DNA of 43,746 nucleotides, taken from the sequence record PQ850621.1; one strand, written 5' to 3'. How positions within the stretch are numbered: position 1 is the first letter of the stretch; each line of letters opens with the position of its first letter. The translations under genes were made by a program, and so were the position numbers. The notes under the pieces are model-generated. The model had not been told where the DNA came from and searched no databases. It saw only the letters and a program-made list of their open reading frames with translations. Source of the DNA: Escherichia phage NicoleGrasset_Bas72. Of the stretch, positions 1 through 43,746 are shown one piece after another.

Positions 1-549
1 GTGCGCTCTGATGGTCAGACGCATATGCAAGGGGATTCTATGAAGCTGAAACTTAAGCAGCCATCGCCAGAGGTGGTACAAGCTGCACATGAAGAAGCTG
101 TTAGCGCAAACCGTCGCCGTAAACGACCGCGCGGTAAACAGAGCCTTTATCAATCATCCCGTAATTCCGCCGCGTTGTGGGACCCGGGCTATTGCGATGC
201 ACTAATCGAGTTCTTCGACCGCACGTCGTGGGAGCTTGTGCCTACGTCTAAGGGTGACGAACGCCCGCTGATTCAGGATAAACCACCGTCACTGGCCCGC
301 TTCGCCTTACACATCGGAGTCACTATCCCGATTATTAAGCTTTGGCTGCGTGAGATTCCCGCATTTGCAGAAGCCTATGAAACGGCGCAGGCGCTGGAAG
401 AGGCGTACTTCACCGAGACAGGGGCCGCAGGTATCTCTGCTACGTTTGCTGCTGCGAAACTGGGGTTGAATAAAACAGTTGTCGCCGAAGAAGTACGCGA
501 CGAGCCAATCAGCGAAGTAACAATTAAGGTGGTGTCCGGTGAACGTTAA
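1..549 (+). CDS. putative terminase small subunit; ORF is open to the window edge, likely ATG start at 25 or 40
   Basis: ORF directly upstream of and overlapping the large terminase; basic stretch RRRKRPRGK; call is by position, no diagnostic motif recognised. Confidence 0.45.
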   Translation: MRSDGQTHMQGDSMKLKLKQPSPEVVQAAHEEAVSANRRRKRPRGKQSLYQSSRNSAALWDPGYCDALIEFFDRTSWELVPTSKGDERPLIQDKPPSLARFALHIGVTIPIIKLWLREIPAFAEAYETAQALEEAYFTETGAAGISATFAAAKLGLNKTVVAEEVRDEPISEVTIKVVSGER

Positions 550-1810
550 TATCACGGCAACGGAGCCGCAAGGCGCGTTTCTCGGTATGCATTGCAAGTT
601 TCCGGCATTCGTAGCTGGCTTCGGTACGGGTAAATCCGAAGTTATGTGCAACTCTGCACTACTCGACAGCATGGAAGGTGGTAGCGATTCTATCATCGCC
701 ATGTATGAGCCGACTTATGACCTGGTGCGCCTCATCCTTGCACCGCGTATGGAAGAAAAGCTCACCGACTGGGGTATCCGGTACAAATACAACAAGTCTG
801 ACAACATAATCTATACGTCTTCCGGACAATTTGGGGATTTTGTTCTGCGTACACTTGATAATCCAGCACGAATCGTTGGCTACGAATCGTTTCGTGCGAA
901 AATCGACGAGTTGGACACACTTAACATGGAGCACGCCGAGCACGCGTGGAACAAAGTCATCGCCCGTAACCGCCAGTTGCCGCGGACATATAAACCTATT
1001 ACACCGAAACCTGCTAATACCGTTTCCGTGTTCACTACCCCGGAAGGATTCCGTTTCGTACATGACCGCTGGGTAGTCAAAAAGAATCCAGGCTACGAGA
1101 TGATTCAGGCGTCCACCCTGTCTAACCCGTTCCTGCCAGAAGATTATGTGCAGTCGTTACGCGACACATACCCAGGTCAGTTGATTGACGCCTACATCAA
1201 CGGCGAGTTCGTCAACCTGACGGCGGGGACTGTCTATTACGCCTATGACCGCAGGAAAAACAGCAGCCGCGAAACAATAAAACCAGGCGAGACTCTGTAT
1301 ATCGGGCAGGACTTTAACGTAGGCCACATGGCTAGTACAGTTTACGTGCAACGTGGCAAAGTCTGGCATGCAGTCGCCGAGTTGGTGGATATGTTCGATA
1401 CGCCCGATGTGGTGAGAGCCGTAACAGAGCGCTGGAAAAGTAAGGGCCACTATATCGTTATGTACCCCGACGCAAGCGGTAAAAACCGTAAAAGTAACAA
1501 CGCCAGCACATCTGATATTGCCCAGTTACAGCAGGCCGGCTTCGAAGTGCGCGCTAAATCGACAAACCCACCGGTTAAAGACCGCGTAGCGGCGATGAAT
1601 AAGGCGCTTGAATCTGGTATGGTCATGATTAATGAACAGGCTTGCCCTGTTACCGCACGATGCCTGGAGCAACAGGCTTACGACAAGAACGGCGAACCGG
1701 ATAAATCAGGCGGTGTGGACCACCAGAATGATGGAACCACATACCCTATCGCGTATGAAATGCCGATTCGCAAACCAGTTATTAACGTCCCGGTGACTTT
1801 CGCACTTTAA
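539..1810 (+). CDS. terL: terminase large subunit
   Basis: 423 aa; GTG start with AAGGTGG SD 8 nt upstream; Walker A-like GFGTGKS near N-terminus; followed by portal-sized ORF. Confidence 0.8.
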   Translation: MNVNITATEPQGAFLGMHCKFPAFVAGFGTGKSEVMCNSALLDSMEGGSDSIIAMYEPTYDLVRLILAPRMEEKLTDWGIRYKYNKSDNIIYTSSGQFGDFVLRTLDNPARIVGYESFRAKIDELDTLNMEHAEHAWNKVIARNRQLPRTYKPITPKPANTVSVFTTPEGFRFVHDRWVVKKNPGYEMIQASTLSNPFLPEDYVQSLRDTYPGQLIDAYINGEFVNLTAGTVYYAYDRRKNSSRETIKPGETLYIGQDFNVGHMASTVYVQRGKVWHAVAELVDMFDTPDVVRAVTERWKSKGHYIVMYPDASGKNRKSNNASTSDIAQLQQAGFEVRAKSTNPPVKDRVAAMNKALESGMVMINEQACPVTARCLEQQAYDKNGEPDKSGGVDHQNDGTTYPIAYEMPIRKPVINVPVTFAL

Positions 1811-1822
1811 GAGGATTATTCA

Positions 1823-3304
1823 ATGTTAACTATGAACGGTCAGAATCAGGGTGTTAAGACAAAACACCGGGAATGGCTGCATCACTTCGATAAATGGCAG
1901 AAGGTACGCCACGCTCTTGAAGGCGACCTTATCCGCTATCTGCGCAACGTCGGGAAGAACGAGCCTGACCAGACCTACGCAGCACAGCGACAGGAAGAAT
2001 ACGAGAACGGCGCTATCTGCTACAATTTCACCAAACGCACGCTGGCGGGGATGACGGGGTCAGTGATGCGCAAAGACCCTGAGCAGATTATCCCGCCTGA
2101 ACTTGAGTACCTGTTGCACAACGCTGACGGTTCAGGTGTCGGGCTGTGGCAGCACGCGCAGGATACGCTGATGGAGATTAACTCGATAGGCCGTGGCGGG
2201 TTGCTGGTGGACGCCCCGGAAACAGCCGCAGCAACGGCGGCAGAGCAGAACGCGGGATTATTAAACCCGGTAATCGCATTCTATACCGCGGAGAACATTA
2301 TCAACTGGAGACTCACCCGCATCGGTTCAGTGAACCGCGTGACGATGGTTGTATTGCGTGAGGCATGGGAATACTCGGAACCAGGCGCTGAGTTTGAAAC
2401 AAAATTCGGCGAGCAATACCGCGTCCTTGACCTGATTGACGGTCGCTACCGCCAGCGCATCTACCGCTTCGATGCCGAAGGTGGCGCACAGGATGAAGTA
2501 ATCGAAATCTTCCCGGAACTCGGCGAACAGTTGCGCGGTAAAATCCCGTTCACGTTCATTGGCGCAAGCAACAACGACGCCACTATAGACGATGCGCCTT
2601 TACTGCCGTTATCTGAGCTAAATATAGGACACTTCAGAAATTCGGCCGATGTGGAAGAGGCCAGCTTTATAGTAGGTCAACCGACACTGTTCATTGCCCC
2701 CGGCGAGAACATGAGCATGGAGCAGTGGAAAGAAGCCAACCCACACGGCATACGCATGGGGTCGCGTTCAGGCCACAACATCGGCTCCGGCGGAAATGCG
2801 TTTCTGGTTCAGGCGGCGGAAACTAACCTCGCCAAACAGAACATGCTGGATAAAGAGAATCAGGCCATCCAGATTGGCGCGCAGCTTATCACCCCGACGC
2901 AGCAAATCACCGCGGAATCGGCCCGCCTGCAACGCGGCGCCGACACGTCAGTCATGGCAACAATAGCACGTAATGTAAGCATGGCGTATACCGATGCGTT
3001 GCGCTGGGTTGCGGGTATGCTTGGGCTTAGTGAAGATACTGAGATTGAGTTCAAGCTGAATATGGAATTCTTCCTGCAACCTATGACAGCTCAGGACCGC
3101 GCTCAGTGGATGGCGGATATTAACGCTGGCCTGCTACCCGCCACCGCTTACTATGCTGCGTTGCGCAAGGCAGGTGTGACTGACTGGACAGATGAGGACA
3201 TTCAGAACGCTATTGAAGACGCACCTCTGCCGTTGGGTTCTGTTGCTCAGGTAGCGGGAGAGATTCCGCAGTCGGCGCAGCAACAGGACACCACTCAGCA
3301 GTAA
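1823..3304 (+). CDS. portal protein
   Basis: 493 aa ORF immediately after terminase, AAGAGG SD; acidic Q-rich C-terminus; canonical gene order. Confidence 0.7.
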   Translation: MLTMNGQNQGVKTKHREWLHHFDKWQKVRHALEGDLIRYLRNVGKNEPDQTYAAQRQEEYENGAICYNFTKRTLAGMTGSVMRKDPEQIIPPELEYLLHNADGSGVGLWQHAQDTLMEINSIGRGGLLVDAPETAAATAAEQNAGLLNPVIAFYTAENIINWRLTRIGSVNRVTMVVLREAWEYSEPGAEFETKFGEQYRVLDLIDGRYRQRIYRFDAEGGAQDEVIEIFPELGEQLRGKIPFTFIGASNNDATIDDAPLLPLSELNIGHFRNSADVEEASFIVGQPTLFIAPGENMSMEQWKEANPHGIRMGSRSGHNIGSGGNAFLVQAAETNLAKQNMLDKENQAIQIGAQLITPTQQITAESARLQRGADTSVMATIARNVSMAYTDALRWVAGMLGLSEDTEIEFKLNMEFFLQPMTAQDRAQWMADINAGLLPATAYYAALRKAGVTDWTDEDIQNAIEDAPLPLGSVAQVAGEIPQSAQQQDTTQQ

Positions 3305-3312
3305 GTTCACCT

Positions 3313-3336
3313 ATAGCCCCGAAAGGGGCTTTCTTA
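3313..3336 (+). terminator. hairpin plus short T-tract between portal and head-morphogenesis genes (attenuator-like)
   Basis: AGCCCC gaaa GGGGCT then TTCTT. Confidence 0.35.
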
Positions 3337-3340
3337 TAGT

Positions 3341-4417
3341 ATGCTATTAACTTTAGCGCCACAGGGTTTATCTATGAGCTTACTTACATCCCTAATCAGC
3401 CATCAGATATGGCTGCAACGCACCGCATCCGGTGAAGTGAAAGACCTCACGCCGTTCATTCAGGAGATAAGGGATGAAATCAAACGGCAGGTGCTGTTAT
3501 TCGGTGACGACGGTCGCAGCACTGCGCGACTGAATAAACTGTTACGCGACCTGGAAGAAGCACTAACCGGTATTACGGGTGACTGGCAAACAAAGCTAAC
3601 AGACGACCTTAAGGAACTGGCGGCGTACGAGGCTGAGTGGAACGTAAAGACACTGACCGCCAACGTAGACGCGGAATTTGTTACGCCTACCGCTGAGCAG
3701 GTATGGGCCGCTGCCGAGTTTCAACCATTATCATTGAGCGACAAGCCCGTTGATTTCACCAAGCTGATGTCTGGATGGGGCGAAACGGAAGTAGCACGTC
3801 TTGTAACTGGAGTTAAGATGGGCTTTGTGCAAGGTCAAACCACACGGCAGATTGTTAAGAATGTTGTTGGCGCTGGTGGACTAGCCGACATCTCAGAACG
3901 TAACGCGACTACGGTAATCCGCACCGCGCTGTCCCACGTATCCAACGAGGCCCGTAACGAGACGTACCGCCAGAACGACGACATCATCGAGAAGTACGAG
4001 TGGGTGTCAACGCTTGACAGCCGCACCAGTACGATTTGCAGGGTCAGAGACGGGATGACGTGGGAAATTGGTAAGGGGCCGATGCCCCCAGCCCATCCGA
4101 ACTGCCGGTCGTGCACGGCTCCGGTAATCAGTTCCGAGTTCGACTTCCTCGATAAAGGCGCAAAACGCGCGGCTAAAGGCGCGGAAGGTGGCACTCAGGT
4201 AAGCGCAGACACCACTTACTACGAGTTCCTTAAACAACAACCGGCGTGGTTTCAGGACCAGGCGCTCGGCCCGGTGCGAGGTAAGATTTTCCGTAACAGC
4301 GGTATATCGCCGGAAGAGTTTCGCGTAATATCTGTAGATGGTTTCGGGAATCCGCTCACGCTTAAGCAGATGGCGGAACTCGATAAACGTGTTGCTGATT
4401 ATCTGAAAGGGGAATAA
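3341..4417 (+). CDS. head morphogenesis protein (Mu F / SPP1 gp7-like)
   Basis: 358 aa ORF after portal; canonical position; family assignment from memory of this module, not from a search. Confidence 0.6.
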   Translation: MLLTLAPQGLSMSLLTSLISHQIWLQRTASGEVKDLTPFIQEIRDEIKRQVLLFGDDGRSTARLNKLLRDLEEALTGITGDWQTKLTDDLKELAAYEAEWNVKTLTANVDAEFVTPTAEQVWAAAEFQPLSLSDKPVDFTKLMSGWGETEVARLVTGVKMGFVQGQTTRQIVKNVVGAGGLADISERNATTVIRTALSHVSNEARNETYRQNDDIIEKYEWVSTLDSRTSTICRVRDGMTWEIGKGPMPPAHPNCRSCTAPVISSEFDFLDKGAKRAAKGAEGGTQVSADTTYYEFLKQQPAWFQDQALGPVRGKIFRNSGISPEEFRVISVDGFGNPLTLKQMAELDKRVADYLKGE

Positions 4418-4878
4418 TGATGGGCTTTTTCAAAGTAACTGACGTACCGTCTCGTCGCGTAGTCCAGTACGCCCGCGTGTCTGGCTCTGGCGAGAACGTG
4501 GTATTTATTGAGGACGAAAGTGTACTCGGTACACCGGTAGATGATATGCCGTTTGCAGATAAAACCGGTATTGCGTTGCCCGCCGCCGGTATGCTTTATG
4601 AAATTCCGTATCTGGCGGACGCTGGCGACGTGTATTTCTCTGCGCAACCGCAGGACGCTGAACTGGCGGGCGGCAGCGCAACCATCACTGTCGAGGTTAA
4701 GGCAGGCAAAGCGCCGTATTCTCTGACCTGGTACAAAGACGGTAAGGAAGTGGTGAATGCGCCTGAGGAGGCTCTGTCTCTGACGGTTAATGCGGTCGGC
4801 GAATACTTCGTTAAAGTTACTGATGCCGATGGAGTAGAGGCGGTAAGCAAAGCGGCGAAGGTTACTAAGCCAGAATGA
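4417..4878 (+). CDS. Ig-like domain protein (head-associated)
   Basis: ATGA overlap with upstream gene; C-terminal segment PYSLTWYKDGKEV...GEYFVKVTDADG resembles Ig-like (Big/I-set) fold and is paralogous to 8190-8540. Confidence 0.55.
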   Translation: MMGFFKVTDVPSRRVVQYARVSGSGENVVFIEDESVLGTPVDDMPFADKTGIALPAAGMLYEIPYLADAGDVYFSAQPQDAELAGGSATITVEVKAGKAPYSLTWYKDGKEVVNAPEEALSLTVNAVGEYFVKVTDADGVEAVSKAAKVTKPE

Positions 4879-4880
4879 TA

Positions 4881-4909
4881 AAAGGCCCCATTATGGGGCC
4901 TTAGTTTTC
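4881..4909. terminator. rho-independent terminator, likely bidirectional
   Basis: AGGCCCCA tta TGGGGCCT then TAGTTTT; A-run on the other side; between convergent genes. Confidence 0.6.
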
Positions 4910-5111
4910 AACGGAATCTTGTGTTTAAATCCTGCTCATGGACAACCCTCAGAACAGTGTCATAATCCCCGTATCTTCCAGGTTCAAATATATCTAATGC
5001 CTTGTAAGCAGACATTGCGTCAGGGAAAACCTGCAGAACCTTTTTAACCCGGCACAAGTCACCGTCGAACTCTTCATCGAACTCTTGAACTACTTCGCAA
5101 ATTGCATACAT
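4908..5111 (-). CDS. hypothetical protein, 67 aa, acidic
   Basis: ATG with AGGAGGTG SD; sits between bidirectional terminator 4881-4909 and minus-strand promoter 5139-5167. Confidence 0.5.
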   Translation of the reverse strand: MYAICEVVQEFDEEFDGDLCRVKKVLQVFPDAMSAYKALDIFEPGRYGDYDTVLRVVHEQDLNTRFR

Positions 5112-5138
5112 TTTTCACCTCCTGTTTAAGTTAACTGA

Positions 5139-5167
5139 ATAGTACCCTATTATATTGGGGTGTGCAA
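5139..5167 (-). promoter_or_regulatory. promoter, TTGCAC-N17-TACTAT family
   Basis: On minus strand: TTGCAC, 17-nt spacer accccaatataataggg, TACTAT; drives 4908-5111. Confidence 0.55.
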
Positions 5168-5242
5168 ACTATTTATTTACGTATTCCATTTATTCCACTA
5201 AATTGTAAATATTGGAATAAACTATTCGAATAGTTGACTTTT

Positions 5243-5271
5243 CACTGAAAATGTGCTAAGCTCCACCTGAG
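5243..5271 (+). promoter_or_regulatory. promoter candidate TTGACT-N17-TAAGCT overlapped by a 16-bp palindrome
   Basis: -35 TTGACT at 5243-5248, -10 TAAGCT at 5266-5271; palindrome AACTATTCGAATAGTT at 5229-5244 overlaps the -35. Confidence 0.35.
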
Positions 5272-5439
5272 CTTGTGAAGTATGAACAAGCGACCGCGGC
5301 GCGGGCAGGTAACGGAGCGGGACGTAAGTCCTGAGTGTAGTTACGCTGACGCGTTCGGAAGGGCCATACTCTATTGCTTGTGTAAAAAGTAACAGGTTTA
5401 CTTAGATTACGCCGTTTCTATGTTTAAATGATAAGGACT

Positions 5440-5470
5440 AGCGCCCTGCTTTAAGGCAGGGCTTTACTTA
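5440..5470 (+). terminator. terminator-like hairpin upstream of the spanin genes
   Basis: GCCCTGC tttaag GCAGGGC then TTTACTTA. Confidence 0.4.
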
Positions 5471-5486
5471 TCGAGAAAGGAGAAAC

Positions 5487-5873
5487 ATGAATCTTAAAGC
5501 AACTGTCGTAGCGGGAGCATGTTTCATCATCCTGGCTTACACACACGGCATCTACCAGTACCGCATCGGCTGGAACGAAGGCCGGGCGAATCTCGTTTCT
5601 CAGCAACAGCAGAAAGCACAGGCCGAGATGACTAAGAAAACACAACGGCAGCAGCAGGACGAATCAAAGGCCGCAGCCGCTGACAACGAAGGCAAGACGA
5701 AATCAGAGGTGATCACCCGTGAAGTCGTTAAGTACATTAAAACGCCTGGTCGCAGCGGGTGCACTTTTGACCCTGAGCGCGTGCAGCTCAAGTCCCGCGC
5801 CGTCGCAAACGCTAATTCCATTACCGGATACGACGATGATGCAGCCTCCGTGCAAACTGGCAGCGCCAAGTAG
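5487..5873 (+). CDS. putative i-spanin (Rz-like)
   Basis: AAGGAG SD; N-terminal TM segment ATVVAGACFIILAYTHGIY followed by Q/K/E-rich coiled-coil-like periplasmic region; contains an embedded lipoprotein ORF in another frame. Confidence 0.6.
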   Translation: MNLKATVVAGACFIILAYTHGIYQYRIGWNEGRANLVSQQQQKAQAEMTKKTQRQQQDESKAAAADNEGKTKSEVITREVVKYIKTPGRSGCTFDPERVQLKSRAVANANSITGYDDDAASVQTGSAK

Positions 5874-5982
5874 CGATGCTGACGAGGATTTGGCTATAGA
5901 CGTTCAGAACGCCGAATGCGTGCGGCAACTGCGTCTGAAAGTATTCCAGTTGCAGGATTATGTGAGGAATATTCTGGAATAG
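5719..5982 (+). CDS. putative o-spanin (Rz1-like outer-membrane lipoprotein), GTG start
   Basis: Signal peptide with lipobox LSAC (MKSLSTLKRLVAAGALLTLSAC), Pro-rich mature region; starts inside 5487-5873 in a different frame and extends past it. Confidence 0.55.
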   Translation: MKSLSTLKRLVAAGALLTLSACSSSPAPSQTLIPLPDTTMMQPPCKLAAPSSDADEDLAIDVQNAECVRQLRLKVFQLQDYVRNILE

Positions 5983-6064
5983 TTGCCTTGCATGTTGGAA
6001 TAATTTATTCTTGACATGTAAATCCGGGTGGCCCGGGTTCCAACGTCCAGGGGACATACTGACT

Positions 6065-6766
6065 ATGAATCGTTTTTTACGTTATCCGTTCCAGGAAGAA
6101 GCTGGGGCAGAAGATAAAGCTGGTGGCGGTGACGCGCCGAAAATGTTCACCGCTGAAGAAGTTCAGGCGCTGATTGAGAAAGAAGTTGCCGGGCTTAAGG
6201 CTAATCAGGAAGCATTGTTGGCGGAGAAGAAAGAAGCCGCTCGCAAAGCAAAAGAGGCCGAAGAAGAACGGCAGCGCGCGCACCAGGAGGCGTTAAAAGC
6301 CGCTGGTAAGATGGATGAGTTCGAAAAGACGATTCGTAGCCAGTATGACCCGGTGTTAGCCGAGAAAGACGGTCGCATCTCCAGAATGGCAGAGCGTATC
6401 CTCGGCAGCGAACGTAAAGCGGTGCTAGGCTCTTTCGCGGGTGACTTTATTACCCCAGAAGCAGTGGACATTCTTGCGCCGTTCGTTAAGACTGAGTTCG
6501 AAGGCGATGATGTGGTTACTAAGTTTGTTGGTGCAGACGGTAACGTAATCACGACTGACCCGGAACAGTTCCGCAAATACCTGCGCGAACACAAGGCGTT
6601 TTCGCATTTGATCAAAGCAAATGCAGCTTCCGGCGGCGGGGCTTCCGGTAGCAAAGGCGGCGGGGCCGCACCAGCGTTTAAAGACATGAGTGAAGCAGAG
6701 CGTTTAGCCCTGTATAAATCGAACCCTGCCGAATTTGAACGGCAACTTAAAGCCCTGAGGAAATAA
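6065..6766 (+). CDS. putative capsid scaffolding protein
   Basis: A/E/K-rich helical sequence (EALLAEKKEAARKAKEAEEERQRAHQEALKAAGK) directly upstream of major capsid gene; first in-frame ATG is at 6065. Confidence 0.6.
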   Translation: MNRFLRYPFQEEAGAEDKAGGGDAPKMFTAEEVQALIEKEVAGLKANQEALLAEKKEAARKAKEAEEERQRAHQEALKAAGKMDEFEKTIRSQYDPVLAEKDGRISRMAERILGSERKAVLGSFAGDFITPEAVDILAPFVKTEFEGDDVVTKFVGADGNVITTDPEQFRKYLREHKAFSHLIKANAASGGGASGSKGGGAAPAFKDMSEAERLALYKSNPAEFERQLKALRK

Positions 6767-6768
6767 TA

Positions 6769-7818
6769 ATGGCAATTACCACTATCGGCGATATCGTAAC
6801 TGGCAACATCCCGGTCCTGGCGTCTTATATGACCGAGGACCCGGTAGAAAAAACCGCGTTCTTCCAGTCTGGTATTCTGACCCCGACCCCATACGCCGCC
6901 GAGATTGCCCGCGGCCCGTCCAACGTCGCTAATATTCCTTTCTGGAAAGCGATTGATACCTCTATCGAGCCGAACTACTCGAACGACGTATACCAGGACA
7001 TCGCCACCCCGCGTAACGTGCAGACCGGCGAGATGATGGCCCGCGTTGCATACCTGAACGAAGGTTTCGGTCAGGCGGATTTGACTGTCGAACTGACCAG
7101 CCAGAACCCGCTGCAATCCGTAGCGTCCCGTCTGGATAACTTCTGGCAGCGCCAGGCACAACGCCGTCTGATTGCTACCGCGCTCGGTCTGTACAACGAC
7201 AACGTAGCTGCTACCGATGCTTACCACGAGCAGAACGACATGGTTATCGACGTGTCTGCTACTCTGGGCTTCGATGTGGGCGCGTTCATCGACGCTACCC
7301 AGACTATGGGCGATGCTCTGATGGGCAACGGCGGTGAAGTGCTGGGGGCTATCGCGATGCATAGCTTCGTTTATGCGCAGGCACGTAAGCAGCAGCTTAT
7401 CGACTTCATCCGTGACGCGGACAACAACACCATGTTCGCCACCTACCAGGGCTACCGCGTGATTGTTGACGACAGCATGACCGTAGTCGGCACTGGCCCG
7501 ACCCGTAAGTTCATCTCCATCATCTTCGGCAACGGCGCTATCGGTTACGGTGAAGGTTCTCCGTCCAACCCGCTGGAATACGAGCGCGAAGCGTCCCGCG
7601 GCAACGGCGGCGGCGTTGAAACCCTGTGGACCCGTAAGACCTGGTTGCTACATCCGTTTGGTTACAGCTTCACCAGCGCAGTAATCACCGGTAACGGCAC
7701 CGAGACTGTCGCACGTTCTGCTTCCTGGCAGGACCTGGCGAACGCCTCTAACTGGAGCCGTGTTGTTGACCGTAAGCACGTACCGATTGCCTTCCTGGTA
7801 ACTGGTGTCGGTGCTTAA
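6769..7818 (+). CDS. major capsid protein
   Basis: 349 aa ORF with AGGAA SD after scaffold gene; followed by strong terminator 7834-7863, typical of a highly expressed capsid gene. Confidence 0.7.
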   Translation: MAITTIGDIVTGNIPVLASYMTEDPVEKTAFFQSGILTPTPYAAEIARGPSNVANIPFWKAIDTSIEPNYSNDVYQDIATPRNVQTGEMMARVAYLNEGFGQADLTVELTSQNPLQSVASRLDNFWQRQAQRRLIATALGLYNDNVAATDAYHEQNDMVIDVSATLGFDVGAFIDATQTMGDALMGNGGEVLGAIAMHSFVYAQARKQQLIDFIRDADNNTMFATYQGYRVIVDDSMTVVGTGPTRKFISIIFGNGAIGYGEGSPSNPLEYEREASRGNGGGVETLWTRKTWLLHPFGYSFTSAVITGNGTETVARSASWQDLANASNWSRVVDRKHVPIAFLVTGVGA

Positions 7819-7833
7819 GGTTAAGCTATAATC

Positions 7834-7863
7834 GAGAGGGACTTCGGTCCCTCTTTTCATTTA
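7834..7863 (+). terminator. rho-independent terminator after major capsid gene
   Basis: AGAGGGAC ttcg GTCCCTCT then TTTTCATTT. Confidence 0.7.
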
Positions 7864-7877
7864 CTAAGAGGTAAATT

Positions 7878-8177
7878 ATGGTCAAGACCGGAAAAGGCTT
7901 GCCGCGCAGCCTTCAGAATGTCGATTTCGGCGACTTTGATATCCCAGTCGCGCCTGCTACTACCAGCGTAGTTGGTGGGGTTAAAAAGTCAGCTACTGTA
8001 GCCGCACCTGCGGCGGTTACCGCTGGTAAAGGAGCGCAGTCCGCCGCGGCACCGACTAAGGGAGAGTTCGACGCCCTTGTAGCGGAGTACAACAAACTCC
8101 GAACCGATGTTACCGCGCTGCGCACTACCGTAGCAAATCTGTTGACTGCGCTTAAAAACGCAGGAACCGTAAGCTAA
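7878..8177 (+). CDS. hypothetical Ala-rich head-module protein
   Basis: AAGAGG SD; 99 aa; Ala/Thr/Val-rich with C-terminal helical segment. Confidence 0.55.
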   Translation: MVKTGKGLPRSLQNVDFGDFDIPVAPATTSVVGGVKKSATVAAPAAVTAGKGAQSAAAPTKGEFDALVAEYNKLRTDVTALRTTVANLLTALKNAGTVS

Positions 8178-8189
8178 AGGAGCTTAAAA

Positions 8190-8540
8190 ATGGTTGATGT
8201 AATCAAACGTCGTATTACCGGTGTTTCTGATGATTCTCCTGCCGATGGTCAGGTTGAAATCGATATGGCGAATATCTCGCCAGCGTCTTTTTCTACCGCG
8301 CTTGCGGCTACCACCGCAGTTACGGTGGGGCAGACTATGACTCTTACCGTAGTGGTAACTGGCGGTCTGGAGCCGTATTCCTACCAGTGGTACAAAGATA
8401 ACAACGCCATCGACGGAGCCACCGCAGCTACCTATGCGAAGGCGTCCACTACTACCGCAGATTCAGGCACGTATAAAGTGGTTGTTCACGATGTGTATGG
8501 TAATATTATCTCCAGCAGCACCGTAGCAACTGTGTCTTAA
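8190..8540 (+). CDS. Ig-like domain protein
   Basis: AAGGAG SD; segment PYSYQWYKDNNAIDGATAATY...SGTYKVVVHDVYG matches Ig-like pattern; paralog of 4417-4878. Confidence 0.6.
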   Translation: MVDVIKRRITGVSDDSPADGQVEIDMANISPASFSTALAATTAVTVGQTMTLTVVVTGGLEPYSYQWYKDNNAIDGATAATYAKASTTTADSGTYKVVVHDVYGNIISSSTVATVS

Positions 8541-8576
8541 TACAACGGCCCTTCGGGGCCGTAATAAGGAAAGGTC

Positions 8577-8756
8577 ATGGCAGATAATTACGTAATCCGC
8601 GAAAAGTATACCCACGTTGATATCGTTGACGGACAGGTGATGCCTGTTCGCGGTGTGGTAGAAGCGGATGAACTGGTTGCAACCCAACCAGACAATGAAG
8701 AAGCGCACAACAACGGCGGTGGTACTAAGCGTCGTCGCCGTAAGTCAGAGGAATAA
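8577..8756 (+). CDS. small hypothetical protein (59 aa)
   Basis: ATG with AAGGAAAGG SD; basic C-terminus GGGTKRRRRKSEE; not in the supplied ORF track (below length cutoff). Confidence 0.4.
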   Translation: MADNYVIREKYTHVDIVDGQVMPVRGVVEADELVATQPDNEEAHNNGGGTKRRRRKSEE

Positions 8757-8759
8757 TTT

Positions 8760-9272
8760 ATGCCGCTAATCGTGGAAACTGGGGTGATCGTCCCAAATGC
8801 CGACAGTTACATTAGTCTGGCTGACGCCCGCGCGTTAGCGGCTAATTATGGCCTTGAGCTGCCGGAAGACGATACCGCAGCAGAGGTGGCCTTACGCAAC
8901 GGTGCTACTTATGTAGGGCTTGCAGAACCGCAGATGTGCGGTCGTCGAGTATCCGCCGAACAGTCTCTTGCATACCCCCGCACCGGCGTTACGTTAAACG
9001 GGTTCCCGGTGGTCAACAACGCCATTCCGAAACAGGTGATTCTTGCGCAGGTAATCGCTGCCGCTACATATGGCGAGGGCACCGAAGTCCGGGCTAACTC
9101 AGACGGTCGCGCCGTGCAGACTGAGCGTGTCGAGGGTGCAGTAACAGTGACCTACTTCAACAATGGCAACAGTGGCGCTACGACCGCGATTACCGCTGCT
9201 GACGACGCTTTACGCCCGTTATTGTGTGGCGGTCTTAACAATGGTTTCTCGTTTAACGTGTACCGGGGTTAA
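8760..9272 (+). CDS. head-tail connector / head completion protein (putative)
   Basis: 170 aa ORF in head-to-tail junction position; tightly packed with neighbours. Confidence 0.5.
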   Translation: MPLIVETGVIVPNADSYISLADARALAANYGLELPEDDTAAEVALRNGATYVGLAEPQMCGRRVSAEQSLAYPRTGVTLNGFPVVNNAIPKQVILAQVIAAATYGEGTEVRANSDGRAVQTERVEGAVTVTYFNNGNSGATTAITAADDALRPLLCGGLNNGFSFNVYRG

Positions 9273-9274
9273 AA

Positions 9275-9889
9275 ATGGCGAAGACTAAATCAGAGATATT
9301 CACGCTAATCGGTTCCGAGCTACCGGACAACACGACCGGACTTATTACGCCTGCGAAGTTGCGCGGGGTATTAACCCAGATGGCTGACTCACCTATTTAC
9401 GCCACTCCGGGTGTTAAAGAGGTTGAAGTTCTCCGCGCTGCGTCGACAGTAGCGCAAGCGCCTACCGCAGTAGATACGGCGTTGCAGGTATCGTTCGGCT
9501 CTGCTCAGGGTAGTGCATCTGACCCGGTAATGATTAATGCTGCGGGGCTGGTTACATTCAACACCGCGGGTAACTATGCCGTTCGCATCAAGTTACAGGC
9601 CGGTCGCTCCGGCGCTAGCGGAACGTCTATCCTGTTGTCGCGTATCCTCATTAACGGCGCTCAGTACGGCTCACCAGCAGCTACGAAACTTGTTAGCTCG
9701 GAAACCACCATCCCTATTGAATCCCGTGTAGTGATTAACCCAACCGCCGGGCAAACATTCGCCGTTCAGATTATGCGAGATAGCGCCGGGACTAACTTCG
9801 GAGGCGTATACCCGCAGGTGGCTACTGTAACTGCATGGGGCACGGCACCGTCCGCGCTACTGGTTATTTCGAGACTGGAGGCTGCCTGA
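9275..9889 (+). CDS. structural protein (head-tail joining region)
   Basis: 204 aa ORF, 2-nt gap from upstream gene, co-oriented structural operon. Confidence 0.5.
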   Translation: MAKTKSEIFTLIGSELPDNTTGLITPAKLRGVLTQMADSPIYATPGVKEVEVLRAASTVAQAPTAVDTALQVSFGSAQGSASDPVMINAAGLVTFNTAGNYAVRIKLQAGRSGASGTSILLSRILINGAQYGSPAATKLVSSETTIPIESRVVINPTAGQTFAVQIMRDSAGTNFGGVYPQVATVTAWGTAPSALLVISRLEAA

Positions 9890-10248
9890 TGAGCACTGCT
9901 TTCAGTAAACGTATGCAAGGCGTGGGTACACGCCTGCTAACCAAATTCGGTAGCACGGTATCTCTGATTCGCGCTGGCTCGAAAGTGTGGGATGAAGTTC
10001 TCGGTGAGTACGTCTGGTCTGCGGACGAAGTGTTGCCGTTGAAGGCCGTTCCGGTTCCTGTTAATGCGGGTCTGGTGAACGGTACGACGATTCAGGCTGG
10101 TGACATGATTGTTAAAGCCGATTACAGCGTCGTTCCTAAGATGGAAGACAAAGTGCAATTCGGCGGCGAGCAATGGTCCGTCGTAGCCATTGAGAAGAAG
10201 GTGGTTAACGATGATGTTGTGGCCTACTTTATTCAGGTGAGAAAATGA
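9889..10248 (+). CDS. structural protein (head-tail joining region)
   Basis: ATGA start/stop overlap, GGAGG SD. Confidence 0.5.
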   Translation: MSTAFSKRMQGVGTRLLTKFGSTVSLIRAGSKVWDEVLGEYVWSADEVLPLKAVPVPVNAGLVNGTTIQAGDMIVKADYSVVPKMEDKVQFGGEQWSVVAIEKKVVNDDVVAYFIQVRK

Positions 10249-10745
10249 GTTTCGCGCTGGACGTCTCTAAGTTCGTGGAAAAGGCGAAGAAGAACCCAGA
10301 GAAGGTGATGCGTCAGGTGTCTATCAAGCTGTTTTCCGCTATTATAAAGGCGAGTCCGGTAGATACAGGCCGATTCCGAATGAACTGGATGGCCTCTGGC
10401 AGTACCCCCGCTTCCGGTACAAGCCGCGGTACTGACCCTAGCGGGGCGAACGCAATAAGTGCCATGGTTTCTACCGTGTCTGGTTTACCCGACTGGAGCG
10501 AGTTCACCCTGACAAATAATCTGCCGTATGCGGAAGTTATAGAGTTCGGGGGTTACGCTACCGGCTTCCATGGCCCTAAGCGTCCTTCTAACTTAGGCTC
10601 TAAATTTGTTGGCCCATTGAGGCCGAAAGCGCCCAGCAGAACAACCACAGACGGATATTCCCTTCAGGCTCCGCAAGGTGTTGTCCGGGTTAACGTTCAG
10701 CGATTCAATAAACTGCTCGAAGAAGAAGCGAGGAAGTATAAATAA
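10245..10745 (+). CDS. structural protein (tail completion region)
   Basis: 4-nt overlap with upstream gene; 166 aa. Confidence 0.5.
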   Translation: MSFALDVSKFVEKAKKNPEKVMRQVSIKLFSAIIKASPVDTGRFRMNWMASGSTPASGTSRGTDPSGANAISAMVSTVSGLPDWSEFTLTNNLPYAEVIEFGGYATGFHGPKRPSNLGSKFVGPLRPKAPSRTTTDGYSLQAPQGVVRVNVQRFNKLLEEEARKYK

Positions 10746-11158
10746 TGGGCTACTTTGAGGACTTAACAAAAGCGTTCGATGTTCCGCTGGTAGCCTTCGG
10801 AACCGCCAACGGCATCAAGGTTGCGCTTGAAAACATCGACGCGCCGACGTCAACCGATACGCCGTATCTGGCGAGTTACATGCTACTGGCAGATACCGAG
10901 CAGGCGGATTTGTTCTTCACTGAGCAACGCTCTGGTATTTATCAGGTAGACATTAACTACGCATCGGTGAAAGGTAGCGCGCCAATCAATAAAATGGCAG
11001 ACTTACTTAACACGGCGTTTAAAGCAGGTAAGTCATTTTCGCGTAACGACATCTGCGCCGAGGTTCAATCGGTTAGCCTGGGGCCGCTGATTGTAGAAAA
11101 CGGATGGGCCAAACGACCATTGTCAATTAACTTTATTGCATTCACCAAGAGGCTGTGA
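10745..11158 (+). CDS. structural protein (tail region)
   Basis: 1-nt overlap with upstream stop; 137 aa. Confidence 0.5.
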   Translation: MGYFEDLTKAFDVPLVAFGTANGIKVALENIDAPTSTDTPYLASYMLLADTEQADLFFTEQRSGIYQVDINYASVKGSAPINKMADLLNTAFKAGKSFSRNDICAEVQSVSLGPLIVENGWAKRPLSINFIAFTKRL

Positions 11159-12327
11159 ATATGGCTACAACTCCTTTTAAGGGCGCGAATACCGCGCAAT
11201 TCTATGTGGCGGAAACTACCCCTGGCGTAACACCGACTAACCCGGTATGGTCGCCGTTGCGTAACACGGGCGGCGTTCCCGCTGTAACCCGCGATGCACT
11301 GACTTCCAACGAACTGGACGGCAGCCGTGAAACTACATCCATCCGAACCGGTAACAAGCAGGTTAGCGGGGAGTATGCCATCGAACTTAGCTCTCGTAGC
11401 CAGGATGATTTCCTTGCGGGAGCGATGACTTCTACGTGGCAAGCTGGGGTAGAGATTACTGGCGCCGAAATTACGGTCGCCCCAGCAGGTAAAACATTCA
11501 CCCGCGCTGCCGGTAGCTTCATTACTGACGGTGTAGAAGTTGGCGACCTTATTGCGTTCACCGACTTAACCGGCGACAACGCAAAACCGTTTATCGTGAC
11601 CGCGGTTTCCGCTCTGGTAGTTACGGGCGCAGGTATTCAGCACACGCTGACAGCAGAGACAGTAACCACTGACGCAAAAACTGGCGACAAGCTGGAAACC
11701 GGTAACGCGTGTAAGACGTTCTCCATCCTGACGTGGTTCAAGGGCCAGTGTGGTAACCCGGACGCGTACATGCTGACCAAAGGTGTGGAAATCTCTGGCT
11801 TTACCGTAGAGCAGGCGGTTAACGCCATGGTCACCGGCAGCTTCCCGTTCATCGGCCTGAGTCAGGAGATTCTTACCGCGCCGCCGTCTGGCTCTGATTT
11901 CTCTCAGGTTACGTTCACCGATGAGCCGTTCTCGTCGGTAGATGTGTCGGTGTTCGATGGCTCCACGCCGTTGCGTTGCGATACTCTCACCATCACCAAC
12001 GACAACGGAGCTTCCGCGCAGTTCGAACTCGGTAACAGTAGCGTGGCGTTCGTCGAACGTGGACGCGCAGCTAACACATTCTCTATCTCTGGCAAGCTGT
12101 ACGACATGGCGATGATTCAGAAGTTTATCAACGAGCAGCAGGTAGAGATTAACTCTATTCTGGCAGGGGTAAACGGGGCTATGTCTTTCAGTTTGAAACG
12201 CGCAGAGCTTACGGCGGTTACACCTGAGATTGGTGGGCCTGAGTCAATCACTCAGTCCATTGAAGGCCAGGCTACCGGCAATCAGTACCAGTCGTCTATC
12301 GTAATTCAACGTATCACCTACGCATAA
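11155..12327 (+). CDS. putative major tail protein
   Basis: 390 aa ORF upstream of chaperone/tape-measure genes; followed by strong terminator at 12329-12356. Confidence 0.45.
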   Translation: MNMATTPFKGANTAQFYVAETTPGVTPTNPVWSPLRNTGGVPAVTRDALTSNELDGSRETTSIRTGNKQVSGEYAIELSSRSQDDFLAGAMTSTWQAGVEITGAEITVAPAGKTFTRAAGSFITDGVEVGDLIAFTDLTGDNAKPFIVTAVSALVVTGAGIQHTLTAETVTTDAKTGDKLETGNACKTFSILTWFKGQCGNPDAYMLTKGVEISGFTVEQAVNAMVTGSFPFIGLSQEILTAPPSGSDFSQVTFTDEPFSSVDVSVFDGSTPLRCDTLTITNDNGASAQFELGNSSVAFVERGRAANTFSISGKLYDMAMIQKFINEQQVEINSILAGVNGAMSFSLKRAELTAVTPEIGGPESITQSIEGQATGNQYQSSIVIQRITYA

Positions 12328-12328
12328 A

Positions 12329-12356
12329 ACTAAGGCCCCTTTCGGGGCCTTTTTCT
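12329..12356. terminator. bidirectional rho-independent terminator
   Basis: AGGCCCC tttc GGGGCCT then TTTTT; convergent genes on both sides. Confidence 0.75.
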
Positions 12357-12586
12357 CACTCATCAATATTACTTCGATACTCCCGTAACTTCTCCAGACT
12401 TTCAATTGCTTCTGCTAAGTCGGTTCCGGTGTCCTTATGCCCGCGAAGACCCATGCACAATAACTTCTTCAATGCGTGCTGTAGTGCGGGGTCACGGATG
12501 TCGAAGGCACGGAGAACATCGTAAACGTCTACGGTCATAGTGCTGCCGTGAGTGTTTGTCATTGTTCGGTTGTATTTTGAAGTCAT
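12356..12586 (-). CDS. hypothetical protein (76 aa)
   Basis: Last gene of minus-strand cassette; start overlaps stop of 12583-13713. Confidence 0.45.
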   Translation of the reverse strand: MTSKYNRTMTNTHGSTMTVDVYDVLRAFDIRDPALQHALKKLLCMGLRGHKDTGTDLAEAIESLEKLREYRSNIDE

Positions 12587-13713
12587 CCCAGCATCTCCGG
12601 TGAAATAGTTAAACGTGCGACCTCGCCATATTCGGCGCTATAAGTAATTACATTTGCACTACGGCCTGACATCCACCCGCCGCGGGAGGCATAGGCGTCT
12701 TTAGCCGCTAAGGTGCGGTGTTGCTCAACAATCATGTTACGGCTTTCTACAATCTTCTGGTGGTGCAGGTGGCCTACGTGGGCGTAGCTATAGACACTCT
12801 CACCGAACGCTTTGCGGAATTTGGCAATCATAACCGGTTCGATAGCATCGAATCGCGCCTTATGCCCGTGGTGAAAGAACAACGTCGTTTTTCCGTGTTG
12901 CACCATCTTGTAAACATCCGGCGACGTATCGACAATCACTCGGCTGTCGTTCGAATATAAAACTGTGAACATTTCAGCCAGCCATACAGAGCCTACAGGG
13001 TCATGGTTCCCCTGTACGATAAGCAAGCGAACATTTTTATGTTTAACCAGTGCCATATCTACAACACGGCGTACCATACGAATCATGTAGCGGACGAGTT
13101 TCTGGTAGCGAGTGTCTGCGTCCAACACGTGACGCGACTCAGGTGTAACGGCATCCAGACTATCGAAGTGCGCGAAATCACCCAGCAGGTTAATAACTCC
13201 TGTTCCTGCATCCGGTGCTTTCTGAAACGCCGCGTCGAACCAACGAGAGAACAGGTCTTCCGCAATCTTTATATCCCAGTCGTCGCCGCTCTCGTCGGCC
13301 CAGGCAAGCATACCGAGATGGAAATCAGATACCGTGTAAAGATTGAGTAGCTTGTCGTCGCGTTTGGCTCGAGTCGCTTTAGCCGGCGCAACTGGCGTAA
13401 TCTCTGACTTCATGCCTTCAATCACGGCTTTCATCAACTCGACCTGACGTTCAGCGTCGGTGTCTGTCTTAACCCATTGCAACTTAGTATTGCCGAACTC
13501 GTCTACCAGAGACGACGTCCCTTTAATCTTGTAGCCGTCTGGGACAAGGTGGCTAACGTCACGCCCGTGGCCTACACCTTTCTTAGCCAGCTTCGCTTTA
13601 CGGATACGAATAACTCGGTCTGAGATGCCGTATTTACGGGCGATGTCTACATTCTTCATCCCGGCGTTCAATTCTTCCTGTAACTGTTCGTCGGTTATTT
13701 TCTTCTGGGCCAT
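12583..13713 (-). CDS. HTH domain fused to calcineurin-like metallophosphoesterase
   Basis: Metallophosphoesterase motifs visible in order: SDFHLG (D-x-H), GDFAHFD (GD), GNHD, HHGH, GHLHH; N-terminal HTH-like segment VDIARKYGISDRVIRIRKAKL. Confidence 0.7.
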   Translation of the reverse strand: MAQKKITDEQLQEELNAGMKNVDIARKYGISDRVIRIRKAKLAKKGVGHGRDVSHLVPDGYKIKGTSSLVDEFGNTKLQWVKTDTDAERQVELMKAVIEGMKSEITPVAPAKATRAKRDDKLLNLYTVSDFHLGMLAWADESGDDWDIKIAEDLFSRWFDAAFQKAPDAGTGVINLLGDFAHFDSLDAVTPESRHVLDADTRYQKLVRYMIRMVRRVVDMALVKHKNVRLLIVQGNHDPVGSVWLAEMFTVLYSNDSRVIVDTSPDVYKMVQHGKTTLFFHHGHKARFDAIEPVMIAKFRKAFGESVYSYAHVGHLHHQKIVESRNMIVEQHRTLAAKDAYASRGGWMSGRSANVITYSAEYGEVARLTISPEMLG

Positions 13714-13778
13714 GCTTACTTCCTCGTGTTTAGGATTTGTCCTATTTAACCACAGTGGATTCCTTTAAATAAAGGCAA

Positions 13779-14105
13779 CTATTTACTTTCTGCGCCTATC
13801 GCCCACCCTGTCATTACCATTTGCAGACGGGTGGCTGTCAGTAGGCTATAGAAAGCATCTCCGTTTTTCTCTACCGAACGTATCACTGTGTAGGTTACGG
13901 CCTGCGGGGGTAGGCCCGATTTACCAACCTCCACGGCGGCCTCACACTCGCGAACTGTAGAGTCCTTGAACGCCTTTACAATAGTAGGGTCGGCTTTATC
14001 AAGCACACCAGAAGTCATAAGAACAGATTCACTAAATACCTGTTCGCACGGGGCTCCAAAAGTAGCAAAAGACATAAACCCCAGAGCTAATACTAATTTA
14101 CGCAT
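13779..14105 (-). CDS. small secreted protein (signal peptide)
   Basis: N-terminus MRKLVLALGFMSFATFGA is a signal-peptide-like n/h/c region; first gene downstream of promoter 14134-14162. Confidence 0.55.
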   Translation of the reverse strand: MRKLVLALGFMSFATFGAPCEQVFSESVLMTSGVLDKADPTIVKAFKDSTVRECEAAVEVGKSGLPPQAVTYTVIRSVEKNGDAFYSLLTATRLQMVMTGWAIGAESK

Positions 14106-14133
14106 AATTATACCCTCAGTAAGTTACTGGTGA

Positions 14134-14162
14134 ATAGTACCCTATTATATTGGGGCGCGCAA
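14134..14162 (-). promoter_or_regulatory. promoter, TTGCGC-N17-TACTAT family
   Basis: On minus strand: TTGCGC, spacer gccccaatataataggg, TACTAT; drives cassette 13779-14105 onward. Confidence 0.55.
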
Positions 14163-14269
14163 GTAGTGTGTTAGAATAAGTTTGCGCCTAGTGTCGCACA
14201 CGAAAAGCGGGTGGTTCCCGCCTGGCGCATTAACCATAACCAGTAACCTCTTAACCAAAGGACTAAAGA

Positions 14270-14686
14270 ATGAAACTTTCTGATTTCTATTTTGCCGACC
14301 GCCACGCCGCCGGTACTAAAATGCCTATCCTTCTGCCCAGTGGTAAAGATTCCGGTGAATGGTTGCAGGTCATCGGCCCCGATTGTGACGCTGGTGTTCG
14401 TGCGGGCCGTGCCTACACAACGGCAATTCGACGCCTTACGGAAGAACTTGCGCCATTAGATAAAGAGTGCGAGGCGCTGAATAACTGGGCGCGCTATAAT
14501 GATGAGAAGGGCTGGCGGGTGATGGACCTGAACAAGCAGCTTGCCGTGGAAATCGTCACCGGTTGGTCATTCGACGAACCATTCAGCAAAGAGGCGCTTG
14601 CTAACCTGTTCGACCAGTACAGTGGGTTGGCAGAGGCCGTAGTTAAGCATCACACCGATAGCCGTGAGAAACTCTCGGAAAAGTAA
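14270..14686 (+). CDS. tail assembly chaperone (G-like)
   Basis: 138 aa ORF immediately upstream of tape measure gene; downstream -1 frame ORF overlaps by 16 nt. Confidence 0.55.
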   Translation: MKLSDFYFADRHAAGTKMPILLPSGKDSGEWLQVIGPDCDAGVRAGRAYTTAIRRLTEELAPLDKECEALNNWARYNDEKGWRVMDLNKQLAVEIVTGWSFDEPFSKEALANLFDQYSGLAEAVVKHHTDSREKLSEK

Positions 14687-15048
14687 AAGCGCTGTATGAA
14701 TTTGCGCAATGGTGCTTTGTCGACCGCCACAAACGTAAGCAATTCGACGACATCGCGGCGGGCCACCAGGCGGCTTTGATTGCAATGGGCGTGATTAAAG
14801 AACCGCAGATGAAAGAAGCGACGGGGCCGGAATGCCCCGTTTCTCTTATCGACGTGTTCGAGAAATACCGTGCCATTAAATTCCTACAGCGCGAAACAGA
14901 TGATACTATCGTTATAATCCCGCGCGATGCGCTCAAATGGCAAGATTTGGTAGCGTTTCGTGATGTCGCCGGTTACGGCATAAGTTTGTTCGAAGCCGAG
15001 GTTATCATGGGCTTAGACGGAATATTTGAGGGCAGAGAAGATGGCTGA
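14668..15048 (+). CDS. -1 frame extension of tail chaperone (GT-like frameshift product), putative
   Basis: Frame -1 relative to 14270-14686 opens at 14668 with no in-frame ATG before 14785; ends overlapping the tape measure ATG; GAAAAG run at 14678-14683 lies in the overlap. Confidence 0.4.
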   Translation, partial: ETLGKVKALYEFAQWCFVDRHKRKQFDDIAAGHQAALIAMGVIKEPQMKEATGPECPVSLIDVFEKYRAIKFLQRETDDTIVIIPRDALKWQDLVAFRDVAGYGISLFEAEVIMGLDGIFEGREDG

Positions 15049-17353
15049 TACGGCTTCCCTAATTGCCAGAGTAAAAACAGAAGGCGCTGATGTAGCCGCT
15101 AAACAGCTTGACGCTATGGCGGCATCCGCAGACCGTGCGGACACATCCGTAAACAAACTAACGCCGGATGTTAATAAAGTAAACTCCGCTACGTCTAAAG
15201 CGGCTTCTGACGGTTTCGCTAAATTCCGTAACGCCGCCGGGCAGGTAGGCTTCCAGGTGCAGGACATGGTCGTCCAGTTGCAGTCCGGCACGTCTGCATT
15301 CGTAGCAATCGGGCAACAAGGCTCTCAGCTTGCGGGTGCTTTCGGCCCTGGTGGCGCGGTGCTTGGGGCCGTAATTGCTCTTGCGTCAGCAATCGGTGGT
15401 GTCCTGTATAAATCGTTAACCGAAGCAGAAGGCAGTTCAAAAGACCTCGAAGCCGCACAGAAACAGCTAAAAGATACTTTCCAGCAAACGGCGTCCGGCT
15501 CTCTCGAACTGACAGACGGCCTTATCCAGCTTACCCAAATCAGCAGAGAAGCGGCGGAGACTCAGCTTGCGCTGGCTAAGGCTAACGCGGACCTTATCGC
15601 ACAGCAAACAGCTAAAGCTGTTCGTGAGGACGCAGAATCATGGGAGACATGGAAGGCATCCACAGCATCAGCTATCAGCCAGTACGATGCATTGGCCTCT
15701 AAAGGTGCGGATGTAGGCGACACGTTAGAAAAACTCGGTGGCACTTACGAGGGTAACATCGTAGGCGTCAACATGCTGGCGCAGAATATCGCAGAGCTTA
15801 GCAGTAAGTTTGGGGTTAACCGTGACCAGGCGCTGGAGATGATAGCGGCGCAGAGTGCGTTTAACAAAGAGCCAACCGCCGAGAATGCCCGTCGCATCGC
15901 CGATGTGTTTACCGACTGGCTCGGTAATACAAAACAGTTGAACCCGGAACTTATCCGCCTGACCGACAATGCCAACAAGAACGCCACGGCACTGGAGAAC
16001 GCGGAGAAGTCCGCAAACGCGGCGGCGGAGGCCCAAAAGAATCTTGGTCGTAACGTCAACTCAACAACGCAGAGATTCCAGGAACAGAACGAAGCTATCG
16101 TCAAAAACCAGCAAATCGCTATCTTAAGTGACCGCGAGCGTATCCGTGCGCAAGCTGAACTGGATAAGCAGGCGTTCGCTAAACGTGAAGCTGTCACCAA
16201 AGAACAGATCGCCGCGTATAATGCTGCGCGTGACACGGAAGCACAACAAGACATCGCTCGCATCGACGCTACCGAAAAAGCGAAGGCCGACCGCGAGGCC
16301 AAATCGAACGAGAAACGGCTGGCGGCACAAGCCAAACGCGAAGAAACGGCGGCTGAACGACAGAAAAAAGCGGCGGAAGATTTCCTGGCTACTGTCGACC
16401 GCACAACCGGAGATGAGATTTCGCGCATTACCGCTGCGGAAGAACAGAAACTGGCGAAACTGGAGGAGTTCAACCGCGCCGGAACGATAAGCCAGCAGCA
16501 GTATGAAAACGCCAAAACTCAAATTATGCTCACAGCCGAGCAGGCCAGACAGGAAGAACTGGATAAGAAAAGAAAAGAGCAGCAGGAAAAGCAGCAGAAA
16601 GGCGAGGACTTCATGGCACAGATTATGGGTCAGAACGCTACTGAGCTTGAGCTTCTCGACATCCAGGAACAGCAGAAACTGGAGGTAGCGGATAAGTACC
16701 GTGAGCAGGGGCTTATTAGTGAGAAGCAGTACCAGGCGGCGCTTAACGCCATCAATGAGCAGTATGCTACGAAGCGTGCCGACGCAACGGCAACCGCCTT
16801 CGGTAACATGGCTTCAAACATCGGTTCGGCTTTGGGCGAGGCTTCTGGCGCGTATAAGGCATTCGCTATCGTACAGGCCACTATCGCCACGTACACCGCG
16901 GCTATCGAGGCGTACAAGTCCACAGCGGCTATCCCTGTAGTTGGTCCGTTCCTGGCTCCTGTAGCTGCCGCCGCTGCCGTTGGGGCGGGTATGGCGCAGA
17001 TTTCCGCTATCAGGTCCGCACGTGAACAGGGCGGACAGTTATCAGCCGGGCAGGCTTCCACCATCGCTGAACGTGGTAAACCAGAAGTTATCATGCCCGC
17101 TGGTGCGTCACGTGTACGCACCGCACAGCAGATGAAAGAAATTATGGGGCAAAACGGGTCTTCTTCCGGCCCATCTAATGTTACCATTGTAAATAATACA
17201 TCGAGTCAGATTGGCAACGTATCCACCGAGCAGGATGATGAAGGCCGTCTGCGTATCATCATAGAAGAGCAAGTTGCTGCATCTTTGCAGAACAGCAACA
17301 GTAAGATTAGCAAGGCCCGCAAGGCCACAAGAAACGCGCCGGGGTTTAAATAA
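15041..17353 (+). CDS. tail tape measure protein
   Basis: About 770 aa, highly A/E/K/Q-rich helical protein with low-complexity repeats; position after chaperone pair. Confidence 0.75.
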   Translation: MADTASLIARVKTEGADVAAKQLDAMAASADRADTSVNKLTPDVNKVNSATSKAASDGFAKFRNAAGQVGFQVQDMVVQLQSGTSAFVAIGQQGSQLAGAFGPGGAVLGAVIALASAIGGVLYKSLTEAEGSSKDLEAAQKQLKDTFQQTASGSLELTDGLIQLTQISREAAETQLALAKANADLIAQQTAKAVREDAESWETWKASTASAISQYDALASKGADVGDTLEKLGGTYEGNIVGVNMLAQNIAELSSKFGVNRDQALEMIAAQSAFNKEPTAENARRIADVFTDWLGNTKQLNPELIRLTDNANKNATALENAEKSANAAAEAQKNLGRNVNSTTQRFQEQNEAIVKNQQIAILSDRERIRAQAELDKQAFAKREAVTKEQIAAYNAARDTEAQQDIARIDATEKAKADREAKSNEKRLAAQAKREETAAERQKKAAEDFLATVDRTTGDEISRITAAEEQKLAKLEEFNRAGTISQQQYENAKTQIMLTAEQARQEELDKKRKEQQEKQQKGEDFMAQIMGQNATELELLDIQEQQKLEVADKYREQGLISEKQYQAALNAINEQYATKRADATATAFGNMASNIGSALGEASGAYKAFAIVQATIATYTAAIEAYKSTAAIPVVGPFLAPVAAAAAVGAGMAQISAIRSAREQGGQLSAGQASTIAERGKPEVIMPAGASRVRTAQQMKEIMGQNGSSSGPSNVTIVNNTSSQIGNVSTEQDDEGRLRIIIEEQVAASLQNSNSKISKARKATRNAPGFK

Positions 17354-18753
17354 TGAGCGACTTATATTTCCCACGTAGCCTTAAGCCGGTGGTATCGAAA
17401 GGCTACTCAATGACCAGACGCAACAACGTCTGGAGTGTAGATTTAGCCGGTGGCGGAGTGCGTCAAGGCCGTGACACGTATTATGATGTGTTCCCAATAA
17501 GCGTAACCCTGATTACATCTGCACTAGGGCGACAGGCGTTCCTGTCGTTCCTTGAGAAAGTGGACGGCGGCGCGTCAAGTTTCTGGATGGCGCATGACTT
17601 CGGCATGGGTATTGAAGATTATCAGGTAACCATCACGTCCACCATCGCGGAGTCCACCGAAGACGGCATTAACTGGACGATTACTTTCACGGCAACCGCC
17701 GAGAAATCCCCGTTCCAGGACCAAGAGAACCAGTGCCTGATTAACAATCTTCCAGATTTGTACGGTTGTTACGGGGATTGTCTGGGTAGTTTCCTGAAAA
17801 TATACGCGAACTACGAGACTACGTTCCCGCGCATCTGGAGCAATGAAGGGCCTGCCGGGCATCCACCGATTAACCTTCTGGCGTCGACTCTTGATAGCCG
17901 CATTGTTTACGACGGGCCACAGGTTTACTACATCAACCGAAATGGCAATCTTGTGCAGTCCGCCACTAATGAATGGCCTCTTACGTTTATCGATGGAGTT
18001 GCTGTTGGGCGTGTACCACCGGAAAAGGCGGCTACCAATGTGGTAGAACATTCTAACAACTTACTATCTACATCATTTTCACGTACCAGAACAACAACCA
18101 CGGCGAGTTCTTTGGCGTTATTCCAAGAAACTTATGCTGCTAAATTAACCGCAACGTCGGTATCAGGTAACCATTATATAAACCAGATGGTGGCTCCCGC
18201 ACCGGGAACAAGGTATTCTCTTAGCGCTATCATGAAAGCAGATGAGTACCAGTCGGCAGCGGTAGTCATCGGCAACCGAGCCGCTTTAGATAATTTCCAG
18301 TATGCCTATGTTGACTTAGCCTCCGGCTATTTGATATCAGGCGACACCTCAAGGTCGTTCGTAAGCAATCTTGGTGGTGGGTGGTATCACGTTTCAATGT
18401 CAGCGGACACTAACGACTCCGGCGGATTGATTTATTCGCAGATAAACATGTTGTCGCCGTCTAACTCCCTCACCTTCACAGGGGATGATGTCAGTGGGTT
18501 CAATGTGGCTCTAATTCAATCGGAGGCATCGCCATTTGCCACATCGCCAATAGTAACCGATGCGTCACCGGTAACCAGACACACGGCATCGGCAAAAGTA
18601 GCAATGAACGGCGCAACAAGCATCGACATTACCTATTCAGACGGCTCCGTGATAAACGTTCAGGCTGTTGACGGTTACGCCTCCATACCCCAAGCGGATT
18701 CGGCGTGGGGTAGTAAGTACATCACTCGTATTGATTTTAATGTGGACGGTTAA
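17353..18753 (+). CDS. minor tail protein
   Basis: 466 aa ORF; ATG overlaps tape measure stop (TAATG). Confidence 0.55.
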   Translation: MSDLYFPRSLKPVVSKGYSMTRRNNVWSVDLAGGGVRQGRDTYYDVFPISVTLITSALGRQAFLSFLEKVDGGASSFWMAHDFGMGIEDYQVTITSTIAESTEDGINWTITFTATAEKSPFQDQENQCLINNLPDLYGCYGDCLGSFLKIYANYETTFPRIWSNEGPAGHPPINLLASTLDSRIVYDGPQVYYINRNGNLVQSATNEWPLTFIDGVAVGRVPPEKAATNVVEHSNNLLSTSFSRTRTTTTASSLALFQETYAAKLTATSVSGNHYINQMVAPAPGTRYSLSAIMKADEYQSAAVVIGNRAALDNFQYAYVDLASGYLISGDTSRSFVSNLGGGWYHVSMSADTNDSGGLIYSQINMLSPSNSLTFTGDDVSGFNVALIQSEASPFATSPIVTDASPVTRHTASAKVAMNGATSIDITYSDGSVINVQAVDGYASIPQADSAWGSKYITRIDFNVDG

Positions 18754-18756
18754 TTT

Positions 18757-19272
18757 ATGAGCCAGGAATCTGTAGAAGCCGCCTATCGCCGTAAGCTGGC
18801 CTCAAATCCCGACGGCGAGATGGACTACATCACGTTGCAAATCAGCCACCCGTTGTTGTCAAAGACGTACTATCTTGTTCGTGGGCTACAGGAACTTACG
18901 GCGACACTGGAAACCGGCGAAACTATCACATTCGAACCCACCCCGATGGAGGCGTCGGGGGCCGCTAACAACAGTGATATGGACCAGACGACCACGTTTA
19001 CTTTACCGGATATCCTCAATCAACTTGATGATGAGATGGATAAAATCCCAATGGGCAATACGGAGTTGCCGAAGTTCGTATTTCGCCGTTACGTCAGCAC
19101 CGACCTGTCTTATCCGGCGGACGGCCCTGTCGTGTACGAGTTACAGGCCATCAACCAGGAGAAGGGCGAGTTCTCTGCGGATGTCGGTACACCTATGCTG
19201 AACCAACGAAGCACTGGTATACTGATGACACCTAAAGAGATACCGTTATTACGCGGCCTGTTGACTACATGA
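18757..19272 (+). CDS. minor tail protein
   Basis: 171 aa ORF in tail-tip gene block. Confidence 0.5.
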   Translation: MSQESVEAAYRRKLASNPDGEMDYITLQISHPLLSKTYYLVRGLQELTATLETGETITFEPTPMEASGAANNSDMDQTTTFTLPDILNQLDDEMDKIPMGNTELPKFVFRRYVSTDLSYPADGPVVYELQAINQEKGEFSADVGTPMLNQRSTGILMTPKEIPLLRGLLTT

Positions 19273-19634
19273 ATATTAACGACTACACGGGAATACCTTA
19301 CGACTTTCGCAAACGTAATTGCTGGCATCACGTGCGCATTGTCCGCGCGGATGCCGGGTTAGAAACCCCAGCGTTCGACGTTGCAAGCCCAACGGCGATT
19401 AACGAAGCGTTCGACGAAGGACATCGCAACACGAAGGGACTTACAAAAATTGATAAGCCTGAAAACTTCTGTGCGGTGCTTATGGGGTATCGCCGCGGCG
19501 GTCGTATCGTGTGGCACGCAGGAGTTTACTTCGACGGGATGGTGAGCCATTGCGAGCTTGCTTCCCGTCAGGTACGGCTTGACAGGCTGGCGGATCTCAG
19601 AGACACGTACACGGAGATTGAATTTTGGCGATAA
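19269..19634 (+). CDS. tail assembly protein with NlpC/P60-like Cys/His motif (lambda K-like)
   Basis: 121 aa; Cys then two His residues spaced as in NlpC/P60 peptidases (NCWHH...H...H); position before large tail-tip gene. Confidence 0.5.
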   Translation: MNINDYTGIPYDFRKRNCWHHVRIVRADAGLETPAFDVASPTAINEAFDEGHRNTKGLTKIDKPENFCAVLMGYRRGGRIVWHAGVYFDGMVSHCELASRQVRLDRLADLRDTYTEIEFWR

Positions 19635-19692
19635 TCCTGCACTACACGCGAAACGCTGATGGCGCTTTCAACCGTACAAAACACGTCGGGAT

Positions 19693-22192
19693 GCCGATGG
19701 AGTTTGTCGTTAACCGTATCCCGGACGGCGTTCCGGTACGCGTCTATCTTGGCGAGATTGGTGATGATACTGATGTTACAGACGACTTCGACGCGCTCAA
19801 AGACGAGGACGCCGTGTACCACATTATTGAGGGCGCTGGCGGCGGCATTGGCGACGCCATCGGGAGTGTATTCAGTTTCATCCTTAAGCCAATCGCCAAA
19901 TTGTTCGGGCTAAACACAGCGGCTAACGCTAATTATTCCGCTACCAACAATCAGGCTACGTCGCCTAACAACAGTCTCACCGACCGCTCAAACAAACCGC
20001 GACCTTATGAGCGTTCTTATGACATCTGCGGGACAGTGCAGACTATCCCCAATGACCTGATGCAGACGTATAAGGTGTTCAATGCCGCAGGTGCACTTAT
20101 TGAGTACGCGTATTATGACGCCGGGCGCGGGCATCTGCATATCGAAGCAGACGGTGTAACCGAGGCAGATACCAGAATCAGCGAGATAACAGGTTCGTCG
20201 GTTACGGTGTATGCGCCATACACATCACCCAATAACACCAGTACGCCGCAACTCCACATCGGGGACCCGATAGACCAGAAGTTGTACGTTACATTTAAAA
20301 ATGCCGATGTCGATGGGGCAGTTCTCCCCGCCCCCAACGATATCGCTATAGACGTGCAGGACTACACCGTCCAGCGGCAGGGAACAACCGGCGTTGTAGT
20401 AGGCGATGACGCTGGTTTCGATGAGTTTTTGGCTGTCGGAGACCTGGCATATTTCGATAACGTATACGCGGACACAACCCCAGGGTCTTTGGGTAATGAG
20501 GTTAACCTGGACGGCCGGTACACGGTTCTTTCGGTTAGTGAAACTACCCTTATTGTGGACGTCAGCACAAATCAATCAGTATGGAACCAGCTAGGGACGT
20601 CTGTGTGGTTTATAGGTGAAGAGGGTAACCATCTTATAGGCCCGGCGGACACTTACGCGGCTTCCCTCTCTGAATGGGCGTACATCACCCGCGGTACTGT
20701 CGACCGTGTTGTAGCCAATGTTGCCGCCAGCAACGGCATGTATAAATACAACGGTGACTATAACCGCGCTTCTGTGACAGTAGAACTGCAATACCAGATG
20801 GTTGATGAGTTGAAACGGCCCGTAGGTGATATATTCACCGTACAAGGAACTTTAACAGGCAGGAACACGGATTACACTGGGATAACTCTTTACGGAAGTT
20901 TACCAACTGCTTCCCGATTCCGCGCCCGTATGCGTCGTGTTTCTGACACCGATAAAGATTTTGAGGGTACTGTTAGTGACGAGGTTACTTTCACTAATCT
21001 GTACGGGCAGTCACCGGATACAACCCCGCACTACGGCAACCGCACTACCGTACACTGCGCTCGTAAACAAACGCCACGTGCCGCGGAGGTGTCCGAACCG
21101 GAACTACGCATGATTGCTACCGAGATGTGCTACAAATACTTAGGTAACGGCGTATTCGATACGGTAATGACCCCTAATACGCAGGCGGTGCAATCGCTAA
21201 TTCGACTGGCTCGCGACCCGGCGGTAGGTAATCTGGAACTGACAACGGCAAACATGGACAAGTTACTCGCCGTGCAGGAAGAAATTGAGTCATATTTCGG
21301 AAGTGAATTAGCGGGGCAGTTCTGCTACACGTTCGACGACTACGGCACCACAATGCAGGACATTGTTCAGACTATAGCTGAAGCCGTGTTCTGTACTGCG
21401 TACCGTAAAGGCGCGGATATTATGCTGCGATTCGACCGTCCGGTTGCTGGGCCTGAAATGGTGTTCACCCACCGCAGTAAGACGACCGGTACGGAGAAAT
21501 GGACGCGCACGTTCAACGATTCGACAACCTACGATAGCCTGTCGTTCTCGTACATTGACCCAGATACAAACGTACAGGAGACAATTTACATCCCGGAAGA
21601 ACTCGGTGCAAACACTGAGGAATACGAATCAAAGGGTGTGCGTAACTATCAGCAGGCGTACTGGCTGGCGTGGCGTCGCTACCAGCGCAACGCGTTAAGT
21701 AAAGTTGTCGTAGAGTTCGAAGCTACAGAAGAAGGTGCGCTCGCTACCCCCGGCGGGGTAATCAGCGTGGTTAAAGGCTCTCGCATTGCGCCGCAAGATG
21801 GTTATGTTGTTGCCGTTAATGGGCTTACGCTGACGCTGTCGCAGCCGGTTATGTTCACCCCCGGCGACGACCACTCCATCATCCTCAAGAAGCGCGATGG
21901 CTCGGTGCAGAGTATCTCCGTTATCAAAGGAAGCCACGACCGCGAAGTGATTATGCTCTCCGCACCTGAGGAGGCAATTTACACAGGGAATAGCGCGCTA
22001 AAAACTGAGTTTTCATTCGGCAACGAAGCAAGGCATAATGCTCAGAAGATAGTTGTTTCTTCAATCGACCCGGGCGACGACCGCACGGTAAAGATTACTG
22101 GATACAACTATGACGACGGATTCTATAAATACGACGGCGTCGCGCCATACGGCAGCGGTTTCTCCGACGGATTCAGCAATGGTTTTAATTAA
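19693..22192 (+). CDS. tail tip / host specificity protein (I/J-like fusion); alternative upstream start at 19625
   Basis: About 830 aa ORF; N-terminal segment with GAGGGIGDAIGSVFSFILKPIAKLF resembles tail assembly protein I-type proteins; large downstream domain. Confidence 0.55.
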
Positions 22193-22204
22193 AGAGGACT
22201 CTAT

Positions 22205-24136
22205 ATGTCAAGCGGATGCGGTGACGTTTTAAGCCTGGCGGATTTACAGACCGCCAAGAAGCACCAGATTTTTGAAGCCGAGGTTATCACAGGTAAATCC
22301 GGCGGAGTATCTACGGGTGCTGATATCGATTACGCGACAAATCAGGTTACAGGGCAGACTCAGAAGACGCTCCCGGCCGTGTTGCGTGACGCCGGGTTCA
22401 GACCTGCGCCATTCACATTCGAAACAGGTGGGACTTTGGGCGTTAACGACGCTGACCTGGCGGTGTTGTGGCCAGGGCCATCAGGCGACGGCAACTATTA
22501 TGCATGGAAAGGTGCCCTGCCAAAAACCATCCCGGCATCTTCAACCCCGGCGTCTACGGGCGGAGTAGGCCAGACCGCATGGGTTGCCGTTAGTGAAGCT
22601 GCATTGCGCCGTGATTTGGCCCTAAGCACTGGCGCAGGGCTAGTTGGTACGTCTTCGGGTCGCACAGTGCAAGGCGAGGTTGACCATTTCAAAATAGGGT
22701 ATATGACACCCGATGATTTCGGCGCGGTGGGTGATGGTGCCACCGACGACACCACGCCTTTGCAACAGGCTATTGACTATTGTTCAAGCAACGGTATCGC
22801 GTTAAGAATCCCCGCAAAATCTTATGTTTGGAATGGCGGTATTATAACTTCACCCATAACAATAATCGGTGACAGACGTCCAGATTACAATTTTAGCTCC
22901 AATTCTATGTCTAACGGGTCTGTCATAATTGGCAATTTAAGATTTTCCGCAAGCCAGGTGATTATTAAGTCACTTGGTGTGCGTAGGCCTACAGGCTCCC
23001 CCGGAGATTGTCTGGTGTTATCGACCGATAACTATGCTGGTGGGTCTTGTATTGTTCAAGATGTAGTTGCCGCGGGCCTTTCCGGTTCGGACACGTACCA
23101 CAGCGTTCTTGTTGAAGGCTACGATTCCGCGCATGTATCTCAAATAACTGGCGGTTATAATCTTTTTGGCCTCGCGATTAAGTCAAGAAACGTTGTTGCC
23201 AGAGGCGTAATAACCGTAAGCTGTGATACTGGCGTTATCATTAAATCTGATAGTGAGTTCAGCACGGCAAAAAATGTGGTGCTGGACGGGCACATTAATG
23301 TCGGTAATGGTGTTTCTAGTCAAGGTGTTTGGATTTACAGCACAACCGCACAACTTGAGCGTATTACCTGCGCAAACTTACAAAGCATCGATTCCGCTAT
23401 ACATATGCGGATTAAGTCCGAAAACGTAGCTAATGACGTGCAAATTGTTGGGGCAAATTATTCAGGATCTACTTATGCGGATGTGCTCGTCGAAGGCACT
23501 TCGGCTGGCACATTGTACAATGTTAGTTTAGATAGTATAACAGCAGTAGATAGCCAGAAATTTATGGCTGCAGGTTTCTGTGAACAACTGATGGTAACAG
23601 GATTCTATGGGTCCCTGAAACCTGGCGCTCCCGCCGATGCTGCGTTTGAGGTTAGCGCCGCCGTAGGGCTTTTTAGCGGGTCAAATATCCAACTAGTCCG
23701 TCAATACGGCAGTGACCTAATGACAATGAATCTCGGTAACAGTTATCTTAATAATAGATTATCATCTGTTAAGGCGAAAGTAATAGGAGACGGCAAACCT
23801 AGACCGGGGTATAAAGAACAGAATCTTAGCGGCGCTGCGGCTTCAATGATTGTCGGCGACAGTTTGGGTCCCTCTGGGGTTGTGTCTGTCACCGCGTTAT
23901 CCACCGGCAGTTCATTCAGCAGTATTTCTATTAATGACGACTATGGTCAGCCGGTTAAGCCAGGTTTTCTTCTAATAATCCGAAACGCATCCACTATCCC
24001 GTTCGTTATGAACCATAATCCAGGGTCTGGTGGAATCGCAAATAACAGGGCGGTGGGTAAGACCATTGCGGGCGGAGACACTATAATGTACGTTTTTGAC
24101 GGGGCGAATTGGCGTCAGACTCCATCAATAACATAA
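22205..24136 (+). CDS. tailspike with right-handed beta-helix (pectate-lyase-like) domain; candidate depolymerase
   Basis: 643 aa; motif FGAVGDGATDDTTPLQQAIDYCSSNG typical of pectate lyase superfamily beta-helix; Gly/Thr-rich N-terminal anchor region; last structural gene before terminator. Confidence 0.65.
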   Translation: MSSGCGDVLSLADLQTAKKHQIFEAEVITGKSGGVSTGADIDYATNQVTGQTQKTLPAVLRDAGFRPAPFTFETGGTLGVNDADLAVLWPGPSGDGNYYAWKGALPKTIPASSTPASTGGVGQTAWVAVSEAALRRDLALSTGAGLVGTSSGRTVQGEVDHFKIGYMTPDDFGAVGDGATDDTTPLQQAIDYCSSNGIALRIPAKSYVWNGGIITSPITIIGDRRPDYNFSSNSMSNGSVIIGNLRFSASQVIIKSLGVRRPTGSPGDCLVLSTDNYAGGSCIVQDVVAAGLSGSDTYHSVLVEGYDSAHVSQITGGYNLFGLAIKSRNVVARGVITVSCDTGVIIKSDSEFSTAKNVVLDGHINVGNGVSSQGVWIYSTTAQLERITCANLQSIDSAIHMRIKSENVANDVQIVGANYSGSTYADVLVEGTSAGTLYNVSLDSITAVDSQKFMAAGFCEQLMVTGFYGSLKPGAPADAAFEVSAAVGLFSGSNIQLVRQYGSDLMTMNLGNSYLNNRLSSVKAKVIGDGKPRPGYKEQNLSGAAASMIVGDSLGPSGVVSVTALSTGSSFSSISINDDYGQPVKPGFLLIIRNASTIPFVMNHNPGSGGIANNRAVGKTIAGGDTIMYVFDGANWRQTPSIT

Positions 24137-24137
24137 A

Positions 24138-24166
24138 ACTAAGGCCCCGTTTGGGGCCTTTTCTCT
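24138..24166. terminator. bidirectional rho-independent terminator at structural/replication module junction
   Basis: AGGCCCC gttt GGGGCCT then TTTTCT; near-identical to terminator at 12329. Confidence 0.75.
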
Positions 24167-24302
24167 ACTCTTCCGATAACTTCTCCAGCACAAACGCCAG
24201 TTGCGCATTAGCGGCATCTCTCTGCTGACGTAGTCGTAGAACCTCTTCTTCGAGTTCCTTGATACGTTTTTGCAATGCTGGAATCGGGGCTATGATGTTC
24301 AT
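24165..24302 (-). CDS. small coiled-coil peptide (45 aa), putative
   Basis: ATGA overlap with upstream gene stop; sequence MNIIAPIPALQKRIKELEEEVLRLRQQRDAANAQLAFVLEKLSEE; not in ORF track (short). Confidence 0.35.
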   Translation of the reverse strand: MNIIAPIPALQKRIKELEEEVLRLRQQRDAANAQLAFVLEKLSEE

Positions 24303-24484
24303 TTCTCACCTTCGCTTTTCTTGAAGCTGCGCTTTATGTCCGGCAGCGTGTAACATCGTGACTTTTCATATTTACCGTTCGAGCTTACTAAAACAAAGCT
24401 GTTGCCGTCTTTTGATATGTACTCGATGGTGAAAGTATTGAATGAGCGTATGCTGTATATTTCATCGCCAACATTAAGTTTCAT
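24299..24484 (-). CDS. hypothetical protein (61 aa)
   Basis: Overlaps helicase stop; co-oriented with replication operon. Confidence 0.45.
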   Translation of the reverse strand: MKLNVGDEIYSIRSFNTFTIEYISKDGNSFVLVSSNGKYEKSRCYTLPDIKRSFKKSEGEK

Positions 24485-25905
24485 TTCTTACCTCGTCTCT
24501 TCATGTAATTAAGCAACTCTTCCTGTACCGATTTTTTCTCGTCCGTACGCGCGGCAACAACCTCGTCCAGCGTGTCTTTAGCGACGATATGATAGAGGAA
24601 CACCGGGCGCTCGTGTCCCGCCTGTTTCTGGCGGACCGGGCCTATGCGCTCAACAACCTGTAAATAGTGCTCAAGGTTCCACCCTTGCGAAATAAACGCC
24701 AGATGATGTCCGCCGTCCTGTAAATTCAAACCATGACCAGCTGACGCAGGATGCACGCATAAGATCTCAATTTCACCACGGTTCCACGCTTCCATCTGCT
24801 TATTACCCTTAACTCCTTTGGCAAACGCCTGTGCCTGCGGGAATCGCTTAAGGATGCGCTCCAGTTCGTGCTTGAACTGATAAGCCACCAGTAACGGCGC
24901 ACCTTGTAGCTCCTCAACAATTGACTCGAGCGCATCCAGTTTCGTGTCGTGCACTTTCTCCCAGTCTTTGGTTGCTTCTCCGTCGTCACCCGTCACATAC
25001 ACAGCACCGGAAGCAATCTGCAAACACTTAGACGTCTTCGCTGCCGCGTTAGCCGCTTCAACTTCCCCGCTCTCCAGTTCCGCGAATAACTTTTCCTCCA
25101 TATCGATGTACGCCTGACGCGCTTTCTTCGGCAGGTCGATTTCAACAGGTACGATAACCGGCGCTTCGCATCCGAACCACTCAGCGGCGTCAATCGTGAG
25201 ACTGATGTCCTTCATCTTCTGGTGGATTTCAGTATCCGCACCCGGGCGGGCGTGGTATTCGCGCGCCATAGCAGATTTGCCTTTCTGCACCGAGTTAAAC
25301 CAGCGGTCGGTGAATGCCGTGTACGAAGAACCGAGGCGCTCGCCCGCGTCGATAAACCAGTTCTGTCCCCACAAGTCCTTGAGGCCGTTAGGCGATGGTG
25401 TACCTGTCAGGTTGATAAAACGCTTAACCTTTCCGAACGCCACTCTACTAAGCGCCTTCGCCCGCTTGCTGCCGCCTGAACGGCTGCGGAATGACTTCAG
25501 TTTCGTGCTTTCATCGGCAACGATAACGGTAAAAGGCCAGTCGTCTTTGCCGTAGTAGTCAATCAACCACTCTATTACCTCATAGTTCGTGCACACCACG
25601 TTAGCGTCCGACTCCAGCGCCGCGATGCGGCGCTTCTCTGAACCGGTCGCGTCTACGACACGCAGACATGGGAAATTCCACTTAGTTTGTTCCGCCGGCC
25701 ATGTGCCTGATGCAACGCGCAACGGGGCGAGGATTAACACGCGGTCCTCTTCTGTAAGCTGCCCGTTGCGGAACAGTCGGTTTAATGTCCACAGTACGCT
25801 GCCAGTCTTCCCGGCGCCCATGCTCGCCCAAATATTACAGCGATGGTGCCGCAACATGAACGAAGTCATTAGCTTCTGGTATTCGCGCCTTTGAAACTTA
25901 CTCAT
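24481..25905 (-). CDS. SNF2/DEAD-like helicase
   Basis: Walker A MGAGKTGS, DExx box VIVADESTKLK, helicase C-terminal region. Confidence 0.7.
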   Translation of the reverse strand: MSKFQRREYQKLMTSFMLRHHRCNIWASMGAGKTGSVLWTLNRLFRNGQLTEEDRVLILAPLRVASGTWPAEQTKWNFPCLRVVDATGSEKRRIAALESDANVVCTNYEVIEWLIDYYGKDDWPFTVIVADESTKLKSFRSRSGGSKRAKALSRVAFGKVKRFINLTGTPSPNGLKDLWGQNWFIDAGERLGSSYTAFTDRWFNSVQKGKSAMAREYHARPGADTEIHQKMKDISLTIDAAEWFGCEAPVIVPVEIDLPKKARQAYIDMEEKLFAELESGEVEAANAAAKTSKCLQIASGAVYVTGDDGEATKDWEKVHDTKLDALESIVEELQGAPLLVAYQFKHELERILKRFPQAQAFAKGVKGNKQMEAWNRGEIEILCVHPASAGHGLNLQDGGHHLAFISQGWNLEHYLQVVERIGPVRQKQAGHERPVFLYHIVAKDTLDEVVAARTDEKKSVQEELLNYMKRRGKK

Positions 25906-26692
25906 TTACGGCCCCCATGAACGCCTTTATAAATTCAGCGGCTACTTGCGGGACGATAGCATTGCCGTAACCGCGCAATCGTCCCACTCTGGCGGGTACC
26001 CCATTAGCCAGCGGGAATGTGCTGGGTTCAACTGGCCTGAATTTTCCATCCCGGCATCCGAGCCAGTCAGCATCTGACCAGAACCCGTTAGGCGGATTGG
26101 CTGTGTCAGAGATGCCTCTGTTTGCAGATTGTGGCCCCCGTTCCTGCCCTGATGGCCTGCTCCCGCCGAGTTGTTCGCACACGGTGTTGGCCAGTTGCTG
26201 CGCTCCGAAGAACAATCGATTCCTTTTGTGCGGTGCGCCGACGCTACAAGCTGGGAGTACGGCAAACCCGACGGCGTAGTCTTCTCTTTCCAGGTGAGTT
26301 TGTAAATCGCACATCCACGATTTTGCAATTGCTGCCGCAACCTGCTCCCCAAAGATGACTGGAGGGTGGCACTCGCTGATGAGGTCGAGGAGCACAGGTG
26401 CGAGGTGTCTCTGGTCGAACTGTCCGAGTTGCTTTCCTGCCGTGCTAAACGGTTGGCAAGGCGGACTTCCCGTCCATATAGGCGTATCTTCAGAAACTCC
26501 CGCAAGTCTGAGCGCGAGAGGCCAGCCGCCGATACCCGCGAAAAAATGACACTGGGTGAACCCGTCAAGGTCTTCTGGCTTAACTTCGGTAATGCTTCTT
26601 TCATCTACAACTCCAAAAGGTATGTGACCCTGTTTTATCAACTCACGCAGCCACGCGGCTGCGCCTTTATCCCATTCATTGTAATAGTTCAT
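25898..26692 (-). CDS. compact C5-cytosine DNA methyltransferase
   Basis: Motif I FFAGIGG, motif [11 protein letters not shown] (catalytic PCQ), motif VIII-like KRNRLFF, motif X-like [11 protein letters not shown]; only 264 aa, so the target recognition region is short. Confidence 0.7.
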
Positions 26693-26880
26693 TTCGCCAC
26701 CAGCACCAGCTCTTTACGCCCGAACGCCGTAACGTTACCCGTTACATCTTCGATAACCAGTTTACCGTTCGACTCGACGAACACCGTATCAACGGCAACA
26801 GGTTGACGTGTCTTAACGTTGAAAATCATGTCACCCGGTACGATGTCACGTGCTGGTTTGCGGTCGTATTCGTGTTTCAT
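26689..26880 (-). CDS. hypothetical protein (63 aa)
   Basis: AAGGAA SD; first gene downstream of promoter 26914-26942. Confidence 0.45.
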   Translation of the reverse strand: MKHEYDRKPARDIVPGDMIFNVKTRQPVAVDTVFVESNGKLVIEDVTGNVTAFGRKELVLVAK

Positions 26881-26910
26881 TTCTCAATTCCTTATATTGT
26901 TGGTGTGTGA

Positions 26911-27198
26911 TTAACTATAATAGCCCGCTATTAGGTCGTCAACCTGTTTAAACGAACCAACGACAAAAACATTTGCACCACGTTTACGCATCCGCTCGTG
27001 CTCTCGTAACTGGTGCGGGTCCGGCTTCGTGTTTTCGTCTTTCTTAACCTCGACGAACCAGATGATGCCACCAGGGAGAATTACCAGCAGGTCGGGGGCG
27101 CCGGAGCGCCCCTCATAAGACAGCTTACGAACGAGGCCACCAATGGCCTCGAATCGCTCTTTTGCGTATTTCTGCACGCGCCCCTCAGGCGTACTCAT
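26911..27198 (-). CDS. VRR-NUC domain nuclease (PD-(D/E)xK)
   Basis: 95 aa; GAPDLLVI...VEVKK pattern matches the D...E-x-K core of VRR-NUC; GAGGGG SD. Confidence 0.6.
   Translation of the reverse strand: MSTPEGRVQKYAKERFEAIGGLVRKLSYEGRSGAPDLLVILPGGIIWFVEVKKDENTKPDPHQLREHERMRKRGANVFVVGSFKQVDDLIAGYYS
26914..26942 (-). promoter_or_regulatory. sigma70-like promoter TTGACG-N17-TATAGT
   Basis: On minus strand; within the 3' end of the VRR-NUC gene; upstream of 26689-26880 and the methyltransferase. Confidence 0.5.
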
Positions 27199-27279
27199 CT
27201 ATACACCCCTCACGTTTCGTATGTTCAGTACCGCAGCGCGGACAGATTCGACAGTCTTCTTCATAAAACCAGTAGATTT

Positions 27280-27411
27280 TCATTCCAGCACCCACAGATA
27301 AATTGCGATGAACATGCCCAATATGGCAACCATCATGCCGTATTGACCCTCGTGACAGTAGACACCGGCAGCAAATCCCGCCAGTACCGCGATAATCAGT
27401 TTACTTGGCAT
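27280..27411 (-). CDS. small hydrophobic membrane peptide (43 aa), putative
   Basis: AAGGAG SD 9 nt upstream; MPSKLIIAVLAGFAAGVYCHEGQYGMMVAILGMFIAIYLWVLE; not in ORF track. Confidence 0.35.
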   Translation of the reverse strand: MPSKLIIAVLAGFAAGVYCHEGQYGMMVAILGMFIAIYLWVLE

Positions 27412-28096
27412 CTCTACATTCTCCTTCAGGCCACCTATTAGGAAAAGACGGTATATGTGAAACTTCTCTCGCCGCTTTTATTCTTTTAATGGCGGGACCT
27501 ATCTCCGTAACCATTTCAATGAATGTAAACCGGTGTCCTCTGGTAAGATTACATGTCTGACAACAAGAAACGCAGTTAGATACTATGTGCCCGCTTGTAT
27601 TATCTATGCGGTCTACCCCGACTTTTGTAGTGCTTCCGCAATAATGGCATGGCTGTGATATTAGTTTAATAACGCTTTCCAGTGTTAAATCGCAGATAAG
27701 CCCTTTTCCTGAATCTGCTCTTTTGTATCCTAACAAAAGCGCGTACGCCCGCGTCCTTTGGTCCTTATTCACCAGTTCCCTGCGTTGCTTGTTGAGACAC
27801 TCCCGGCAATCTTTCCTGATATGAGAGCCATTACTTTTATTTCCTTTCCTGAAGTTTTCCTCTGTTAAAGGTTTTACCTCCCCACACTTTCTGCATTTAA
27901 CAGGCTTCCCAGTGAAAACATACCAAGGGCTTTCTCGTCTGGATTTACCTTGTAATTTAAGTTTTTCGTCATACTTTTCCTTCCTGTTAGCATTTACACA
28001 CTCTTTACACCAGCGTTGCAGCCCGAGGCGCGTTGACTTTGAAAAATACTCTGTAGTCGCCGGTTTATCTTCGCCGCATCTTGAACACTTTTTCAT
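27401..28096 (-). CDS. HNH endonuclease with N-terminal zinc-binding Cys pairs
   Basis: CxxC pairs (CSRCG, CKEC, CRKCG) and HNH core HYCGSTTKVGVDRIDNTSGHIVSNCVSCCQTCN; ATG at 28096 with GGAG SD. Confidence 0.7.
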   Translation of the reverse strand: MKKCSRCGEDKPATTEYFSKSTRLGLQRWCKECVNANRKEKYDEKLKLQGKSRRESPWYVFTGKPVKCRKCGEVKPLTEENFRKGNKSNGSHIRKDCRECLNKQRRELVNKDQRTRAYALLLGYKRADSGKGLICDLTLESVIKLISQPCHYCGSTTKVGVDRIDNTSGHIVSNCVSCCQTCNLTRGHRFTFIEMVTEIGPAIKRIKAAREVSHIPSFPNRWPEGECRDAK

Positions 28097-28106
28097 TAAT
28101 AACTCC

Positions 28107-28141
28107 AAAAAAAAATACCGACATAGCCATTATATCGGTAT
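28107..28141 (-). terminator. rho-independent terminator (minus strand) between DNA polymerase and HNH genes
   Basis: On minus strand: stem ATACCGA/TCGGTAT with 13-nt loop, followed by a 9-nt U-run. Confidence 0.6.
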
Positions 28142-28173
28142 TTACATTTTCTACAACGTATTTCCTAAATCTA

Positions 28174-30354
28174 CTACTTGGCGTATCTGTACATTTCGCT
28201 ACCTTCTGCTACAAGAGGGAACCCCTCCGCCCATTCTGGTAATTCGCACATCAATCGCTCAAGCTCTGCGACATTGTATTCCGGCGTATCTGGAGTTTCG
28301 CAGATAATCTCATCGTGGACATGAAGTACAATTGGATAACCGTTTGCTTCTACGTTCAGCAGCGCGTTGGCCAGCAAATCACGGCACAACGCCTGAGTGC
28401 AGTTTTCCACCAGTTTACCAGAGTAGGTGTACTGGAAGCCCCACTGCCGGGTTAACTGGTTTTCGCCCTGGTACTTGATGCGCACGTTAGTAGACACCTT
28501 TCCATCTTCGTCTGTCTCTTTCGACACACTTAATCCGACGCCCGGGTATGACATAACGCGACCCGACGGCAACGTCATGCGCAACCACCAGCCCGCGACT
28601 TTGTCGCCGTTGTTGTCTGTCTCTATGTTACGCGAAAACTTAACGCCTCGCGGTCCTGCGGTGAACTCTTTACCTGGATTGCGGATAGCGGCCATAGCTG
28701 CGTCTTCAATATCTCGCCAGAAAGCTACTGTTTCAGGGTGTGACTCTCGCCACATACGCTTGATAGCGTCACAGGTACGCCACACTTTCTTATCAAGAAT
28801 ATACGATGGTCGGTCATCCTTCTCCCCGGGTCGCGGCGGTCGCTTGGCTTCCTGAATACGTGCCCATTCATAGCCGCGTGCAGTAGCCGCCCAGATGTGG
28901 TCCGGGAAAGTACCGTCCATTGTTTTTGACATATCAACAAGGTCAAGTCCGAGGTTCTTAGCAAACTGAACGAAAGCGCCAACACCACCAGCGTAGCCGA
29001 GGCCAAGCTCGCAGGCTTTACCAATCTGGCGCAAGTCTTTGCGTTCCTTCTTAATGTAATCCGGCTCCATGCCGAACATCTTACCCGCGGTTACACAGTA
29101 AATGTCCAGCCCGGCGCGGAACGTATCTAGCGCGGTTTCTTCACCCGCCAGCCACGCAAGACCGCGGCCTTCGACGTTAGAGTAATCGGCGACGACAAAC
29201 TTATGCCCAGCTTCCGGTATAATGCAGCTACGAACGGTAGATGCCGTCAGCTTGGCTACGTCAAATCGGCGGTGCGCCCGGCCCTTAAGTAACGCTGAAA
29301 TGCCTTTATCCAGTTCATCATCGTGATAGTACCCACGCGCCAGGTTCTGTGGCTGGAAGCCTTTACCCGCGAACCGTAACGTACGCTTTGCCCCACCGTA
29401 CTGGATACAACCGCGGCGTCGGTCGTCCGACGAGCGGCCTAACAGCAGCGGGTTATATTTCGTGGACGCTGTTGACGCGGCCCCGAGGCGCATTTCGATA
29501 ATCATCCGGGCGTCGTCCGGTAAATCATCATCTGCCAACAGGTCGTTAAGCGTCGACTTCTGTGCATTGTGTATGCGGTGCGCGGGCGCAAGTTCACGCA
29601 GAATCGGAAGGAAGTCTTTACCGGTAAGCGAGCCGCCGTATTTACGTTGAGCTTCTTCCTGTAACTGTGCCTTGTGCTTCTCTACGGCTTCAATCGCGGC
29701 TTCCGCCAGTGCGACGTCAACCTTAAATCCGCGGTCGTTGATTAACTGGTCAAGTTCCAGTACACGGTCTTCGAACTCGGAGTTACCCCAACGCGGCAGC
29801 TTATGGAACACTTCACGCATCGCTGTGATGTCACTCACGGCATACTTGATAAACAGCGCCCACTCATCCGGGTGCGTTTCCGCGGTATAGCGGCGGATTT
29901 TGTAGTTCTTTGGCGTAGGTTTAGAAAAACGCTGAATCAGCGCCTTGCCGCGTTTGTCTTTCGCGTTGTCTGCAGACACGCCCAGCACTTCGCACAGCGC
30001 ATCGAGTGACCCCGGCAGCGCGTGACGAAACGCCCAAATCATCGTATCAATGGTGTTGCTTACGGGAATATCAAAGCCCCAGCAGTGTTTCATGATGAGC
30101 CTGTCGAACATTGAGCCGTTGTGCCACACCATCTTAATACGACTGTTCGGCTTAACCAGGCGGCGCAGTGCGCGGTGCAAATCACCCGGCATGTCGCTGC
30201 CGTCGGTGCAATCCCATACCCGCACAGGCTCGTCGTCAAAAGCATATGTGCAGATAAGCACTTCGGTAGTCGGGTGTTCGGCGTAAGCGTAGGAGCCGAC
30301 TTTCTTTAAATCGGCTTCGGAGAATGTTTCAAAGTCCAGGTATAAGTAGCTCAT
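28174..30354 (-). CDS. family A DNA polymerase with 3'-5' exonuclease domain
   Basis: Exo I-like YLDFETFS near N-terminus and motif C-like LHVHDEIICE near C-terminus; start at internal ATG 30354 with AAGGA SD. Confidence 0.75.
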   Translation of the reverse strand: MSYLYLDFETFSEADLKKVGSYAYAEHPTTEVLICTYAFDDEPVRVWDCTDGSDMPGDLHRALRRLVKPNSRIKMVWHNGSMFDRLIMKHCWGFDIPVSNTIDTMIWAFRHALPGSLDALCEVLGVSADNAKDKRGKALIQRFSKPTPKNYKIRRYTAETHPDEWALFIKYAVSDITAMREVFHKLPRWGNSEFEDRVLELDQLINDRGFKVDVALAEAAIEAVEKHKAQLQEEAQRKYGGSLTGKDFLPILRELAPAHRIHNAQKSTLNDLLADDDLPDDARMIIEMRLGAASTASTKYNPLLLGRSSDDRRRGCIQYGGAKRTLRFAGKGFQPQNLARGYYHDDELDKGISALLKGRAHRRFDVAKLTASTVRSCIIPEAGHKFVVADYSNVEGRGLAWLAGEETALDTFRAGLDIYCVTAGKMFGMEPDYIKKERKDLRQIGKACELGLGYAGGVGAFVQFAKNLGLDLVDMSKTMDGTFPDHIWAATARGYEWARIQEAKRPPRPGEKDDRPSYILDKKVWRTCDAIKRMWRESHPETVAFWRDIEDAAMAAIRNPGKEFTAGPRGVKFSRNIETDNNGDKVAGWWLRMTLPSGRVMSYPGVGLSVSKETDEDGKVSTNVRIKYQGENQLTRQWGFQYTYSGKLVENCTQALCRDLLANALLNVEANGYPIVLHVHDEIICETPDTPEYNVAELERLMCELPEWAEGFPLVAEGSEMYRYAK

Positions 30355-30506
30355 TTCTTTTTCCTTAAATCCAGTGCCTTCGTTTCGCTGAGTCTTATTT
30401 TCATACAATCACGGCAAATCCACACATGCCTGTACCCGGCGCGGTACTCATCCGCGTACCACGGAAGCGGTTTCATATATCGGTATACGTGCTTACAGAA
30501 AAACAT
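30351..30506 (-). CDS. small zinc-ribbon-like protein (51 aa), putative
   Basis: Cys pairs (MFFCKHV...ICRDC); stop overlaps polymerase ATG (ATGA); not in ORF track. Confidence 0.35.
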   Translation of the reverse strand: MFFCKHVYRYMKPLPWYADEYRAGYRHVWICRDCMKIRLSETKALDLRKKK

Positions 30507-30519
30507 GATTTTCGACCCT

Positions 30520-30548
30520 TAGTAAAAAGGCCCAATGAAGGGCCTTAG
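30520..30548 (-). terminator. terminator (minus strand) after DUF2815-like gene
   Basis: On minus strand: AAGGCCC ttcattg GGGCCTT then TTTTTAC. Confidence 0.5.
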
Positions 30549-30565
30549 TTAAATTGATTCAGATA

Positions 30566-31192
30566 TTAACGGCGGCGACGTTCGCGGCGCGGTGCTTCAT
30601 CTTCTTCGTCGTCTTCCAGGTCGTCGACGCTTGCAGCAACTTTAGAGCCTCCAAACGCTTTACCTTCGCCAACGTACTTAATTGCCAGCAGGTTAACGCC
30701 GAGTACTTTATATTTCTGGCTGAACCAGATTTCAACGCTTACGTTAGCGACGCAGCCACTGTACACCTGTTCACCTTCAATCTGTTCGCCTTCTACATTG
30801 AAGTCTGGTTCTACCTGAGTTTCGCCTTTTTTAGATGTTACAATCAGAGGTTGTTTCTGCGCTTTCGCTTTGAAGTAGAAACCTTCCGGGAAGTCTTCAA
30901 ACGGATTGTCGCGCTCGGCGATGTCCTTAATCGCGCATTTATCCATGTGCTTGCCTTCGCCGTAGTTTGACTTCATCCATTTCTCTGCGGCGGCTGCACC
31001 CAACGCTTCTTCAACCACAGCGTAAACGGTGTCGTAGAGCGCGTCGATTTGAGCATGGTCAGACGGCAGGATGATAGTTGCGCTGTACTGGCCTTTAGTG
31101 ATTGAGCCGTCGTCGTTTTCACGGTCTTTTTCGCGTTCGAATACGTTAACCCATGCAGTGTTTACTTTACGCAGATTCAGTTTAATGCCCAT
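30566..31192 (-). CDS. DUF2815-like putative ssDNA-binding protein
   Basis: 208 aa with acidic DD/EE-rich then basic RRERRRR C-terminus; sits between nuclease and polymerase as in DUF2800/DUF2815/PolA modules; followed by terminator. Confidence 0.5.
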   Translation of the reverse strand: MGIKLNLRKVNTAWVNVFEREKDRENDDGSITKGQYSATIILPSDHAQIDALYDTVYAVVEEALGAAAAEKWMKSNYGEGKHMDKCAIKDIAERDNPFEDFPEGFYFKAKAQKQPLIVTSKKGETQVEPDFNVEGEQIEGEQVYSGCVANVSVEIWFSQKYKVLGVNLLAIKYVGEGKAFGGSKVAASVDDLEDDEEDEAPRRERRRR

Positions 31193-31245
31193 CTTGATTT
31201 CTCGCTTTTAAGTTTACTCCGGGAGCTGCCCGGCCAGTGATTAGA

Positions 31246-31274
31246 ACTATAATAGCTAACTATTCAGGTGTCAA
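31246..31274 (-). promoter_or_regulatory. sigma70-like promoter TTGACA-N17-TATAGT
   Basis: On minus strand; partly within the 3' end of 31260-31463; upstream of DUF2815-like gene. Confidence 0.55.
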
Positions 31275-31463
31275 ATAAAATTTCGCAATACGGACTATGT
31301 TCTCGAAATCATTCATATCAACGGGTTCGAATTCATCCTCCACATGGTTGTATCGCACCATCGTGCCGTTCAGGAACGTAAACGATTCCGAATGGATATA
31401 ACCGCCCCAGCGCCATATCATCACAAAATCTTTATCTGTGGGCATTTCATTTACTTGAATCAT
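31260..31463 (-). CDS. hypothetical protein (67 aa)
   Basis: ATG overlaps stop of upstream nuclease gene (ATGA); SD AGAGGAGGA lies within the upstream coding sequence. Confidence 0.45.
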   Translation of the reverse strand: MIQVNEMPTDKDFVMIWRWGGYIHSESFTFLNGTMVRYNHVEDEFEPVDMNDFENIVRIAKFYLTPE

Positions 31464-32740
31464 TCCAAATCCTCCTCTGTTACCTGATTCCACTCAGGAC
31501 GTTTGTCGTCTGCCGTTGCGACACATGGTGCGCCTGGCTTACGGGTAATGAAGTCTTTCAGTTCTTCTTCCGGTATGACTTTAACAGCTTCGGTAGGTGA
31601 CATGAGCACTTCTTTAGTCAGCTTGTCGCCGTAGAGTTCTGTTACTTTCTCCGCGTCTTTCCATGCACGATTACCCGGGCGGCCTTCAACCAACTTGTAA
31701 CCAGGAACTTTCTTACCTGAATGCAACGCGGCCGCCATAGCTTTCTCAACCTTGTCGATGTGCTGGCGCAACAGCGGCAACTTCTCATACTCAGCTACGA
31801 GTTGCTCCGGCGTCAGTTCCAGCACAAAGTCGTCTTCCAGTTCTTCCGCCAGTACAGAATTAACCGTCTTTGTACGCGCAGCGCATTGTTCAGAGAACCG
31901 GCACCACTGACAACCATCTACCGATGGCTTGAAGTCCGACGCTTTCAGGTTCTTCTTGCCACGGAAATACGCATCAAGCGCTAACAGCGCGCGTTTCTGT
32001 GCGAACTTAGCGAACAGTTCCAGTCCTTCAACCGAGATGTCCCACTCTGTCGCGCCCCCAGCGTAAGGCTGGAAGATGACCAGACGAACGGTTGTTATGT
32101 TATAACGTCTCTTGAGTCGACGATAAACACCGAGAGCGTAAAGCATAAGCTGCTTGTTTTCTTTCGCTTCGACGCGATGCCGTCCTGTTTTAAGGTCGCC
32201 GATAATGAGCATCGCGGAGTTACTTTCACCTGTAAAGCCTTCTATAACCGCCACTAAGTCGGCTGTCCCGAATGTCTCTAAATCATCCTCCTTACCTTCT
32301 TCACTCTCAGCAGGTACTTTGTAGCCCGGATGCAATACCTCAGTAAGATTGACACGCATTTCCAGCTTGGCGTAAGTCGCTACATCGATAATCGCTTTGC
32401 AGTAGTCGGTGTACTTGCGAACCTGTTCAATCATGTCAGCCGTAATCAGTACCGCGCCTTTCATAGGGCTGATTAACGCCTTAATCTGGCCTTTTCCTTC
32501 GTCCAGTACATAAGCGCCGACTTCACGTTCTAATGGCAACGCAGTGCCTTTGATGTACTGGTTAAGGTGTATCTCGGCTATGGTGTGCATTGCCGTGCCT
32601 AATATCGCAGCTTTACCGGACGTGTCAGGAATATCCTTTTCACAGGCCAGTGATGCGGCGCAGGTTAACCACTTTTTAGCACCTGACGGTGACAGTAAGG
32701 CGTGTACGTCGTTATTGCCGCCGCGTTCTTTTAGAATCAT
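31460..32740 (-). CDS. DUF2800-like PD-(D/E)xK (Cas4-like) nuclease
   Basis: N-terminal HALLSPSGAKKWLTCAAS signature; C-terminal Cys cluster VDGCQWCRFSEQCAAR consistent with Fe-S Cas4-like nucleases; ends with VTEEDLE. Confidence 0.6.
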   Translation of the reverse strand: MILKERGGNNDVHALLSPSGAKKWLTCAASLACEKDIPDTSGKAAILGTAMHTIAEIHLNQYIKGTALPLEREVGAYVLDEGKGQIKALISPMKGAVLITADMIEQVRKYTDYCKAIIDVATYAKLEMRVNLTEVLHPGYKVPAESEEGKEDDLETFGTADLVAVIEGFTGESNSAMLIIGDLKTGRHRVEAKENKQLMLYALGVYRRLKRRYNITTVRLVIFQPYAGGATEWDISVEGLELFAKFAQKRALLALDAYFRGKKNLKASDFKPSVDGCQWCRFSEQCAARTKTVNSVLAEELEDDFVLELTPEQLVAEYEKLPLLRQHIDKVEKAMAAALHSGKKVPGYKLVEGRPGNRAWKDAEKVTELYGDKLTKEVLMSPTEAVKVIPEEELKDFITRKPGAPCVATADDKRPEWNQVTEEDLE

Positions 32741-33099
32741 CGTAAACTCTCCAAATACAAGTTTAATGCCTGTAGCTGTTCTTCTGTGGGGATGAAAGAA
32801 TCATCACGATGTAAGTCGCTTAACTGTTGCAGCATTCCTGCGAACTTACGTCTTGCGTCAACAGTGGCCATGTGATGCTTTTCGCTTTTGTATATTAATG
32901 TTTTCGGGTAATCCTCAAGTCTTCCAGACGATTTATTCACGCGGAGTGCTCGAGCTTCATGCGCAATGTGGATGTACTTTTTGCCGTTTTGTAGCACAGT
33001 AGCTACGCCGCTGTTCTTTCTGCGGTCACCGACGGTGTAAACCTTGTCACCACTACGCAGATTAAGCCACCATTTATCCGTCATACCCGGTTCTCCCAC
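32737..33099 (-). CDS. hypothetical protein (120 aa)
   Basis: Co-oriented, overlapping start/stop in early-left operon. Confidence 0.45.
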   Translation of the reverse strand: MGEPGMTDKWWLNLRSGDKVYTVGDRRKNSGVATVLQNGKKYIHIAHEARALRVNKSSGRLEDYPKTLIYKSEKHHMATVDARRKFAGMLQQLSDLHRDDSFIPTEEQLQALNLYLESLR

Positions 33100-33353
33100 T
33101 GGTCAATTAAATGTCGTGTCTTGTGGTCACAATGCATCGCCCAGCTATACATCGACTCGAAGACATAAAAGTCACTTTTAACGAATGTCGTGCGCTTAAT
33201 CTGCGACAGGTGACGGCCTATATCTTTCGGCTTCGGTACTTTGCCGAGGTAGGCCATCTCTTCCATCTGGTGCGCGCCGGACGGCGCACGCAACAGCCAC
33301 AACGCCTCTGTGTTATCCCGTCGGTCAATACCTCGGTAGAGTTGGTAAATCAT
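33081..33353 (-). CDS. hypothetical protein (90 aa)
   Basis: Co-oriented ORF in early-left operon. Confidence 0.45.
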   Translation of the reverse strand: MIYQLYRGIDRRDNTEALWLLRAPSGAHQMEEMAYLGKVPKPKDIGRHLSQIKRTTFVKSDFYVFESMYSWAMHCDHKTRHLIDQWENRV

Positions 33354-33396
33354 ATTACGACCCTCTGTTAAAGCGGCCCGGAGGCCGCCAGATAAA

Positions 33397-33897
33397 TTAT
33401 TCTTCTTCGAAATACTTGTTCTTAATCGCCGTCAGGCGTTTCAGGTATTCAGCCAGGTCTTCGTCTTTAATCGCGGCAATCTTCATTTTCTTACCGGTGA
33501 ACTCCTCCAGCAGTTCATCGGAATCGTCGCACGCAGCATCGCTAGGACCTTCGTTAATTGCATCGTCGATAGCCTGAATCTGGTCACGAAGAGACTGGTA
33601 ATCGACCTCTTCTTTCTCTTCTTCTGGTTCTGGAGTCGGCTCCTCTACTTTAGCTTTACGCGGCTTGCGTTTCGGCTTCTCTTCTTCTGCTGGTTTAGCG
33701 TCAACGATGTCTTCACCTTCAACAGGGATTTCTTTTGTTGCTTCTTTTTCGCACTCAGCTACCGCTTCTTTGGTATACACTACCGTCTCTACTTCTAACG
33801 GCGCTGCAACTTGTGCTGACTGTTTCGCACTGTTCGCAGCAATCAGTTCATGTGCAACTACGAAACGTTCCAGTAATTTTAAGAATTGTTCTAACAT
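33397..33897 (-). CDS. highly acidic protein, first gene of early-left operon
   Basis: GAGGAGAG SD; E/D-rich (EPTPEPEEEKEEVDYQ, DDSDELLEEF); directly downstream of strong promoter 33929-33957. Confidence 0.55.
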   Translation of the reverse strand: MLEQFLKLLERFVVAHELIAANSAKQSAQVAAPLEVETVVYTKEAVAECEKEATKEIPVEGEDIVDAKPAEEEKPKRKPRKAKVEEPTPEPEEEKEEVDYQSLRDQIQAIDDAINEGPSDAACDDSDELLEEFTGKKMKIAAIKDEDLAEYLKRLTAIKNKYFEEE

Positions 33898-33928
33898 TTG
33901 TTTCTCTCCTCTCGTTTGGTATGGGCTA

Positions 33929-33957
33929 ACTATAATAGCGAACTATTCACATGTCAA
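33929..33957 (-). promoter_or_regulatory. sigma70-like promoter TTGACA-N17-TATAGT
   Basis: On minus strand; upstream of acidic-protein gene 33397-33897. Confidence 0.6.
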
Positions 33958-33961
33958 TGGG

Positions 33962-33990
33962 CTTTTCTAAAATAATTAATATGGTACTAT
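33962..33990 (+). promoter_or_regulatory. weak promoter candidate for HTH regulator gene
   Basis: TACTAT -10 at 33985-33990 with AT-rich upstream region; -35 poor (CTTTTC). Confidence 0.3.
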
Positions 33991-34021
33991 TCACATATCA
34001 ACTGACTAAGGAGTAATTGAC

Positions 34022-34237
34022 ATGCGACCATCTGAACTAGGCATCCGTGTAGAACAACGCCGCAAAGAACTCGGCATCTCCCAGCGCCGTTTGGCGGCCC
34101 TGACCGGCGTTTCCCAGGGCGCGATTAACCAACTGGCACTTGGAGTAACTCAGGACGTCCGCCCGGCAACGCTGTTCAAACTGGCGGAAGTTCTGGAAGT
34201 AGACGCCAAGTGGCTGGCGTTAGGTGAAGGGGCTTAA
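34022..34237 (+). CDS. XRE-family HTH transcriptional regulator (Cro/CI-like)
   Basis: 71 aa; classic HTH LGISQRRLAALTGVSQGAINQL; AAGGAG SD; own terminator 34227-34252. Confidence 0.7.
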   Translation: MRPSELGIRVEQRRKELGISQRRLAALTGVSQGAINQLALGVTQDVRPATLFKLAEVLEVDAKWLALGEGA

Positions 34238-34252
34238 AGCCCCTTTCTTTTT
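34227..34252 (+). terminator. rho-independent terminator after HTH regulator gene
   Basis: GGGGC ttaaa GCCCC then TTTCTTTTT. Confidence 0.6.
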
Positions 34253-34254
34253 AC

Positions 34255-36489
34255 CTATTCCAAATCCTCCTCTGTCACCACCAGCATCTCATTTGGTTCG
34301 TATAGTGTCTTCGGCCTTAATCTATCCCCTATTCTTTCGGGTATACGATATGTTCTCGGTACTACTTCGCCGTTAGCATCGCAACCAAGCATTAGTTCTC
34401 CATCTTTCAACATTTTATCAAGATGGGTGTTAGTCACAGAGAAGTCACCGGAACGAGCCACTATCTGCTGCTGAGTAAAACCGCGACCTGTGTCATCTGA
34501 CTGTTGCAGGTCTTCCAGTGCCGAAAGTATTGACTCCTTCCTTACTTCATCCCTGCCGCGTTTAACTTCTTCCTTTACTTTTTGCTTACCTTCTTTCGTC
34601 AACCCTTCTTCCCGCTCTTTCTCCTCGTCAGTTTTGAACGGCTCGAAACCCCACGGCATCAACACAAGCGCCTTGTGTGGTTCAGGAAGGTCCAGGTTTA
34701 CGATTGTGCCGTATTCTTCTGTGCCCCCCAGGAACTCAACCGCACGGTACTCTTTCGGCGGCGGAGCTTCGCGGAACTGCACAGACTCCAGCACCATGCC
34801 AACCGTTTTCTGTTGAGGACCGTGCTTAAATTTCGAGTGGTATACGTTTATTTGACGGTCGGTTGCACGTTCGATTGTCAGTTCCACGTCAACACCCGCA
34901 TACAGCGCCCCACTGCCGCGTGCTTTCTTTCCACCCTTCGGCGTATGGTGGACAACGCCTACTGCGGCTTTAGTTGCATCGCGTACTTCTTTCAGAATGG
35001 CGATAACTTTACCCATGCCGATTGCTGTTGATGAACTGTTCTCGTCGAACTTATCAATCGTCAGTGCCAGGGTCTGGTTAAGGGTGTCGAACGCAACCAT
35101 GCCAATTGGCTCGTCGCCAGCAGTTTCGCGCATTAACTTAATCAGGCTTTTAAGTTTGCCGACTTCGCCCATATCGATGACGTGTACATAATCTTTACCT
35201 TCCCCGCCATATTTAGCCGCTAGTGCATCAATACGGGTGCGTGTAGCTGCGCCACCCTCACCATCAATATAGAAATGGTGGCAACGCTGGGTATCCGCCC
35301 CCGCAAACCTGTACCCGGCGGCGCTGAGGTACATCATCCCCAGCGTATAGAACGATTTGTACGTGCCAGATTCCCCGACGATATCCCAGATACAATCCGA
35401 CGGCATGTACCCCTCAACGACGAAATCAGCCTTTACCGGCTCCGGTAACTCGTCCCCCTCTGAGTCCTCCTCTGAGTCCTCGTCGTCTTCCAGGTCGTCG
35501 AGGCTGCAAGTTACTGGGTCCTCGTTCTCTGTGCGGTGTAGTTCTTCAATCTCTTCTTCCGGTAAATCAGGCAGAGCCGCACGAATGCTGTTAATGCTGA
35601 TAGGTTGCTTGTCTACGTTAAGCTCGTCTGGCAGGCCGCACATACGCAGGGCCAAATGCTGTCGGCGGTTAAGCTCGGTGCAAGCGCCGTTGTTTGTATG
35701 CTGGCAGACAAAGCGCACTTCTTTACCGTCGAGCATTATGCTGGTGGAGCCCTTGCCTGTATGCAGATGTTCGTTAGGGCATGGCACTTCGTACCCGCGC
35801 CCGGAAGATAAAGCGTCAAGGCCAAGCTCGGCTTCGCAGAAGTGTGCTATATCCGCGTTAAGCCCATGCTCATCAGCGGCAAGTGTTTTAGCCTCACGCT
35901 TACGCAACCCCATCTCTTCGGCTTTCTTGATGTACCGCTCGGCACGGATAACACGCCCTTCTGTAACCGTTATCTTCGACTCTTTGTGCGGCAGGTAGAT
36001 AAGGCGGTTGCCATCTTCCGTGCAGTGGTCGCGCAACGCTTCGTCTATTTCTAACTCTGCACAAATAGCACGTTGCACCATCCACGCGTCGTTAGAGTTA
36101 AACGGCGTGCGAGCTGGAACCAGAACGCGGAAAGCGTAATCTCCGTTTTTACACACATGCTGATGCGATGCCGTTGTATGCAGAATATTGAAGAACGGTG
36201 CGTTCTTGAATTTGCGGGTAAGGTCGCGGTACTGAGTACGGTTGAGATGGTCAAAATCGAACTTAACCACACTGTCTTCCAGAATAGCGTTCTTACGGCG
36301 ACCGCCAACAGGCGCAATAGCTTTCTGTTTAATCTTGGCCGCGTCGTACTCTTCCTTAGTCCATGACGGGTCCACGGATAAACGCTTCGATGTATCGCAG
36401 ACATACTCCACAAACTGCTCGAGCGGCATCTCACGCGCTACAGGGTTTTTATCGAATGTGTTACGCAGCGTTGCAAAAACAATATTCAT
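34255..36489 (-). CDS. primase-helicase (N-terminal primase-like region, C-terminal RecA-like ATPase)
   Basis: Walker A GESGTYKS in C-terminal half; 744 aa; position in replication module; ends with VTEEDLE. Confidence 0.6.
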   Translation of the reverse strand: MNIVFATLRNTFDKNPVAREMPLEQFVEYVCDTSKRLSVDPSWTKEEYDAAKIKQKAIAPVGGRRKNAILEDSVVKFDFDHLNRTQYRDLTRKFKNAPFFNILHTTASHQHVCKNGDYAFRVLVPARTPFNSNDAWMVQRAICAELEIDEALRDHCTEDGNRLIYLPHKESKITVTEGRVIRAERYIKKAEEMGLRKREAKTLAADEHGLNADIAHFCEAELGLDALSSGRGYEVPCPNEHLHTGKGSTSIMLDGKEVRFVCQHTNNGACTELNRRQHLALRMCGLPDELNVDKQPISINSIRAALPDLPEEEIEELHRTENEDPVTCSLDDLEDDEDSEEDSEGDELPEPVKADFVVEGYMPSDCIWDIVGESGTYKSFYTLGMMYLSAAGYRFAGADTQRCHHFYIDGEGGAATRTRIDALAAKYGGEGKDYVHVIDMGEVGKLKSLIKLMRETAGDEPIGMVAFDTLNQTLALTIDKFDENSSSTAIGMGKVIAILKEVRDATKAAVGVVHHTPKGGKKARGSGALYAGVDVELTIERATDRQINVYHSKFKHGPQQKTVGMVLESVQFREAPPPKEYRAVEFLGGTEEYGTIVNLDLPEPHKALVLMPWGFEPFKTDEEKEREEGLTKEGKQKVKEEVKRGRDEVRKESILSALEDLQQSDDTGRGFTQQQIVARSGDFSVTNTHLDKMLKDGELMLGCDANGEVVPRTYRIPERIGDRLRPKTLYEPNEMLVVTEEDLE

Positions 36490-36614
36490 TTCTTTTTCTC
36501 CGCACGTTCTAAGGCTTCCTGCATACGGCGCATTGCGCGGTTCATCTTTACCGGTGCGAAGAAGTCAGCGCCGTGTTTCTGGCGGCGTAGCTGTGGAACT
36601 ATTAACTTTGTCAT
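36486..36614 (-). CDS. small basic peptide (42 aa), putative
   Basis: Stop overlaps primase ATG (ATGA); MTKLIVPQLRRQKHGADFFAPVKMNRAMRRMQEALERAEKKK; not in ORF track. Confidence 0.3.
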   Translation of the reverse strand: MTKLIVPQLRRQKHGADFFAPVKMNRAMRRMQEALERAEKKK

Positions 36615-36653
36615 TGTATAATCCTTATGCTTACTTTGATGATTTGTACTTTA

Positions 36654-36686
36654 GCCCCGACGTTCTGGCGTTGGGGTTTCTTTTTA
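36654..36686 (+). terminator. plus-strand terminator-like hairpin inside minus-strand operon
   Basis: CCCCGACG ttctgg CGTTGGGG (one G-U pair) then TTTCTTTTT. Confidence 0.4.
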
Positions 36687-36974
36687 CCGTTTAGCCAACC
36701 CTTCCAGCAAATTTTTATACTCTTCAAAATATTCCTCGACCAAATCATCGCCGAAATAGAAGTCGATATACTCGAGATTATCTCTTACGTTAAGCGATGC
36801 CGACATGGTGCTTAGTTGGCGTAAGCTAATTAGCTTCATTTCTGTTTCTACGCAGAAAGGCCGGTAGGTATCAAGATGGCAAGAGATATTGAAGCATAAA
36901 GCGAACTCTCCGGCCACGGAGTGAACCATATACACTTCGTTTTCTGCTTTATTGTGGAAAATTACGCCTTTCAT
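36684..36974 (-). CDS. hypothetical protein (96 aa)
   Basis: Co-oriented ORF; overlaps upstream gene stop. Confidence 0.45.
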   Translation of the reverse strand: MKGVIFHNKAENEVYMVHSVAGEFALCFNISCHLDTYRPFCVETEMKLISLRQLSTMSASLNVRDNLEYIDFYFGDDLVEEYFEEYKNLLEGLAKR

Positions 36975-37155
36975 TTCACGTTCTCCTTAATCCATGCTTC
37001 GACTTTATTACGGTCAAATGTTCCCGGTAAACGGCGGCCCATAACCTTAATACAGCAGTCAGGGAATTTGCCGCTGCGCAACCAGTTATTAATGGTCTGA
37101 CGTGTCACCCCGATACGCTCGGCTACCTCATTCTGTGTCATGTAATGTTGCATTT
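36971..37155 (-). CDS. small HTH DNA-binding protein (AlpA/excisionase-like fold), start at internal ATG
   Basis: HTH MTQNEVAERIGVTRQTINNWL; ATG at 37155 with AGGGGA SD; track ORF extends to 37267 but upstream part lacks SD. Confidence 0.55.
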
Positions 37156-37250
37156 TTATATCCCCTGTTTGTTTAGTGAAACCGAGTATAGGATAGCGGG
37201 AATGTAAAAGCAACCAACCCCTGCAATATTTAATCTTTACAAAAAAGTTA

Positions 37251-37280
37251 TTGAAAGTTCTTGACACATGTTTGTATAAT
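37251..37280 (+). promoter_or_regulatory. sigma70-like promoter candidate TTGAAA-N18-TATAAT
   Basis: In divergent control region; would transcribe through palindrome 37307-37347 toward hairpin 37482-37510. Confidence 0.35.
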
Positions 37281-37306
37281 GGTTTTGGGACTTGTATATA
37301 TATTAC

Positions 37307-37347
37307 GGAGTTGACGAACCCTCCCCGAGGGATTCGTCAACCCCTCC
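37307..37347. promoter_or_regulatory. long imperfect palindrome (operator or RNA stem candidate)
   Basis: GTTGACGAACCCTC ... GAGGGATTCGTCAAC, arms about 14 bp with a short central spacer and one bulge. Confidence 0.4.
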
Positions 37348-37481
37348 CAGACAGCTGAGATGCTTGCCTTGTGGTTTAAGGATAAGTGTATCTAAATCTC
37401 ATTTAAAGAAGTAACCCGCTGAAATATCTACTGTTTCTTAATGTGCCGTAGATTCGCAACCGTAAAAATGTAACGATTATT

Positions 37482-37510
37482 GGGCAGGCTTAGGGCCTGC
37501 CCTTTAGTTA
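37482..37510 (+). terminator. terminator-like hairpin in divergent control region
   Basis: GGGCAGGC ttagg GCCTGCCC then TTTAGTT. Confidence 0.4.
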
Positions 37511-37574
37511 CCAAGTAATAAGAATAAAGGCACAACAGTTTCGAAAGAATCACAACGGCAACGTAACTATTCTC

Positions 37575-37603
37575 TTGCACACCCCAACATAATAGGATAC
37601 TAT
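37575..37603 (+). promoter_or_regulatory. promoter, TTGCAC-N17-TACTAT family
   Basis: TTGCAC, spacer accccaacataatagga, TACTAT; about 35 nt upstream of gene at 37638. Confidence 0.55.
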
Positions 37604-37637
37604 TCACTTATCGAAACGAGACAGAGGAGTGAGGGTT

Positions 37638-37829
37638 ATGTTTAAGAAGGGTCAGTTGGTTAAAACTAAACGCGGAGGGCAATATGTATTAGTGTTGCAG
37701 GACGAGAGCGAGTATGACGAGGATAATCTGGTTGACGTATGGGGTCTGGTAAGAAAGAAAACTGGGTTCGCCTCCCGCGATAATTTAGAACTCATCGGCA
37801 ACAATTTTAAATTCAAAGGGACGAAGTGA
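37638..37829 (+). CDS. small early protein
   Basis: GAGGAG SD 8 nt before ATG 37638; downstream of promoter 37575-37603. Confidence 0.5.
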   Translation: MFKKGQLVKTKRGGQYVLVLQDESEYDEDNLVDVWGLVRKKTGFASRDNLELIGNNFKFKGTK

Positions 37830-38065
37830 TGCAAATCATAATTACGGATAACACAGTTGCCTACGAAAAAGGTGGCGACAATACTCTGGAAAGAATAGGC
37901 GTAAATATAGGTGACGTTTTTGATGTGCTTGGTACTGTATCAGGCGGTTGGTGGATTAAGGTTGGACGCAACAAAGTGCCAGTAACTAAGGCCGAAGCGG
38001 AAATATACACAACGGCATCGAATCATGATGCTCGTGCCAACGACTCTGAGGGAGGTTGCCGTTAA
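37829..38065 (+). CDS. small early protein (ITD...GD...F.V family)
   Basis: ATG overlapping upstream stop; paralog pattern shared with 38065-38256. Confidence 0.5.
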   Translation: MQIIITDNTVAYEKGGDNTLERIGVNIGDVFDVLGTVSGGWWIKVGRNKVPVTKAEAEIYTTASNHDARANDSEGGCR

Positions 38066-38256
38066 TGAGAATTCGTATAACTGATGTTGATTATGTGGAC
38101 CCGCGCGATGGTGACGATTTGTCGCTTAGTTACTGGGGAGTTTCGGTAGGTGATGAGTTTGAGGTTTCCCTTGCTGGTTCCGATATGTTCATTATCGAAT
38201 GTGACGCCGGATATGTGGTTGTGCACTCCTGTGAGTGTGAGGTTCTGGAGGACTAA
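38065..38256 (+). CDS. small early protein (ITD...GD...F.V family)
   Basis: GGGAGG SD; paralogous to 37829-38065. Confidence 0.5.
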   Translation: MRIRITDVDYVDPRDGDDLSLSYWGVSVGDEFEVSLAGSDMFIIECDAGYVVVHSCECEVLED

Positions 38257-38259
38257 GTT

Positions 38260-38403
38260 ATGAGAGGAGCATTTGAACGGTGGGCCGTAGTCGAGGGTCT
38301 GCCGGTTAACAAGGGTTCGAAGAAAGAGTACCTGAACGTTAAGACGCGTCTCGCGTGGCGGGCGTGGAAAGCTGGTGTGCAAACGGTGGTGAATACGAGG
38401 TGA
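38260..38403 (+). CDS. small basic protein (47 aa), putative
   Basis: ATG 3 nt after upstream stop; not in ORF track. Confidence 0.35.
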   Translation: MRGAFERWAVVEGLPVNKGSKKEYLNVKTRLAWRAWKAGVQTVVNTR

Positions 38404-38406
38404 GAT

Positions 38407-38631
38407 ATGAGCGAGTGGATTAAGTGTAGCGAGCGGATGCCGGAGCCTTATGAATACGTTCTTGTAACTGATGGTTTTGTCGGTTGTGAGGTTATGCGTG
38501 TTAATTCAGATGGCTACTGGGGACCAGCGAAGAGTTTATACCACGGTGATATCTCCCACTGGATGCCGTTACCCGAGCCGCCAGAAGTGTTATGTTATAC
38601 TGTAACAATAGTTTGGGATTTTACTGAGTGA
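38407..38631 (+). CDS. DUF551-like small protein
   Basis: N-terminus MSEWIKCSERMPEPYEYVLV matches the recurrent W-x-x-C-x-E-R-x-P-E pattern of DUF551 phage proteins. Confidence 0.5.
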   Translation: MSEWIKCSERMPEPYEYVLVTDGFVGCEVMRVNSDGYWGPAKSLYHGDISHWMPLPEPPEVLCYTVTIVWDFTE

Positions 38632-38748
38632 CCTACGCTGCTACACAGCAGCGTATCATTTTTCTCATTTTTGTTCTATTTCACCAAACGCAACAATCGA
38701 AGCGACTATTGCAGGAGACGCAACAATACAAACACCAATAAAATTTAC

Positions 38749-38777
38749 TTGCACACTAATATAGAATAGGCTACTAT
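38749..38777 (+). promoter_or_regulatory. promoter, TTGCAC-N17-TACTAT family
   Basis: TTGCAC, spacer actaatatagaataggc, TACTAT; upstream of 38809. Confidence 0.5.
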
Positions 38778-38808
38778 TCATTTACACAAACGAGAGGAGA
38801 GACAGAAT

Positions 38809-38958
38809 ATGGTTACTTTGATGATTATGGAATTCGAAAACAGCGCCGCAACTTATCGCGAGATGACTATGGCGCAGGCGTACCGCCTGGCCTCGAACGG
38901 CAACTTCTACAAGGCTCAAATCATCAATGAGTTCGGGGTAATTGACTATGAATTTTAG
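38809..38958 (+). CDS. small hypothetical protein (49 aa)
   Basis: GAGGAGAG SD; downstream of promoter 38749-38777; not in ORF track. Confidence 0.4.
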   Translation: MVTLMIMEFENSAATYREMTMAQAYRLASNGNFYKAQIINEFGVIDYEF

Positions 38959-39220
38959 AAGCTACACCGTGACCGTTGATTTTGAGGGGCTGGAGTTGCC
39001 CCTCCCTAACAACTACAGGTATATAACTCGTGACCGTTTCGGGTTTATTCAGGGGTGGCGGAACAAACCTACAGACACTGAGTTCGGGATGTCTGGCGGC
39101 GAAGAGTTGCCGATCACTTTCGGGCATCAGAGTAGTCACGAAGAGCTTAAAACGGTGATTCGTAAGTATCGCCGCCGCGGTAACACGGGGCTTATAGCAA
39201 TAACAGGCGCTGTTGAATAA
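38948..39220 (+). CDS. hypothetical protein
   Basis: ATG at 38948 overlapping upstream gene end. Confidence 0.45.
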   Translation: MNFRSYTVTVDFEGLELPLPNNYRYITRDRFGFIQGWRNKPTDTEFGMSGGEELPITFGHQSSHEELKTVIRKYRRRGNTGLIAITGAVE

Positions 39221-39237
39221 ACGAGAGGAGAGACAGA

Positions 39238-39651
39238 GTGAACACTAAAAACGAAGTATTCGAGTACCTGATTGACCAGCTACGGCAGCAGGTAAATAAC
39301 AACCAGTGCGAAGACCTGGCGCATGAGGTGCAGTCACTTAAAAACCAGTTACGTGATGCTTCGTCGCAGATTAAGGATTTGCATCTGGCGCTGGTTCGGG
39401 CTACGGGTGACGCGGAAGCGTACAAACTTATCCGCAAACAGGAGCAATCCGGTTGCTGTAAAGAGGATACCCAGGAATGCGAGCATGATTGGGTGCTAGA
39501 TGAAAAAGGGGACTACTTCATTTGCGCTAAATGCGGTAAGCAAGAATCGGAATTGAGCGATTGCCAACACGCTAATACCGTCGGTTTGCGCAAAGGCTTT
39601 GCGCAGGGTTTTACTAAAAAGTGTCTTGATTGCGGGGCTAAACTGAAATGA
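39238..39651 (+). CDS. zinc-finger / coiled-coil protein
   Basis: GTG start with GAGGAGAG SD; C-terminal Cys pairs (CAKCGK...CQH...CLDCG). Confidence 0.5.
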   Translation: MNTKNEVFEYLIDQLRQQVNNNQCEDLAHEVQSLKNQLRDASSQIKDLHLALVRATGDAEAYKLIRKQEQSGCCKEDTQECEHDWVLDEKGDYFICAKCGKQESELSDCQHANTVGLRKGFAQGFTKKCLDCGAKLK

Positions 39652-39851
39652 CCAGCATCTTATTTATCTGGGTACTGTCCGCAGGCCAGATGCACCTGGC
39701 GGCATCAGAAACGTTTTACTCGATGGAGGCGTGCCAGTCAGCGGCACGCGCCGCTGAGAACGCGCACTTTCTGTTTCAGGGTGACAAGCCCAACGATTCA
39801 GAGGTACGCGCTATCTGCTCACCTAAGCGACTTGGAAAACAGGAGAAATAA
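39648..39851 (+). CDS. small protein with N-terminal hydrophobic segment (possible secreted or membrane protein)
   Basis: MTSILFIWVLSAGQMHLAASE hydrophobic N-terminus; overlapping start/stop. Confidence 0.45.
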   Translation: MTSILFIWVLSAGQMHLAASETFYSMEACQSAARAAENAHFLFQGDKPNDSEVRAICSPKRLGKQEK

Positions 39852-39852
39852 C

Positions 39853-40056
39853 ATGGTACAGAGATATTCTAAGTATGGGTCCGACAACCATTTCATTGAC
39901 CGCCACGGGAAGTGGGTTAAGTTTGAGGACTACCAGAATCTTGACCTAAAGCTGTTGGAAGTTGAAGCCGAGTTACAGAAATACAAGGACCAGTTCCCGG
40001 ATTACGTCGAGTGCGCGAACTGTGGGTCAGTTACACATGTGGGAGGGGTGGAGTAA
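39853..40056 (+). CDS. small protein, MVQRY paralog 1
   Basis: AGGAGA SD; first 15 nt identical to start of 40056-40250. Confidence 0.5.
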   Translation: MVQRYSKYGSDNHFIDRHGKWVKFEDYQNLDLKLLEVEAELQKYKDQFPDYVECANCGSVTHVGGVE

Positions 40057-40250
40057 TGGTACAGAGATATGAGGTAAAAGCGTGGGGCCTGCCAGAGCCT
40101 GAGATGGCTGAGTACGCATACGGCGATTATGTAGAATATGACGCTTATCTGAAACTTGAAGCAAAGTTACGTGAATTCGCTAAGCAGGTGCTAGATAGCC
40201 CGTGTGACTGGAAGACAAATGAATTAGCGCGCGAGATTCTTGGAATATGA
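40056..40250 (+). CDS. small protein, MVQRY paralog 2
   Basis: GGGAGGGG SD; ATG overlaps upstream stop; shares YxxYxxLxLKLxE pattern. Confidence 0.5.
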   Translation: MVQRYEVKAWGLPEPEMAEYAYGDYVEYDAYLKLEAKLREFAKQVLDSPCDWKTNELAREILGI

Positions 40251-40540
40251 GCCTTGCAACTGACATCCTGAAACGAAGCGGCCTTGCGCCGCTGTCACCG
40301 AGAGCGAAGACACGTATACACAAGCGTCGCCGTAACGTGCTGTACCCAGAGATACAAGAACGGCGTAAAGCTATCCGCGCCTGTGGATTCCAGAACGGAA
40401 AGGCCGTGAATCTAGGAGAGTTTAAAACACAGGAACGCGCGGCAATCGCTAATCGGTTATTTAATTACTGGAAATCGCTCGGATACGATGATATTCCATC
40501 GAAACCGCAGAGACGACAATACATCTGGCGTCATAAATAA
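40247..40540 (+). CDS. small basic hypothetical protein
   Basis: 97 aa; R/K-rich; overlapping start. Confidence 0.45.
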   Translation: MSLATDILKRSGLAPLSPRAKTRIHKRRRNVLYPEIQERRKAIRACGFQNGKAVNLGEFKTQERAAIANRLFNYWKSLGYDDIPSKPQRRQYIWRHK

Positions 40541-40570
40541 ACCGTTATTAAGATAATTCCTAACCGTGCT

Positions 40571-40610
40571 ATCCTCCAGTTACTGCATACTTAATACGCA
40601 CCTGGAGGAT
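40571..40610 (+). promoter_or_regulatory. RNA hairpin sequestering the holin ribosome-binding site
   Basis: Perfect 9-bp inverted repeat ATCCTCCAG (40571-40579) / CTGGAGGAT (40602-40610); the second arm contains the GGAGGA SD of the TTG-start holin. Confidence 0.45.
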
Positions 40611-40615
40611 TCATC

Positions 40616-40924
40616 TTGGATAAATTTACTGAAACAGTGACGGGGTGGCTTCTCGCTGCCGCATTAGCTGGTGGGGTAATAGGCTTACGGCAACACAAAG
40701 CCACTATTACCGGCCCTGTCGATGCTCTCTGTTTTCTCGCCACTGGCTTTGCGTGCGCCGTATTCGGTGCGCCTCTCGCCGCTCAATGGTTCGGTATCGC
40801 AGGTGAACGCGAAATAGCGGGCCTTGGATTCATCATTGCTATTCTCTGGATGCCAATTTATTCCCGTCTCTCTGGCATTGTCGCCGGAGAATACATCGCA
40901 CGTCGCGGAGGTGGTAATGAATGA
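40616..40924 (+). CDS. putative holin (TTG start)
   Basis: Multiple TM-like hydrophobic segments, charged C-terminus RRGGGNE; GGAGGA SD 7 nt before TTG; directly upstream of endolysin. Confidence 0.55.
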   Translation: MDKFTETVTGWLLAAALAGGVIGLRQHKATITGPVDALCFLATGFACAVFGAPLAAQWFGIAGEREIAGLGFIIAILWMPIYSRLSGIVAGEYIARRGGGNE

Positions 40925-41189
40925 GTTATTCTGGTTCGGTGGTATGCTGGCAATCGGGGGCACATCGCTGTTTAATGTGTATCATCCCAGCGTGGACGAC
41001 GGATTATTTGGCCGGGTGCTCTATATCCTGACTGCCATCGTCTGTGCTGCCGGATGTATCCACCTGTTACAGGGCAGCATGTCACCAACGCTGCCTGAGA
41101 CGTTAATCACATTAGTTGCGCTGCGTCAGATTCGCCAGGTGTGGCTGTCATACGGAGGACATAAGCGTGTCTCGAAATATTTCAGATAA
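40917..41189 (+). CDS. second membrane protein of lysis cassette (holin/antiholin-like)
   Basis: Hydrophobic segments FWFGGMLAIGGTSLF and VLYILTAIVCAAGCIHLL; overlaps both neighbours. Confidence 0.5.
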   Translation: MNELFWFGGMLAIGGTSLFNVYHPSVDDGLFGRVLYILTAIVCAAGCIHLLQGSMSPTLPETLITLVALRQIRQVWLSYGGHKRVSKYFR

Positions 41190-41655
41190 TGGATTGCATT
41201 TTACCGCCGCGTTCGAGGGATTCCGAGGAACTGCGTATCGTGCTACGCCAAATGAGAAGTACATGACTATTGGGTACGGTCATTATGGGCCAGACGTAAC
41301 GCCAGGCAAGACCATCACCCCGGGACAAGGCCTCCTGTTACTGAATCGTGATATGGCTAAGGCCGTAGCTGCGGTTGACGCAGCAGCACACCATTCATTG
41401 ACACAGGCACAGTTCGATGCAGTGTGCGACCTGGTATACAACGCAGGTGCTGGTGTGATTGCTGCTACTACCGGCACGGGTAAGGCACTGCGTTCTGGTG
41501 ATATTGCAACGCTGCGGGCTAAGCTGACACTGTTCATCAACCAGAACGGCAGACCGTTACTTGGACTGCGTCGTCGTACCGCCGGTCGTCTGGCGCTGTT
41601 CGACGGTAAACCGTGGCAAGAGGCAGAGGCTATCGGGCGCGCGGTGAAAGGTTGA
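41167..41655 (+). CDS. endolysin, phage lysozyme (GH24, T4-lysozyme-like)
   Basis: GTG start with GGAGG SD; motifs FEGFRGTAYRATPNEKYMTIGYGH characteristic of GH24 lysozymes. Confidence 0.7.
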   Translation: MSRNISDNGLHFTAAFEGFRGTAYRATPNEKYMTIGYGHYGPDVTPGKTITPGQGLLLLNRDMAKAVAAVDAAAHHSLTQAQFDAVCDLVYNAGAGVIAATTGTGKALRSGDIATLRAKLTLFINQNGRPLLGLRRRTAGRLALFDGKPWQEAEAIGRAVKG

Positions 41656-41719
41656 CACCTGAGACTAATCCGACGATACTTAAATCACCTCCTGTTCCAT
41701 ACCTCTGCTCTCCAGTTTT

Positions 41720-41752
41720 ATCCCGGCCCTGACCCAGCCGGGATTTTTTTTA
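41720..41752 (+). terminator. rho-independent terminator after endolysin
   Basis: CCCGGC cctgaccca GCCGGG then 8 T. Confidence 0.75.
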
Positions 41753-41773
41753 TCTATTTTCTGCAATGACTAG

Positions 41774-41802
41774 TTGACTATTACCTACGACCCTATTATA
41801 TT
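41774..41802 (+). promoter_or_regulatory. sigma70-like promoter TTGACT-N17-TATATT
   Basis: Canonical spacing; follows terminator 41720-41752; precedes 41836. Confidence 0.55.
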
Positions 41803-41835
41803 TACTCCATCGACAACGAGAACGGAGTAGAGAAG

Positions 41836-42084
41836 ATGAGTAACGTACAGACAATCGCAATAACCGAGGAACTTGAAGCCAAATGTATCGCATGGACTAT
41901 GGGTAATGACCCGGTTGCTATGCGTAAATTTCCAATGAAAATCACAGATACCGAAGCATTCAAAGACGCACAACTGATGGCGCGTATCGCCGTTAGTAAC
42001 CTGAGCCGCAATATCCCTGCGGATGCGTTCTGGTTCGCTGCTATGCAGACACTGAAAGCAGCTTATGCAGGAGAGAAGAAATGA
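41836..42084 (+). CDS. hypothetical protein
   Basis: GGAG SD; downstream of promoter 41774-41802. Confidence 0.45.
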   Translation: MSNVQTIAITEELEAKCIAWTMGNDPVAMRKFPMKITDTEAFKDAQLMARIAVSNLSRNIPADAFWFAAMQTLKAAYAGEKK

Positions 42085-42278
42085 AAGTTAAAGCCGCTAA
42101 AATTCTCTGGTTAGCCGCCCTTGACTATGTCACAGAGGGTAAAGTGTATGATGTATACAACCCGACAGCTACTGGTTTCGGTTATATAGACTCCGACGAC
42201 GACTGCCATATTTTCATAGACTTTGGTAACGATGACGGTGATGGTTTCCACGGCGTTAAATGGGAGGTTGTAGAATGA
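42081..42278 (+). CDS. hypothetical acidic protein
   Basis: ATGA overlap with upstream gene. Confidence 0.45.
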   Translation: MKVKAAKILWLAALDYVTEGKVYDVYNPTATGFGYIDSDDDCHIFIDFGNDDGDGFHGVKWEVVE

Positions 42279-42436
42279 GCGAACAAGGTCAAGTAAGCCA
42301 GCCATTACGAGTAGGCCGTAAGGTGAGTCACACCCCGTTCCCGACACGCGAGGAACTGATGAAACGTAACAGTTTCCCTGGGCCGGACAAGAACAAGTAT
42401 CTCAACCGCATGTGGGGAGAGCGTAAAAATGACTGA
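42275..42436 (+). CDS. small hypothetical protein (53 aa)
   Basis: GGGAGG SD; ATGA overlap; not in ORF track. Confidence 0.35.
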   Translation: MSEQGQVSQPLRVGRKVSHTPFPTREELMKRNSFPGPDKNKYLNRMWGERKND

Positions 42437-42614
42437 CCGTGAATATGAAAAGATGATGGTAGAGGCCGTTAACGGCGGCGTAGACATTAGCCACGTGATG
42501 TGCGTCCTGAATAATAAAATCGCGGTAGCCGAGCAAATGGTGGAGTCGCTTTATGAGACGCGCCGCGAACTGATTAACCGCTTCAACCTGAACAAAGGTG
42601 ACACCAATGCCTAA
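42429..42614 (+). CDS. hypothetical protein
   Basis: 61 aa; overlapping gene chain. Confidence 0.45.
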   Translation: MTDREYEKMMVEAVNGGVDISHVMCVLNNKIAVAEQMVESLYETRRELINRFNLNKGDTNA

Positions 42615-42906
42615 AATCACAATTGCATCGCTCGAGCGCCGTATTATGGTGCTTGAGTCGGAGAAACAGACGTTAGGCGGGCAACTGTCAATTAACGGTG
42701 AGTTTCAACTGGAGGCGTATAAAGAACTTCTAGAGGCGTTTAAAGAGCTACAAGCCATCGCGTCTGACATAGAAAATATGATTGGATTGTTGCAATCCGG
42801 GGAGTGGGCCGAACACTGCACTAAATCGGCGTTAGGAAAACGGCTTGAGACGGAGATTACTGACATGCTGAGTTGTCTTGTTGAGGCGCCAGATGAGCAC
42901 GCCTGA
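42607..42906 (+). CDS. hypothetical coiled-coil protein
   Basis: ATG at 42607 overlapping upstream stop. Confidence 0.45.
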   Translation: MPKITIASLERRIMVLESEKQTLGGQLSINGEFQLEAYKELLEAFKELQAIASDIENMIGLLQSGEWAEHCTKSALGKRLETEITDMLSCLVEAPDEHA

Positions 42907-43075
42907 GCCGGTAGTTATCGATGGCGTCCTGTGGAAACCTTACTCGGTTAACCACGTCGACGCCGATGGGAAGAAGTTCAGTTTCTACATTTTTGCGATT
43001 AGCCGCGAGCACGCTGCGTGTGTAGTAGACGATATACGAGAAACGGCGTGGCTTGGCGATGAGATAGTGGGGTGA
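42893..43075 (+). CDS. hypothetical protein
   Basis: ATG 42893 in frame of track ORF 42878-43075. Confidence 0.4.
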   Translation: MSTPEPVVIDGVLWKPYSVNHVDADGKKFSFYIFAISREHAACVVDDIRETAWLGDEIVG

Positions 43076-43162
43076 GAGCATGAGTCTTGAGGTTGTTATA
43101 AGTCTGGTTGGTCTTAGTTACTTCATTGGGCTATTGGTCGGTTTTCTGTGGGGTAGATACTA

Positions 43163-43334
43163 ATGTTCAGCGACATCAACGCAGCAATCGAAGAAGCAAT
43201 CTGGCGCCGTTACAACGGCGAGCAACAGCGTCACTTCTGCCTGGTGCAACGTGGTAACATGGTCGCCGTGGTGCAGGACCGCGATAACAAATATCCGAAT
43301 GCGATGTGGACAACGAGGAATTTCTTAGGATGAT
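43163..43334 (+). CDS. small hypothetical protein (56 aa)
   Basis: ATG immediately after upstream stop; not in ORF track. Confidence 0.3.
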
Positions 43335-43566
43335 TACCAGCATTCCTAACCTGATTAAAGAATATGGCACGATGGCCGAGACATGCCGACAAACCGGCAT
43401 CAACGAAATGACTATTGCTAAGTACAGCAAAGATGTTAACTGCGATCGCCACGTAATTTTTAACAACCGTCTGATGACGCACGTTAAGACAAGCCCGGTG
43501 TTATTCACGCGCCGGGGTATCACTAAAACAGAGCAACGCATTGCTAAAGAGGAGAGTGGGGGATGA
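43331..43566 (+). CDS. hypothetical protein with possible HTH
   Basis: ATG 43331 overlapping upstream stop; segment AETCRQTGINEMTIAKY is HTH-like. Confidence 0.4.
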
Positions 43567-43667
43567 GACTACTAGTCTTTCCGAATTCCTGGGCTATCGC
43601 CGTAGCTAACGACCATTACGGCGGCGACGGTAAACGAGCGCCACGCCACGGCCTATATAACTGATAC

Positions 43668-43692
43668 AAGCCCTCTACGGAGGGCTTTTCTG
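43668..43692 (+). terminator. rho-independent terminator at end of early gene block
   Basis: GCCCTC tacg GAGGGC then TTTTC. Confidence 0.6.
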
Positions 43693-43746
43693 TACATCCC
43701 GCCCAATCCCCTTATATAATCCCTTTAGACGCGTAGGGCGCGTCTG

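Follow-up and report, generated by a model that had tools for sequence, protein, structure and literature searches.

A widespread phage protein joining a helix-turn-helix to a metallophosphoesterase core, a candidate stand-alone DNA nuclease in Escherichia phage NicoleGrasset_Bas72

Stand-alone phage metallophosphoesterase (MPE) nucleases with a DNA-binding N-terminus already have characterised examples. Host DNA degradation by phage T5 requires the A1 protein, a predicted metallophosphatase that is also sufficient for it; a resemblance of A1 to double-strand-break-repair and proofreading nucleases was reported (bioRxiv 10.64898/2026.04.02.716235). A1 carries its DNA-binding domain N-terminally and its endonuclease domain C-terminally (PMC12916289). 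Gp48 of mycobacteriophage A10ZJ24 (cluster A MPEs) is an MPE with DNase activity that functions in host-genome degradation and has a counter-defence role (PMC12287305). Breakdown of the host genome with reuse of the nucleotides is known from phages T1 and TLS as well; according to a 2024 reannotation, the responsible gene is still unidentified (PMC11447400), although T1 mutants with a defect in host-chromosome degradation exist (Roberts and Drexler 1981, cited there). Both encode a protein of the PHROG 704 family, which is very common and already catalogued, with names assigned by homology. Here we describe the member of this family that is encoded by Escherichia phage NicoleGrasset_Bas72 and consider what it may do.

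The window, i.e. the whole stretch of DNA that was analysed (PQ850621.1, 43.7 kb), is an essentially complete Kagunavirus (Guernseyvirinae) genome. Over region 12300-14200 it shares 99.5% identity with Escherichia phages Bas75 and Bas70, and the gene order across the window was taken from the Bas75 annotation. The interval marked in the first-pass annotation corresponds to exactly one ORF with an ATG start (376 aa plus stop). The encoded protein (42.4 kDa, pI 8.9), called here the HTH-MPE protein, is identical (100%) to Bas75_0023, which is named 'DNA repair exonuclease' in Bas75. The gene lies in a short minus-strand island, across which the GC skew goes negative, flanked by the major tail gene (11155..12327, plus strand) and the tail assembly chaperone gene (14270.., plus strand). 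The features of the island are as follows.

12332..12351, no strand assigned: G+C-rich hairpin AAGGCCCC-GAAA-GGGGCCTT with T-runs on both strands
12356..12586, minus strand: 76-aa ORF downstream of the MPE gene, its ATG overlapping the MPE stop codon (ATGA)
12583..13713, minus strand: MPE gene
13779..14105, minus strand: 108-aa ORF upstream of the MPE gene, the first sizeable gene of the island
14107..14134, minus strand: best sigma-70-like site (TTCACC-16-TATAAT), ending one base before the ATG of the 108-aa ORF

The 76-aa ORF is probably co-transcribed and translationally coupled with the MPE gene. Its PHROG matches (phrog_2452 and phrog_17613 'ATPase', profiles 235-250 positions long) cover no more than the C-terminal ~70 positions. 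In Jerseyvirus GRNsp6, this ORF is 91% identical, whereas the MPE is only 55% identical and an ORF of an HNH-endonuclease neighbour cluster lies between the two; the pair shows a mosaic pattern between that phage and the window. The 108-aa ORF has a hydrophobic, signal-peptide-like N-terminus (MRKLVLALGFMSFATFGAP) and phrog_14165 as its sole match, and searches of Pfam, NCBIfam and PADLOC returned nothing significant for it; its product may be an exported accessory protein encoded within the tail-gene block. Among the first nine phage loci compared, both neighbours were found in Guernseyvirinae only. The hairpin at the end of the island looks like a bidirectional terminator that would close both the island and the convergent major tail gene. 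The number of sigma-70-like sites is at chance level, and the single good one falls on the start codon of the 108-aa ORF. As this site ends one base before the ATG, it cannot yield an mRNA in which that codon is present; the alternatives are a later start of the ORF or a different location of the island's promoter.

Outside the island, a 235-aa Cys-rich ORF (27401..28108, minus strand) is of the endonuclease VII/HNH type (phrog_1035, E 4.5e-30), and the coordinate offsets relative to Bas75 imply ~770 extra bases at this place. The resolvase and DNA polymerase genes thus appear to be separated by an insertion of the homing-endonuclease type.

The HTH-MPE protein consists of the following parts, all encoded on the minus strand.

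13582..13692, minus strand: N-terminal helix-turn-helix (HTH) of the LuxR/GerE/resolvase type, residues 8-44
13408..13533, minus strand: beta-hairpin, residues 61-85, and helix, residues 87-102, delimited by conservation (model pLDDT 80-93)
12586..13359, minus strand: calcineurin-like MPE core, residues 119-376, minimal, the chain ending with it
13312..13329, minus strand: motif I, SDFHLG, residues 129-134 (D130 and H132 invariant)
13162..13182, minus strand: motif II, GDFAHFD, residues 178-184 (G178 and D179 invariant; H182 and D184 at least 90% conserved)
13000..13011, minus strand: motif III, GNHD, residues 235-238 (N236 and H237 invariant)
12862..12873, minus strand: motif IV, HHGH, residues 281-284 (H282 invariant)
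12760..12774, minus strand: motif V, GHLHH, residues 314-318 (G314, H315 and H317 at least 90% conserved)

The N-terminal domain matches DNA-binding HTH domains (LuxR/GerE-type, sigma-70 region 4-like) both by profile and by fold, and residues 1-58 have a pI of 10.1. The linker that follows (residues 45-60) is modelled with lower confidence. The hairpin carries a family signature, KG-S-L...G...QWVK, in which G74 and W80 are at least 90% conserved; structure comparison of the N-terminal region gave no specific match past the HTH. Hairpin and helix are a family-specific module between the HTH and the enzyme. The full-length predicted model has a mean pLDDT of 94.2 and a pTM of 0.83, and its core shows the beta-sandwich fold of MPEs.

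The first-pass annotation had claimed an HTH fused to a complete MPE active site with five calcineurin-like motifs in order, and both points are confirmed. The ordered five-motif pattern was reproduced by none of 20000 shuffles of the protein. Among 1.84 billion cluster representatives, 4567 relatives were found at E <= 0.001 (1129 at E <= 1e-30); conservation was read from an alignment of 131 of them (34-49% identity), of which 116 keep all ten residues checked. Because the motif residues are invariant or at least 90% conserved in these 131 relatives, the active site is complete and under strong selection.

The placement within the superfamily is less direct. The Pfam models Metallophos and Metallophos_2 both stay below the gathering threshold (22.1 bits vs 27 and 17 bits vs 21.5); the family is too divergent for these models, so superfamily membership rests on motifs and fold. 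NCBIfam and PADLOC searches with the protein gave no meaningful match. Full-length agreement was obtained with PHROG 704 ('DNA repair exonuclease'; E 1.5e-162, residues 3-375 vs profile positions 1-389 of 390). Among PDB sequences, a profile of the MPE domain reached just Thermotoga maritima Mre11/SbcD and a Pseudomonas putida nuclease MPE (PDB 6NVO), both at E ~1. The alignments with these two have D-x-H-L-G and GD-F/L-L-H motifs in common; a resemblance of motif I to that of Mre11/SbcD had been noted at first pass. The GD-x-x-H form of motif II is common to GDFAHFD, GDLLH of T. maritima Mre11 and GDFLH of the P. putida enzyme. Note that comparison of the MPE-domain profile with single sequences of E. 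coli SbcD, E. coli CpdA and lambda NinI (hhalign, ~2% probability each) had no discriminating power. Structure comparison gave the following scores.

PolD DP1 proofreading exonuclease: 15.8
SbcD: 15.1
Mre11: 15.0 (other Mre11 and SbcD chains 12.5-13.5)
LpxH: 13.9
MJ0936: 13.5
GpdQ: 12.6
Rv0805: 11.9
nuclease MPE: 9.5
PP5 and calcineurin: 8.9-9.3

The nuclease branch of MPEs is favoured by these scores, by a modest margin and with only 184-191 residues of the 319-362-residue SbcD/Mre11 chains aligned. A firm placement among Ser/Thr protein phosphatases, named earlier as the finding that would speak against a nucleic-acid or nucleotide enzyme, was not obtained: PP5 and calcineurin lie at the bottom of the list, and the protein shows neither the PPP signature (GDxHG, GDxVDRG, GNHE) nor a closest fold among lambda NinI, PP5 and calcineurin. 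Of the two roles proposed at first pass, the nuclease has gained ground and the hydrolase of signalling nucleotides has become less likely. Such a phosphodiesterase would act on cyclic mono-, di- or oligonucleotides and disarm CBASS, Pycsar, type III CRISPR or Thoeris-type defence; we consider this role improbable. The first-pass annotation had pointed out that class III cyclic-nucleotide phosphodiesterases (the group of CpdA, Rv0805 and GpdQ) have the same fold. Nuclease structures score higher; a universally conserved DNA-binding HTH would have no obvious use in a small-molecule hydrolase; the gene belongs to the core of an entire phage family and occurs in many prophages, whereas known counter-defence genes are patchy; and the context is not defence-linked, the PADLOC search being empty as well.

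Among the closest enzymes, Mre11 and SbcD have in their nuclease domain the same type of motifs I and II as the HTH-MPE protein. However, they possess a C-terminal capping domain, while the HTH-MPE protein ends at residue 376 without one, lacks a region for binding Rad50/SbcC and carries an HTH in front; the sequence similarity is below threshold. The absence of a Rad50/SbcC partner nearby, noted at first pass, holds: the annotation of the near-identical Bas75 genome lists no such gene, and in the mapped loci it is not one of the recurrent neighbour families. A minimal core without capping domain is also the form of the P. putida nuclease MPE, with GDFLH as motif II, and this enzyme is cited in some database names of close relatives of the HTH-MPE protein. 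DP1, the small subunit of archaeal PolD and a proofreading 3'-5' exonuclease, has an OB fold and acts inside the polymerase complex; in contrast, the DNA polymerase ORF of the window, annotated in Bas75 just as 'DNA polymerase', has no link to the MPE gene.

T5 A1 (PHROG 1745) is analogous in architecture, with an N-terminal DNA-binding part and a C-terminal MPE. MPE motifs are present in A1 and seven relatives; those of A1 read GDIH, HD, SNHD, HGH and GHTH, so that motif II is HD rather than the GD of the HTH-MPE protein. Both proteins lack a Rad50 partner and both are encoded near genes of dNMP metabolism. A1 is, however, longer (556 aa), and its N-terminal region is unrelated. Indeed, A1 was considered as a homologue and rejected: comparison with A1 alone and with an 8-member A1 alignment (hhalign) gave 17.6-31% probability over 37-48 columns around motif III, in a search up to E 10 A1 hit PHROG 1745 alone and missed PHROG 704, a Pfam search of A1 was empty, and T5 A2, the DNA-binding partner of A1, gave no match. 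As the profile match is weak and the N-termini are unrelated, we treat A1 as an analogue and not as a relative. Gp48 of A10ZJ24 is, like the HTH-MPE protein, a stand-alone phage MPE without Rad50 partner; it appears to be short and without HTH (catalytic residues D10, D41 and H175) and belongs to a different subfamily.

The family itself is widely distributed. A tblastn search found it in 2042 phage records (in 1960 of them over at least 80% of the length), including Guernseyvirinae, with homologues in Dhillonvirus (73% identity), Jedunavirus (49%), Drexlerviridae including T1 and TLS (44% each), Vibrio siphoviruses (31%) and the N4-like roseophage Roseovarius Plymouth podovirus 1 (26%). PHROG 704 was reported as a core gene in Drexlerviridae. 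T1 ORF16 (CPTT1_064; annotated 'exonuclease', HHpred 99% to SbcD), TLS gp66 ('proof-reading exonuclease') and Bas75_0023 are full-length orthologues with the same HTH-hairpin-MPE architecture, and their names all come from homology searches. Our literature searches found no assay or escape mutant that maps to the PHROG 704 family. CRISPRi fitness data for phage PTXU04 were considered and proved uninformative (92 genes, a 2198-aa polyvalent protein, not Kagunavirus-like, and a paper without mention of a phosphoesterase).

Two divergent relatives differ in detail. The roseophage protein (orf28, L004:4950-6110) is annotated 'structural protein' and has GDKHH as motif V, not GHxHH; if virion proteomics is behind this label, phages of that lineage could package the enzyme and inject it. 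The relative in Alteromonas phage P24 (L008:3920-5020) carries a zinc-ribbon-like CxxC...CxxC N-terminus in place of the HTH; a Dmp-like phosphatase and a dNMP kinase are encoded after it, and an integrase upstream.

Furthermore, 58 loci were found with a 6-member alignment in a scan of one genome per bacterial species, mostly in Proteobacteria. Many of them are likely prophages, since endolysins (15 loci) and neighbour families of the size of terminases and portal proteins are found repeatedly. A 13-kb scaffold of Taishania pollutisoli (Bacteroidota; scaffold23, L011) contains Jerseyvirus-like tail genes in Jerseyvirus order and an MPE 55% identical to that of the window; it is probably phage contamination of the assembly and not a resident prophage.

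Clustering of the ORFs around the MPE gene revealed no consistently adjacent gene in the 60 mapped loci in which an MPE ORF is present. The neighbours that do recur encode endolysins, HNH endonucleases, dNMP kinase, a Dmp-like dNMP phosphatase, a protein similar to dATP/dGTP pyrophosphohydrolase and a peptidase similar to HslV. As no gene is consistently adjacent and the 76-aa and 108-aa neighbours were seen just in Guernseyvirinae among the nine phage loci compared, the HTH-MPE protein appears to act alone.

The neighbourhood bears on two further explanations. The MPE domain of bacterial Pnkp performs end-healing chemistry, and the HTH-MPE protein might likewise be a 2',3'-cyclic phosphodiesterase or 3'-phosphatase that, together with a polynucleotide kinase and a ligase, repairs tRNA or DNA cut by host defence nucleases. 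Consistent with this, polynucleotide kinase and dNMP kinase are the genes most often found directly after the MPE gene in Drexlerviridae without the SH3 gene (PMC13164509). On the other hand, neither polynucleotide kinase nor ligase is annotated in the near-identical Bas75 genome, the kinase family is absent from the annotated recurrent neighbours of the mapped loci, and an HTH suits duplex DNA more than tRNA, so that end healing seems to us slightly less probable even than hydrolysis of signalling nucleotides. The protein could also be a DNA-bound regulator with the HTH on a promoter and the MPE as sensor or modifier, or a phosphoprotein phosphatase like lambda NinI. The LuxR/sigma-70-region-4 type of its HTH and a weak match to a 'late transcriptional activator' PHROG (E 8.8e-4) would fit, as would the position of the gene, often directly upstream of lysis or terminase genes; lambda NinI is similarly placed ahead of late and lysis genes, directly before Q. 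We nevertheless rate regulation as the least probable of the functions considered.

The remaining alternative keeps the chemistry of a nuclease and changes its target. An Mre11-like 3'-5' exonuclease or an endonuclease for ssDNA or hairpins could trim ends, flaps or hairpins of the phage's own DNA in recombination-dependent replication or concatemer processing, complementing a 5'-3' exonuclease and an annealing protein. Repair and proofreading nucleases are indeed the closest folds, and in T1 and TLS the gene closes the replication operon of helicase, Holliday-junction resolvase and Dam, just ahead of the lysis cassette. The window encodes a PD-(D/E)XK exonuclease, an Enc34-type ssDNA-binding protein (Gp2.5-like in Bas75) and a resolvase (Bas75 annotation), and the frequency of the family in temperate prophages fits housekeeping DNA processing better than host destruction. 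However, in the window the gene is on the opposite strand within the tail-gene block, far from the replication module; across the 60 mapped MPE loci the gene has neither a conserved partner nor a constant association with recombination genes, and its neighbours often point to nucleotide salvage; and the capping domain and Rad50, which give Mre11 its end specificity, are both absent. Processing of phage DNA is the main rival role; it is rather unlikely in our judgement, if clearly less so than the three functions discussed above.

Taken together, we infer that DNA is the substrate and that the HTH-MPE protein is probably a DNA nuclease. A more specific proposal is a divalent-metal-dependent DNA nuclease from the Mre11/SbcD/PolD-DP1 branch that stands alone and is tethered by its HTH; for this proposal the chances appear about even. 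The basic LuxR/resolvase-type HTH and, after it, the family-specific hairpin and helix would keep the enzyme on DNA, and the minimal catalytic core would cut with neither a capping domain nor a Rad50/SbcC ATPase. As to the biological role of such a nuclease, degradation of the host chromosome is the leading candidate because of two precedents, T5 A1 and A10ZJ24 Gp48, and we put it forward tentatively. Breakdown of the chromosome would shut off the host and supply nucleotides, as with those two enzymes. PHROG 704 might then be, with the same reserve, a single-chain functional counterpart of T5 A1, possibly of A1 and A2 together, and the enzyme by which T1/TLS-like phages, Dhillonvirus and Guernseyvirinae destroy the host chromosome; HTH and hairpin would serve in targeting or in discrimination between host and phage DNA.

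Several observations speak against host-DNA degradation. Homology to T5 A1 is not detectable beyond the superfamily, and the family is frequent in prophages. A1 and DenB are triggers of the retron Eco2, and this retron gives no protection against Drexlerviridae or most Dhillonvirus (PMC12916289). Furthermore, the phage DNA would need a way to escape.

The window also encodes a 264-aa C-5 cytosine DNA methyltransferase (25898..26692, minus strand; Pfam DNA_methylase, E 5e-16; phrog_363, E 1.5e-82), which is short for its family and is overlapped by a 220-aa ORF in another frame. Should the phage make a nuclease that degrades DNA, this methyltransferase could be relevant to self-protection.

PHROG 704 is present in about 2000 sequenced phages, many therapy candidates among them, and has thousands of metagenomic relatives. 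T5 A1 and Gp48 show that stand-alone MPEs can degrade a host genome, and the HTH-MPE protein is a candidate for the enzyme that destroys host DNA in T1-like phages. If this is true, the family would represent a third lineage of Rad50-independent MPE nucleases serving host takeover; a possible trigger of nuclease-sensing defences would be identified, and the universal retention of the HTH would be explained.

Follow-up and report, generated by a model that had tools for sequence, protein, structure and literature searches.

The window (the whole stretch of 43,746 nucleotides analysed, record PQ850621.1) comes from Escherichia phage NicoleGrasset_Bas72, a Kagunavirus about 99.5% identical to the BASEL phages Bas70 and Bas75. 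Kagunavirus and Jerseyvirus phages are small virulent siphoviruses. The gene under study occupies positions 13779 to 14105 on the minus strand, with its ATG start codon at 14105 and a Shine-Dalgarno sequence, GAGGG (14113–14117, minus strand), located 7 nt 5′ of the ATG. The 2-kb region around it is 99.5% identical to that of the Escherichia phages AnnaReinhart_Bas75 and MarieHeimVoegtlin_Bas70, and matches 451 phage records, nearly all from the genera Kagunavirus or Jerseyvirus of the subfamily Guernseyvirinae. Its counterpart in Bas75, Bas75_0024, is annotated as a "hypothetical protein". Full-length homologues were found by tblastn in 98 phage records, the dN/dS ratio of the window gene against three close homologues was 0.035–0.05, revealing strong purifying selection, and the encoded 108-aa protein matched phrog_14165 with E = 7e-56, residues 1–108 aligning to profile positions 1–109 of 109. 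Judged from sequence, these three results identify the ORF as a genuine gene, more than a chance reading frame. Inside Kagunavirus, the protein is very conserved, and no mark of an arms race is apparent.

The gene heads a leftward unit of three genes, as the initial annotation had proposed in describing it as the first gene of an accessory cassette. This unit is set between the rightward tail-tube gene (11155–12327) and the rightward chaperone and tape-measure genes (from 14270). The second cassette gene (12583–13713, minus strand) encodes a helix-turn-helix and calcineurin-like metallophosphoesterase protein (phrog_704, "DNA repair exonuclease"), whose N-terminal helix-turn-helix-like segment gives weak GerE/LuxR and FixJ matches over residues 9–45. 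The third (12356–12586, minus strand) encodes a protein of 76 aa whose matches are confined to the C-terminal third of several longer PHROG families, so that it looks like a stand-alone domain. A GC-rich palindromic hairpin followed by a T-run (12332–12351), just past the tail-tube gene, would end the leftward cassette as a terminator; a rho-independent terminator is also annotated 3′ of the tail-tube gene in SETP3. Among relatives, the downstream cassette genes differ and include those for an HNH endonuclease, a polynucleotide kinase-phosphatase, Ant and a methylase; the first position does not vary in the way that these genes do. In the SE2 cassette, an unannotated 760-bp gap between the methylase and metallophosphoesterase genes contains a full-length, 96-bit match to the ColE1-type antisense RNAI, RF00106 (positions 1739–1841 of locus L009, minus strand; about 32123–32225 of NC_016763.1), which may have entered the record as an artefact of assembly or from a cloning vector, or else be a true insert of plasmid origin.

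A dedicated promoter had also been proposed for the gene, and this holds for the existence of a conserved sigma-70-like site 5′ of it, not for the promoter that the scan itself reported. The sole leftward match of the scan, TTCACC-16-TATAAT (14134–14107, minus strand), places its −10 hexamer between the Shine-Dalgarno sequence and the ATG and so cannot produce the mRNA of the gene. At the level of consensus, a better candidate is TTGCGC-17-TACTAT (14134–14162, minus strand), with the −35 hexamer at 14162–14157 and the −10 hexamer at 14139–14134. Its hexamers and spacing are kept, despite sequence drift, in 10 loci that include both types of gene found at this position (see below), and in SETP3 a BPROM-predicted promoter is annotated about 35–63 nt 5′ of the gene that this phage has there, roughly matching the position of the candidate.

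The intergenic region contains further elements. On the opposite strand, 76 nt upstream of the gene, positions 14181–14245 (plus strand) match the full model of RF02996, "int-alpA RNA", with 35.8 bits, which is exactly the gathering score (E = 3e-6 in a 201-nt search; absent from the larger "gathering" run). The corresponding elements of K1ind2 (31.8 bits) and Esher4 (28.2 bits) fall below the threshold. Across 10 loci of both types, the outer stem and both inner hairpins are retained with compensatory changes, and all non-Watson–Crick cells become G–U on the plus strand. A possible rightward promoter, TTGGGG (14150–14155) followed by TGn-TAGAAT (14169–14177), lies just 5′ of the element, which could thus be a small RNA or form the start of the transcript carrying the chaperone and tape-measure genes. 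The 30-aa ORF Bas75_0025 (14145–14237, minus strand) overlaps both the conserved promoter-like sites and this element, has no family match and is probably not a gene.

The product had been described as a small exported protein with an N-terminal signal peptide and no lipobox, and our analysis bears out both features. Heuristics predict a cleavable Sec signal peptide, MRKLVLALGFMSFATFG, encoded by codons 1–17 (14055–14105, minus strand), in which the n-region MRK, with a charge of +2, precedes a 15-residue uncharged hydrophobic run, and small residues occupy positions −3 and −1 (T-F-G|A-P-C), so that the n, h and c regions and the −3/−1 rule point to a cut after residue 17, before APC. This n/h/c layout is kept in all 42 family representatives (42/42) while the signal sequence itself drifts, as expected of a functional export signal. 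No second membrane helix was found in the window protein, its best later 19-residue Kyte–Doolittle mean, 0.88, being too weak. The PROSITE-type lipobox pattern is absent from the window protein; in 10 distant family representatives a lipobox, A[FVI][LI]G-C, is present at Cys17 with a serine at +2. This lipobox branch, in which the motif lies upstream of the two conserved cysteines, includes two loci on metagenomic phage contigs (L006, 6001–6366; L007, 6001–6372) and the representatives P0028 and P0036–P0044. Some phages thus probably make this domain with a lipid anchor, and others as a free periplasmic protein.

The predicted mature part comprises 91 aa, with a mass of 9.7 kDa and a pI of 5.0. 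Four residues, Cys20, Cys54, Trp101 and Gly104, do not vary even among members with only about 25% identity. An AlphaFold2 model, of moderate confidence only (pLDDT 74), is an all-helical bundle, which a disulfide between Cys20 and Cys54 probably stabilizes.

As phrog_14165 has no assigned function, membership in it says nothing on mechanism. No match was found for the window protein in Pfam, NCBIfam or PADLOC, and Pfam gave none for it or for 13 relatives even at E ≤ 10. The label "DUF3718", carried by the homologue in phage S4lw, was rejected, since 0/14 members, including the S4lw protein, match that model at E ≤ 10; the label "glycoprotein precursor" in a GenBank record is likewise unsupported. 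Profile searches returned only 11 proteins among 1.8 billion representative proteins and only 39 clusters among 5.8 billion proteins, with a Pfam domain on record for 0/39, and BFVD returned uncharacterised phage proteins only. Neither a known fold or domain matching the mature part nor any sequence or fold similarity to a known exclusion protein was found. True family members all measure 108–123 aa, and the seven loci with surroundings examined (7/7) are all Guernseyvirinae-like phage contigs. From these searches, the family is small and confined to Guernseyvirinae phages.

The position of the gene is kept far beyond its sequence. Members with 24–40% identity, on metagenomic phage contigs (L005–L007), occupy the same slot, by which we mean the head of the leftward unit, in divergent orientation to the chaperone gene. 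In phiEap-2, TS6, Tsm2, Smarc3 and AH01, the slot is filled by a secreted two-cysteine protein of 108–120 aa, which in the first four of these phages is the only leftward gene there. These proteins are tied to the family by profile and transitive similarity; their pairwise E-values come from a tiny database and overstate significance.

In SE2, K1ind2 and SETP3, the slot contains a different gene, encoding a 59–63-aa protein of the Imm_superinfect family (PF14373). The slot proteins of SE2 and K1ind2 match this family with E-values of 2e-15 and 2e-13, above the Pfam cut-off, and the slot Imm matches the imm genes of T4-like phages directly by tblastn. The exclusion function of the Imm family is experimentally established. 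The Guernseyvirinae Imm was found in about 351 phage records, versus 98 for the 108-aa protein. For Escherichia phages (73 + 29 = 102) and for records named "Kagunavirus" (8 + 3 = 11), the counts of the two genes sum exactly to the number of records that have the neighbouring chaperone gene, and for Salmonella phages they account for 327 (263 + 64) of 357; the Salmonella phages left over probably include TS6-like phages with the more distant secreted protein. Imm was not found in the whole genomes of K1H and S4lw, nor in the window, and the secreted protein was not found in the whole genomes of SE2 and K1ind2. Both types occur among the BASEL isolates, Bas70, Bas71, Bas73, Bas75 and Bas76 being of the secreted type and Bas74 of the Imm type.

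Among about 500 genomes, the slot was occupied by just two gene families and, where the counts are complete, was never empty. It thus appears that the slot always has an occupant, which is one or the other of two unrelated and apparently mutually exclusive envelope proteins. This alternation looks like the non-orthologous displacement of one function.

The slot type is also associated with the genes on the other side of the intergenic region. Divergent from the slot gene lie the tail assembly chaperone gene G with its T extension (14270–15048, plus strand) and the tape-measure gene, whose N-terminal part of about 500 residues (15041–16540, plus strand) is co-inherited with the slot gene. A gene-by-gene comparison revealed that, even between genera, phages with the same slot type resemble each other in chaperone G and in the first 500 or so residues of the tape measure. 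Over tape-measure alignment columns 1–480, the window phage shares 66–92% identity with the Jerseyvirus S4lw, which is also of the secreted type, versus 13–31% with the Kagunavirus K1ind2, which is of the Imm type. The tape-measure C-terminus follows the genus, not the slot type: the window phage and K1ind2 are 82–100% identical in the C-terminal segment of about 280 residues, and 95–99% identical in the flanking genes. The T extension follows the slot type within the genus only; its identity is 99% with K1H, versus 47% with K1ind2 and 46% with S4lw. At ≥80% identity, the secreted-type tape-measure segment is present in 95 records, near the 98 that carry the gene. This segment has a hydrophobic stretch at residues 104–122 of the tape measure in the secreted type, which the Imm type lacks. 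A published comparison (PMC5582158) names the chaperone gene and the immunity gene in its list of differences between the K1 phage P, on the one hand, and phages G and L, on the other, and does not discuss them further.

The slot and the chaperone gene are separated by an intergenic region of 164 nt whose similarity tracks the genus, with 83% and 82% identity across types within a genus and 58–60% between genera, and a tract of about 230 nt, covering this region and the start of the chaperone gene, matches between the types and is long enough for crossover. Three of four chimeric queries retrieved no recombinant among about 450–490 records. The fourth retrieved SETP3, which combines Imm with secreted-type chaperones and a secreted-type tape-measure N-terminus, 89–100% identical to those of S4lw. 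As SETP3 is a viable natural recombinant, a strict coupling of slot, chaperone and tape measure was rejected; the coupling between slot and tape measure is strong but not obligatory, and may reflect selection, adjacency or both. The 11 loci obtained from IMG/VR are not enough to test the coupling independently.

Mosaicism across genera was also observed elsewhere in the window. The large terminase (539–1810, plus strand) is 89% identical to that of the Jerseyviruses SE2 and S4lw and 54% identical to that of the Kagunaviruses K1H and K1ind2, and K1H gave no tblastn match to the major capsid protein of the window. The protein encoded just past the tape measure (17353–18753, plus strand) has 466 aa both here and in K1ind2, with 69% identity over the full length; only some 35% of it can be aligned to K1H, SE2 and S4lw, in which the gene annotated at this position encodes 147–166 aa, and this partial alignment indicates that the 466-aa protein carries an extra domain, which has no Pfam match.

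With regard to function, the initial annotation had suggested receptor masking or superinfection exclusion. The exclusion half is supported, indirectly, by the alternation of the slot with a homologue of T4 Imm, and the receptor-masking half appears less likely, as BASEL Kagunaviruses require the O16 O-antigen, which is recognised by the tailspike (PMC11990801), and a 9.7-kDa periplasmic protein cannot cover the O-antigen. Our preferred reading, which we advance tentatively and rate at somewhat under an even chance, is that the protein acts early, in the periplasm, to block genome entry, taking over the role of Imm. It draws on the slot shared with Imm, the conservation of position far beyond sequence, the envelope location, the linkage to the injection machinery and the precedents discussed below.

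According to this model, host RNA polymerase would transcribe the gene as the first of the leftward cassette, with an early timing that we infer, and the Sec pathway would export the 108-aa protein to the periplasm of the infected cell, where its signal peptide would be removed. There, it would stand in for the inner-membrane Imm encoded at the same position by most relatives. Its target would probably be a part of the incoming tail that becomes accessible in the periplasm, and the most plausible such part is the N-terminal module of the tape measure once ejected. Superinfection exclusion would thus act at genome delivery, a second phage of the same kind being able to adsorb but not to open a DNA conduit through the envelope.

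Several observations temper the exclusion reading. The protein resembles no known exclusion protein found in our searches, its structure model is of moderate confidence only, and its strong conservation within Kagunavirus bears no arms-race signature. The slot heads a variable accessory cassette, so the two genes may share it as a convenient place to insert and not because their functions are alike. In addition, SETP3 uncouples the slot from the tape-measure type, so adjacency may explain much of the coupling. Both the high variability of the rest of the cassette and the uncoupling in SETP3 would suit a periplasmic host-takeover or counter-defence factor unrelated to exclusion, directed for instance against an envelope-located host defence, nuclease or protease; its presence in the imm slot would then be due solely to the favourable place, at the head of a hypervariable cassette and next to a strong promoter. 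We consider such a factor rather unlikely, given that only two gene families fill the slot across some 500 genomes, that the slot is never empty where counts are complete, that several phages have no leftward gene there besides the one for the secreted protein and that PADLOC gave no match.

The lipobox with a serine at +2 in the 10 distant representatives, which would direct them to the outer membrane as lipoproteins, and the predicted export of the window protein would both be compatible with receptor blocking from the periplasmic side, in which the protein would bind and inactivate an outer-membrane component needed after O-antigen binding, as Llp and Cor do with FhuA. The window protein itself has no lipobox, however, no match to the lipoprotein exclusion families was found in PHROGs or Pfam, and Imm, the alternative occupant of the slot, does not act on a receptor but on the tape measure, at the inner membrane. 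Moreover, no protein receptor is known for these phages, which use the O16 O-antigen via the tailspike (PMC11990801), and we regard this explanation as improbable. Equally improbable is a periplasmic regulator that controls lysis or protects the envelope, for example an antiholin comparable to T4 RI or, in the manner of T4 Spackle, a cell-wall hydrolase inhibitor that guards against premature lysis or lysis from without: the protein has the general build of Spackle and RI (about 100 aa, exported, helical) and two invariant cysteines suggestive of a disulfide, as in Spackle, but the location and the missing target weaken this proposal.

Genome entry, where the preferred reading places the block, is a stage at which both the passage of siphovirus DNA across the periplasm and its blocking by infected cells are poorly understood and, to our knowledge, only a few exclusion proteins have known targets. 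In the literature searched, we found no description of the function of this gene, of its alternation with imm or of its link to the tape-measure type, and the gene has been deposited many times as "hypothetical". The locus constitutes a natural experiment, in which two unrelated envelope proteins alternate beside two alternative tape-measure N-terminal modules, with SETP3 as the one natural recombinant. If the reading is true, the protein would belong to a known kind of exclusion system, as a variant without homology to the others. A wider proposal, which we hold to be possible yet doubtful, is that phrog_14165, together with the distant secreted or lipid-anchored two-cysteine proteins of other Guernseyvirinae, would form a new periplasmic exclusion class recognising the ejected N-terminal module of the tape measure; Imm and the secreted protein would then be interchangeable "locks", usually inherited with the matching tape-measure "key" as one recombination module across genera. 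An entry block dependent on the tape-measure type would represent a new periplasmic exclusion mechanism, would identify a part of the tape measure exposed during siphovirus injection, and would predict which members of Kagunavirus and Jerseyvirus interfere with each other in phage cocktails.

Four known systems offer points of comparison. The lipoproteins Llp of T5 and Cor of T1 and phi80 block the receptor FhuA. Like the window protein, they are small exported siphovirus proteins, and some distant members of the family share a lipobox with them; their lipoprotein architecture (as cited in PMC3594210) is not that of the window protein, which lacks a lipobox, and no homology was found between them.

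HK97 gp15 is an exclusion moron located between the chaperone and tape-measure genes, which excludes at the DNA-entry step by a block that depends on the tail features of the incoming phage (PMC3594210). Both genes belong to a self-contained transcription unit in the tail operon, near the chaperone and tape-measure genes, delimited here by the promoter-like site and the terminator hairpin. Unlike gp15, a YebO-like single-pass inner-membrane protein encoded by a prophage, the window protein is predicted to be secreted without a membrane anchor, is unrelated in sequence and is encoded on the opposite strand of a virulent phage.

T4 Spackle (gp61.3) is a 75-aa periplasmic helical bundle with one disulfide, which inhibits the tail lysozyme (PMC7677548) and acts alongside Imm in exclusion. 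The window protein resembles it in being small, encoded by a virulent phage and provided with a cleavable export signal (here according to heuristics). Its AlphaFold2 model is all-helical and its two cysteines are invariant; there is no sequence or fold match between the two. The target of Spackle, the tail lysozyme gp5, has no detectable counterpart among the tail proteins of this phage: in a Pfam search that covered the tape measure and five further tail proteins, neither a lysozyme nor a transglycosylase domain was detected in them, the endolysin alone matching PF00959, which makes the specific mechanism of Spackle unlikely here.

The last comparison is with T4 Imm itself. Imm proteins are multi-pass inner-membrane proteins of 59–83 aa, whereas the window protein would be soluble, exported and helical, with a predicted cleaved signal, and it shows no Pfam match to PF14373, no sequence similarity to T4 Imm and no second hydrophobic helix. 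Imm and the window protein are alike in that both come from virulent phages, are envelope proteins (in the case of the window protein, by prediction) and occupy the same slot in sister phages. T4 Imm has been reported to bind the tape measure protein, thereby blocking genome translocation, and a similar proposal has been noted for HK97 gp15 (bioRxiv 10.64898/2026.03.06.709160); here, the tape-measure gene lies beside the slot.

Follow-up and report, generated by a model that had tools for sequence, protein, structure and literature searches.

The tail assembly chaperone gene of Escherichia phage NicoleGrasset_Bas72 very probably carries a programmed −1 ribosomal frameshift at its last two codons, by which some ribosomes would bypass the stop codon of a 138-residue protein, analogous to gpG of phage lambda, and continue into an overlapping frame, T, to yield a G–T fusion of 259 residues. 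A tail assembly chaperone frameshift at this locus is already known and ordinary, having been annotated in a sister phage; a comparison of 74 relatives places the slip site at G_GAA_AAG, on the final two sense codons of G. The window analysed here is a stretch of 43,746 nucleotides from sequence record PQ850621.1, and all positions refer to that stretch.

The phage is a Kagunavirus (Guernseyvirinae) siphophage with the gene order of a siphovirus of about 44 kb. Over positions 13700–15400 it is 99.9% identical to Escherichia phage GertrudWoker_Bas73 (PQ850603) and 94–99% identical to other Kagunavirus phages (e.g. K1H, fFiEco02, XY2). Genes for the tail terminator and the tail tube lie upstream of G, and the chaperone pair lies downstream of the tube gene and immediately 5′ of the tape measure gene. 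The features concerned are as follows.

11155 to 12327, plus strand: tail tube (major tail) gene (Pfam PF18906 Phage_tube_2, 131.6 bits)
12356 to 14105, minus strand: insert of a small ORF, a 376-aa metallophosphoesterase (phrog_704) and a 108-aa ORF (phrog_14165)
14258 to 14262, plus strand: Shine–Dalgarno (SD) sequence AAGGA of gene G, read from the sequence
14270 to 14686, plus strand: gene G analogue, tail assembly chaperone, 138 aa, 0 frame, from ATG 14270 to TAA 14684–14686
14665 to 14667, plus strand: TGA in the −1 frame, the 5′ limit for any shift that could yield a fusion
14677 to 14683, plus strand: putative slip site G_GAA_AAG, from the comparison of 74 relatives, with core A_AAG at 14680–14683
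14683 to 15048, plus strand: predicted T segment, read in the −1 frame after the shift, 121 aa, from GTA 14683–14685 to TGA 15046–15048
14684 to 14686, plus strand: 0-frame stop TAA, directly 3′ of the slip site, with A as the next base
14689 to 14694, plus strand: GCGCTG, Ala-Leu in the −1 frame, 5–10 nt after the first base of the G stop
15041 to 17353, plus strand: tape measure protein gene (phrog_1538 tail length tape measure protein, E 1e-198)

In its own frame G ends with the codons GAG AAA CTC TCG GAA AAG TAA. The −1 frame is open from 14668 to the TGA at 15046–15048 (381 nt, 126 sense codons), where the ATG of the tape measure gene at 15041 overlaps the T stop (ATGGCTGA). Before the G stop the two frames share 16 nt (14668–14683), within which GAAAAG occupies 14678–14683. 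The predicted fusion is join(14270..14683, 14683..15048), 259 aa, with the junction ...REKLSEK-VKALYEF.... The initial annotation, made from the letters alone, had described a −1 frame open from 14668 for 381 nt as far as the tape measure overlap, and a 16-nt overlap that held GAAAAG without a textbook heptamer; these coordinates were reproduced, and G_GAA_AAG is indeed not of the form X_XXZ_ZZN. It had also stated that no in-frame ATG precedes 14785, which proved correct, with a TTG at 14776 coming before it.

The usual order of tube, G, T and tape measure genes is broken here by the three minus-strand genes at 12356–14105, of which the metallophosphoesterase (phrog_704) carries the annotation ‘DNA repair exonuclease’; in another clade, the ORF adjoining G is annotated as a superinfection immunity protein. 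A match to the int-alpA RNA motif (Rfam RF02996) lies on the plus strand at 14181–14245, in the divergent intergenic region and about 25 nt upstream of the G ATG, scoring 35.8 bits, equal to the gathering score (E 3.4e-6). Matches occupy the equivalent place in relatives (36.6 bits in L074; 30.9–31.6 bits in K1H, which is L027, and in L092 and L071), and this element may be part of a 5′ leader or a small RNA.

Both members of the pair belong to tail assembly chaperone families. G matches Pfam PF08748 (Phage_TAC_4) with 35.9 bits, above a gathering cut-off of 21.1, and T matches PF23812 (Phage_TAC_18) with 64.6 bits, above a cut-off of 27. The ‘tail assembly chaperone’ family phrog_15027 is a single profile of 259 positions, to which G aligns at positions 1–138 (E 1e-65) and T at 138–259, so the profile spans both halves. 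A search with a profile of the fusion for sequence relatives of solved structure returned no significant match (best E 0.033). The earlier description of the two ORFs as a tail chaperone pair is thus borne out by family scores above the gathering threshold and by the position of the pair directly 5′ of the tape measure gene.

An exact-sequence look-up found the predicted 259-aa fusion to be identical to a protein on record as ‘tail assembly chaperone [Escherichia phage K1H]’ (ADA82316.1, YP_009168853.1, UniRef100_D2XJD7). K1H (gp21/gp22; YP_009168853.1, YP_009168854.1), fFiEco02 and fPoEco01 are members of the same genus, Kagunavirus, with the same gene pair, and K1H has the same junction (...SEK-VKAL...), with no difference of substance. 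A joined two-piece CDS covers the pair in all three, measuring 779 nt in K1H (gp21) and fFiEco02 (FE2_026) and 782 nt in fPoEco01, and the records of fFiEco02 and fPoEco01 annotate a ‘frameshift product’. An alternative junction, ...LSGKVK..., as would follow from a shift one codon earlier, was set aside: it is not the protein on record for K1H or fPoEco01, a fact that reflects only the choice of the annotators. Bas73, Jersey, SETP7 and horsemountain give T as a separate CDS from a CTG or TTG that matches 14692, 8 nt after the first base of the G stop; in Bas73 (L001) this CDS spans 2493–2849, equivalent to 14692–15048 here, and L017, L019 and L024 are treated likewise. In yet other records T begins at a later position or is labelled hypothetical.

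A tblastn search with the fusion returned 512 phage records, 488 of which had one place covering at least 80% of the query, and the hosts of these phages include Salmonella, Escherichia, Serratia, Enterobacter and Klebsiella. Among the full-coverage matches listed, all except Salmonella phage SS3e were split into two or three pieces, and the change of frame is therefore kept down to about 50% protein identity. For the comparison of junctions we used 74 unique sequences from public phage records and IMG/VR contigs, forming 19 clusters at 80% nucleotide identity and having a median identity of 60% to this phage; a scan of viral contigs with T alone recovered near-identical loci only, and an alignment-based scan reached the diverged relatives. 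G is 138 aa long in all 74.

Three records stand apart. In SS3e (L023, AY730274) a broken G ORF of 101 codons lacks a proper start, and a single frame accommodates the entire fusion; in Klebsiella phage vB_kpnM_D1 (L020, PP107912) the T frame is shortened to 83 codons. Both anomalies are probably sequencing errors in the records. In the distant relative Serratia phage Tlacuache (L025, OK499995), G ends at about 1600–1632 with ...GGC CGA AAG GGT CGG AAA TAA, and a long open −1 frame runs to the tape measure gene; its C_CGA_AAG is in the same class of hexanucleotide as the IS1222 and B. subtilis cdd sites.

The evidence for the slip site comes from the comparison of these junctions. The last codon of G is AAG in 74/74 relatives, while lysine codons elsewhere in the compared segments are divided between AAA (292) and AAG (236). 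The codon before it is always NNA (GAA 53, GCA 14, GTA 4, AAA 2, GGA 1), even as the amino acid encoded varies among glutamate, alanine, valine, lysine and glycine. Wherever that codon is GAA, the preceding base is G (53/53), supplied by six codons (TCG, TTG, CTG, CAG, GCG and ATG) that stand for five amino acids (Ser, Leu, Gln, Ala and Met). TAA or TAG follows AAG directly in every relative, with A or C as the fourth base. The resulting heptamers are G_GAA_AAG (53), C_GCA_AAG (8), A_GCA_AAG (5), G_GTA_AAG (4), A_AAA_AAG (2), G_GGA_AAG (1) and G_GCA_AAG (1), so that the canonical dnaX and lambda heptamers, A_AAA_AAG and G_GGA_AAG, take the equivalent position in some relatives. In two of them (L061 and L063) the −1 frame overlaps G by only 7 nt, which is the heptamer itself (C_GCA_AAG), and any shift must therefore fall within the last two codons of G.

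These columns, with the GCGYTG that follows the stop, form a cassette that can be written N_NNA_AAG-TAR-NN-GCG-YTG. Outside it, one of 74 third-codon positions is invariant across the 74 relatives; inside it all five are, three of them synonymous in G or T and two fixed by the stop. The motif by itself is within chance expectation (GGAAAAGTAA occurs twice and AAAGTAR 23 times in the whole stretch), so its significance comes from the comparison with relatives. On that comparison, both the slip site and the stop beside it are under selection at the nucleotide level. The initial annotation had left the exact slip site uncertain; the invariant AAG, the NNA before it, the G before GAA, the adjacent stop and the 7-nt overlaps fix it as G_GAA_AAG at 14677–14683.

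Measured against the canonical X_XXZ_ZZN pattern, the site agrees in its second half (ZZZ = AAA) and departs from it in its first, since GGA is not a run of three like bases and tRNA-Glu could re-pair on GGA only with a G.U pair in the middle position. It does conform to the A_AAG or NNA_AAG type, having an A before AAG, so that tRNA-Lys can re-pair on AAA.

We propose that most ribosomes would translate 14270–14683 and terminate at TAA 14684 to release the 138-aa G-like chaperone, and that a minority would slip back by one base on G_GAA_AAG, with tRNA-Lys moving from AAG to AAA and tRNA-Glu from GAA to GGA through the middle G.U pair. The slipped ribosomes would then read GTA at 14683 and proceed to TGA 15046, making the 259-aa fusion (...LSEK-VKALYEF...). 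By analogy with lambda gpG and gpGT, the G portion, present in both proteins, would coat the tape measure protein and the T portion, carried by the rare fusion, would recruit the tail tube protein; neither chaperone would end up in the virion. We infer both the occurrence of the shift and the roles of the two domains. The efficiency would probably be a few per cent, and the events may be split between this tandem slippage and a slip of the P-site tRNA over the stop.

That second route would give the identical fusion by way of a ‘shifty stop’: with AAG in the P site and TAA in the A site, peptidyl-tRNA-Lys would slip alone to AAA, and GTA would be decoded. We consider it a possible, if on balance unlikely, source of the fusion, and it may coexist with tandem slippage. 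The stop directly 3′ of AAG in all 74 relatives speaks for it, as does the third base of the −1 frame valine codon, which is always A and so keeps the stop in place. The base after the stop, always A or C, points the same way; in E. coli, termination is weaker when the fourth base is A or C. The GCA and GTA clades, moreover, keep A_AAG and the stop where re-pairing in the P site is not possible. For the GCA clades (C_GCA_AAG and A_GCA_AAG) this means that tandem slippage is not the whole story across the family, and the GCA and GTA clades, the invariant stop and the fourth base A or C together fit a contribution from a slip of P-site tRNA-Lys at the stop. Reviews describe both an alternative frameshift route taken when the A site fills slowly (PMC6771820) and frameshifting that depends on a stop codon (PMC5009743).

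On the other side, the G at −7, found in 53/53 G_GAA_AAG sites at a position synonymous for five amino acids, fits tandem slippage with AAG in the A site and tRNA-Glu re-pairing on GGA; the canonical heptamers at the equivalent position in relatives also point to tandem slippage, and the invariant stop could merely reflect a fixed C-terminus of G. Since the two routes give the same protein, mass spectrometry cannot separate them.

Among tetramers, A_AAG is the most prone to shift in E. coli, with up to 5.6% frameshifting when a pseudoknot is present and values near background otherwise, and tetramer motifs that lack a stimulator are barely above background in E. coli reporters (PMC4066793). 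NNA_AAG is used by IS1222 and present in B. subtilis cdd, with an efficiency that depends on the codon 5′ of AAG (PMC5009743). Against this background we looked for stimulators on both sides of the site. Downstream, an RNAalifold consensus over several windows gave a stem of 3 bp at most (−0.38 kcal/mol, pseudoknots excluded), no averaged pair probability 3′ of the slip site exceeded 0.3 in the family, and family fold z-scores were about 0, like those of control windows; the phage's own hairpin at 14686–14718 had a fold z-score of −0.66. A conserved downstream stimulatory structure was accordingly rejected for pseudoknot-free folds, the type that these methods cover. Upstream, an SD-like 4-mer lies 4–18 nt before the site in 4/74 sequences and is absent in this phage, and an upstream SD-like stimulator was rejected on that count. 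A search for Rfam frameshift elements found none, the sole match being the int-alpA motif upstream of G. The non-canonical heptamer and the failure to find a stimulator count against the frameshift reading. In the lambda G/GT shift, strong structure is reportedly not needed either.

A G+C-rich hairpin on the plus strand at 14820–14841, with 8 pairs (6 of them G-C) and followed by TTTCTCTT, lies inside the coding sequence of T and looks like a terminator whichever strand is read. At 137 nt from the slip site, it is too far away to stimulate frameshifting.

The GCGYTG part of the cassette is conserved at synonymous positions, the alanine codon being GCG in 74/74 and the leucine codon YTG in 74/74 (CTG 60, TTG 14); another near-invariant alanine column, by comparison, uses GCC 43, GCG 19, GCT 8 and GCA 1, and another leucine column uses six codons. 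No pairing partner for GCGYTG was detected in the consensus fold, the pair probabilities or the family z-scores. The element could be a linear spacer signal, and the YTG at 14692–14694 could in principle serve as a weak start or reinitiation codon. A more ambitious suggestion, which we hold to be rather improbable, is that the entire cassette is a structure-free signal, its stop and GCGYTG acting directly on the ribosome or on the kinetics of release factors to set the ratio of G to GT, or else its YTG acting also as a weak reinitiation codon from which T alone would be made as a third product.

A simpler account would dispense with frameshifting, T being made as a separate protein by initiation, or by termination and reinitiation, at CTG 14692, TTG 14776 or ATG 14785. 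We judge this very unlikely, even with a YTG that is invariant in 74/74 (TTG in 14), an AGGA 12 nt upstream of it in 28/74 and the several public records that annotate a separate CDS there. AGGA is absent in this phage, and its CTG, lacking an SD sequence as in 46/74 relatives, would be a very poor initiator. TTG 14776 and ATG 14785 are preceded by 31 and 34 residues whose amino acid sequence is conserved: V1, A3, L4, F21, D22, I24 and H28 of T are invariant and G27 nearly so, and the codons of residues 1–34, the stretch before Met35, vary at the third position (TTT/TTC, GAC/GAT, ATA/ATC/ATT, CAT/CAC). Codon 35 itself is isoleucine (ATC or ATA) in 9/74, and an SD-like sequence precedes it in 1/65 of those with ATG.

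Across the 74 relatives the first canonical T start falls at codon 4, 5, 11, 13, 32, 33, 35, 48 or 51, or is absent within 50 codons, and in FSL SP-031 it is codon 58; no start codon or SD sequence for the downstream ORF is conserved among them. The candidate starts at CTG 14692, TTG 14776 and ATG 14785, each either unconserved or without an SD sequence, were rejected. Separate expression would also leave unexplained why A_AAG and the G at −7 are fixed at synonymous positions in G, and why canonical frameshift heptamers replace the motif in relatives. In lambda, moreover, the T domain reportedly works only when tethered to G (Xu et al. 2013 and 2014, through the review PMC5009743). As far as aligned sequences can tell, T has no independent start. 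An independent start codon with an SD sequence for T had been named at the outset as a finding that would refute the frameshift, and it was sought in the 74 relatives and not found conserved; the −1 frameshift reading of the initial annotation is supported, both ORFs belonging to chaperone families, the slip site being conserved and T lacking a conserved start or SD sequence.

Slippage of RNA polymerase on the A run, fusing the frames through an mRNA with one A more or fewer, is extremely improbable: the four A at 14679–14682, and six A in two relatives, would favour it, but a longer homopolymer is required for productive transcriptional slippage, the arrangement persists in the GCA and GTA clades, where the run is no more than three A (GCAAAG, GTAAAG), and what is invariant follows the codon phase (NNA_AAG, then the stop), as expected of a ribosomal event.

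The proposed −1 frameshift at G_GAA_AAG can be placed among known systems. Classified after the G/GT programmed −1 frameshift of Xu, Hendrix and Duda 2004, the locus has overlapping ORFs in −1 relation 5′ of the tape measure gene, a position between the tube and tape measure genes, a conserved slippery sequence and a T ORF without initiation signals. As in lambda gpG/gpGT, the ORFs overlap directly upstream of the tape measure gene, the second lies in the −1 frame without a start of its own, and A_AAG closes a slip site that lies close to the end of G. The slip site in lambda is G_GGA_AAG (Levin et al. 1993; Xu, Hendrix and Duda 2004, 2013, 2014, through PMC5009743), and one relative (L104) has this exact heptamer at the equivalent position. 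The site in this phage, G_GAA_AAG, is one base off, and the P-site tRNA would therefore re-pair with a middle G.U. It also differs from lambda in that a stop directly follows the slip site, its chaperones are assigned to different Pfam families (TAC_4 and TAC_18) and its tail tube gene is set apart from G by three minus-strand genes.

The −1 sites of the NNA_AAG or A_AAG type, namely IS3, IS1222 (G_CGA_AAG) and B. subtilis cdd (A_CGA_AAG), share with this family an invariant core A_AAG and a variable NNA before it, represented here also by the GCA_AAG and GTA_AAG variants (PMC5009743, PMC4066793). A stimulatory pseudoknot or stem-loop 5–9 nt past the site is a mark of this class, and IS3-type sites depend on a downstream pseudoknot, whereas no conserved structure was detected here by methods that cover pseudoknot-free folds. 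Escherichia coli dnaX (A_AAA_AAG) resembles the site in that tRNA-Lys slips from AAG to AAA, and its heptamer recurs in two relatives. Unlike dnaX, which has an upstream SD sequence and a downstream stem-loop, the family has an SD-like element in 4/74 sequences and no stem-loop that we could find; the dnaX shift leads to early termination, and the shift proposed here to a C-terminal extension. In the literature library searched, no relevant paper on a chaperone frameshift in Kagunavirus, Jerseyvirus or K1H was found.

The mechanism is that of the textbooks, and the value of the finding lies mainly in annotation. Bas73 and most of the roughly 500 Guernseyvirinae records give T as separate or hypothetical, often from a CTG, and the records with a separate T probably need a joined CDS of the form join(G start..AAG, G of AAG..T stop). 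The family also offers a natural series of heptamers, G_GAA_AAG, G_GGA_AAG, A_AAA_AAG, G_GTA_AAG and N_GCA_AAG, each beside a stop and with no structure detected, which could serve to weigh the contributions of re-pairing in the P site and of a neighbouring stop to frameshifting at low levels. For the phages themselves the frameshift would be functionally central, because a siphovirus depends on the ratio of G to GT to give its tail the correct length.

Follow-up and report, generated by a model that had tools for sequence, protein, structure and literature searches.

A second selected reading frame nested in a compact C5-cytosine methyltransferase gene of an Escherichia phage

M.EcoHK31I, from E. 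coli HK31 and specific for YGGCCR, is a C5-cytosine methyltransferase made of two polypeptides (Lee, Kam & Shaw 1995, as described in PMC2836561). According to that description, the beta chain is encoded wholly within the alpha gene in another reading frame, arises by internal initiation and carries motif IX. Activity needs both chains but not the first 42 aa of beta (PMC2836561). M.AquI of Agmenellum quadruplicatum is a naturally split C5-methyltransferase for which two subunits are likewise required (as cited in PMC5944983). The Bacillus phages SPR, phi3T and rho11s encode multispecific orphan C5-methyltransferases (Trautner et al. 1996, as cited in PMC12707154). Circularly permuted C5-methyltransferases include M.BssHII, M.Alw26I, M.Esp3I and M2.BsaI; the known natural permutants are all circular, with motifs IX-X moved ahead of motif I (type H) (PMC5944983).

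The DNA examined in this study, referred to as the window, is the 43,746-nt sequence of Escherichia phage NicoleGrasset_Bas72 (PQ850621.1), a Kagunavirus (Guernseyvirinae) genome. Its methyltransferase gene contains a long second ORF in another frame. Here the main-frame product is called alpha and the product of the nested ORF beta. No description of the nested gene was found in the literature on Mte8, on Kagunavirus/Jerseyvirus methylation or on overlapping genes in phage methyltransferases. To our knowledge, experimental work on this layout is confined to the bacterial enzyme M.EcoHK31I, which has hitherto been treated as a curiosity.

The gene block and the main-frame methyltransferase

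The following features were assigned in the gene block.

24141..24160, minus strand: terminator-like hairpin closing the gene block (8-bp stem with 6 GC pairs, T-rich tail)
24165..24302: 45-aa ORF preceding the terminator-like hairpin
24481..25905, minus strand: SNF2-family helicase, 474 aa (Pfam SNF2-rel_dom, 49.7 against a cut-off of 24.9; phrog_62 'DNA helicase', E = 8.7e-169)
25898..26692, minus strand: alpha, main-frame C5-cytosine methyltransferase, 264 aa, putative catalytic core (PF00145 and phrog_363)
25942..26604, minus strand: beta, 220-aa ORF in the +1 frame of alpha, putative second subunit (phrog_1008, phrog_31772)
26689..26880, minus strand: 63-aa ORF between the VRR-NUC-like gene and the methyltransferase (phrog_4879, E = 1.3e-46)
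26911..27198, minus strand: VRR-NUC-like nuclease, 95 aa (phrog_93, E = 4.7e-33; phrog_5702, Holliday junction resolvase, E = 8.9e-21)
26914..26942 (read 26942 to 26914), minus strand: sigma-70-like site TTGACG-17-TATAGT in the 3' end of the VRR-NUC gene (10/12 matches)

The VRR-NUC-like, methyltransferase and SNF2 ORFs lie on the minus strand where the original prediction had placed them, and its naming of an SNF2 helicase agrees with the SNF2-rel_dom score. The Helicase_C score of 19.2 is slightly under the Pfam cut-off of 23.5. Identification of the helicase as DISARM DrmD or Zorya ZorD was rejected; the NCBIfam matches were weak and far under the cut-offs, and were read as generic SNF2 similarity. 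In PHROG the VRR-NUC-like protein strongly matched endonuclease and resolvase families; in Pfam it scored 18.9 bits (E = 0.0016) with VRR_NUC PF08774, under the gathering score of 23.8. The methyltransferase had been said to follow the VRR-NUC gene. The order is correct, but the two are not adjacent, as the 63-aa ORF intervenes and its stop overlaps the alpha start (ATGA). At the other end, alpha does overlap the helicase start, by 8 nt (AATGAGTAA).

All of these genes had been placed behind a promoter at 26914-26942. A promoter-like site is present, but the VRR-NUC gene is upstream of it because the site sits in the last codons of that gene. The region contains 4 promoter-like sites against 4.4 expected from shuffles, a count no different from chance, and the hexamers are retained in close Kagunaviruses but inside coding sequence. 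The proposal that the methyltransferase, SNF2 and VRR-NUC genes form a functional cluster fared poorly: an SNF2 homologue was near only 6/69 viral and 3/74 bacterial methyltransferase loci, and a Tatumella prophage carries the same dual-frame gene in a lambdoid nin region. Judged by gene order, the cluster is the Guernseyvirinae replication module, a lineage-specific synteny and not a system.

Alpha matched PF00145 with 59.4 bits (cut-off 22) over aa 72-164 only, phrog_363 with E = 1.5e-82, and canonical C5-methyltransferases in hhalign with a probability of 98.3% and E = 2.4e-14; its NCBIfam TIGR00675 score of 40.4 was under the cut-off of 100.65. By these matches the gene at 25898..26692 is, as first proposed, a C5-cytosine methyltransferase gene, and catalytic activity is predicted. 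The four motifs originally named (I, IV, VIII and X) are all present. Together with motif VI they comprise I FFAGIGG (aa 50-56), IV PPCQ (77-80), VI GEQV (115-118), VIII PHKRNR (154-159) and X GNAIVP (243-248), in columns that are invariant or nearly so across the family. In motif VI, Q replaces the N of the canonical ENV. The parts of alpha are as follows.

26669..26686, minus strand: motif II-like YYNEWD at the extreme N-terminus (HMMER, hhalign, column conservation)
26525..26545, minus strand: motif I FFAGIGG, downstream of motifs II-III (HMMER, aa 35-65 aligned to M.HhaI 2-32)
26444..26470, minus strand: motif with the catalytic cysteine (Pfam, HMMER, hhalign, sequence reading)
26216..26233, minus strand: motif VIII PHKRNR (HMMER, hhalign, sequence reading)
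26087..26200, minus strand: variable spacer, aa 165-202, overlapping the beta cassette (open, without selection in the alpha frame)
25949..25966, minus strand: motif X GNAIVP (columns nearly invariant; selection in the main frame only from aa 237 on)

The order of the motifs is II-III-I-IV and not I-II-III-IV, with a II-III-like segment at aa 2-29 and the motif I segment at aa 35-65. HMMER paired the alpha sequence YYNEWDKGA with YSNEWDKYA at M.HhaI 37-45, and hhalign placed the N-terminal 45 aa of alpha on HhaI 36-61 (P = 0.0015). The canonical place of motifs II-III is a 30-column gap in the hhalign alignment of alpha, and the motif II-like columns are nearly invariant in the family. We know of no C5-methyltransferase for which this non-circular permutation has been described.

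Motif searches, entropy and hhalign revealed neither motif IX nor a selected target-recognition domain (TRD) in the alpha frame, and the main-frame product indeed lacks room for a conventional TRD; little room for one had been noted. Alpha has a strongly conserved C-terminal block of its own, a 26-letter segment for which hhalign produced no sensible alignment with canonical enzymes. On its motif content alpha is a genuine but incomplete C5-methyltransferase. The C-terminal block could, in the same nucleotides, provide both a degenerate motif IX and minimal target recognition, in which case alpha would be self-sufficient. The AlphaFold2 model of alpha, for which the alignment rows were close relatives only, had a mean pLDDT of 36.8 and was too poor for a fold search.

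Selection in the nested +1 frame

Beta, on the minus strand, is contained entirely in the alpha gene and read in its +1 frame. With 220 codons it is the sole ORF in the window that reaches 150 codons while nested in another on the same strand. It was absent from the original prediction. An open +1 run as long as the observed one arose in 9/20,000 synonymous shuffles of the methyltransferase gene. Beta matched phrog_1008 (E = 7.9e-53) and phrog_31772 (E = 3.1e-21), and its homologues number 5,129 at 90% clustering, with 14,646 representatives at 50% clustering. The K1G RefSeq record annotates the beta ORF as a second DNA methyltransferase, ORF30.

The +1 frame is without stops over the middle 220-300 codons in 75/75 distinct viral loci (alpha identity 46-73%), while ∼5.9 stops per gene are expected under the synonymous-shuffle null. 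The +2 frame of the viral loci contains 14.5 stops against 13.3 under the null. The same nesting was observed in 73/80 bacterial loci. On the evidence of these viral and bacterial loci, dual coding is a universal and ancient trait of this methyltransferase family. None of the 80 bacterial loci has beta standing alone or in frame with PCQ, and beta is in frame with PCQ in only 1 of the best 150 of the 14,646 representatives. In the 160 loci examined beta never occurred apart from this methyltransferase gene.

Positional entropy indicates which frame is under selection. Alpha aa 1-103 and 237-264 have the third-position variability of normal single-frame coding. Over alpha aa 127-142, 167-209 and 221-236 the entropy peak leaves alpha position 3 for alpha position 1, equivalent to beta position 3, and is back at alpha position 3 exactly from motif X. 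Between cassettes paired by nucleotide identity (described below), beta position 3 accounts for 50-67% of the nucleotide differences. By this pattern of variability, selection on the spacer between alpha motif VIII and the C-terminal block acts in the +1 frame and not in the alpha frame, and beta is genuinely protein-coding and selected.

Beta also has a start signal of its own.

26611..26614, minus strand: Shine-Dalgarno-like GGAG, separated by 6 nt from the downstream beta ATG (26602-26604)

Directly before this ATG, the beta frame is closed by a TAG stop. Most family members have an ATG and a Shine-Dalgarno-like sequence at alpha codon 26, 30, 36 or 40, just past the last +1-frame stop. A universal beta start at alpha codon 30 was rejected (GAT n = 51, GAC n = 30), with the start shifting among these four codons.

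A single compact methyltransferase with short or relaxed specificity and no TRD, working as a module with the SNF2 and VRR-NUC proteins and containing the nested ORF as a by-product of composition, would be in keeping with a short alpha that has its catalytic motifs and with genes that are contiguous and translationally coupled. We find this explanation scarcely credible, as the nested ORF is far above chance both in the window and across the family and is under purifying selection in its own frame, and most relatives have no SNF2 and VRR-NUC genes near the methyltransferase.

Parts of beta and its possible role

Three parts of beta were distinguished downstream of a serine-rich, unconstrained leader of ∼70 aa.

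26227..26382, minus strand: conserved block 1, aa 75-126 (..LQSSLGxRL..G..YxLTWKxxxTPSG..LxASxxRT), dual-coded with alpha motifs VI-VIII
26101..26193, minus strand: cassette 'A', 31 aa, the single WPTP module in NicoleGrasset_Bas72 (cassette clustering)
25984..26031, minus strand: motif-IX-like block, 16 aa, dual-coded with the alpha C-terminal block

Block 1 is kept across loci of only 35-50% identity. The WPTP cassettes occur in tandem, are exchanged or shuffled among relatives and are selected in the beta frame. Among 71 close relatives they formed 42 architectures and 24 clusters at 55% identity, including a few unsplit double cassettes. W-x-[TS]-P anchors number 0-8 per protein in the best 150 of the 14,646 family representatives.

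The motif-IX-like block, the best-conserved one of beta, is spaced exactly as motif IX and runs up to the start of alpha motif X. When the beta profile was compared with M.HhaI or the canonical alignment, the only hhalign match was on motif IX (HhaI 273-290), short and marginal at P = 0.065-0.077. The core pattern of the block, partly defined after beta had been seen, occurred once in a six-frame translation of the window and in beta contexts only in 2.5 M aa of loci. Pfam returned nothing meaningful for beta, and PDB sequences gave a chance match only (LptG, E = 1.4). The AlphaFold2 model of beta, again with close relatives as the only alignment rows, had a mean pLDDT of 47.6, too poor for a fold search.

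Two homologues carry fusions. In P0273 beta is fused to an NPPY adenine-methyltransferase-like domain, which was counted as support for a two-polypeptide reading. The database protein P0272 joins alpha 1-94 to beta in frame; it is 1/150 and indel-like.

Beta could in principle be a real conserved protein that is not a methyltransferase subunit, such as a regulator, a DNA-binding accessory or an anti-defence factor, next to an alpha that is a self-sufficient compact enzyme. The lack of a significant Pfam or PDB match to the beta profile, the marginal motif-IX similarity, the highly conserved C-terminal block that alpha retains and cassettes numbering up to 8, above what is known for multispecific enzymes, would all suit such a protein. 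We nevertheless regard this as unlikely, given the constant association of beta with this methyltransferase gene in the 160 loci, the motif IX spacing of a best-conserved block that stops where alpha motif X starts, and the precedent of M.EcoHK31I, in which a beta chain encoded in the same way is described as essential (PMC2836561).

Our preferred explanation, which we consider probable, is that the locus encodes two polypeptides forming an orphan methyltransferase like M.EcoHK31I. Alpha would be the catalytic core with the SAM-binding and catalytic motifs I, IV, VI, VIII and X, and its stretch at the usual TRD position would be only a read-through spacer. Beta would be translated independently from its own GGAG and ATG within alpha, and would supply elements of the small domain, namely motif IX and, probably through the cassette, target recognition. 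The two chains would assemble into one C5-cytosine methyltransferase as those of M.EcoHK31I do. Because the alpha spacer is unselected and a separate 220-aa beta has a motif-IX-like block, alpha most likely receives its missing small-domain parts in trans, on the M.EcoHK31I pattern (PMC2836561). Short or relaxed specificity had been deduced from the compactness of the enzyme. That deduction is undermined by the 220-aa beta of the +1 frame, in which a motif-IX-like block accompanies a variable WPTP cassette.

Neither the window nor the scanned flanks of one prophage locus (L083) showed a restriction gene next to the methyltransferase. An orphan enzyme with an anti-restriction-type role, as originally suggested, is the most plausible assignment from this gene context; the putative alpha/beta enzyme would act on phage DNA as it replicates, and the methylation would most plausibly serve to escape restriction.

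The two frames could instead be joined by programmed frameshifting into one chain, with alpha I-VIII, a +1 shift into the beta cassette and motif IX, and a -1 shift back for motif X. Frames spliced in this way would restore the canonical order VIII-TRD-IX-X; selection in the beta frame stops exactly at the start of motif X, and P0272 has the two fused in frame. However, a chimera of alpha(1-165), beta(137-210) and alpha(241-264) scored 58.4 bits with PF00145, no better than the 59.4 bits of alpha, and neither it nor C-terminal pieces extended the match. Two efficient shifts would be required, and P0272 is 1/150 and looks like an indel. Frameshifting also leaves unexplained the 45-75 open, unconstrained beta codons that follow the Shine-Dalgarno-like sequence and ATG and precede the conserved part, an alpha frame that stays open through cassettes of up to ∼140 codons, and the conservation of alpha aa 203-236 in the alpha frame. 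We therefore consider it very unlikely.

Within the two-polypeptide reading, a more speculative proposal is that the WPTP cassettes are exchangeable DNA-target modules, which would make the enzyme a heterodimeric, combinatorially multispecific C5-methyltransferase whose catalytic subunit has the non-circular II-III-I-IV permutation. We put this forward tentatively, as possible and rather doubtful. If true, specificity modules evolve and recombine in one frame, and the overlapping frame of the catalytic subunit need only stay open.

Comparison with known methyltransferases

Gene callers usually retain one of two overlapping ORFs, and therefore thousands of 'compact' cytosine methyltransferases of phages and prophages are annotated as single small enzymes. 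Reasoning about specificity from size alone is misleading for such enzymes. The number of beta representatives (14,646 at 50% identity) suggests that a very large family, spread over thousands of phages and prophages, is defined by the nested-beta layout. Some of its phages are near-identical apart from the beta cassettes; such natural sets offer a direct experimental handle on target choice and on the diversification of anti-restriction methylation. With ∼660 nt of same-strand dual coding kept over deep divergence, and modular recombination in one of the frames, the gene is also a strong test case for the evolution of overlapping genes.

Among the closest described systems is M.EcoHK31I. By its published description it resembles the phage locus in having beta wholly nested in alpha in another frame, and its dispensable beta N-terminus may correspond to the unconstrained ∼70-aa leader of the phage beta. 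Its described division of motifs, with I-VIII and X on alpha and IX on beta, fits the motifs of the phage alpha; on the phage beta the motif-IX match is marginal (P = 0.065-0.077). M.EcoHK31I is described as part of a restriction-modification system, whereas the gene of the phage family occurs as an orphan, in prophages as well as in a lytic phage. The source assigns the TRD of M.EcoHK31I to alpha, whereas the phage alpha has an unselected spacer at that position, and the variable cassettes under selection are located in beta. We know of no report of a permuted motif order in M.EcoHK31I.

M.AquI, as summarized in the citing paper, is split between motif VIII and the variable region with the small-domain elements on the second chain, which is like our reading of the phage locus. 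Its subunits come from consecutive, slightly overlapping genes, whereas the phage beta is fully nested, and its second chain has both motifs IX and X, whereas motif X of the phage enzyme stays on alpha. The Bacillus phage enzymes, again as summarized by a citing paper, have tandem modules of ∼40 aa in variable number between VIII and IX, and close relatives differ in module content, as they do in WPTP cassettes. The Bacillus modules are proven to recognize targets and share both polypeptide and reading frame with the catalytic motifs, whereas the WPTP cassettes are putative modules with a W-P-T-P anchor in an overlapping second frame. Finally, the circular permutants resemble the phage alpha in being natural C5-methyltransferases with a non-canonical motif order. 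Unlike the M.BssHII group, alpha has only motif I displaced (II-III-I-IV), which is not a circular permutation.

Gene content of the methyltransferase block

The region 24100-27500 was compared with sequenced phages by megablast, which matched 487 phage records. Escherichia phage vB-Eco-KMB35 was the top match (99.6% identity), and the next matches were likewise genomes of Kagunavirus and Jerseyvirus (Guernseyvirinae). Judged by its sequence, the window is an essentially complete Kagunavirus genome. The C5-cytosine methyltransferase, SNF2 helicase and VRR-NUC-like genes named in the original prediction were all recovered in place, as ORFs and by database matches.

Features of the methyltransferase gene block
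26911-27198, minus: VRR-NUC-like protein, 95 aa
26689-26880, minus: ORF without assigned function, 63 aa
25898-26692, minus: C5-methyltransferase (alpha), 264 aa
24481-25905, minus: SNF2 helicase, 474 aa
24299-24484, minus: small ORF, 61 aa
24165-24302, minus: small ORF, 45 aa
24141-24160, minus: terminator-like hairpin

The 63-aa ORF and the methyltransferase share an ATGA overlap, and the methyltransferase stop overlaps the helicase start by 8 nt. Motifs I, IV, VIII and X, predicted earlier for the 264-aa methyltransferase, were all found, along with motif VI. Two terminator-like hairpins, at 28113-28143 and 24141-24160 (minus strand), flank the block that runs from a 235-aa ORF through the final small ORF, which suggests a single transcription unit downstream of DNA polymerase. 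The 235-aa ORF (27401-28108, minus strand) is situated between the DNA polymerase and VRR-NUC genes and contains repeated CxxC pairs. Close relatives have it labelled 'restriction endonuclease' or 'endonuclease VII'; it is missing at the same place in phage K1G, and it looks like a mobile HNH-type insertion.

A promoter ahead of all three genes had also been proposed. The sequence TTGACG-17-TATAGT is indeed present at 26942 to 26914, within the hairpin-bounded block, but it overlies the 3'-terminal codons of the VRR-NUC gene, which is therefore not behind it. Shuffling predicts as many promoter-like sites in the region as are observed. The two hexamers are kept in close relatives, though they lie inside coding sequence. 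The proposed clustering of methyltransferase, SNF2 and VRR-NUC genes did not extend to the family, as SNF2 was found near a family member in 6/69 viral and 3/74 bacterial loci. Having SNF2 and VRR-NUC genes nearby does not characterise the methyltransferase family; in the window these two genes are part of a replication block adjoining DNA polymerase I.

A second reading frame within the methyltransferase gene

A 220-codon ORF overlooked in the original prediction (25942-26604) lies entirely within the methyltransferase gene in the +1 frame. By analogy with M.EcoHK31I, a C5-methyltransferase of two polypeptides with the beta chain encoded inside the alpha gene, the main-frame product was named alpha and the nested product beta. 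Beta matched two PHROG phage protein families, phrog_1008 (E = 7.9e-53) and phrog_31772 (E = 3.1e-21), both labelled DNA methyltransferase. Both frames are annotated in the K1G record, as ORF31 and the nested ORF30, and the nested product is named "methyltransferase" or "Mte8-like" in sources. No other ORF of 150 codons or more is nested on the same strand anywhere in the window. A +1 open run as long as that of beta arose in only 9/20,000 synonymous shuffles of the window's methyltransferase gene.

Conservation of the frame was examined in 80 viral loci with alpha relatives (46-73% identity), 75 of them distinct. In 75/75 distinct loci, +1 stops were confined to the two ends of the gene: at most the first 41 codons (60 in one locus) and the last 5-20. 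The 220-300 codons between had zero +1 stops in every case, against about 5.9 +1 stops per gene expected from synonymous shuffling. In the +2 frame there were 14.5 stops, versus 13.3 in the null.

Positional entropy in the codon alignment located the region where beta is under selection. Across alpha aa 1-103 position 3 is the most variable, as in ordinary single-frame coding. Variability peaks at alpha position 1, equivalent to position 3 of beta, in aa 127-142, 167-209 and 221-236; from aa 237, the very point at which motif X starts, alpha position 3 is again the most variable. Beta carries a variable "WPTP" module, here called a cassette, and pairs of cassettes were picked for comparison on nucleotide identity to avoid bias towards either frame. 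Between 50 and 67% of the differences fell at beta position 3 and only 10-31% at alpha position 3. Where conserved blocks overlap, both the alpha and the beta translations are conserved, and the region is therefore truly dual coding.

Motif order of alpha and conserved blocks of beta

Alpha aligned with canonical C5-methyltransferases by hhalign over motifs I and IV-VIII (98.3% probability, E = 2.4e-14), with a 30-column gap at the normal place of motifs II-III. The N-terminal 29 residues of alpha (YYNEWDK...GVVD) matched residues 36-61 of the canonical enzyme M.HhaI, which comprise motifs II-III (P = 0.0015). From the gap at II-III and the alignment of the N-terminus to these same motifs, the order in alpha is read as II-III-I-IV, that is, permuted, on the basis of HMMER and hhalign and not of a structure. 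In the window (26525-26686, minus strand; alpha aa 3-56), a motif II-III-like stretch, YYNEWDK...VDERSI, stands ahead of FFAGIGG of motif I.

Beta contains the conserved block LQSSL..RL..G..Y.LTWK...TPSG..L.AS..RT, one WPTP cassette, and an R.T.SG..LTGS.AGM... block. When its profile was compared by hhalign with M.HhaI or a 10-sequence canonical alignment, the sole match placed beta 191-208 on HhaI 273-290, motif IX (KLHPRECARVMGYPDSYK), ungapped and with 33% identity but with P only 0.065-0.077. The M.HhaI sequence had been checked against PDB (752 bits, residues 1-327). A core pattern common to beta and canonical motif IX, defined in part with beta already in view, has a single occurrence when the window is translated in six frames; among 2.5 million residues of loci it is confined to beta contexts. 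The run GGGGTACCC at 25993-26002 (minus strand) reads G-V-P in alpha and G-Y-P in beta; thus the same bases give a G-x-P of motif-IX type in both frames. There are hints in the sequence that the overlap may have arisen through a frameshift of a formerly single-frame gene.

A nested gene was also seen in Streptococcus phage P0095 (KY705255), where a CDS annotated 'DNA methyltransferase' (L248:452-871) lies in the +1 frame within the canonical-order C5-methyltransferase of S. thermophilus phages (L248:301-1164). The nested product contains ...CSLSDILEEQVEDKYFLS, a motif that canonical enzymes have in frame after motif VIII. This nesting may represent another, independent instance of dual coding, or else an artefact of annotation.

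The beta ATG (26602-26604) directly follows a beta-frame TAG and is preceded by GGAG at 6-nt spacing. Family-wide, the first ATG past the last +1 stop is alpha codon 26, 30, 36 or 40, usually with a Shine-Dalgarno (SD)-like sequence. For an ATG at codon 36 the SD is provided by alpha codons 32-33, AGG-AG[CT]; Arg32-Ser33 is so encoded in many members (L004, L010 and L012 among the loci compared), giving AGGAG. The window instead has GGAG and an ATG at codon 30. The first ~70 residues of beta show no conservation at the protein level, and the frame is nonetheless open, in keeping with translation that starts internally, upstream, and yields a leader the protein can do without. M.EcoHK31I beta is reported to be similar: its N-terminal 42 aa are dispensable, and internal Met codons serve as alternative starts (PMC2836561). 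A double frameshift splicing alpha, beta and alpha into one canonical enzyme fits less well, since it accounts neither for the open beta leader, nor for the obligatorily open alpha spacer, nor for conservation of the alpha frame in aa 203-236, and the Pfam score of the spliced chimera was no better.

Distribution and comparison with known methyltransferases

Beta homologues numbered 5,129 after 90% clustering. A beta profile search returned 14,646 representatives at 50% identity, 4,561 with E <= 1e-30, and a scan of one genome per species identified 523 bacterial loci in Proteobacteria, Desulfovibrio, Planctomycetes, Bacteroidetes, Verrucomicrobia and other groups. Beta was nested +1 within a PCQ...GNA ORF in 73/80 bacterial loci fetched. 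The remaining 7/80 were cut by contig ends, missed by the patterns, or broken, and 0/80 had a standalone beta or a beta in frame with PCQ. PCQ was in frame with beta in 1 of the best 150 of the 14,646 representatives. The locus is a deeply conserved two-frame gene.

Several homologues depart from the common form. In P0272, the one representative with PCQ in frame, alpha 1-94 is joined in frame to beta, probably as the product of an indel. P0273 carries an NPPY adenine-methyltransferase-like domain joined to its C-terminus, and P0298 has a zinc-finger/HNH-like insertion in the leader. In Tatumella ptyseos ATCC 33301 the dual-frame methyltransferase (L083, 3910-5082) is in a lambdoid prophage nin region, upstream of Q in the order O, P, NinB, methyltransferase, NinG, Q, and it has no SNF2, VRR-NUC or restriction gene beside it.

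Cassettes from 71 parsable close relatives formed 24 groups at 55% identity, a few of which are unsplit double cassettes. These relatives had 42 different architectures, including C, B-H-F, E-C, H-F and C-F; the window has cassette A alone (26101-26193). Among the best 150 of the 14,646 representatives, proteins had 0-8 W-x-[TS]-P anchors.

The product of the locus is most likely an orphan C5-methyltransferase built, like M.EcoHK31I, from two polypeptides; for these we infer assembly, activity, target choice and anti-restriction. The earlier suggestion of short or relaxed specificity, made from small size, is undermined by the conserved two-frame gene at this locus. Unlike in M.EcoHK31I, selected variable cassettes sit in beta and alpha is permuted. 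Known natural C5 permutants are all circular, with IX-X moved ahead of I (PMC5944983), and II-III-I-IV is not among the circular permutations described. The beta cassettes resemble the target-recognising modules that multispecific methyltransferases of Bacillus phages carry in tandem (PMC12707154); here, however, the cassettes are in an overlapping frame and their target role is only putative.

Follow-up and report, generated by a model that had tools for sequence, protein, structure and literature searches.

The stretch of DNA analysed here (the window, 43,746 bp) is the genome of a Kagunavirus-like phage (Guernseyvirinae) with E. coli as host. Searching it for TTGAC followed by A or G, a 17-nt spacer and TATAGT gave exactly three matches, all on the minus strand (33929-33957, 31246-31274, and 26914-26942; sites 1, 2, and 3). 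These are the three sites of the original prediction, and no match was obtained in 100 dinucleotide-preserving shuffles. In a sigma-70 scan of the whole window, sites 1-3 were three of the best four matches, agreeing with the consensus at 11, 11, and 10 of 12 positions, respectively; in a promoter scan limited to 24-43.7 kb they ranked first, second, and fifth. Their hexamers are thus close to TTGACA/TATAAT with a 17-bp spacer, as is typical of sigma-70 promoters (16-18 bp), the next ATG downstream on the same strand is 25-50 nt away, and Shine-Dalgarno sequences are present.

Site 1 (TTGACA-N17-TATAGT, predicted start at about 33922) is intergenic; its predicted targets are the gene of a 166-aa acidic protein (33397-33897) and the downstream genes through the exonuclease. 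Site 2, with the same hexamers and a predicted start at about 31239, overlaps the 3' end of the ORF at 31260-31493, namely its final five codons with the TAG stop (31262-31260). It is predicted to serve the gene of a DUF2815/Enc34 ssDNA-binding protein (30566-31192; Pfam, 2.2e-15) and then the DNA polymerase gene. Site 3 (TTGACG-N17-TATAGT, predicted start at about 26907) lies wholly within the final ten codons of a VRR-NUC ORF (26911-27198, stop at 26913-26911), and its predicted targets are a 63-aa ORF followed by a cytosine methyltransferase and a helicase, as named in the Bas74 annotation. In the window, therefore, two of the sites overlap the 3' ends of upstream ORFs, and a DUF2815 gene and a methyltransferase/helicase pair lie downstream of them, as had been claimed. 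In several relatives, site 2 is found after a stop codon and not inside an ORF, while relatives with a replaced VRR-NUC gene lack site 3, which is therefore dispensable. Divergent from site 1 lies xre (34022-34237, plus strand), preceded by an AAGGAG Shine-Dalgarno sequence and encoding a 71-aa helix-turn-helix protein of the XRE/Cro-C1 type. The intrinsic terminator of xre (34226-34246, plus strand) and the end of the helicase-primase gene are convergent.

In the RefSeq record of phage Jersey (NC_021777.1), promoters are annotated at the positions homologous to sites 2 and 3, at 32925-32953 upstream of the DUF2815 gene and at 29238-29266 inside gp39, the VRR-NUC gene. The latter reads TTGATA-N17-TATATT in Jersey as compared to TTGACG-N17-TATAGT in the window; the Jersey homologue of site 1, where no promoter is annotated, reads TTGCAT-N17-TATAGT. 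Across the two genera the -35 and -10 hexamers were held, while the upstream flanks were mosaic. Considering the near-consensus hexamers, their retention in both genera, the distance to the start codons, and the Jersey annotation, we infer that sites 1-3 very probably are functional sigma-70 promoters. Judged from the sequence, they also very probably divide the leftward replication module into units, and the proposed boosting of downstream genes by internal re-initiation at sites 2 and 3 is plausible. As promoters, the three sites are conserved but of an ordinary kind.

The three spacers had been described as similar, and each of them indeed contains the 14-bp dyad AATAG-N4-CTATT, located at about -25 to -12 and abutting the -10 hexamer with a 1-nt overlap. 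At site 1 this dyad (O1) occupies 33934-33947. At site 2 (31251-31264) its left arm includes the stop codon of the upstream ORF, and at site 3 (26919-26932) it lies within the codons for Leu-Ile ... Tyr-Tyr at the C-terminus of VRR-NUC. Seven exact copies were found in the window, where 0.04 would be expected, plus a degenerate eighth (O2, 33978-33991), which reads AATAGTACCATATT on the minus strand with one mismatch and lies 44 bp from O1; allowing up to one mismatch, 12 copies were counted versus 1.05 expected. Both in the window and in Jersey it is the most over-represented dyad genome-wide. As a hairpin it has no stable fold (-2.5 kcal/mol, z about 0).

In this phage, seven or eight promoters carry the dyad, namely sites 1-3 and at least four or five others. 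On the plus strand, a TTGCAC-N17-TACTAT promoter at 37575-37603 (dyad at 37591-37604), predicted to drive rightward small genes, has a Jersey homologue with TTGACA as its -35, and a further member of the TACTAT family lies at 38749-38777 (dyad at 38765-38778). On the minus strand, TTGCGC-N17-TACTAT at 14134-14162 (dyad at 14133-14146) has the leftward exonuclease operon 14105-12356 as predicted target, and the promoter at 5139-5167 (dyad at 5138-5151) a leftward 67-aa ORF (4908-5111). The original prediction had set the TATAGT sites apart from this family as a second class because of the -10 hexamer. This separation was not upheld, since the 14-bp dyad is identical in both. What differs is its placement, as in the TACTAT family it lies over the -10 hexamer, and the flanked core TGAATAG...CTATTAT faces opposite ways relative to transcription in the two groups. 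Sharing one dyad, the two "classes" are therefore one set differing in register.

Alignments of 32 related loci were anchored on features outside the dyad. The dyad arms and the hexamers were held, whereas the 4-bp centre (TTCG, TTAG, CAAG, CGAA, and others), the linker between the -35 and the left arm, and the flanks varied. For site 1, all of 20 unique Kagunavirus sequences had the same hexamers and arms, and the spacer measured 17 or 18 nt. The same dyad is present in the spacers of the Jersey homologues of sites 2 and 3, and with one mismatch in that of site 1, while the promoter annotation of Jersey leaves the dyad unmentioned. Sigma-70 RNA polymerase does not read the bases of the promoter spacer specifically, so a conserved left arm within the spacer points to a bound regulator. 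Moreover, a register that changes from site to site relative to the -10 hexamer fits an operator better than it fits a core promoter element. On these sequence grounds, we therefore consider it probable that a factor encoded by the phage has its operator in the dyad. One observation counts against an operator: the four TACTAT-family sites have 32 nt in common, which exceeds what an operator alone explains.

In the ZS-like clade, the -35 and -10 hexamers are kept at the homologous promoters, but not a single copy of the original dyad was found. Instead, the motif ATTAG-N4-GTATT occurs in three exact copies, with 0.09 expected. Its half-sites, ATTAG and AATAC, do not make a true dyad and would be awkward for a homodimer. 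As the ZS-like phages infect Salmonella, as Jersey does, a concerted variant on the same host genus supports a factor encoded by the phage.

One alternative is that these are plain constitutive sigma-70 promoters without any regulator, the likeness of the spacers arising from descent, from duplication of a cassette, or from an AT-rich preference beside the -10 hexamer. Near-consensus hexamers would indeed suffice for activity, and the ZS-like promoters, which keep both hexamers without a perfect dyad, indicate that the dyad is not required for a promoter to exist. Against this speak arms that stay invariant across two genera while centre, linker, and flanks diverge, the recurrence of the dyad at unrelated promoters, in a different register and with reversed orientation, and the concerted variant in the third clade. 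We regard it as unlikely, though it is the strongest of the alternatives.

An operator finds its closest parallel in phage 434, whose operators comprise 14 bp with 5 + 5 contacted bases and four central bases that are not contacted (PMC1636474). The geometry of the dyad is the same, with 5 + 5 conserved outer bases and four variable central ones. Operators of the Cro/CI type are dyad-symmetric and roughly 14-18 bp long, with outer arms that are conserved and a centre that varies; they overlap core promoters and flank the promoter of their own regulator in at least two copies, and this arrangement was found here as well. As in 434, the sites lie over core promoters, and two of them, O1 and O2, flank the regulator's own divergent promoter region beside xre; O2 overlaps the putative xre promoter TG-n-TACTAT (33982-33990, plus strand). 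The distance between O1 and O2 is 44 bp in Kagunavirus; in Jersey, as counted in the sequence, it is 55 bp, one helical turn more. The two systems differ in their arms (AATAG here, ACAA(T/G) in 434) and in layout, with seven to eight sites dispersed over the genome as opposed to two triplets. In contrast to 434, this phage is also without a CI partner, integrase, or lysogeny module. A lambdoid immunity region (CI/Cro/OR), which would call for integration functions and a CI-type repressor whose C-terminal domain can be cleaved, was considered and rejected, as only the 71-aa single-domain protein is present. Neither integrase nor CI is annotated in Jersey or ZS, and lysogeny genes were reported to be absent from Golestan (PMC7203180).

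The XRE protein itself resembles 434 Cro in length (71 aa in both), family, and fold. It matched Pfam HTH_3 (PF01381) with 49.7 bits (cut-off 23; E = 3.9e-13), and its best sequence matches among solved structures were members of the 434 Cro/434 repressor family (E = 5e-6 to 1e-5). An AlphaFold2 model (pLDDT 81.7) showed the five-helix Cro/C1 fold. With this model Foldseek returned HipB, 434 Cro (rmsd 1.7 Å, 39% identity), and 434 repressor at probability 1.00; the weak E-values (about 0.02-0.03) are expected for so small a domain. The protein is conserved in 487 phage records, and its gene is present in all three clades (Kagunavirus, Jersey, and ZS-like). The recognition helices read SQGAINQ in the window and SQSLITH in Jersey, which have the same arms, and TQSAISH in ZS, which has other arms. 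The ZS-like XRE has diverged, but the changes in the helix do not simply track those in the arms across the clades. On this evidence from sequence and model, we give about even chances that the XRE protein is the factor that would bind the dyad.

Another phage protein could bind it instead, most obviously the HTH_17 protein (excisionase/MerR-like) encoded at 36971-37267 on the minus strand, a DNA-binding protein according to Pfam HTH_17 (6.6e-8) and phrog_66. Between Kagunavirus and Jersey, which have the exact arms in common, its identity is 64%, as compared to 46% for the XRE protein, and its gene was not detected in the ZS-like clade, which is without the perfect dyad. Yet this clade has a recurring variant motif at the homologous promoters, with no HTH_17 in the whole ZS genome. 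No dyad adjoins the HTH_17 gene either; the nearest is 324 bp from its GTG start and is part of a rightward promoter. Binding of 5-4-5 dyads is not known to us from small excisionase-type proteins, and HTH_17 appears slightly less likely still than an absence of any regulator. A host factor exploited by the phage would be in line with an AT-rich dyad near promoters that is common to two phage genera, one on E. coli and the other on Salmonella. It is nonetheless very improbable, as Jersey and ZS both grow on Salmonella but have different concerted variants, and on inspection no match to the consensus sites of CRP, ArgR, or Fur was recognised.

The motif has been listed before. PHIRE returned a 20-mer with the consensus tgAATAGTa-ccTATTat-T in seven copies per genome in fBC-Eco01 (PMC9825357) and Golestan (PMC7203180), where it was called a phage promoter, and the lists from these relatives include the O1 and O2 copies beside xre. 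Neither paper remarks on its dyad symmetry, on its position inside sigma-70 promoters, or on the adjoining Cro-like gene. The attribution of the 20-mer to a phage RNA polymerase in the fBC-Eco01 paper, which its sevenfold listing in both phages might favour, was rejected as the least probable explanation of all: such a promoter calls for a polymerase of the phage's own and a fixed orientation, but the annotations of the syntenic Jersey and ZS genomes contain no RNA polymerase gene, synteny explains every window ORF of 600 aa or more, and the motif occurs in both orientations relative to downstream genes and sits within good sigma-70 promoters.

As a whole, the explanation that we favour, if only by somewhat better than even chances, is that of sigma-70 promoters with an operator for a phage regulator, XRE being the leading candidate. 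The sequence features, the way they are conserved, and the protein's family and fold were observed, whereas promoter activity, binding of the protein to the dyad, and the direction of regulation are inferred. Host sigma-70 would start separate transcription units at sites 1-3 within the leftward replication module: the acidic protein gene through the exonuclease from site 1, the ssDNA-binding protein and the DNA polymerase from site 2, and the methyltransferase and the helicase from site 3. A dimeric helix-turn-helix protein, possibly XRE, would occupy the dyad, from -25 to -12, and obstruct RNA polymerase. With the regulator building up, the replication and early promoters would be turned down, and its own promoter too. 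This proposed action is similar to that of Cro on lambdoid early promoters, here in a phage without a lysogeny module. Early shut-off alone would be too simple a model should late genes also receive read-through transcription from the rightward promoters with a dyad. The one RNA-seq study of a Kagunavirus has a low resolution and provides time classes at gene level, and its early 'HTH' gene could not be matched to xre from the text.

More tentatively, and with the odds slightly against it, the strictly lytic siphophages of the subfamily Guernseyvirinae may run the expression of their non-structural genes through one 434-Cro-like protein acting on 14-bp operators. In a sub-clade, the regulator and the specificity of the operators would have drifted together (from AATAG/CTATT to ATTAG/GTATT). 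Were this true, nearly all sigma-70 promoters (7-10 per genome) would carry operators, including the intragenic ones and the regulator's own, amounting to a genome-wide Cro regulon without any lysogeny switch. The C proteins of restriction-modification systems are likewise small dimers of the XRE fold, and their dyads overlap their own promoter and time expression. While the operators of a C protein number one or two and belong to a single operon, which is often activated, the sites described here are genome-wide and lie inside core promoters. C.BclI, C.AhdI, and C.Esp1396I were among the fold matches of the XRE protein, with identities of 19-31%, below that of 434 Cro.

Judged by its sequence, the 43.7-kb window represents essentially the whole genome of an E. 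coli siphophage of the Kagunavirus-like type (Guernseyvirinae). In nucleotide comparison, positions 26000-35000 share 93-97% identity with Escherichia phages vB-Eco-KMB35, Bas73/74 and DUEC01, and several hundred Salmonella and Escherichia phages match this region at 80-95%. The replication module lies on the minus strand at 24.3-37.3 kb and includes genes for a helicase-primase, an exonuclease, a DUF2815/Enc34 ssDNA-binding protein, a DNA polymerase, a VRR-NUC nuclease, a cytosine methyltransferase and a helicase. As the original prediction stated, the sequence TTGAC(A/G)-N17-TATAGT is found on the minus strand at 33929-33957 (site 1), 31246-31274 (site 2) and 26914-26942 (site 3); these are the only three occurrences in the window on either strand, and none was obtained in 100 shuffles. 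Its placement of two sites in the 3' ends of upstream ORFs was also borne out: in ORF 31260-31493 the final five codons and the stop overlap site 2, and site 3 falls completely within the final ten codons of the VRR-NUC ORF, while site 1 is intergenic.

In a promoter scan of 24-43.7 kb the sites ranked 1st, 2nd and 5th, and in a sigma-70 scan of the whole window they were three of the four best matches. Each precedes, by 25-50 nt, a start codon that has a Shine-Dalgarno sequence. Sigma-70-like promoters are annotated in the RefSeq record of Salmonella phage Jersey at 29238-29266 inside gp39 (homologue of site 3) and at 32925-32953 (homologue of site 2). Sites 1-3 are thus predicted to act as conserved, ordinary sigma-70 promoters, known in kind. 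As promoters they add little, since a phage that has no RNA polymerase of its own is expected to use host-type promoters, and these are annotated in relatives. The 5' UTR of the DUF2815/Enc34 gene contains a GC hairpin, CCGGG-N5-CCCGG (31219-31233, minus strand), a short way past site 2. Among the Kagunavirus, Jerseyvirus and ZS-like clades its stem is invariant and its loop variable, and it could serve as a stabiliser or as a translational operator.

The spacers of all three sites contain the 14-bp dyad AATAG-N4-CTATT, the last base of which falls inside the -10 hexamer. Seven exact copies are present in the window (0.04 expected), or 12 when one mismatch is allowed (1.05 expected). No other gapped dyad in the genome is as strongly over-represented. 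The four remaining exact copies (starts 5138, 14133, 37591 and 38765) belong to the sites of the TACTAT family, which had been regarded as a different promoter class. In the direction of the gene that follows, these sites read TTGCAC-N17-TACTAT, and the right arm of the dyad is contained in the -10 hexamer; the direction of one of them was fixed because its Jersey homologue has the consensus TTGACA. The separation into two classes by the -10 hexamer was therefore not supported as stated: register and orientation of TGAATAG...CTATTAT do differ, but the same dyad is carried by TATAGT and TACTAT sites, which therefore form one promoter set. The four TACTAT-family promoters (5139-5167, 14134-14162, 37575-37603 and 38749-38777) also have about 32 nt in common, TTGCACACCCCAAyATAATAGGnTACTATTCA. 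The dyad and the hexamers do not account for so long a match, which may reflect extra constraint or the recent spread of a cassette. An eighth copy of the dyad, with one mismatch, lies at 33978-33991, 44 bp from site 1. Two further one-mismatch copies were noted, one straddling the ATG of the head-morphogenesis ORF 3341-4417 (3335-3348) and one over the -35 hexamer of a promoter-like site on the plus strand at 41774, TTGACT-N17-TATATT (41769-41782).

The dyad is probably an operator-like element bound by a Cro-like protein, for which xre is the candidate gene, in a circuit of a well-known type. Located at 34022-34237 on the plus strand, divergent from site 1, xre carries AAGGAG as Shine-Dalgarno sequence and a terminator of its own (34226-34246), and encodes a 71-aa HTH_3/XRE protein (Pfam, 3.9e-13). 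The gene is conserved in 487 phage records (identity 91-99% in Kagunavirus, 46-48% in Jerseyvirus and 39% in Salmonella phage vB_STM-ZS), where it is labelled repressor, Cro, DicA or hypothetical. In the annotation of the close relative Bas74 it is missing, and a 31-aa antisense ORF is annotated there (L001 10657-10752). Among solved structures, those nearest to XRE in sequence are a 434 repressor variant, 434 Cro and the DNA-binding domain of the 434 repressor (E 5e-6 to 1e-5). A single-sequence AlphaFold2 model of XRE (pLDDT 81.7) superimposes on 434 Cro, likewise of 71 aa, with an rmsd of 1.7 A at 39% identity, and its other fold matches are HipB, SinR and controller proteins. Operators of phage 434 comprise 14 bp, of which the 5+5 outer bases are contacted and the four central ones are not (PMC1636474); the phage dyad has the same 5-4-5 pattern and conservation profile. 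Two copies lie beside xre: O1 within the site 1 spacer, and O2, the degenerate copy at 33978-33991, over the putative xre promoter. The distance between them is 44-45 bp in Kagunavirus and 55 bp in Jersey (counted by hand), one helical turn more. The Jersey xre promoter, worked out manually on the reverse complement, is TTGCGT-N17-TACTAT, and its -10 hexamer is covered by O2.

The second candidate binder is the product of another helix-turn-helix gene, HTH_17 (36971-37267, minus strand), which is 64% identical in Jersey. It is absent from the entire genome of vB_STM-ZS, which nevertheless has the motif family, and this favours XRE as the binder, though not decisively. In published RNA-seq of the Kagunavirus vB_Eco_K1B4, an 'HTH' gene, which may or may not correspond to xre, is one of four early genes, in coarse classes extending up to 120 min.

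Less probably, the motif would be recognised by a host factor or by sigma-70 itself. In vB_STM-ZS and similar contigs the -35 and -10 hexamers are kept at the homologous promoters, for example as TTGCAT-N18-TATAGT beside xre, while AATAG-N4-CTATT was not found in this clade even at one mismatch. Instead, the homologous promoters carry ATTAG-N4-GTATT, in three exact copies (0.09 expected; two of them independent, as the pattern was drawn from one) plus near copies. The motif has thus changed in concert although Jersey and ZS both infect Salmonella, which points to a trans-acting factor encoded by the phage and away from a host factor or sigma-70. De novo searches of the ZS-like loci gave only noise with 9-mers and no motif family with dyads. 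In the ZS-like clade (L003 / L068+L069, L034-L037) xre and the helicase-primase block point the same way, the block being inverted compared with the window.

Less compatible with the data is a core promoter element. We fetched 64 IMG/VR loci around xre homologues and anchored the site alignments outside the dyad, at the xre start, the downstream hairpin or the downstream ribosome-binding site; instances selected by the dyad were left out of arm conservation, for which they are circular, and MAFFT alignments replaced fixed-offset tables because of small indels. In 20 Kagunavirus-like and 12 Jerseyvirus-like loci little or no variation was seen in the -35 hexamer, the two dyad arms and the -10 hexamer, while the dyad centre varied (TTCG, TTCA, TTAG, TTGG, CAAG, CGAG, CGAA, CACA, TACT and others), the linker of 2-3 nt between the -35 hexamer and the left arm made the spacer 17 or 18, and the upstream flanks were mosaic. 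RNA polymerase makes no base-specific contacts with the spacer of sigma-70 promoters. A conserved left arm within the spacer, together with a dyad position relative to the -10 hexamer that differs between sites, therefore fits an operator better. To our knowledge, none of the CRP, ArgR and Fur consensus sites matches the dyad convincingly (compared by eye). More distant XRE homologues (L038-L067 in IMG/VR) had no dyad nearby in any locus and therefore give no link between protein and site. In many relatives site 2 stands right after the exonuclease stop codon, outside any ORF, and site 3 goes with the VRR-NUC gene, being absent where another gene stands instead. The whole of promoter 3 is encoded by the last ten VRR-NUC codons (26911-26942, minus strand; 29235-29266 in the Jersey locus L002); the Leu-Ile and Tyr-Tyr codons over the dyad arms are kept across genera and the residues at the dyad centre differ (AG vs EH), so that the protein tail appears to be shaped by constraint at the DNA level.

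Two Kagunavirus papers list the motif among PHIRE 'phage promoters' (20-mer tgAATAGTa-ccTATTat-T, seven per genome), one crediting a phage RNA polymerase; we correct this label, since the syntenic relatives have no annotated RNA polymerase gene and the motif is found facing either way. A hairpin or RNA role of the dyad was rejected, the three 29-mers folding at -2.5 kcal/mol (z ~0). In a limited literature search we found no paper noting the dyad symmetry or a link between the motif and the Cro-like gene. The useful result is a reframing, in which two apparent classes share one operator-like dyad and a conserved, often unannotated Cro-like gene, whose product is the probable binder, stands beside two copies.

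We propose that host RNA polymerase would initiate at sites 1-3 and at the TACTAT-family promoters, the xre promoter included. As the Cro-like dimer builds up, it would bind the 14-bp operators, at about -25 to -6 of the promoters, and lower them together, its own promoter too. A weak point is that late genes may also receive transcription from the rightward promoters with a dyad. The mechanism is further weakened because recognition-helix changes in the ZS-like XRE do not track the motif change, leaving no simple helix-operator co-variation, because the ZS variant is asymmetric and not a true dyad, and because the TACTAT sites share 32 nt. The model of temporal control is concrete and cheaply testable in Guernseyvirinae, which are often isolated with phage therapy and biocontrol in view and at times flagged over a 'repressor' gene, and the 14-mer offers a handle for engineering or annotating their genomes.

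Within the module, the terminator after the DNA polymerase gene (28113-28143, minus strand; 13-bp stem) has a perfect TATAAT in its loop, and the ribosome-binding site of gene 27401-28108 follows directly. An Rfam scan of the whole window gave no family at threshold, and none matches a candidate phage small RNA or leader at 37251-37505 (plus strand). A strong sigma-70 match (37251-37280, TTGAAA-N18-TATAAT, 11/12) is followed there by about 220 nt with only short TTG-start ORFs of 35-40 aa; these 220 nt fold at -72.3 kcal/mol, far better than shuffles (z = -4.4), and have an intrinsic terminator at their end (37482-37502).

Follow-up and report, generated by a model that had tools for sequence, protein, structure and literature searches.

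A PacI-like nuclease gene at the end of the DNA polymerase gene of Escherichia phage NicoleGrasset_Bas72: a probable homing endonuclease cassette

Between the family-A DNA polymerase and the VRR-NUC genes of Escherichia phage NicoleGrasset_Bas72 lies a gene for a nuclease, and the question raised by this locus is whether the gene is a working part of the replication module or a mobile element that has settled there. The DNA analysed, referred to below as the window, is the whole stretch of 43,746 nucleotides in record PQ850621.1. An earlier, sequence-only reading of the window took the gene for a mobile homing endonuclease, which is supported by empty sites in relatives, by the contrast between cassette and flank identity and by the nuclease fold of the product. 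In our view the locus very probably represents a homing endonuclease cassette of the free-standing kind, about 0.8 kb long and seated where the polymerase stop codon meets the overlapping start of the gene that follows. The positions of the nuclease gene and of the parts of its product are as follows.

27401-28096, minus strand: nuclease gene, 231 aa, in which two Zn-ribbon modules precede a PacI-like beta-beta-alpha-metal (HNH-superfamily) domain
27998-28087, minus strand: Zn-ribbon module 1, residues 4-33 (C4, C7, C30, C33), placed by cysteines invariant in close homologues
27797-27895, minus strand: Zn-ribbon module 2, residues 68-100 (C68, C71, C97, C100), a repeat of module 1, placed by invariant cysteines
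27530-27649, minus strand: catalytic core, residues 150-189, placed by (near-)invariant residues in 34 homologues and by alignment with PacI
28103-28106, minus strand: Shine-Dalgarno sequence GGAG, about 6-7 nt 5' of the ATG, read from the sequence

Translation starts at the ATG at 28096, and MK.C is the N-terminus of every homologue; a TTG at 28108 was ruled out as the start, as it sits inside a T-run. Of the span first reported for the gene (27401-28141), the 3' end at 27401 stands and the start does not, positions 28097-28141 being non-coding leader. The N-terminal Cys pairs described earlier are present as two CxxC...CxxC modules, but the core that follows is PacI-like; it contains a third Cys set (C150/C153/C179/C182), and all 12 cysteines are invariant in a seven-sequence alignment of close relatives. 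More distant homologues have a single copy of the Zn-ribbon module. The core motif, C150xxC153 ... D162-R163-x-D165-N166 ... G169-H170 ... N174 ... C179xxC182-N183 ... R186, aligns with residues 89-135 of PacI ('GVDRsDsfeGY..N...C..CN'), and Zn-ribbon module 1 aligns weakly with the N-terminal CxxC...CxxC of that enzyme. D162 and N183, at least 90% conserved in the 34 homologues, align with the D and N of the PacI 'VDR...CN', so that the metal-binding Asp before strand 1 and the Asn/His in the helix that characterize the HNH superfamily are both represented, together with a beta-beta-alpha-metal fold bearing a Cys4 zinc site. R163, invariant in the nuclease family, stands where the general-base His, the first H of H-N-H, would be expected; the protein retains the superfamily fold without this canonical residue. 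Residue 170 is His or Tyr across the 34 homologues. PacI binds its metal through one Asp and one Asn and uses a Tyr, in place of His, as general base (PMC4081073, the review from which the PacI residue roles were taken). By this analogy, on which the case for activity depends because the canonical general-base His is absent (R163), Asp and Asn would be the metal ligands, Arg would stand in place of the general-base His and His170 (Tyr elsewhere) would act as the base; the two N-terminal Zn-ribbon modules are presumably DNA-binding. The motif G-x-D-R-x-D ... G-Y ... N ... CxxC-N and the finding of PacI as the closest structure confirm a nuclease fold, predicted to be PacI-like rather than canonical HNH, the family assignment being drawn from PHROGs, a PDB sequence search and structure prediction. 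Pfam and NCBIfam scans of the nuclease protein returned no HNH family and only sub-threshold zinc-finger noise.

The anatomy of the insertion can be read against relatives that lack the gene, and involves the following features.

28174-28207, minus strand: variant DNA polymerase 3' tail, defined by alignment with empty alleles, which travels with the cassette
28175-28188, minus strand: left copy (AGATACGCCAAGTA), at the end of the polymerase gene, of a 14-nt imperfect direct repeat, from a repeat search
27402-27415, minus strand: right copy of the repeat (AGAGATGCCAAGTA), from a repeat search and alignment
27280-27411, minus strand: 43-aa hydrophobic ORF, a resident backbone gene outside the mobile cassette (PHROG 10404, E = 4.5e-32)
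27185-27295: 36-aa ORF, a small conserved backbone gene (PHROG 38225)

Compared with DUEC01 and Bas75, the window carries an 801-nt segment (28207-27407, minus strand) in place of 28 nt, a net gain of 773 nt; on the polymerase side both genomes match the window exactly as far as 28208, and on the other side almost exactly from 27406 onward. The flanks of the empty alleles are identical to within 7 nt, and the identity of the empty-site genomes otherwise extends over hundreds of bases to both sides. In the empty genomes, the stop of the polymerase gene and the start of the 43-aa ORF overlap, and in the window this overlap is duplicated as the 14-nt repeat, the two copies being 86% identical and spaced 773 nt apart, with a single copy in the empty alleles. 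The nuclease gene takes its last codons and its stop from the right copy, which also provides the ATG of the 43-aa ORF. This ORF overlaps the nuclease 3' end by 11 nt, in ATGCCAAGTAA, as had been noticed before, and has an annotation at the matching position in the HNH-less DUEC01, Bas75 and Bas70. Since an 11-nt overlap between the polymerase stop and the start of the next gene had existed before, the cassette includes a second copy of it, which leaves the polymerase complete and the 43-aa ORF still translationally coupled, now to the nuclease gene. The duplicated polymerase end accounts for the last ~14 nt only of the nuclease gene; that the whole nuclease C-terminus (PEGECRDAK) might be a fossil of the polymerase C-terminus (AEGQELKRYAK) was considered and rejected, 'EGE' being native to the nuclease since relatives without the downstream-gene overlap end in ...NRY(D/E)TGETK. 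The nuclease gene does lie between the polymerase and VRR-NUC genes, as stated earlier, but is not a direct neighbour of the latter, the 43-aa and 36-aa ORFs intervening.

The polymerase itself ends differently in the two kinds of allele, with ...AEGSEMYRYAK followed by TAG here and ...AEGQELKRYAK or AEGAEMKRYAK followed by TAA in the empty alleles, a change at about 12 of 27 positions. All four HNH-bearing genomes have this variant tail at 100% identity, and it is confined to alleles that carry, or apparently once carried, a nuclease gene, the 34-nt tail and a few downstream bases moving together with the cassette. A co-conversion tract of ~1 kb in the polymerase gene, considered since the window differs from DUEC01 at 28600-29199, was rejected: the 400 nt of polymerase beside the cassette are identical to DUEC01, and the HNH-less Bas75 and Bas70 have the same version of the divergent patch as the window. 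By these alignments, the patch is ordinary mosaicism and the co-transferred tract a short one (28174-28207). The empty-site junction is not palindromic, and a search of the window for a target-like empty-site sequence found none in this genome.

The sequence-only reading had suggested that the gene might be variably present among relatives, and comparison bears this out. The nuclease gene and its leader occur in 3 of 324 related phage records, leaving ~99% without them, and the gene is found in 1 of 47 Guernseyvirinae-like IMG/VR loci; within the BASEL collection, Bas73 and Bas74 carry it and Bas70 and Bas75 do not. It is thus an optional gene between conserved ones, with precise empty sites in close relatives, and the conservation in all relatives with an essential role that would have spoken against mobility was not seen. 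An essential packaging or replication role is excluded because the gene lacks conservation and lies at a distance from the packaging genes; its place in the replication module, polA to VRR-NUC, also separates it from terminase-associated packaging HNH proteins of the HK97 gp74 / GVE2 type. Cassette and polymerase tail are 99.9-100% identical in the window, KMB35, Bas74 and the IMG/VR contig L015, against 95.1% (Bas74) and 80.2% (L015) for the adjacent 965 nt of polymerase, and the 500 nt beside the cassette in Bas74 hold 42 mismatches, versus 1 over 759 nt of the cassette itself. Similarity between genomes is higher for the element than for its flanks, and the element has spread laterally.

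The same position is used elsewhere. At least four other phage backgrounds have homologues, of 45-64% identity, immediately behind the polA stop, among them Dhillonvirus, where 26 of 158 records have one directly 3' of the polA stop (about 84% do not), and three metagenomic backbones (L006/L017, L007/L016 and L018). Empty sites were found for three of these, in Dhillonvirus, for the L007 type (L074) and for the L016 type (L082). The Dhillonvirus EP23 has an empty allele with exactly the polymerase tail of occupied alleles, so the rewritten tail is not always needed for, or diagnostic of, immunity. In four other Kagunavirus genomes, the junction is occupied by an unrelated HNH_3/AP2 nuclease gene; two phages (the Ro145 phages) show an apparent loss footprint there, and a frame-disrupted relative of the nuclease is present in phage 'bob' (P0009). 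Judged from these alleles, the junction at the end of the polymerase gene is an insertion hot spot.

The cassette also brings its own leader, which contains the following elements.

28107-28173, minus strand: cassette leader, absent from empty-site relatives
28171-28173, minus strand: second in-frame TAG
28151-28163, minus strand: conserved box AAATACGTTGTAG, with one occurrence in the window
28151-28156 and 28129-28134, minus strand: promoter-like pair TTGTAG and TATAAT, with 16 nt between
28113-28143, minus strand: hairpin of 13 bp with 3 G-C pairs and a 5-nt loop, from a terminator scan and folding
28107-28115, minus strand: T9 run after the hairpin, directly abutting GGAG

A hairpin with a 9-U run abutting the Shine-Dalgarno sequence of the nuclease gene had been described and is present, with the stem-loop and immediate U-run of an intrinsic (Rho-independent) terminator. 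It had been described as a strong terminator of the replication operon behind which the gene was inserted; it is instead part of the inserted cassette and absent from HNH-less relatives, and a strong terminator at this point would be polar on the downstream replication genes. Folded alone, the hairpin reaches -14.1 kcal/mol (z = -4.8, with 0 of 200 shuffles equally stable). Terminator-like matches as a class are not enriched in this region (9 found versus 10.6 expected from shuffles), and the hairpin is therefore supported by how strong it is in itself and by its recurrence in homologous cassettes: when each cassette is folded independently, the hairpin and U-run reappear in all six lineages, with differing stem sequences (z -4.4 to -9.4), and the cassettes L006, L017, L016 and L007 have the same leader layout with other stem sequences. 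Termination efficiency is uncertain, since the hairpin has only 3 G-C pairs. A match to the Rfam family STnc240 ('Enterobacterial sRNA') over 28106-28173 was set aside as generic terminator resemblance, scoring 27 bits versus a gathering score of 55, with an E value of 0.23 on 1.7 kb and no significance on the whole window. The promoter-like pair is conserved in position and spacing (16-17 nt) in five cassettes; the Dhillonvirus cassette has the hairpin and U-run and lacks such a promoter, and a sigma-70 scan did not call an internal leader promoter, the -35 matching at 3 of 6 bases. A promoter inside the terminator is kept here as a hypothesis, drawn from the conserved spacing and position. 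The hairpin and U-run carried by the cassette would probably limit read-through from the polymerase gene into a potentially toxic one, and a sigma-70-like promoter with its -10 within the hairpin may restart transcription.

These features suggest how the element would move. During mixed infection, the enzyme would cut the uninterrupted junction at the polymerase end of an HNH-less phage, and repair templated by the HNH-bearing genome would bring the cassette, with a short flank, into the genome that was cut; the carrier would be protected by the splitting of the junction through the insertion and by the rewriting of the last eight polymerase codons. Three other explanations have been weighed against homing. 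The one that survives best, though we consider it improbable, is a nuclease for competition or host takeover that cuts host or rival-phage DNA at many sites and was gained as a moron by ordinary recombination. The closest structure is indeed a restriction enzyme, PacI, the KMB35 record labels the gene 'restriction endonuclease', and 2 of 6 HmuI-like free-standing HNH enzymes excluded rival phages in Skunavirus assays (PMC12724721); random moron gain, however, leaves unexplained why four or five unrelated backbones have the insertion at one and the same nucleotide position, just behind their polA stop. The cassette has no linked methylase or other self-protection gene, and the downstream C5-methylase is a backbone gene that is also found in HNH-less phages. 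This explanation moreover overlaps with homing, exclusion of rival markers and homing being two faces of one activity.

An accessory, non-selfish nuclease of replication or recombination, such as an endonuclease VII-like junction resolvase acting alongside the polymerase and VRR-NUC, is very improbable. The gene always lies in the replication module, polA to VRR-NUC, in several genera, and 'endonuclease VII' is the label of its best PHROG and of the Bas73 and Bas74 records; yet the DHDH motif of the T4 endonuclease VII family (D40, H41, H43; PMC6083498) is replaced here by D162-R-I-D-N, and the nuclease protein has no match to Pfam Endonuclease_7 at E <= 0.1. Such a role also fits poorly with the lack of the gene in most Kagunaviruses and Dhillonviruses, whose flanking genes are intact and precisely joined, with the discordance between cassette and flank identity and with the filling of the same slot by the HNH_3/AP2 gene in other phages. 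Just as doubtful is an inactive relic, a decaying homing endonuclease that has lost DNA cutting and merely persists: the missing general-base His (R163), the rarity of the gene in the population and the decay or loss seen in 'bob' and the Ro145 footprint point that way, but the ORF is intact, the metal, Zn and proposed base residues are conserved in the 34 homologues down to about 25% identity, Arg for His is shared with the active enzyme PacI, and a near-identical cassette in four divergent backgrounds indicates recent spread.

Homing thus stays the preferred reading, and it can be extended, tentatively and with less than even chances, to three propositions taken jointly. First, a PacI-type homing lineage, with Arg for the general-base His and a His/Tyr base, may be specialised on the family-A polymerase stop junction in at least four to five siphovirus backbones. 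Second, each member would be a self-contained expression unit with its promoter -10 inside the loop of an intrinsic terminator, so that read-through from the polymerase gene would be stopped and the cassette's own transcripts, which do not include the 5' hairpin arm, would escape. Third, the Kagunavirus junction may cycle between the PacI-like gene, the HNH_3/AP2 gene and the footprint allele, with one shared rewritten and presumably cleavage-resistant tail. If true, a single nucleotide position would hold a natural record of a full cycle of invasion, replacement and loss.

Nothing fundamental is altered by these findings, as phages commonly carry free-standing HNH homing endonucleases, and PacI-like examples have been described before. 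They correct two database labels ('endonuclease VII' and 'restriction endonuclease') and an over-extended start codon, and define the mobile unit to the nucleotide. The near-isogenic filled (Bas73, Bas74) and empty (Bas70, Bas75) BASEL phages offer a clean test system, which includes two unrelated nuclease genes competing for one site and an apparent footprint allele, and which would allow homing, the co-conversion of flanks and the exclusion of markers to be measured in small siphoviruses of interest as phage-therapy candidates. Elements of this type influence where recombination boundaries fall, and in a phage cocktail they could pass from one member to another.

Among known systems, PacI (PDB 3ldy/3m7k) shares the core motif G-x-D-R-x-D...G-(Y/H)...N...CxxC-N, with Arg for the general-base His (PMC4081073), and the Cys4 zinc sites, including the N-terminal CxxC...CxxC. 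PacI is, however, a 142-aa bacterial type IIP homodimer that cuts the palindrome TTAATTAA, whereas the present nuclease is a phage-encoded protein of 231 aa whose N-terminal Zn-ribbon is duplicated and whose proposed base is His where PacI has Tyr, and its gene behaves as a mobile one. F-CphI and T4 endonuclease VII-motif enzymes likewise combine a beta-beta-alpha-metal fold with a CxxC...CxxC zinc site and a free-standing gene beside a conserved target gene, but their DHDH (catalytic H41, H43) is DRID in the present nuclease (PMC6083498). The PacI-like free-standing HNH genes of lactococcal Skunavirus phages likewise vary in presence, have a fixed place of insertion and have been read as homing endonucleases (PMC12724721); the likeness is one of description, and they differ in being 2 of 268 genes, classified by HHpred only and lying in the morphogenesis module of Gram-positive phages. 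The free-standing HNH genes of T-even phages, for example T4 MobE, are optional genes between conserved nucleotide or replication genes, and are expected to cut the gene-less allele and to be copied in with their flanks (PMC2790892; PMC6083498). Compared with the MobE type, the present element has a PacI-like catalytic subtype, resides in small siphoviruses and is inserted exactly on a stop/start overlap, which it duplicates, and it shares with intronless homing a sporadic distribution, precise empty sites and short co-transferred flanks.

Nearly all of the 324 phage records matched by a megablast search with positions 26900-28500 of the window belong to the Guernseyvirinae (Kagunavirus and Jerseyvirus), the top match being Escherichia phage vB-Eco-KMB35 (99.9%).

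Features of the polymerase to VRR-NUC interval
28174-30408, minus strand: family-A DNA polymerase (pol)
28143-28113, minus strand: 13-bp hairpin, from terminator scan and folding
28115-28107, minus strand: T9 run, abutting GGAG
27401-28096, minus strand: nuclease ORF, directly after pol
27280-27411, minus strand: 43-aa hydrophobic ORF, 3' of the nuclease ORF
27185-27295, minus strand: 36-aa Zn-ribbon ORF, 3' of the 43-aa ORF
26911-27198, minus strand: VRR-NUC, 3' of the 36-aa ORF
Beyond VRR-NUC, minus strand, in order: 63-aa ORF, C5-methylase, SNF2 helicase

The sequence-only reading had placed a free-standing HNH endonuclease gene at 27401-28141, between the polymerase and VRR-NUC genes. The ORF is real, but it starts at the ATG at 28096, read from the sequence with GGAG 7 nt before it, and 28097-28141 is leader; the N-terminus MK.C is common to all homologues. 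The interval was rightly named, with two small ORFs intervening before VRR-NUC, and the proposed overlap of the 43-aa ORF with the nuclease 3' end was confirmed (11 nt). The 36-aa CxxC...C mini-ORF (27185-27295, minus strand, PHROG 38225) is kept in relatives, and its label in KMB35, 'HNH endonuclease', is almost certainly a mislabel of a tiny Zn-ribbon peptide.

That the gene would be variably present among relatives is borne out by the presence/absence comparison: only three of the 324 records (KMB35, Bas73 and Bas74) cover it, the others aligning in two or three pieces that skip it. In the annotated empty alleles of DUEC01, Bas75 and Bas70, the pol stop and the 43-aa ORF start overlap (...CGC TAT GCT AAG TAA, with the ATG inside TATGCT). 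The window's pol tail reads AGC GAA ATG TAC AGA TAC GCC AAG TAG TAG, encoding ...EGSEMYRYAK rather than the ...EGQELKRYAK of empty alleles, and is followed by the leader and then the nuclease gene, whose last codons (...AGA GAT GCC AAG TAA) remake the overlap with the 43-aa ORF (ATGCCAAGTAA). Compared base by base, DUEC01 and Bas75 equal the window for 400-900 nt upstream from 28208, with the first mismatch at 28207, and are nearly identical to it downstream from 27406; 801 nt in the window (28207-27407) stand in place of 28 nt in the empty allele. At its two ends the insertion has the copies of an imperfect direct repeat of 14 nt, at 28175-28188 and 27402-27415 with a spacing of 773 nt; such a duplication would be expected of an insertion into a stop/start overlap that spares both genes.

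The cassette, that is the leader and nuclease gene, is far more uniform than its flanks. Together with 34 nt of pol tail it is 100% identical in KMB35, and cassette plus tail are 99.9% identical (one mismatch) in Bas74 and in the IMG/VR contig L015/L034, whereas over the neighbouring 965 nt of pol identity is 95.1% to Bas74 and 80.2% to L015, and the sequence downstream of the cassette is 86-96% identical. Base by base, Bas74 has 42 mismatches within the 500 nt adjoining the cassette; the tract common to the window and Bas74 extends from 28236 to 27371, and that common to the window and L015 from 28221 to 27398. This discordance between cassette and flank identity is evidence of mobility. In an IMG/VR survey of 80 loci encoding relatives of the pol C-terminus, the nuclease gene was found in one of 47 Guernseyvirinae-like loci and four of 17 Dhillonvirus loci. 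The window is also a fine-scale mosaic (patches 28600-29199, 24500-24999 and 30500-30900): its identity to DUEC01 is 100% across 29200-30099, and across 28600-29199 each 100 nt has 9-27 differences from DUEC01, the window siding there with KMB35, Bas75 and Bas70. Near the cassette, the polymerase gene is dense with recombination breakpoints.

Pfam and NCBIfam scans of the nuclease protein returned nothing significant; PHROGs placed it in phrog_1035, labelled 'endonuclease VII' (E = 1e-29), GenBank labels the gene 'endonuclease VII' or 'restriction endonuclease', and a sequence search of the PDB gave weak matches to an HNH domain (9k32) and to PacI (nuclease 'GVDRiDntsGHivsNcvscCqtCNltRg', PacI 'GVDRsDsfeGYspqNarlaCfiCNriKs'). 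An alignment of 33 gathered homologues has C150, Y152, C153, G160, D162, R163, D165, N166, G169, N174, C179, C182 and N183 near-invariant; at position 170 close relatives have His and distant ones Tyr. The AlphaFold2 model built from this alignment (mean pLDDT 86; >94 over the nuclease domain) has PacI as its best solved-structure match (Foldseek, E = 1.6e-4, probability 1.0). PacI holds a single metal ion with one Asp and one Asn and has a tyrosine, not a histidine, in the general-base position (PMC4081073). Because of this structural match and the PacI metal site and base, the protein is classed as a PacI-type beta-beta-alpha-metal nuclease; R163 replaces the canonical first His of HNH, and membership of the superfamily is by fold. 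A strict relationship to T4 endonuclease VII is ruled out, since DHDH, the defining motif of that group (PMC6083498), is replaced by DRID in this protein. Two CxxC-(22-25)-CxxC modules (residues 4-33 and 68-100) lie in the N-terminal half, in contrast to one in PacI and more distant homologues, and these presumably form the DNA-recognition part.

Homing endonucleases usually recognise a conserved target sequence, and the same site is occupied in other phage backbones. Dhillonvirus homologues (48-50% identity; JLBYU60, Gluttony, SO-1 and others) lie directly between the polA stop and VRR-NUC, in only 26 of 158 records; the empty site reads ...CGC AAG TAA TGA CAC, the pol TAA overlapping the VRR-NUC ATG, and the filled site ...CGC AAG TAG [leader-nuclease] ...ACA ATG ACA CC. 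Metagenomic homologues (P0002-P0005 and P0008; 45-64% identity) lie immediately 3' of polA in three further backbones, for two of which empty versions exist (L074 for the L007 type, L082 for the L016 type). The insertion point in every backbone follows ...AAG/AAA T(A/G)(A/G), which is the final codon of pol plus its stop. Since the right-hand side differs among backbones and the only common site sequence is the pol tail E-G-x-x-x-x-R-Y-x-K-stop, the comparison suggests that the nuclease recognises the conserved 3' end of pol.

The SEMYRYAK-type tail occurs in only nine phage records and two IMG/VR contigs. Three of the nine carry the PacI-like cassette, and three (XY2, VIPECOMC04 and VIPECOTPH05A), together with the IMG/VR contig L042 (UViG_3300045988_026856), have a different nuclease gene (L042:3121-3636) at exactly the junction of the pol stop with the start of the 43-aa ORF. 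Its 171-aa product, unrelated to the PacI-like one, matches Pfam HNH_3 (E = 3e-7) and weakly AP2; the gene begins with an ATG that overlaps the pol TGA, GGAGG and the ATGCTAAGTAAACT of the 43-aa ORF come from its 3' end, and the insertion likewise duplicates the ATGCTAA overlap. The remaining three records come from two phages (Ro145c2YLVW and Ro145clw) and have no nuclease gene: tail and TGA are followed by 12 nt (GAGGTGGTTCTA) and then ATGCTAAGTAAACTG (L104:1600-1680 in Ro145c2YLVW), an un-overlapped junction that looks like the deletion footprint of an occupied allele. The pol-to-VRR-NUC interval is a hot spot for nuclease genes. The tail could be plain hitch-hiking, and EP23, an empty Dhillonvirus allele, has exactly the pol tail of occupied alleles, so the rewritten tail is not universally required. 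SEMYRYAK is found in none of 45 empty Guernseyvirinae-like IMG/VR alleles, and the simplest reading is that the variant came with, or protects against, a junction-targeting nuclease and later passed between occupants. Escherichia phage EP-B-K_E2, a relative whose record is unannotated, has yet another optional nuclease gene, the third (168 aa; Pfam HNH_3, E = 2e-12), immediately 5' of VRR-NUC (L021:589-1095).

The hairpin and T9 run said to abut the nuclease SD were confirmed by scan and folding (z = -4.8; 0/200 shuffles as stable). All six cassette lineages have a 12-16-bp hairpin with a U-rich run just 5' of the SD, formed from differing stem sequences (z -4.4 to -9.4, no shuffle as stable), and the terminator-like element is thus well supported, by comparison among lineages, as a conserved cassette part. 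The five non-Dhillonvirus cassettes also keep the box AAAT(A/G)CGTTGnnG; 16-17 nt beyond its TTGnnG comes TATAAT, TATAGT or TATTGT, in the hairpin loop or 5' arm. A transcript from this putative promoter would be without the hairpin 5' arm and therefore unable to form the terminator; the promoter is only hypothetical, as a generic promoter scan made no call there. For the replication genes downstream, which are otherwise coupled to pol, some restart or read-through seems needed.

In KMB35 the T-run is T11, against T9 in the window, Bas74 and L015; the additional two T's bring an upstream ATG into frame, so that the nuclease annotated in KMB35 starts inside the hairpin (243 aa), and either a homopolymer sequencing error or real slippage could be the cause. 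The Rfam enterobacterial sRNA STnc240 matches 28106-28173 (minus strand), exactly the leader, over its full model (AUUUAG...AAAUACG, ACCGA/UCGGU hairpin and U-run in common), below threshold (27 bits against a gathering score of 55) and probably by chance. The leader box AGCGGAAA(T/C)GTTG is tandemly doubled (AGCGGAAATGTTGCTTTTAGCGGAAACGTTGGGC) in several Dhillonvirus cassettes (e.g. Gluttony, L014:1935-2000) and single in JLBYU60 (L010). Elsewhere in the backbone, promoter-like minus-strand sites at 31240-31274 and 26908-26942 have an extended motif in common (TTGAC(A/G)-N4-AATAG..CTATTATAGTT(C/A)AATCAC; -35 and -10 hexamers separated by 17 nt, the spacer holding a small AATAG/CTATT hairpin), which may represent a phage-specific promoter class.

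The original observation is real, and its reading as a mobile homing endonuclease is supported by these comparisons. Of modest interest are the PacI-type active site, the way in which polA stop junctions are consistently targeted in several phage genera, the conserved terminator-like leader, and the finding that a single nucleotide position hosts two unrelated nuclease genes as well as a footprint allele. The BASEL phages offer straightforward test material, Bas73 and Bas74 being filled and Bas70 and Bas75 empty; the paper releasing Bas73 and Bas74 treats Kagunavirus biology, and the passages in it matched by a term search make no mention of the nuclease element. By analogy, the cassette would function like the free-standing homing endonucleases of T-even phages, as passages on 'intronless homing' describe them (PMC6083498; PMC2790892). 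Lactococcal Skunavirus phages likewise have free-standing PacI-like HNH genes that are variably present at a fixed location, as the cassette is, and these have been read as homing endonucleases (PMC12724721).
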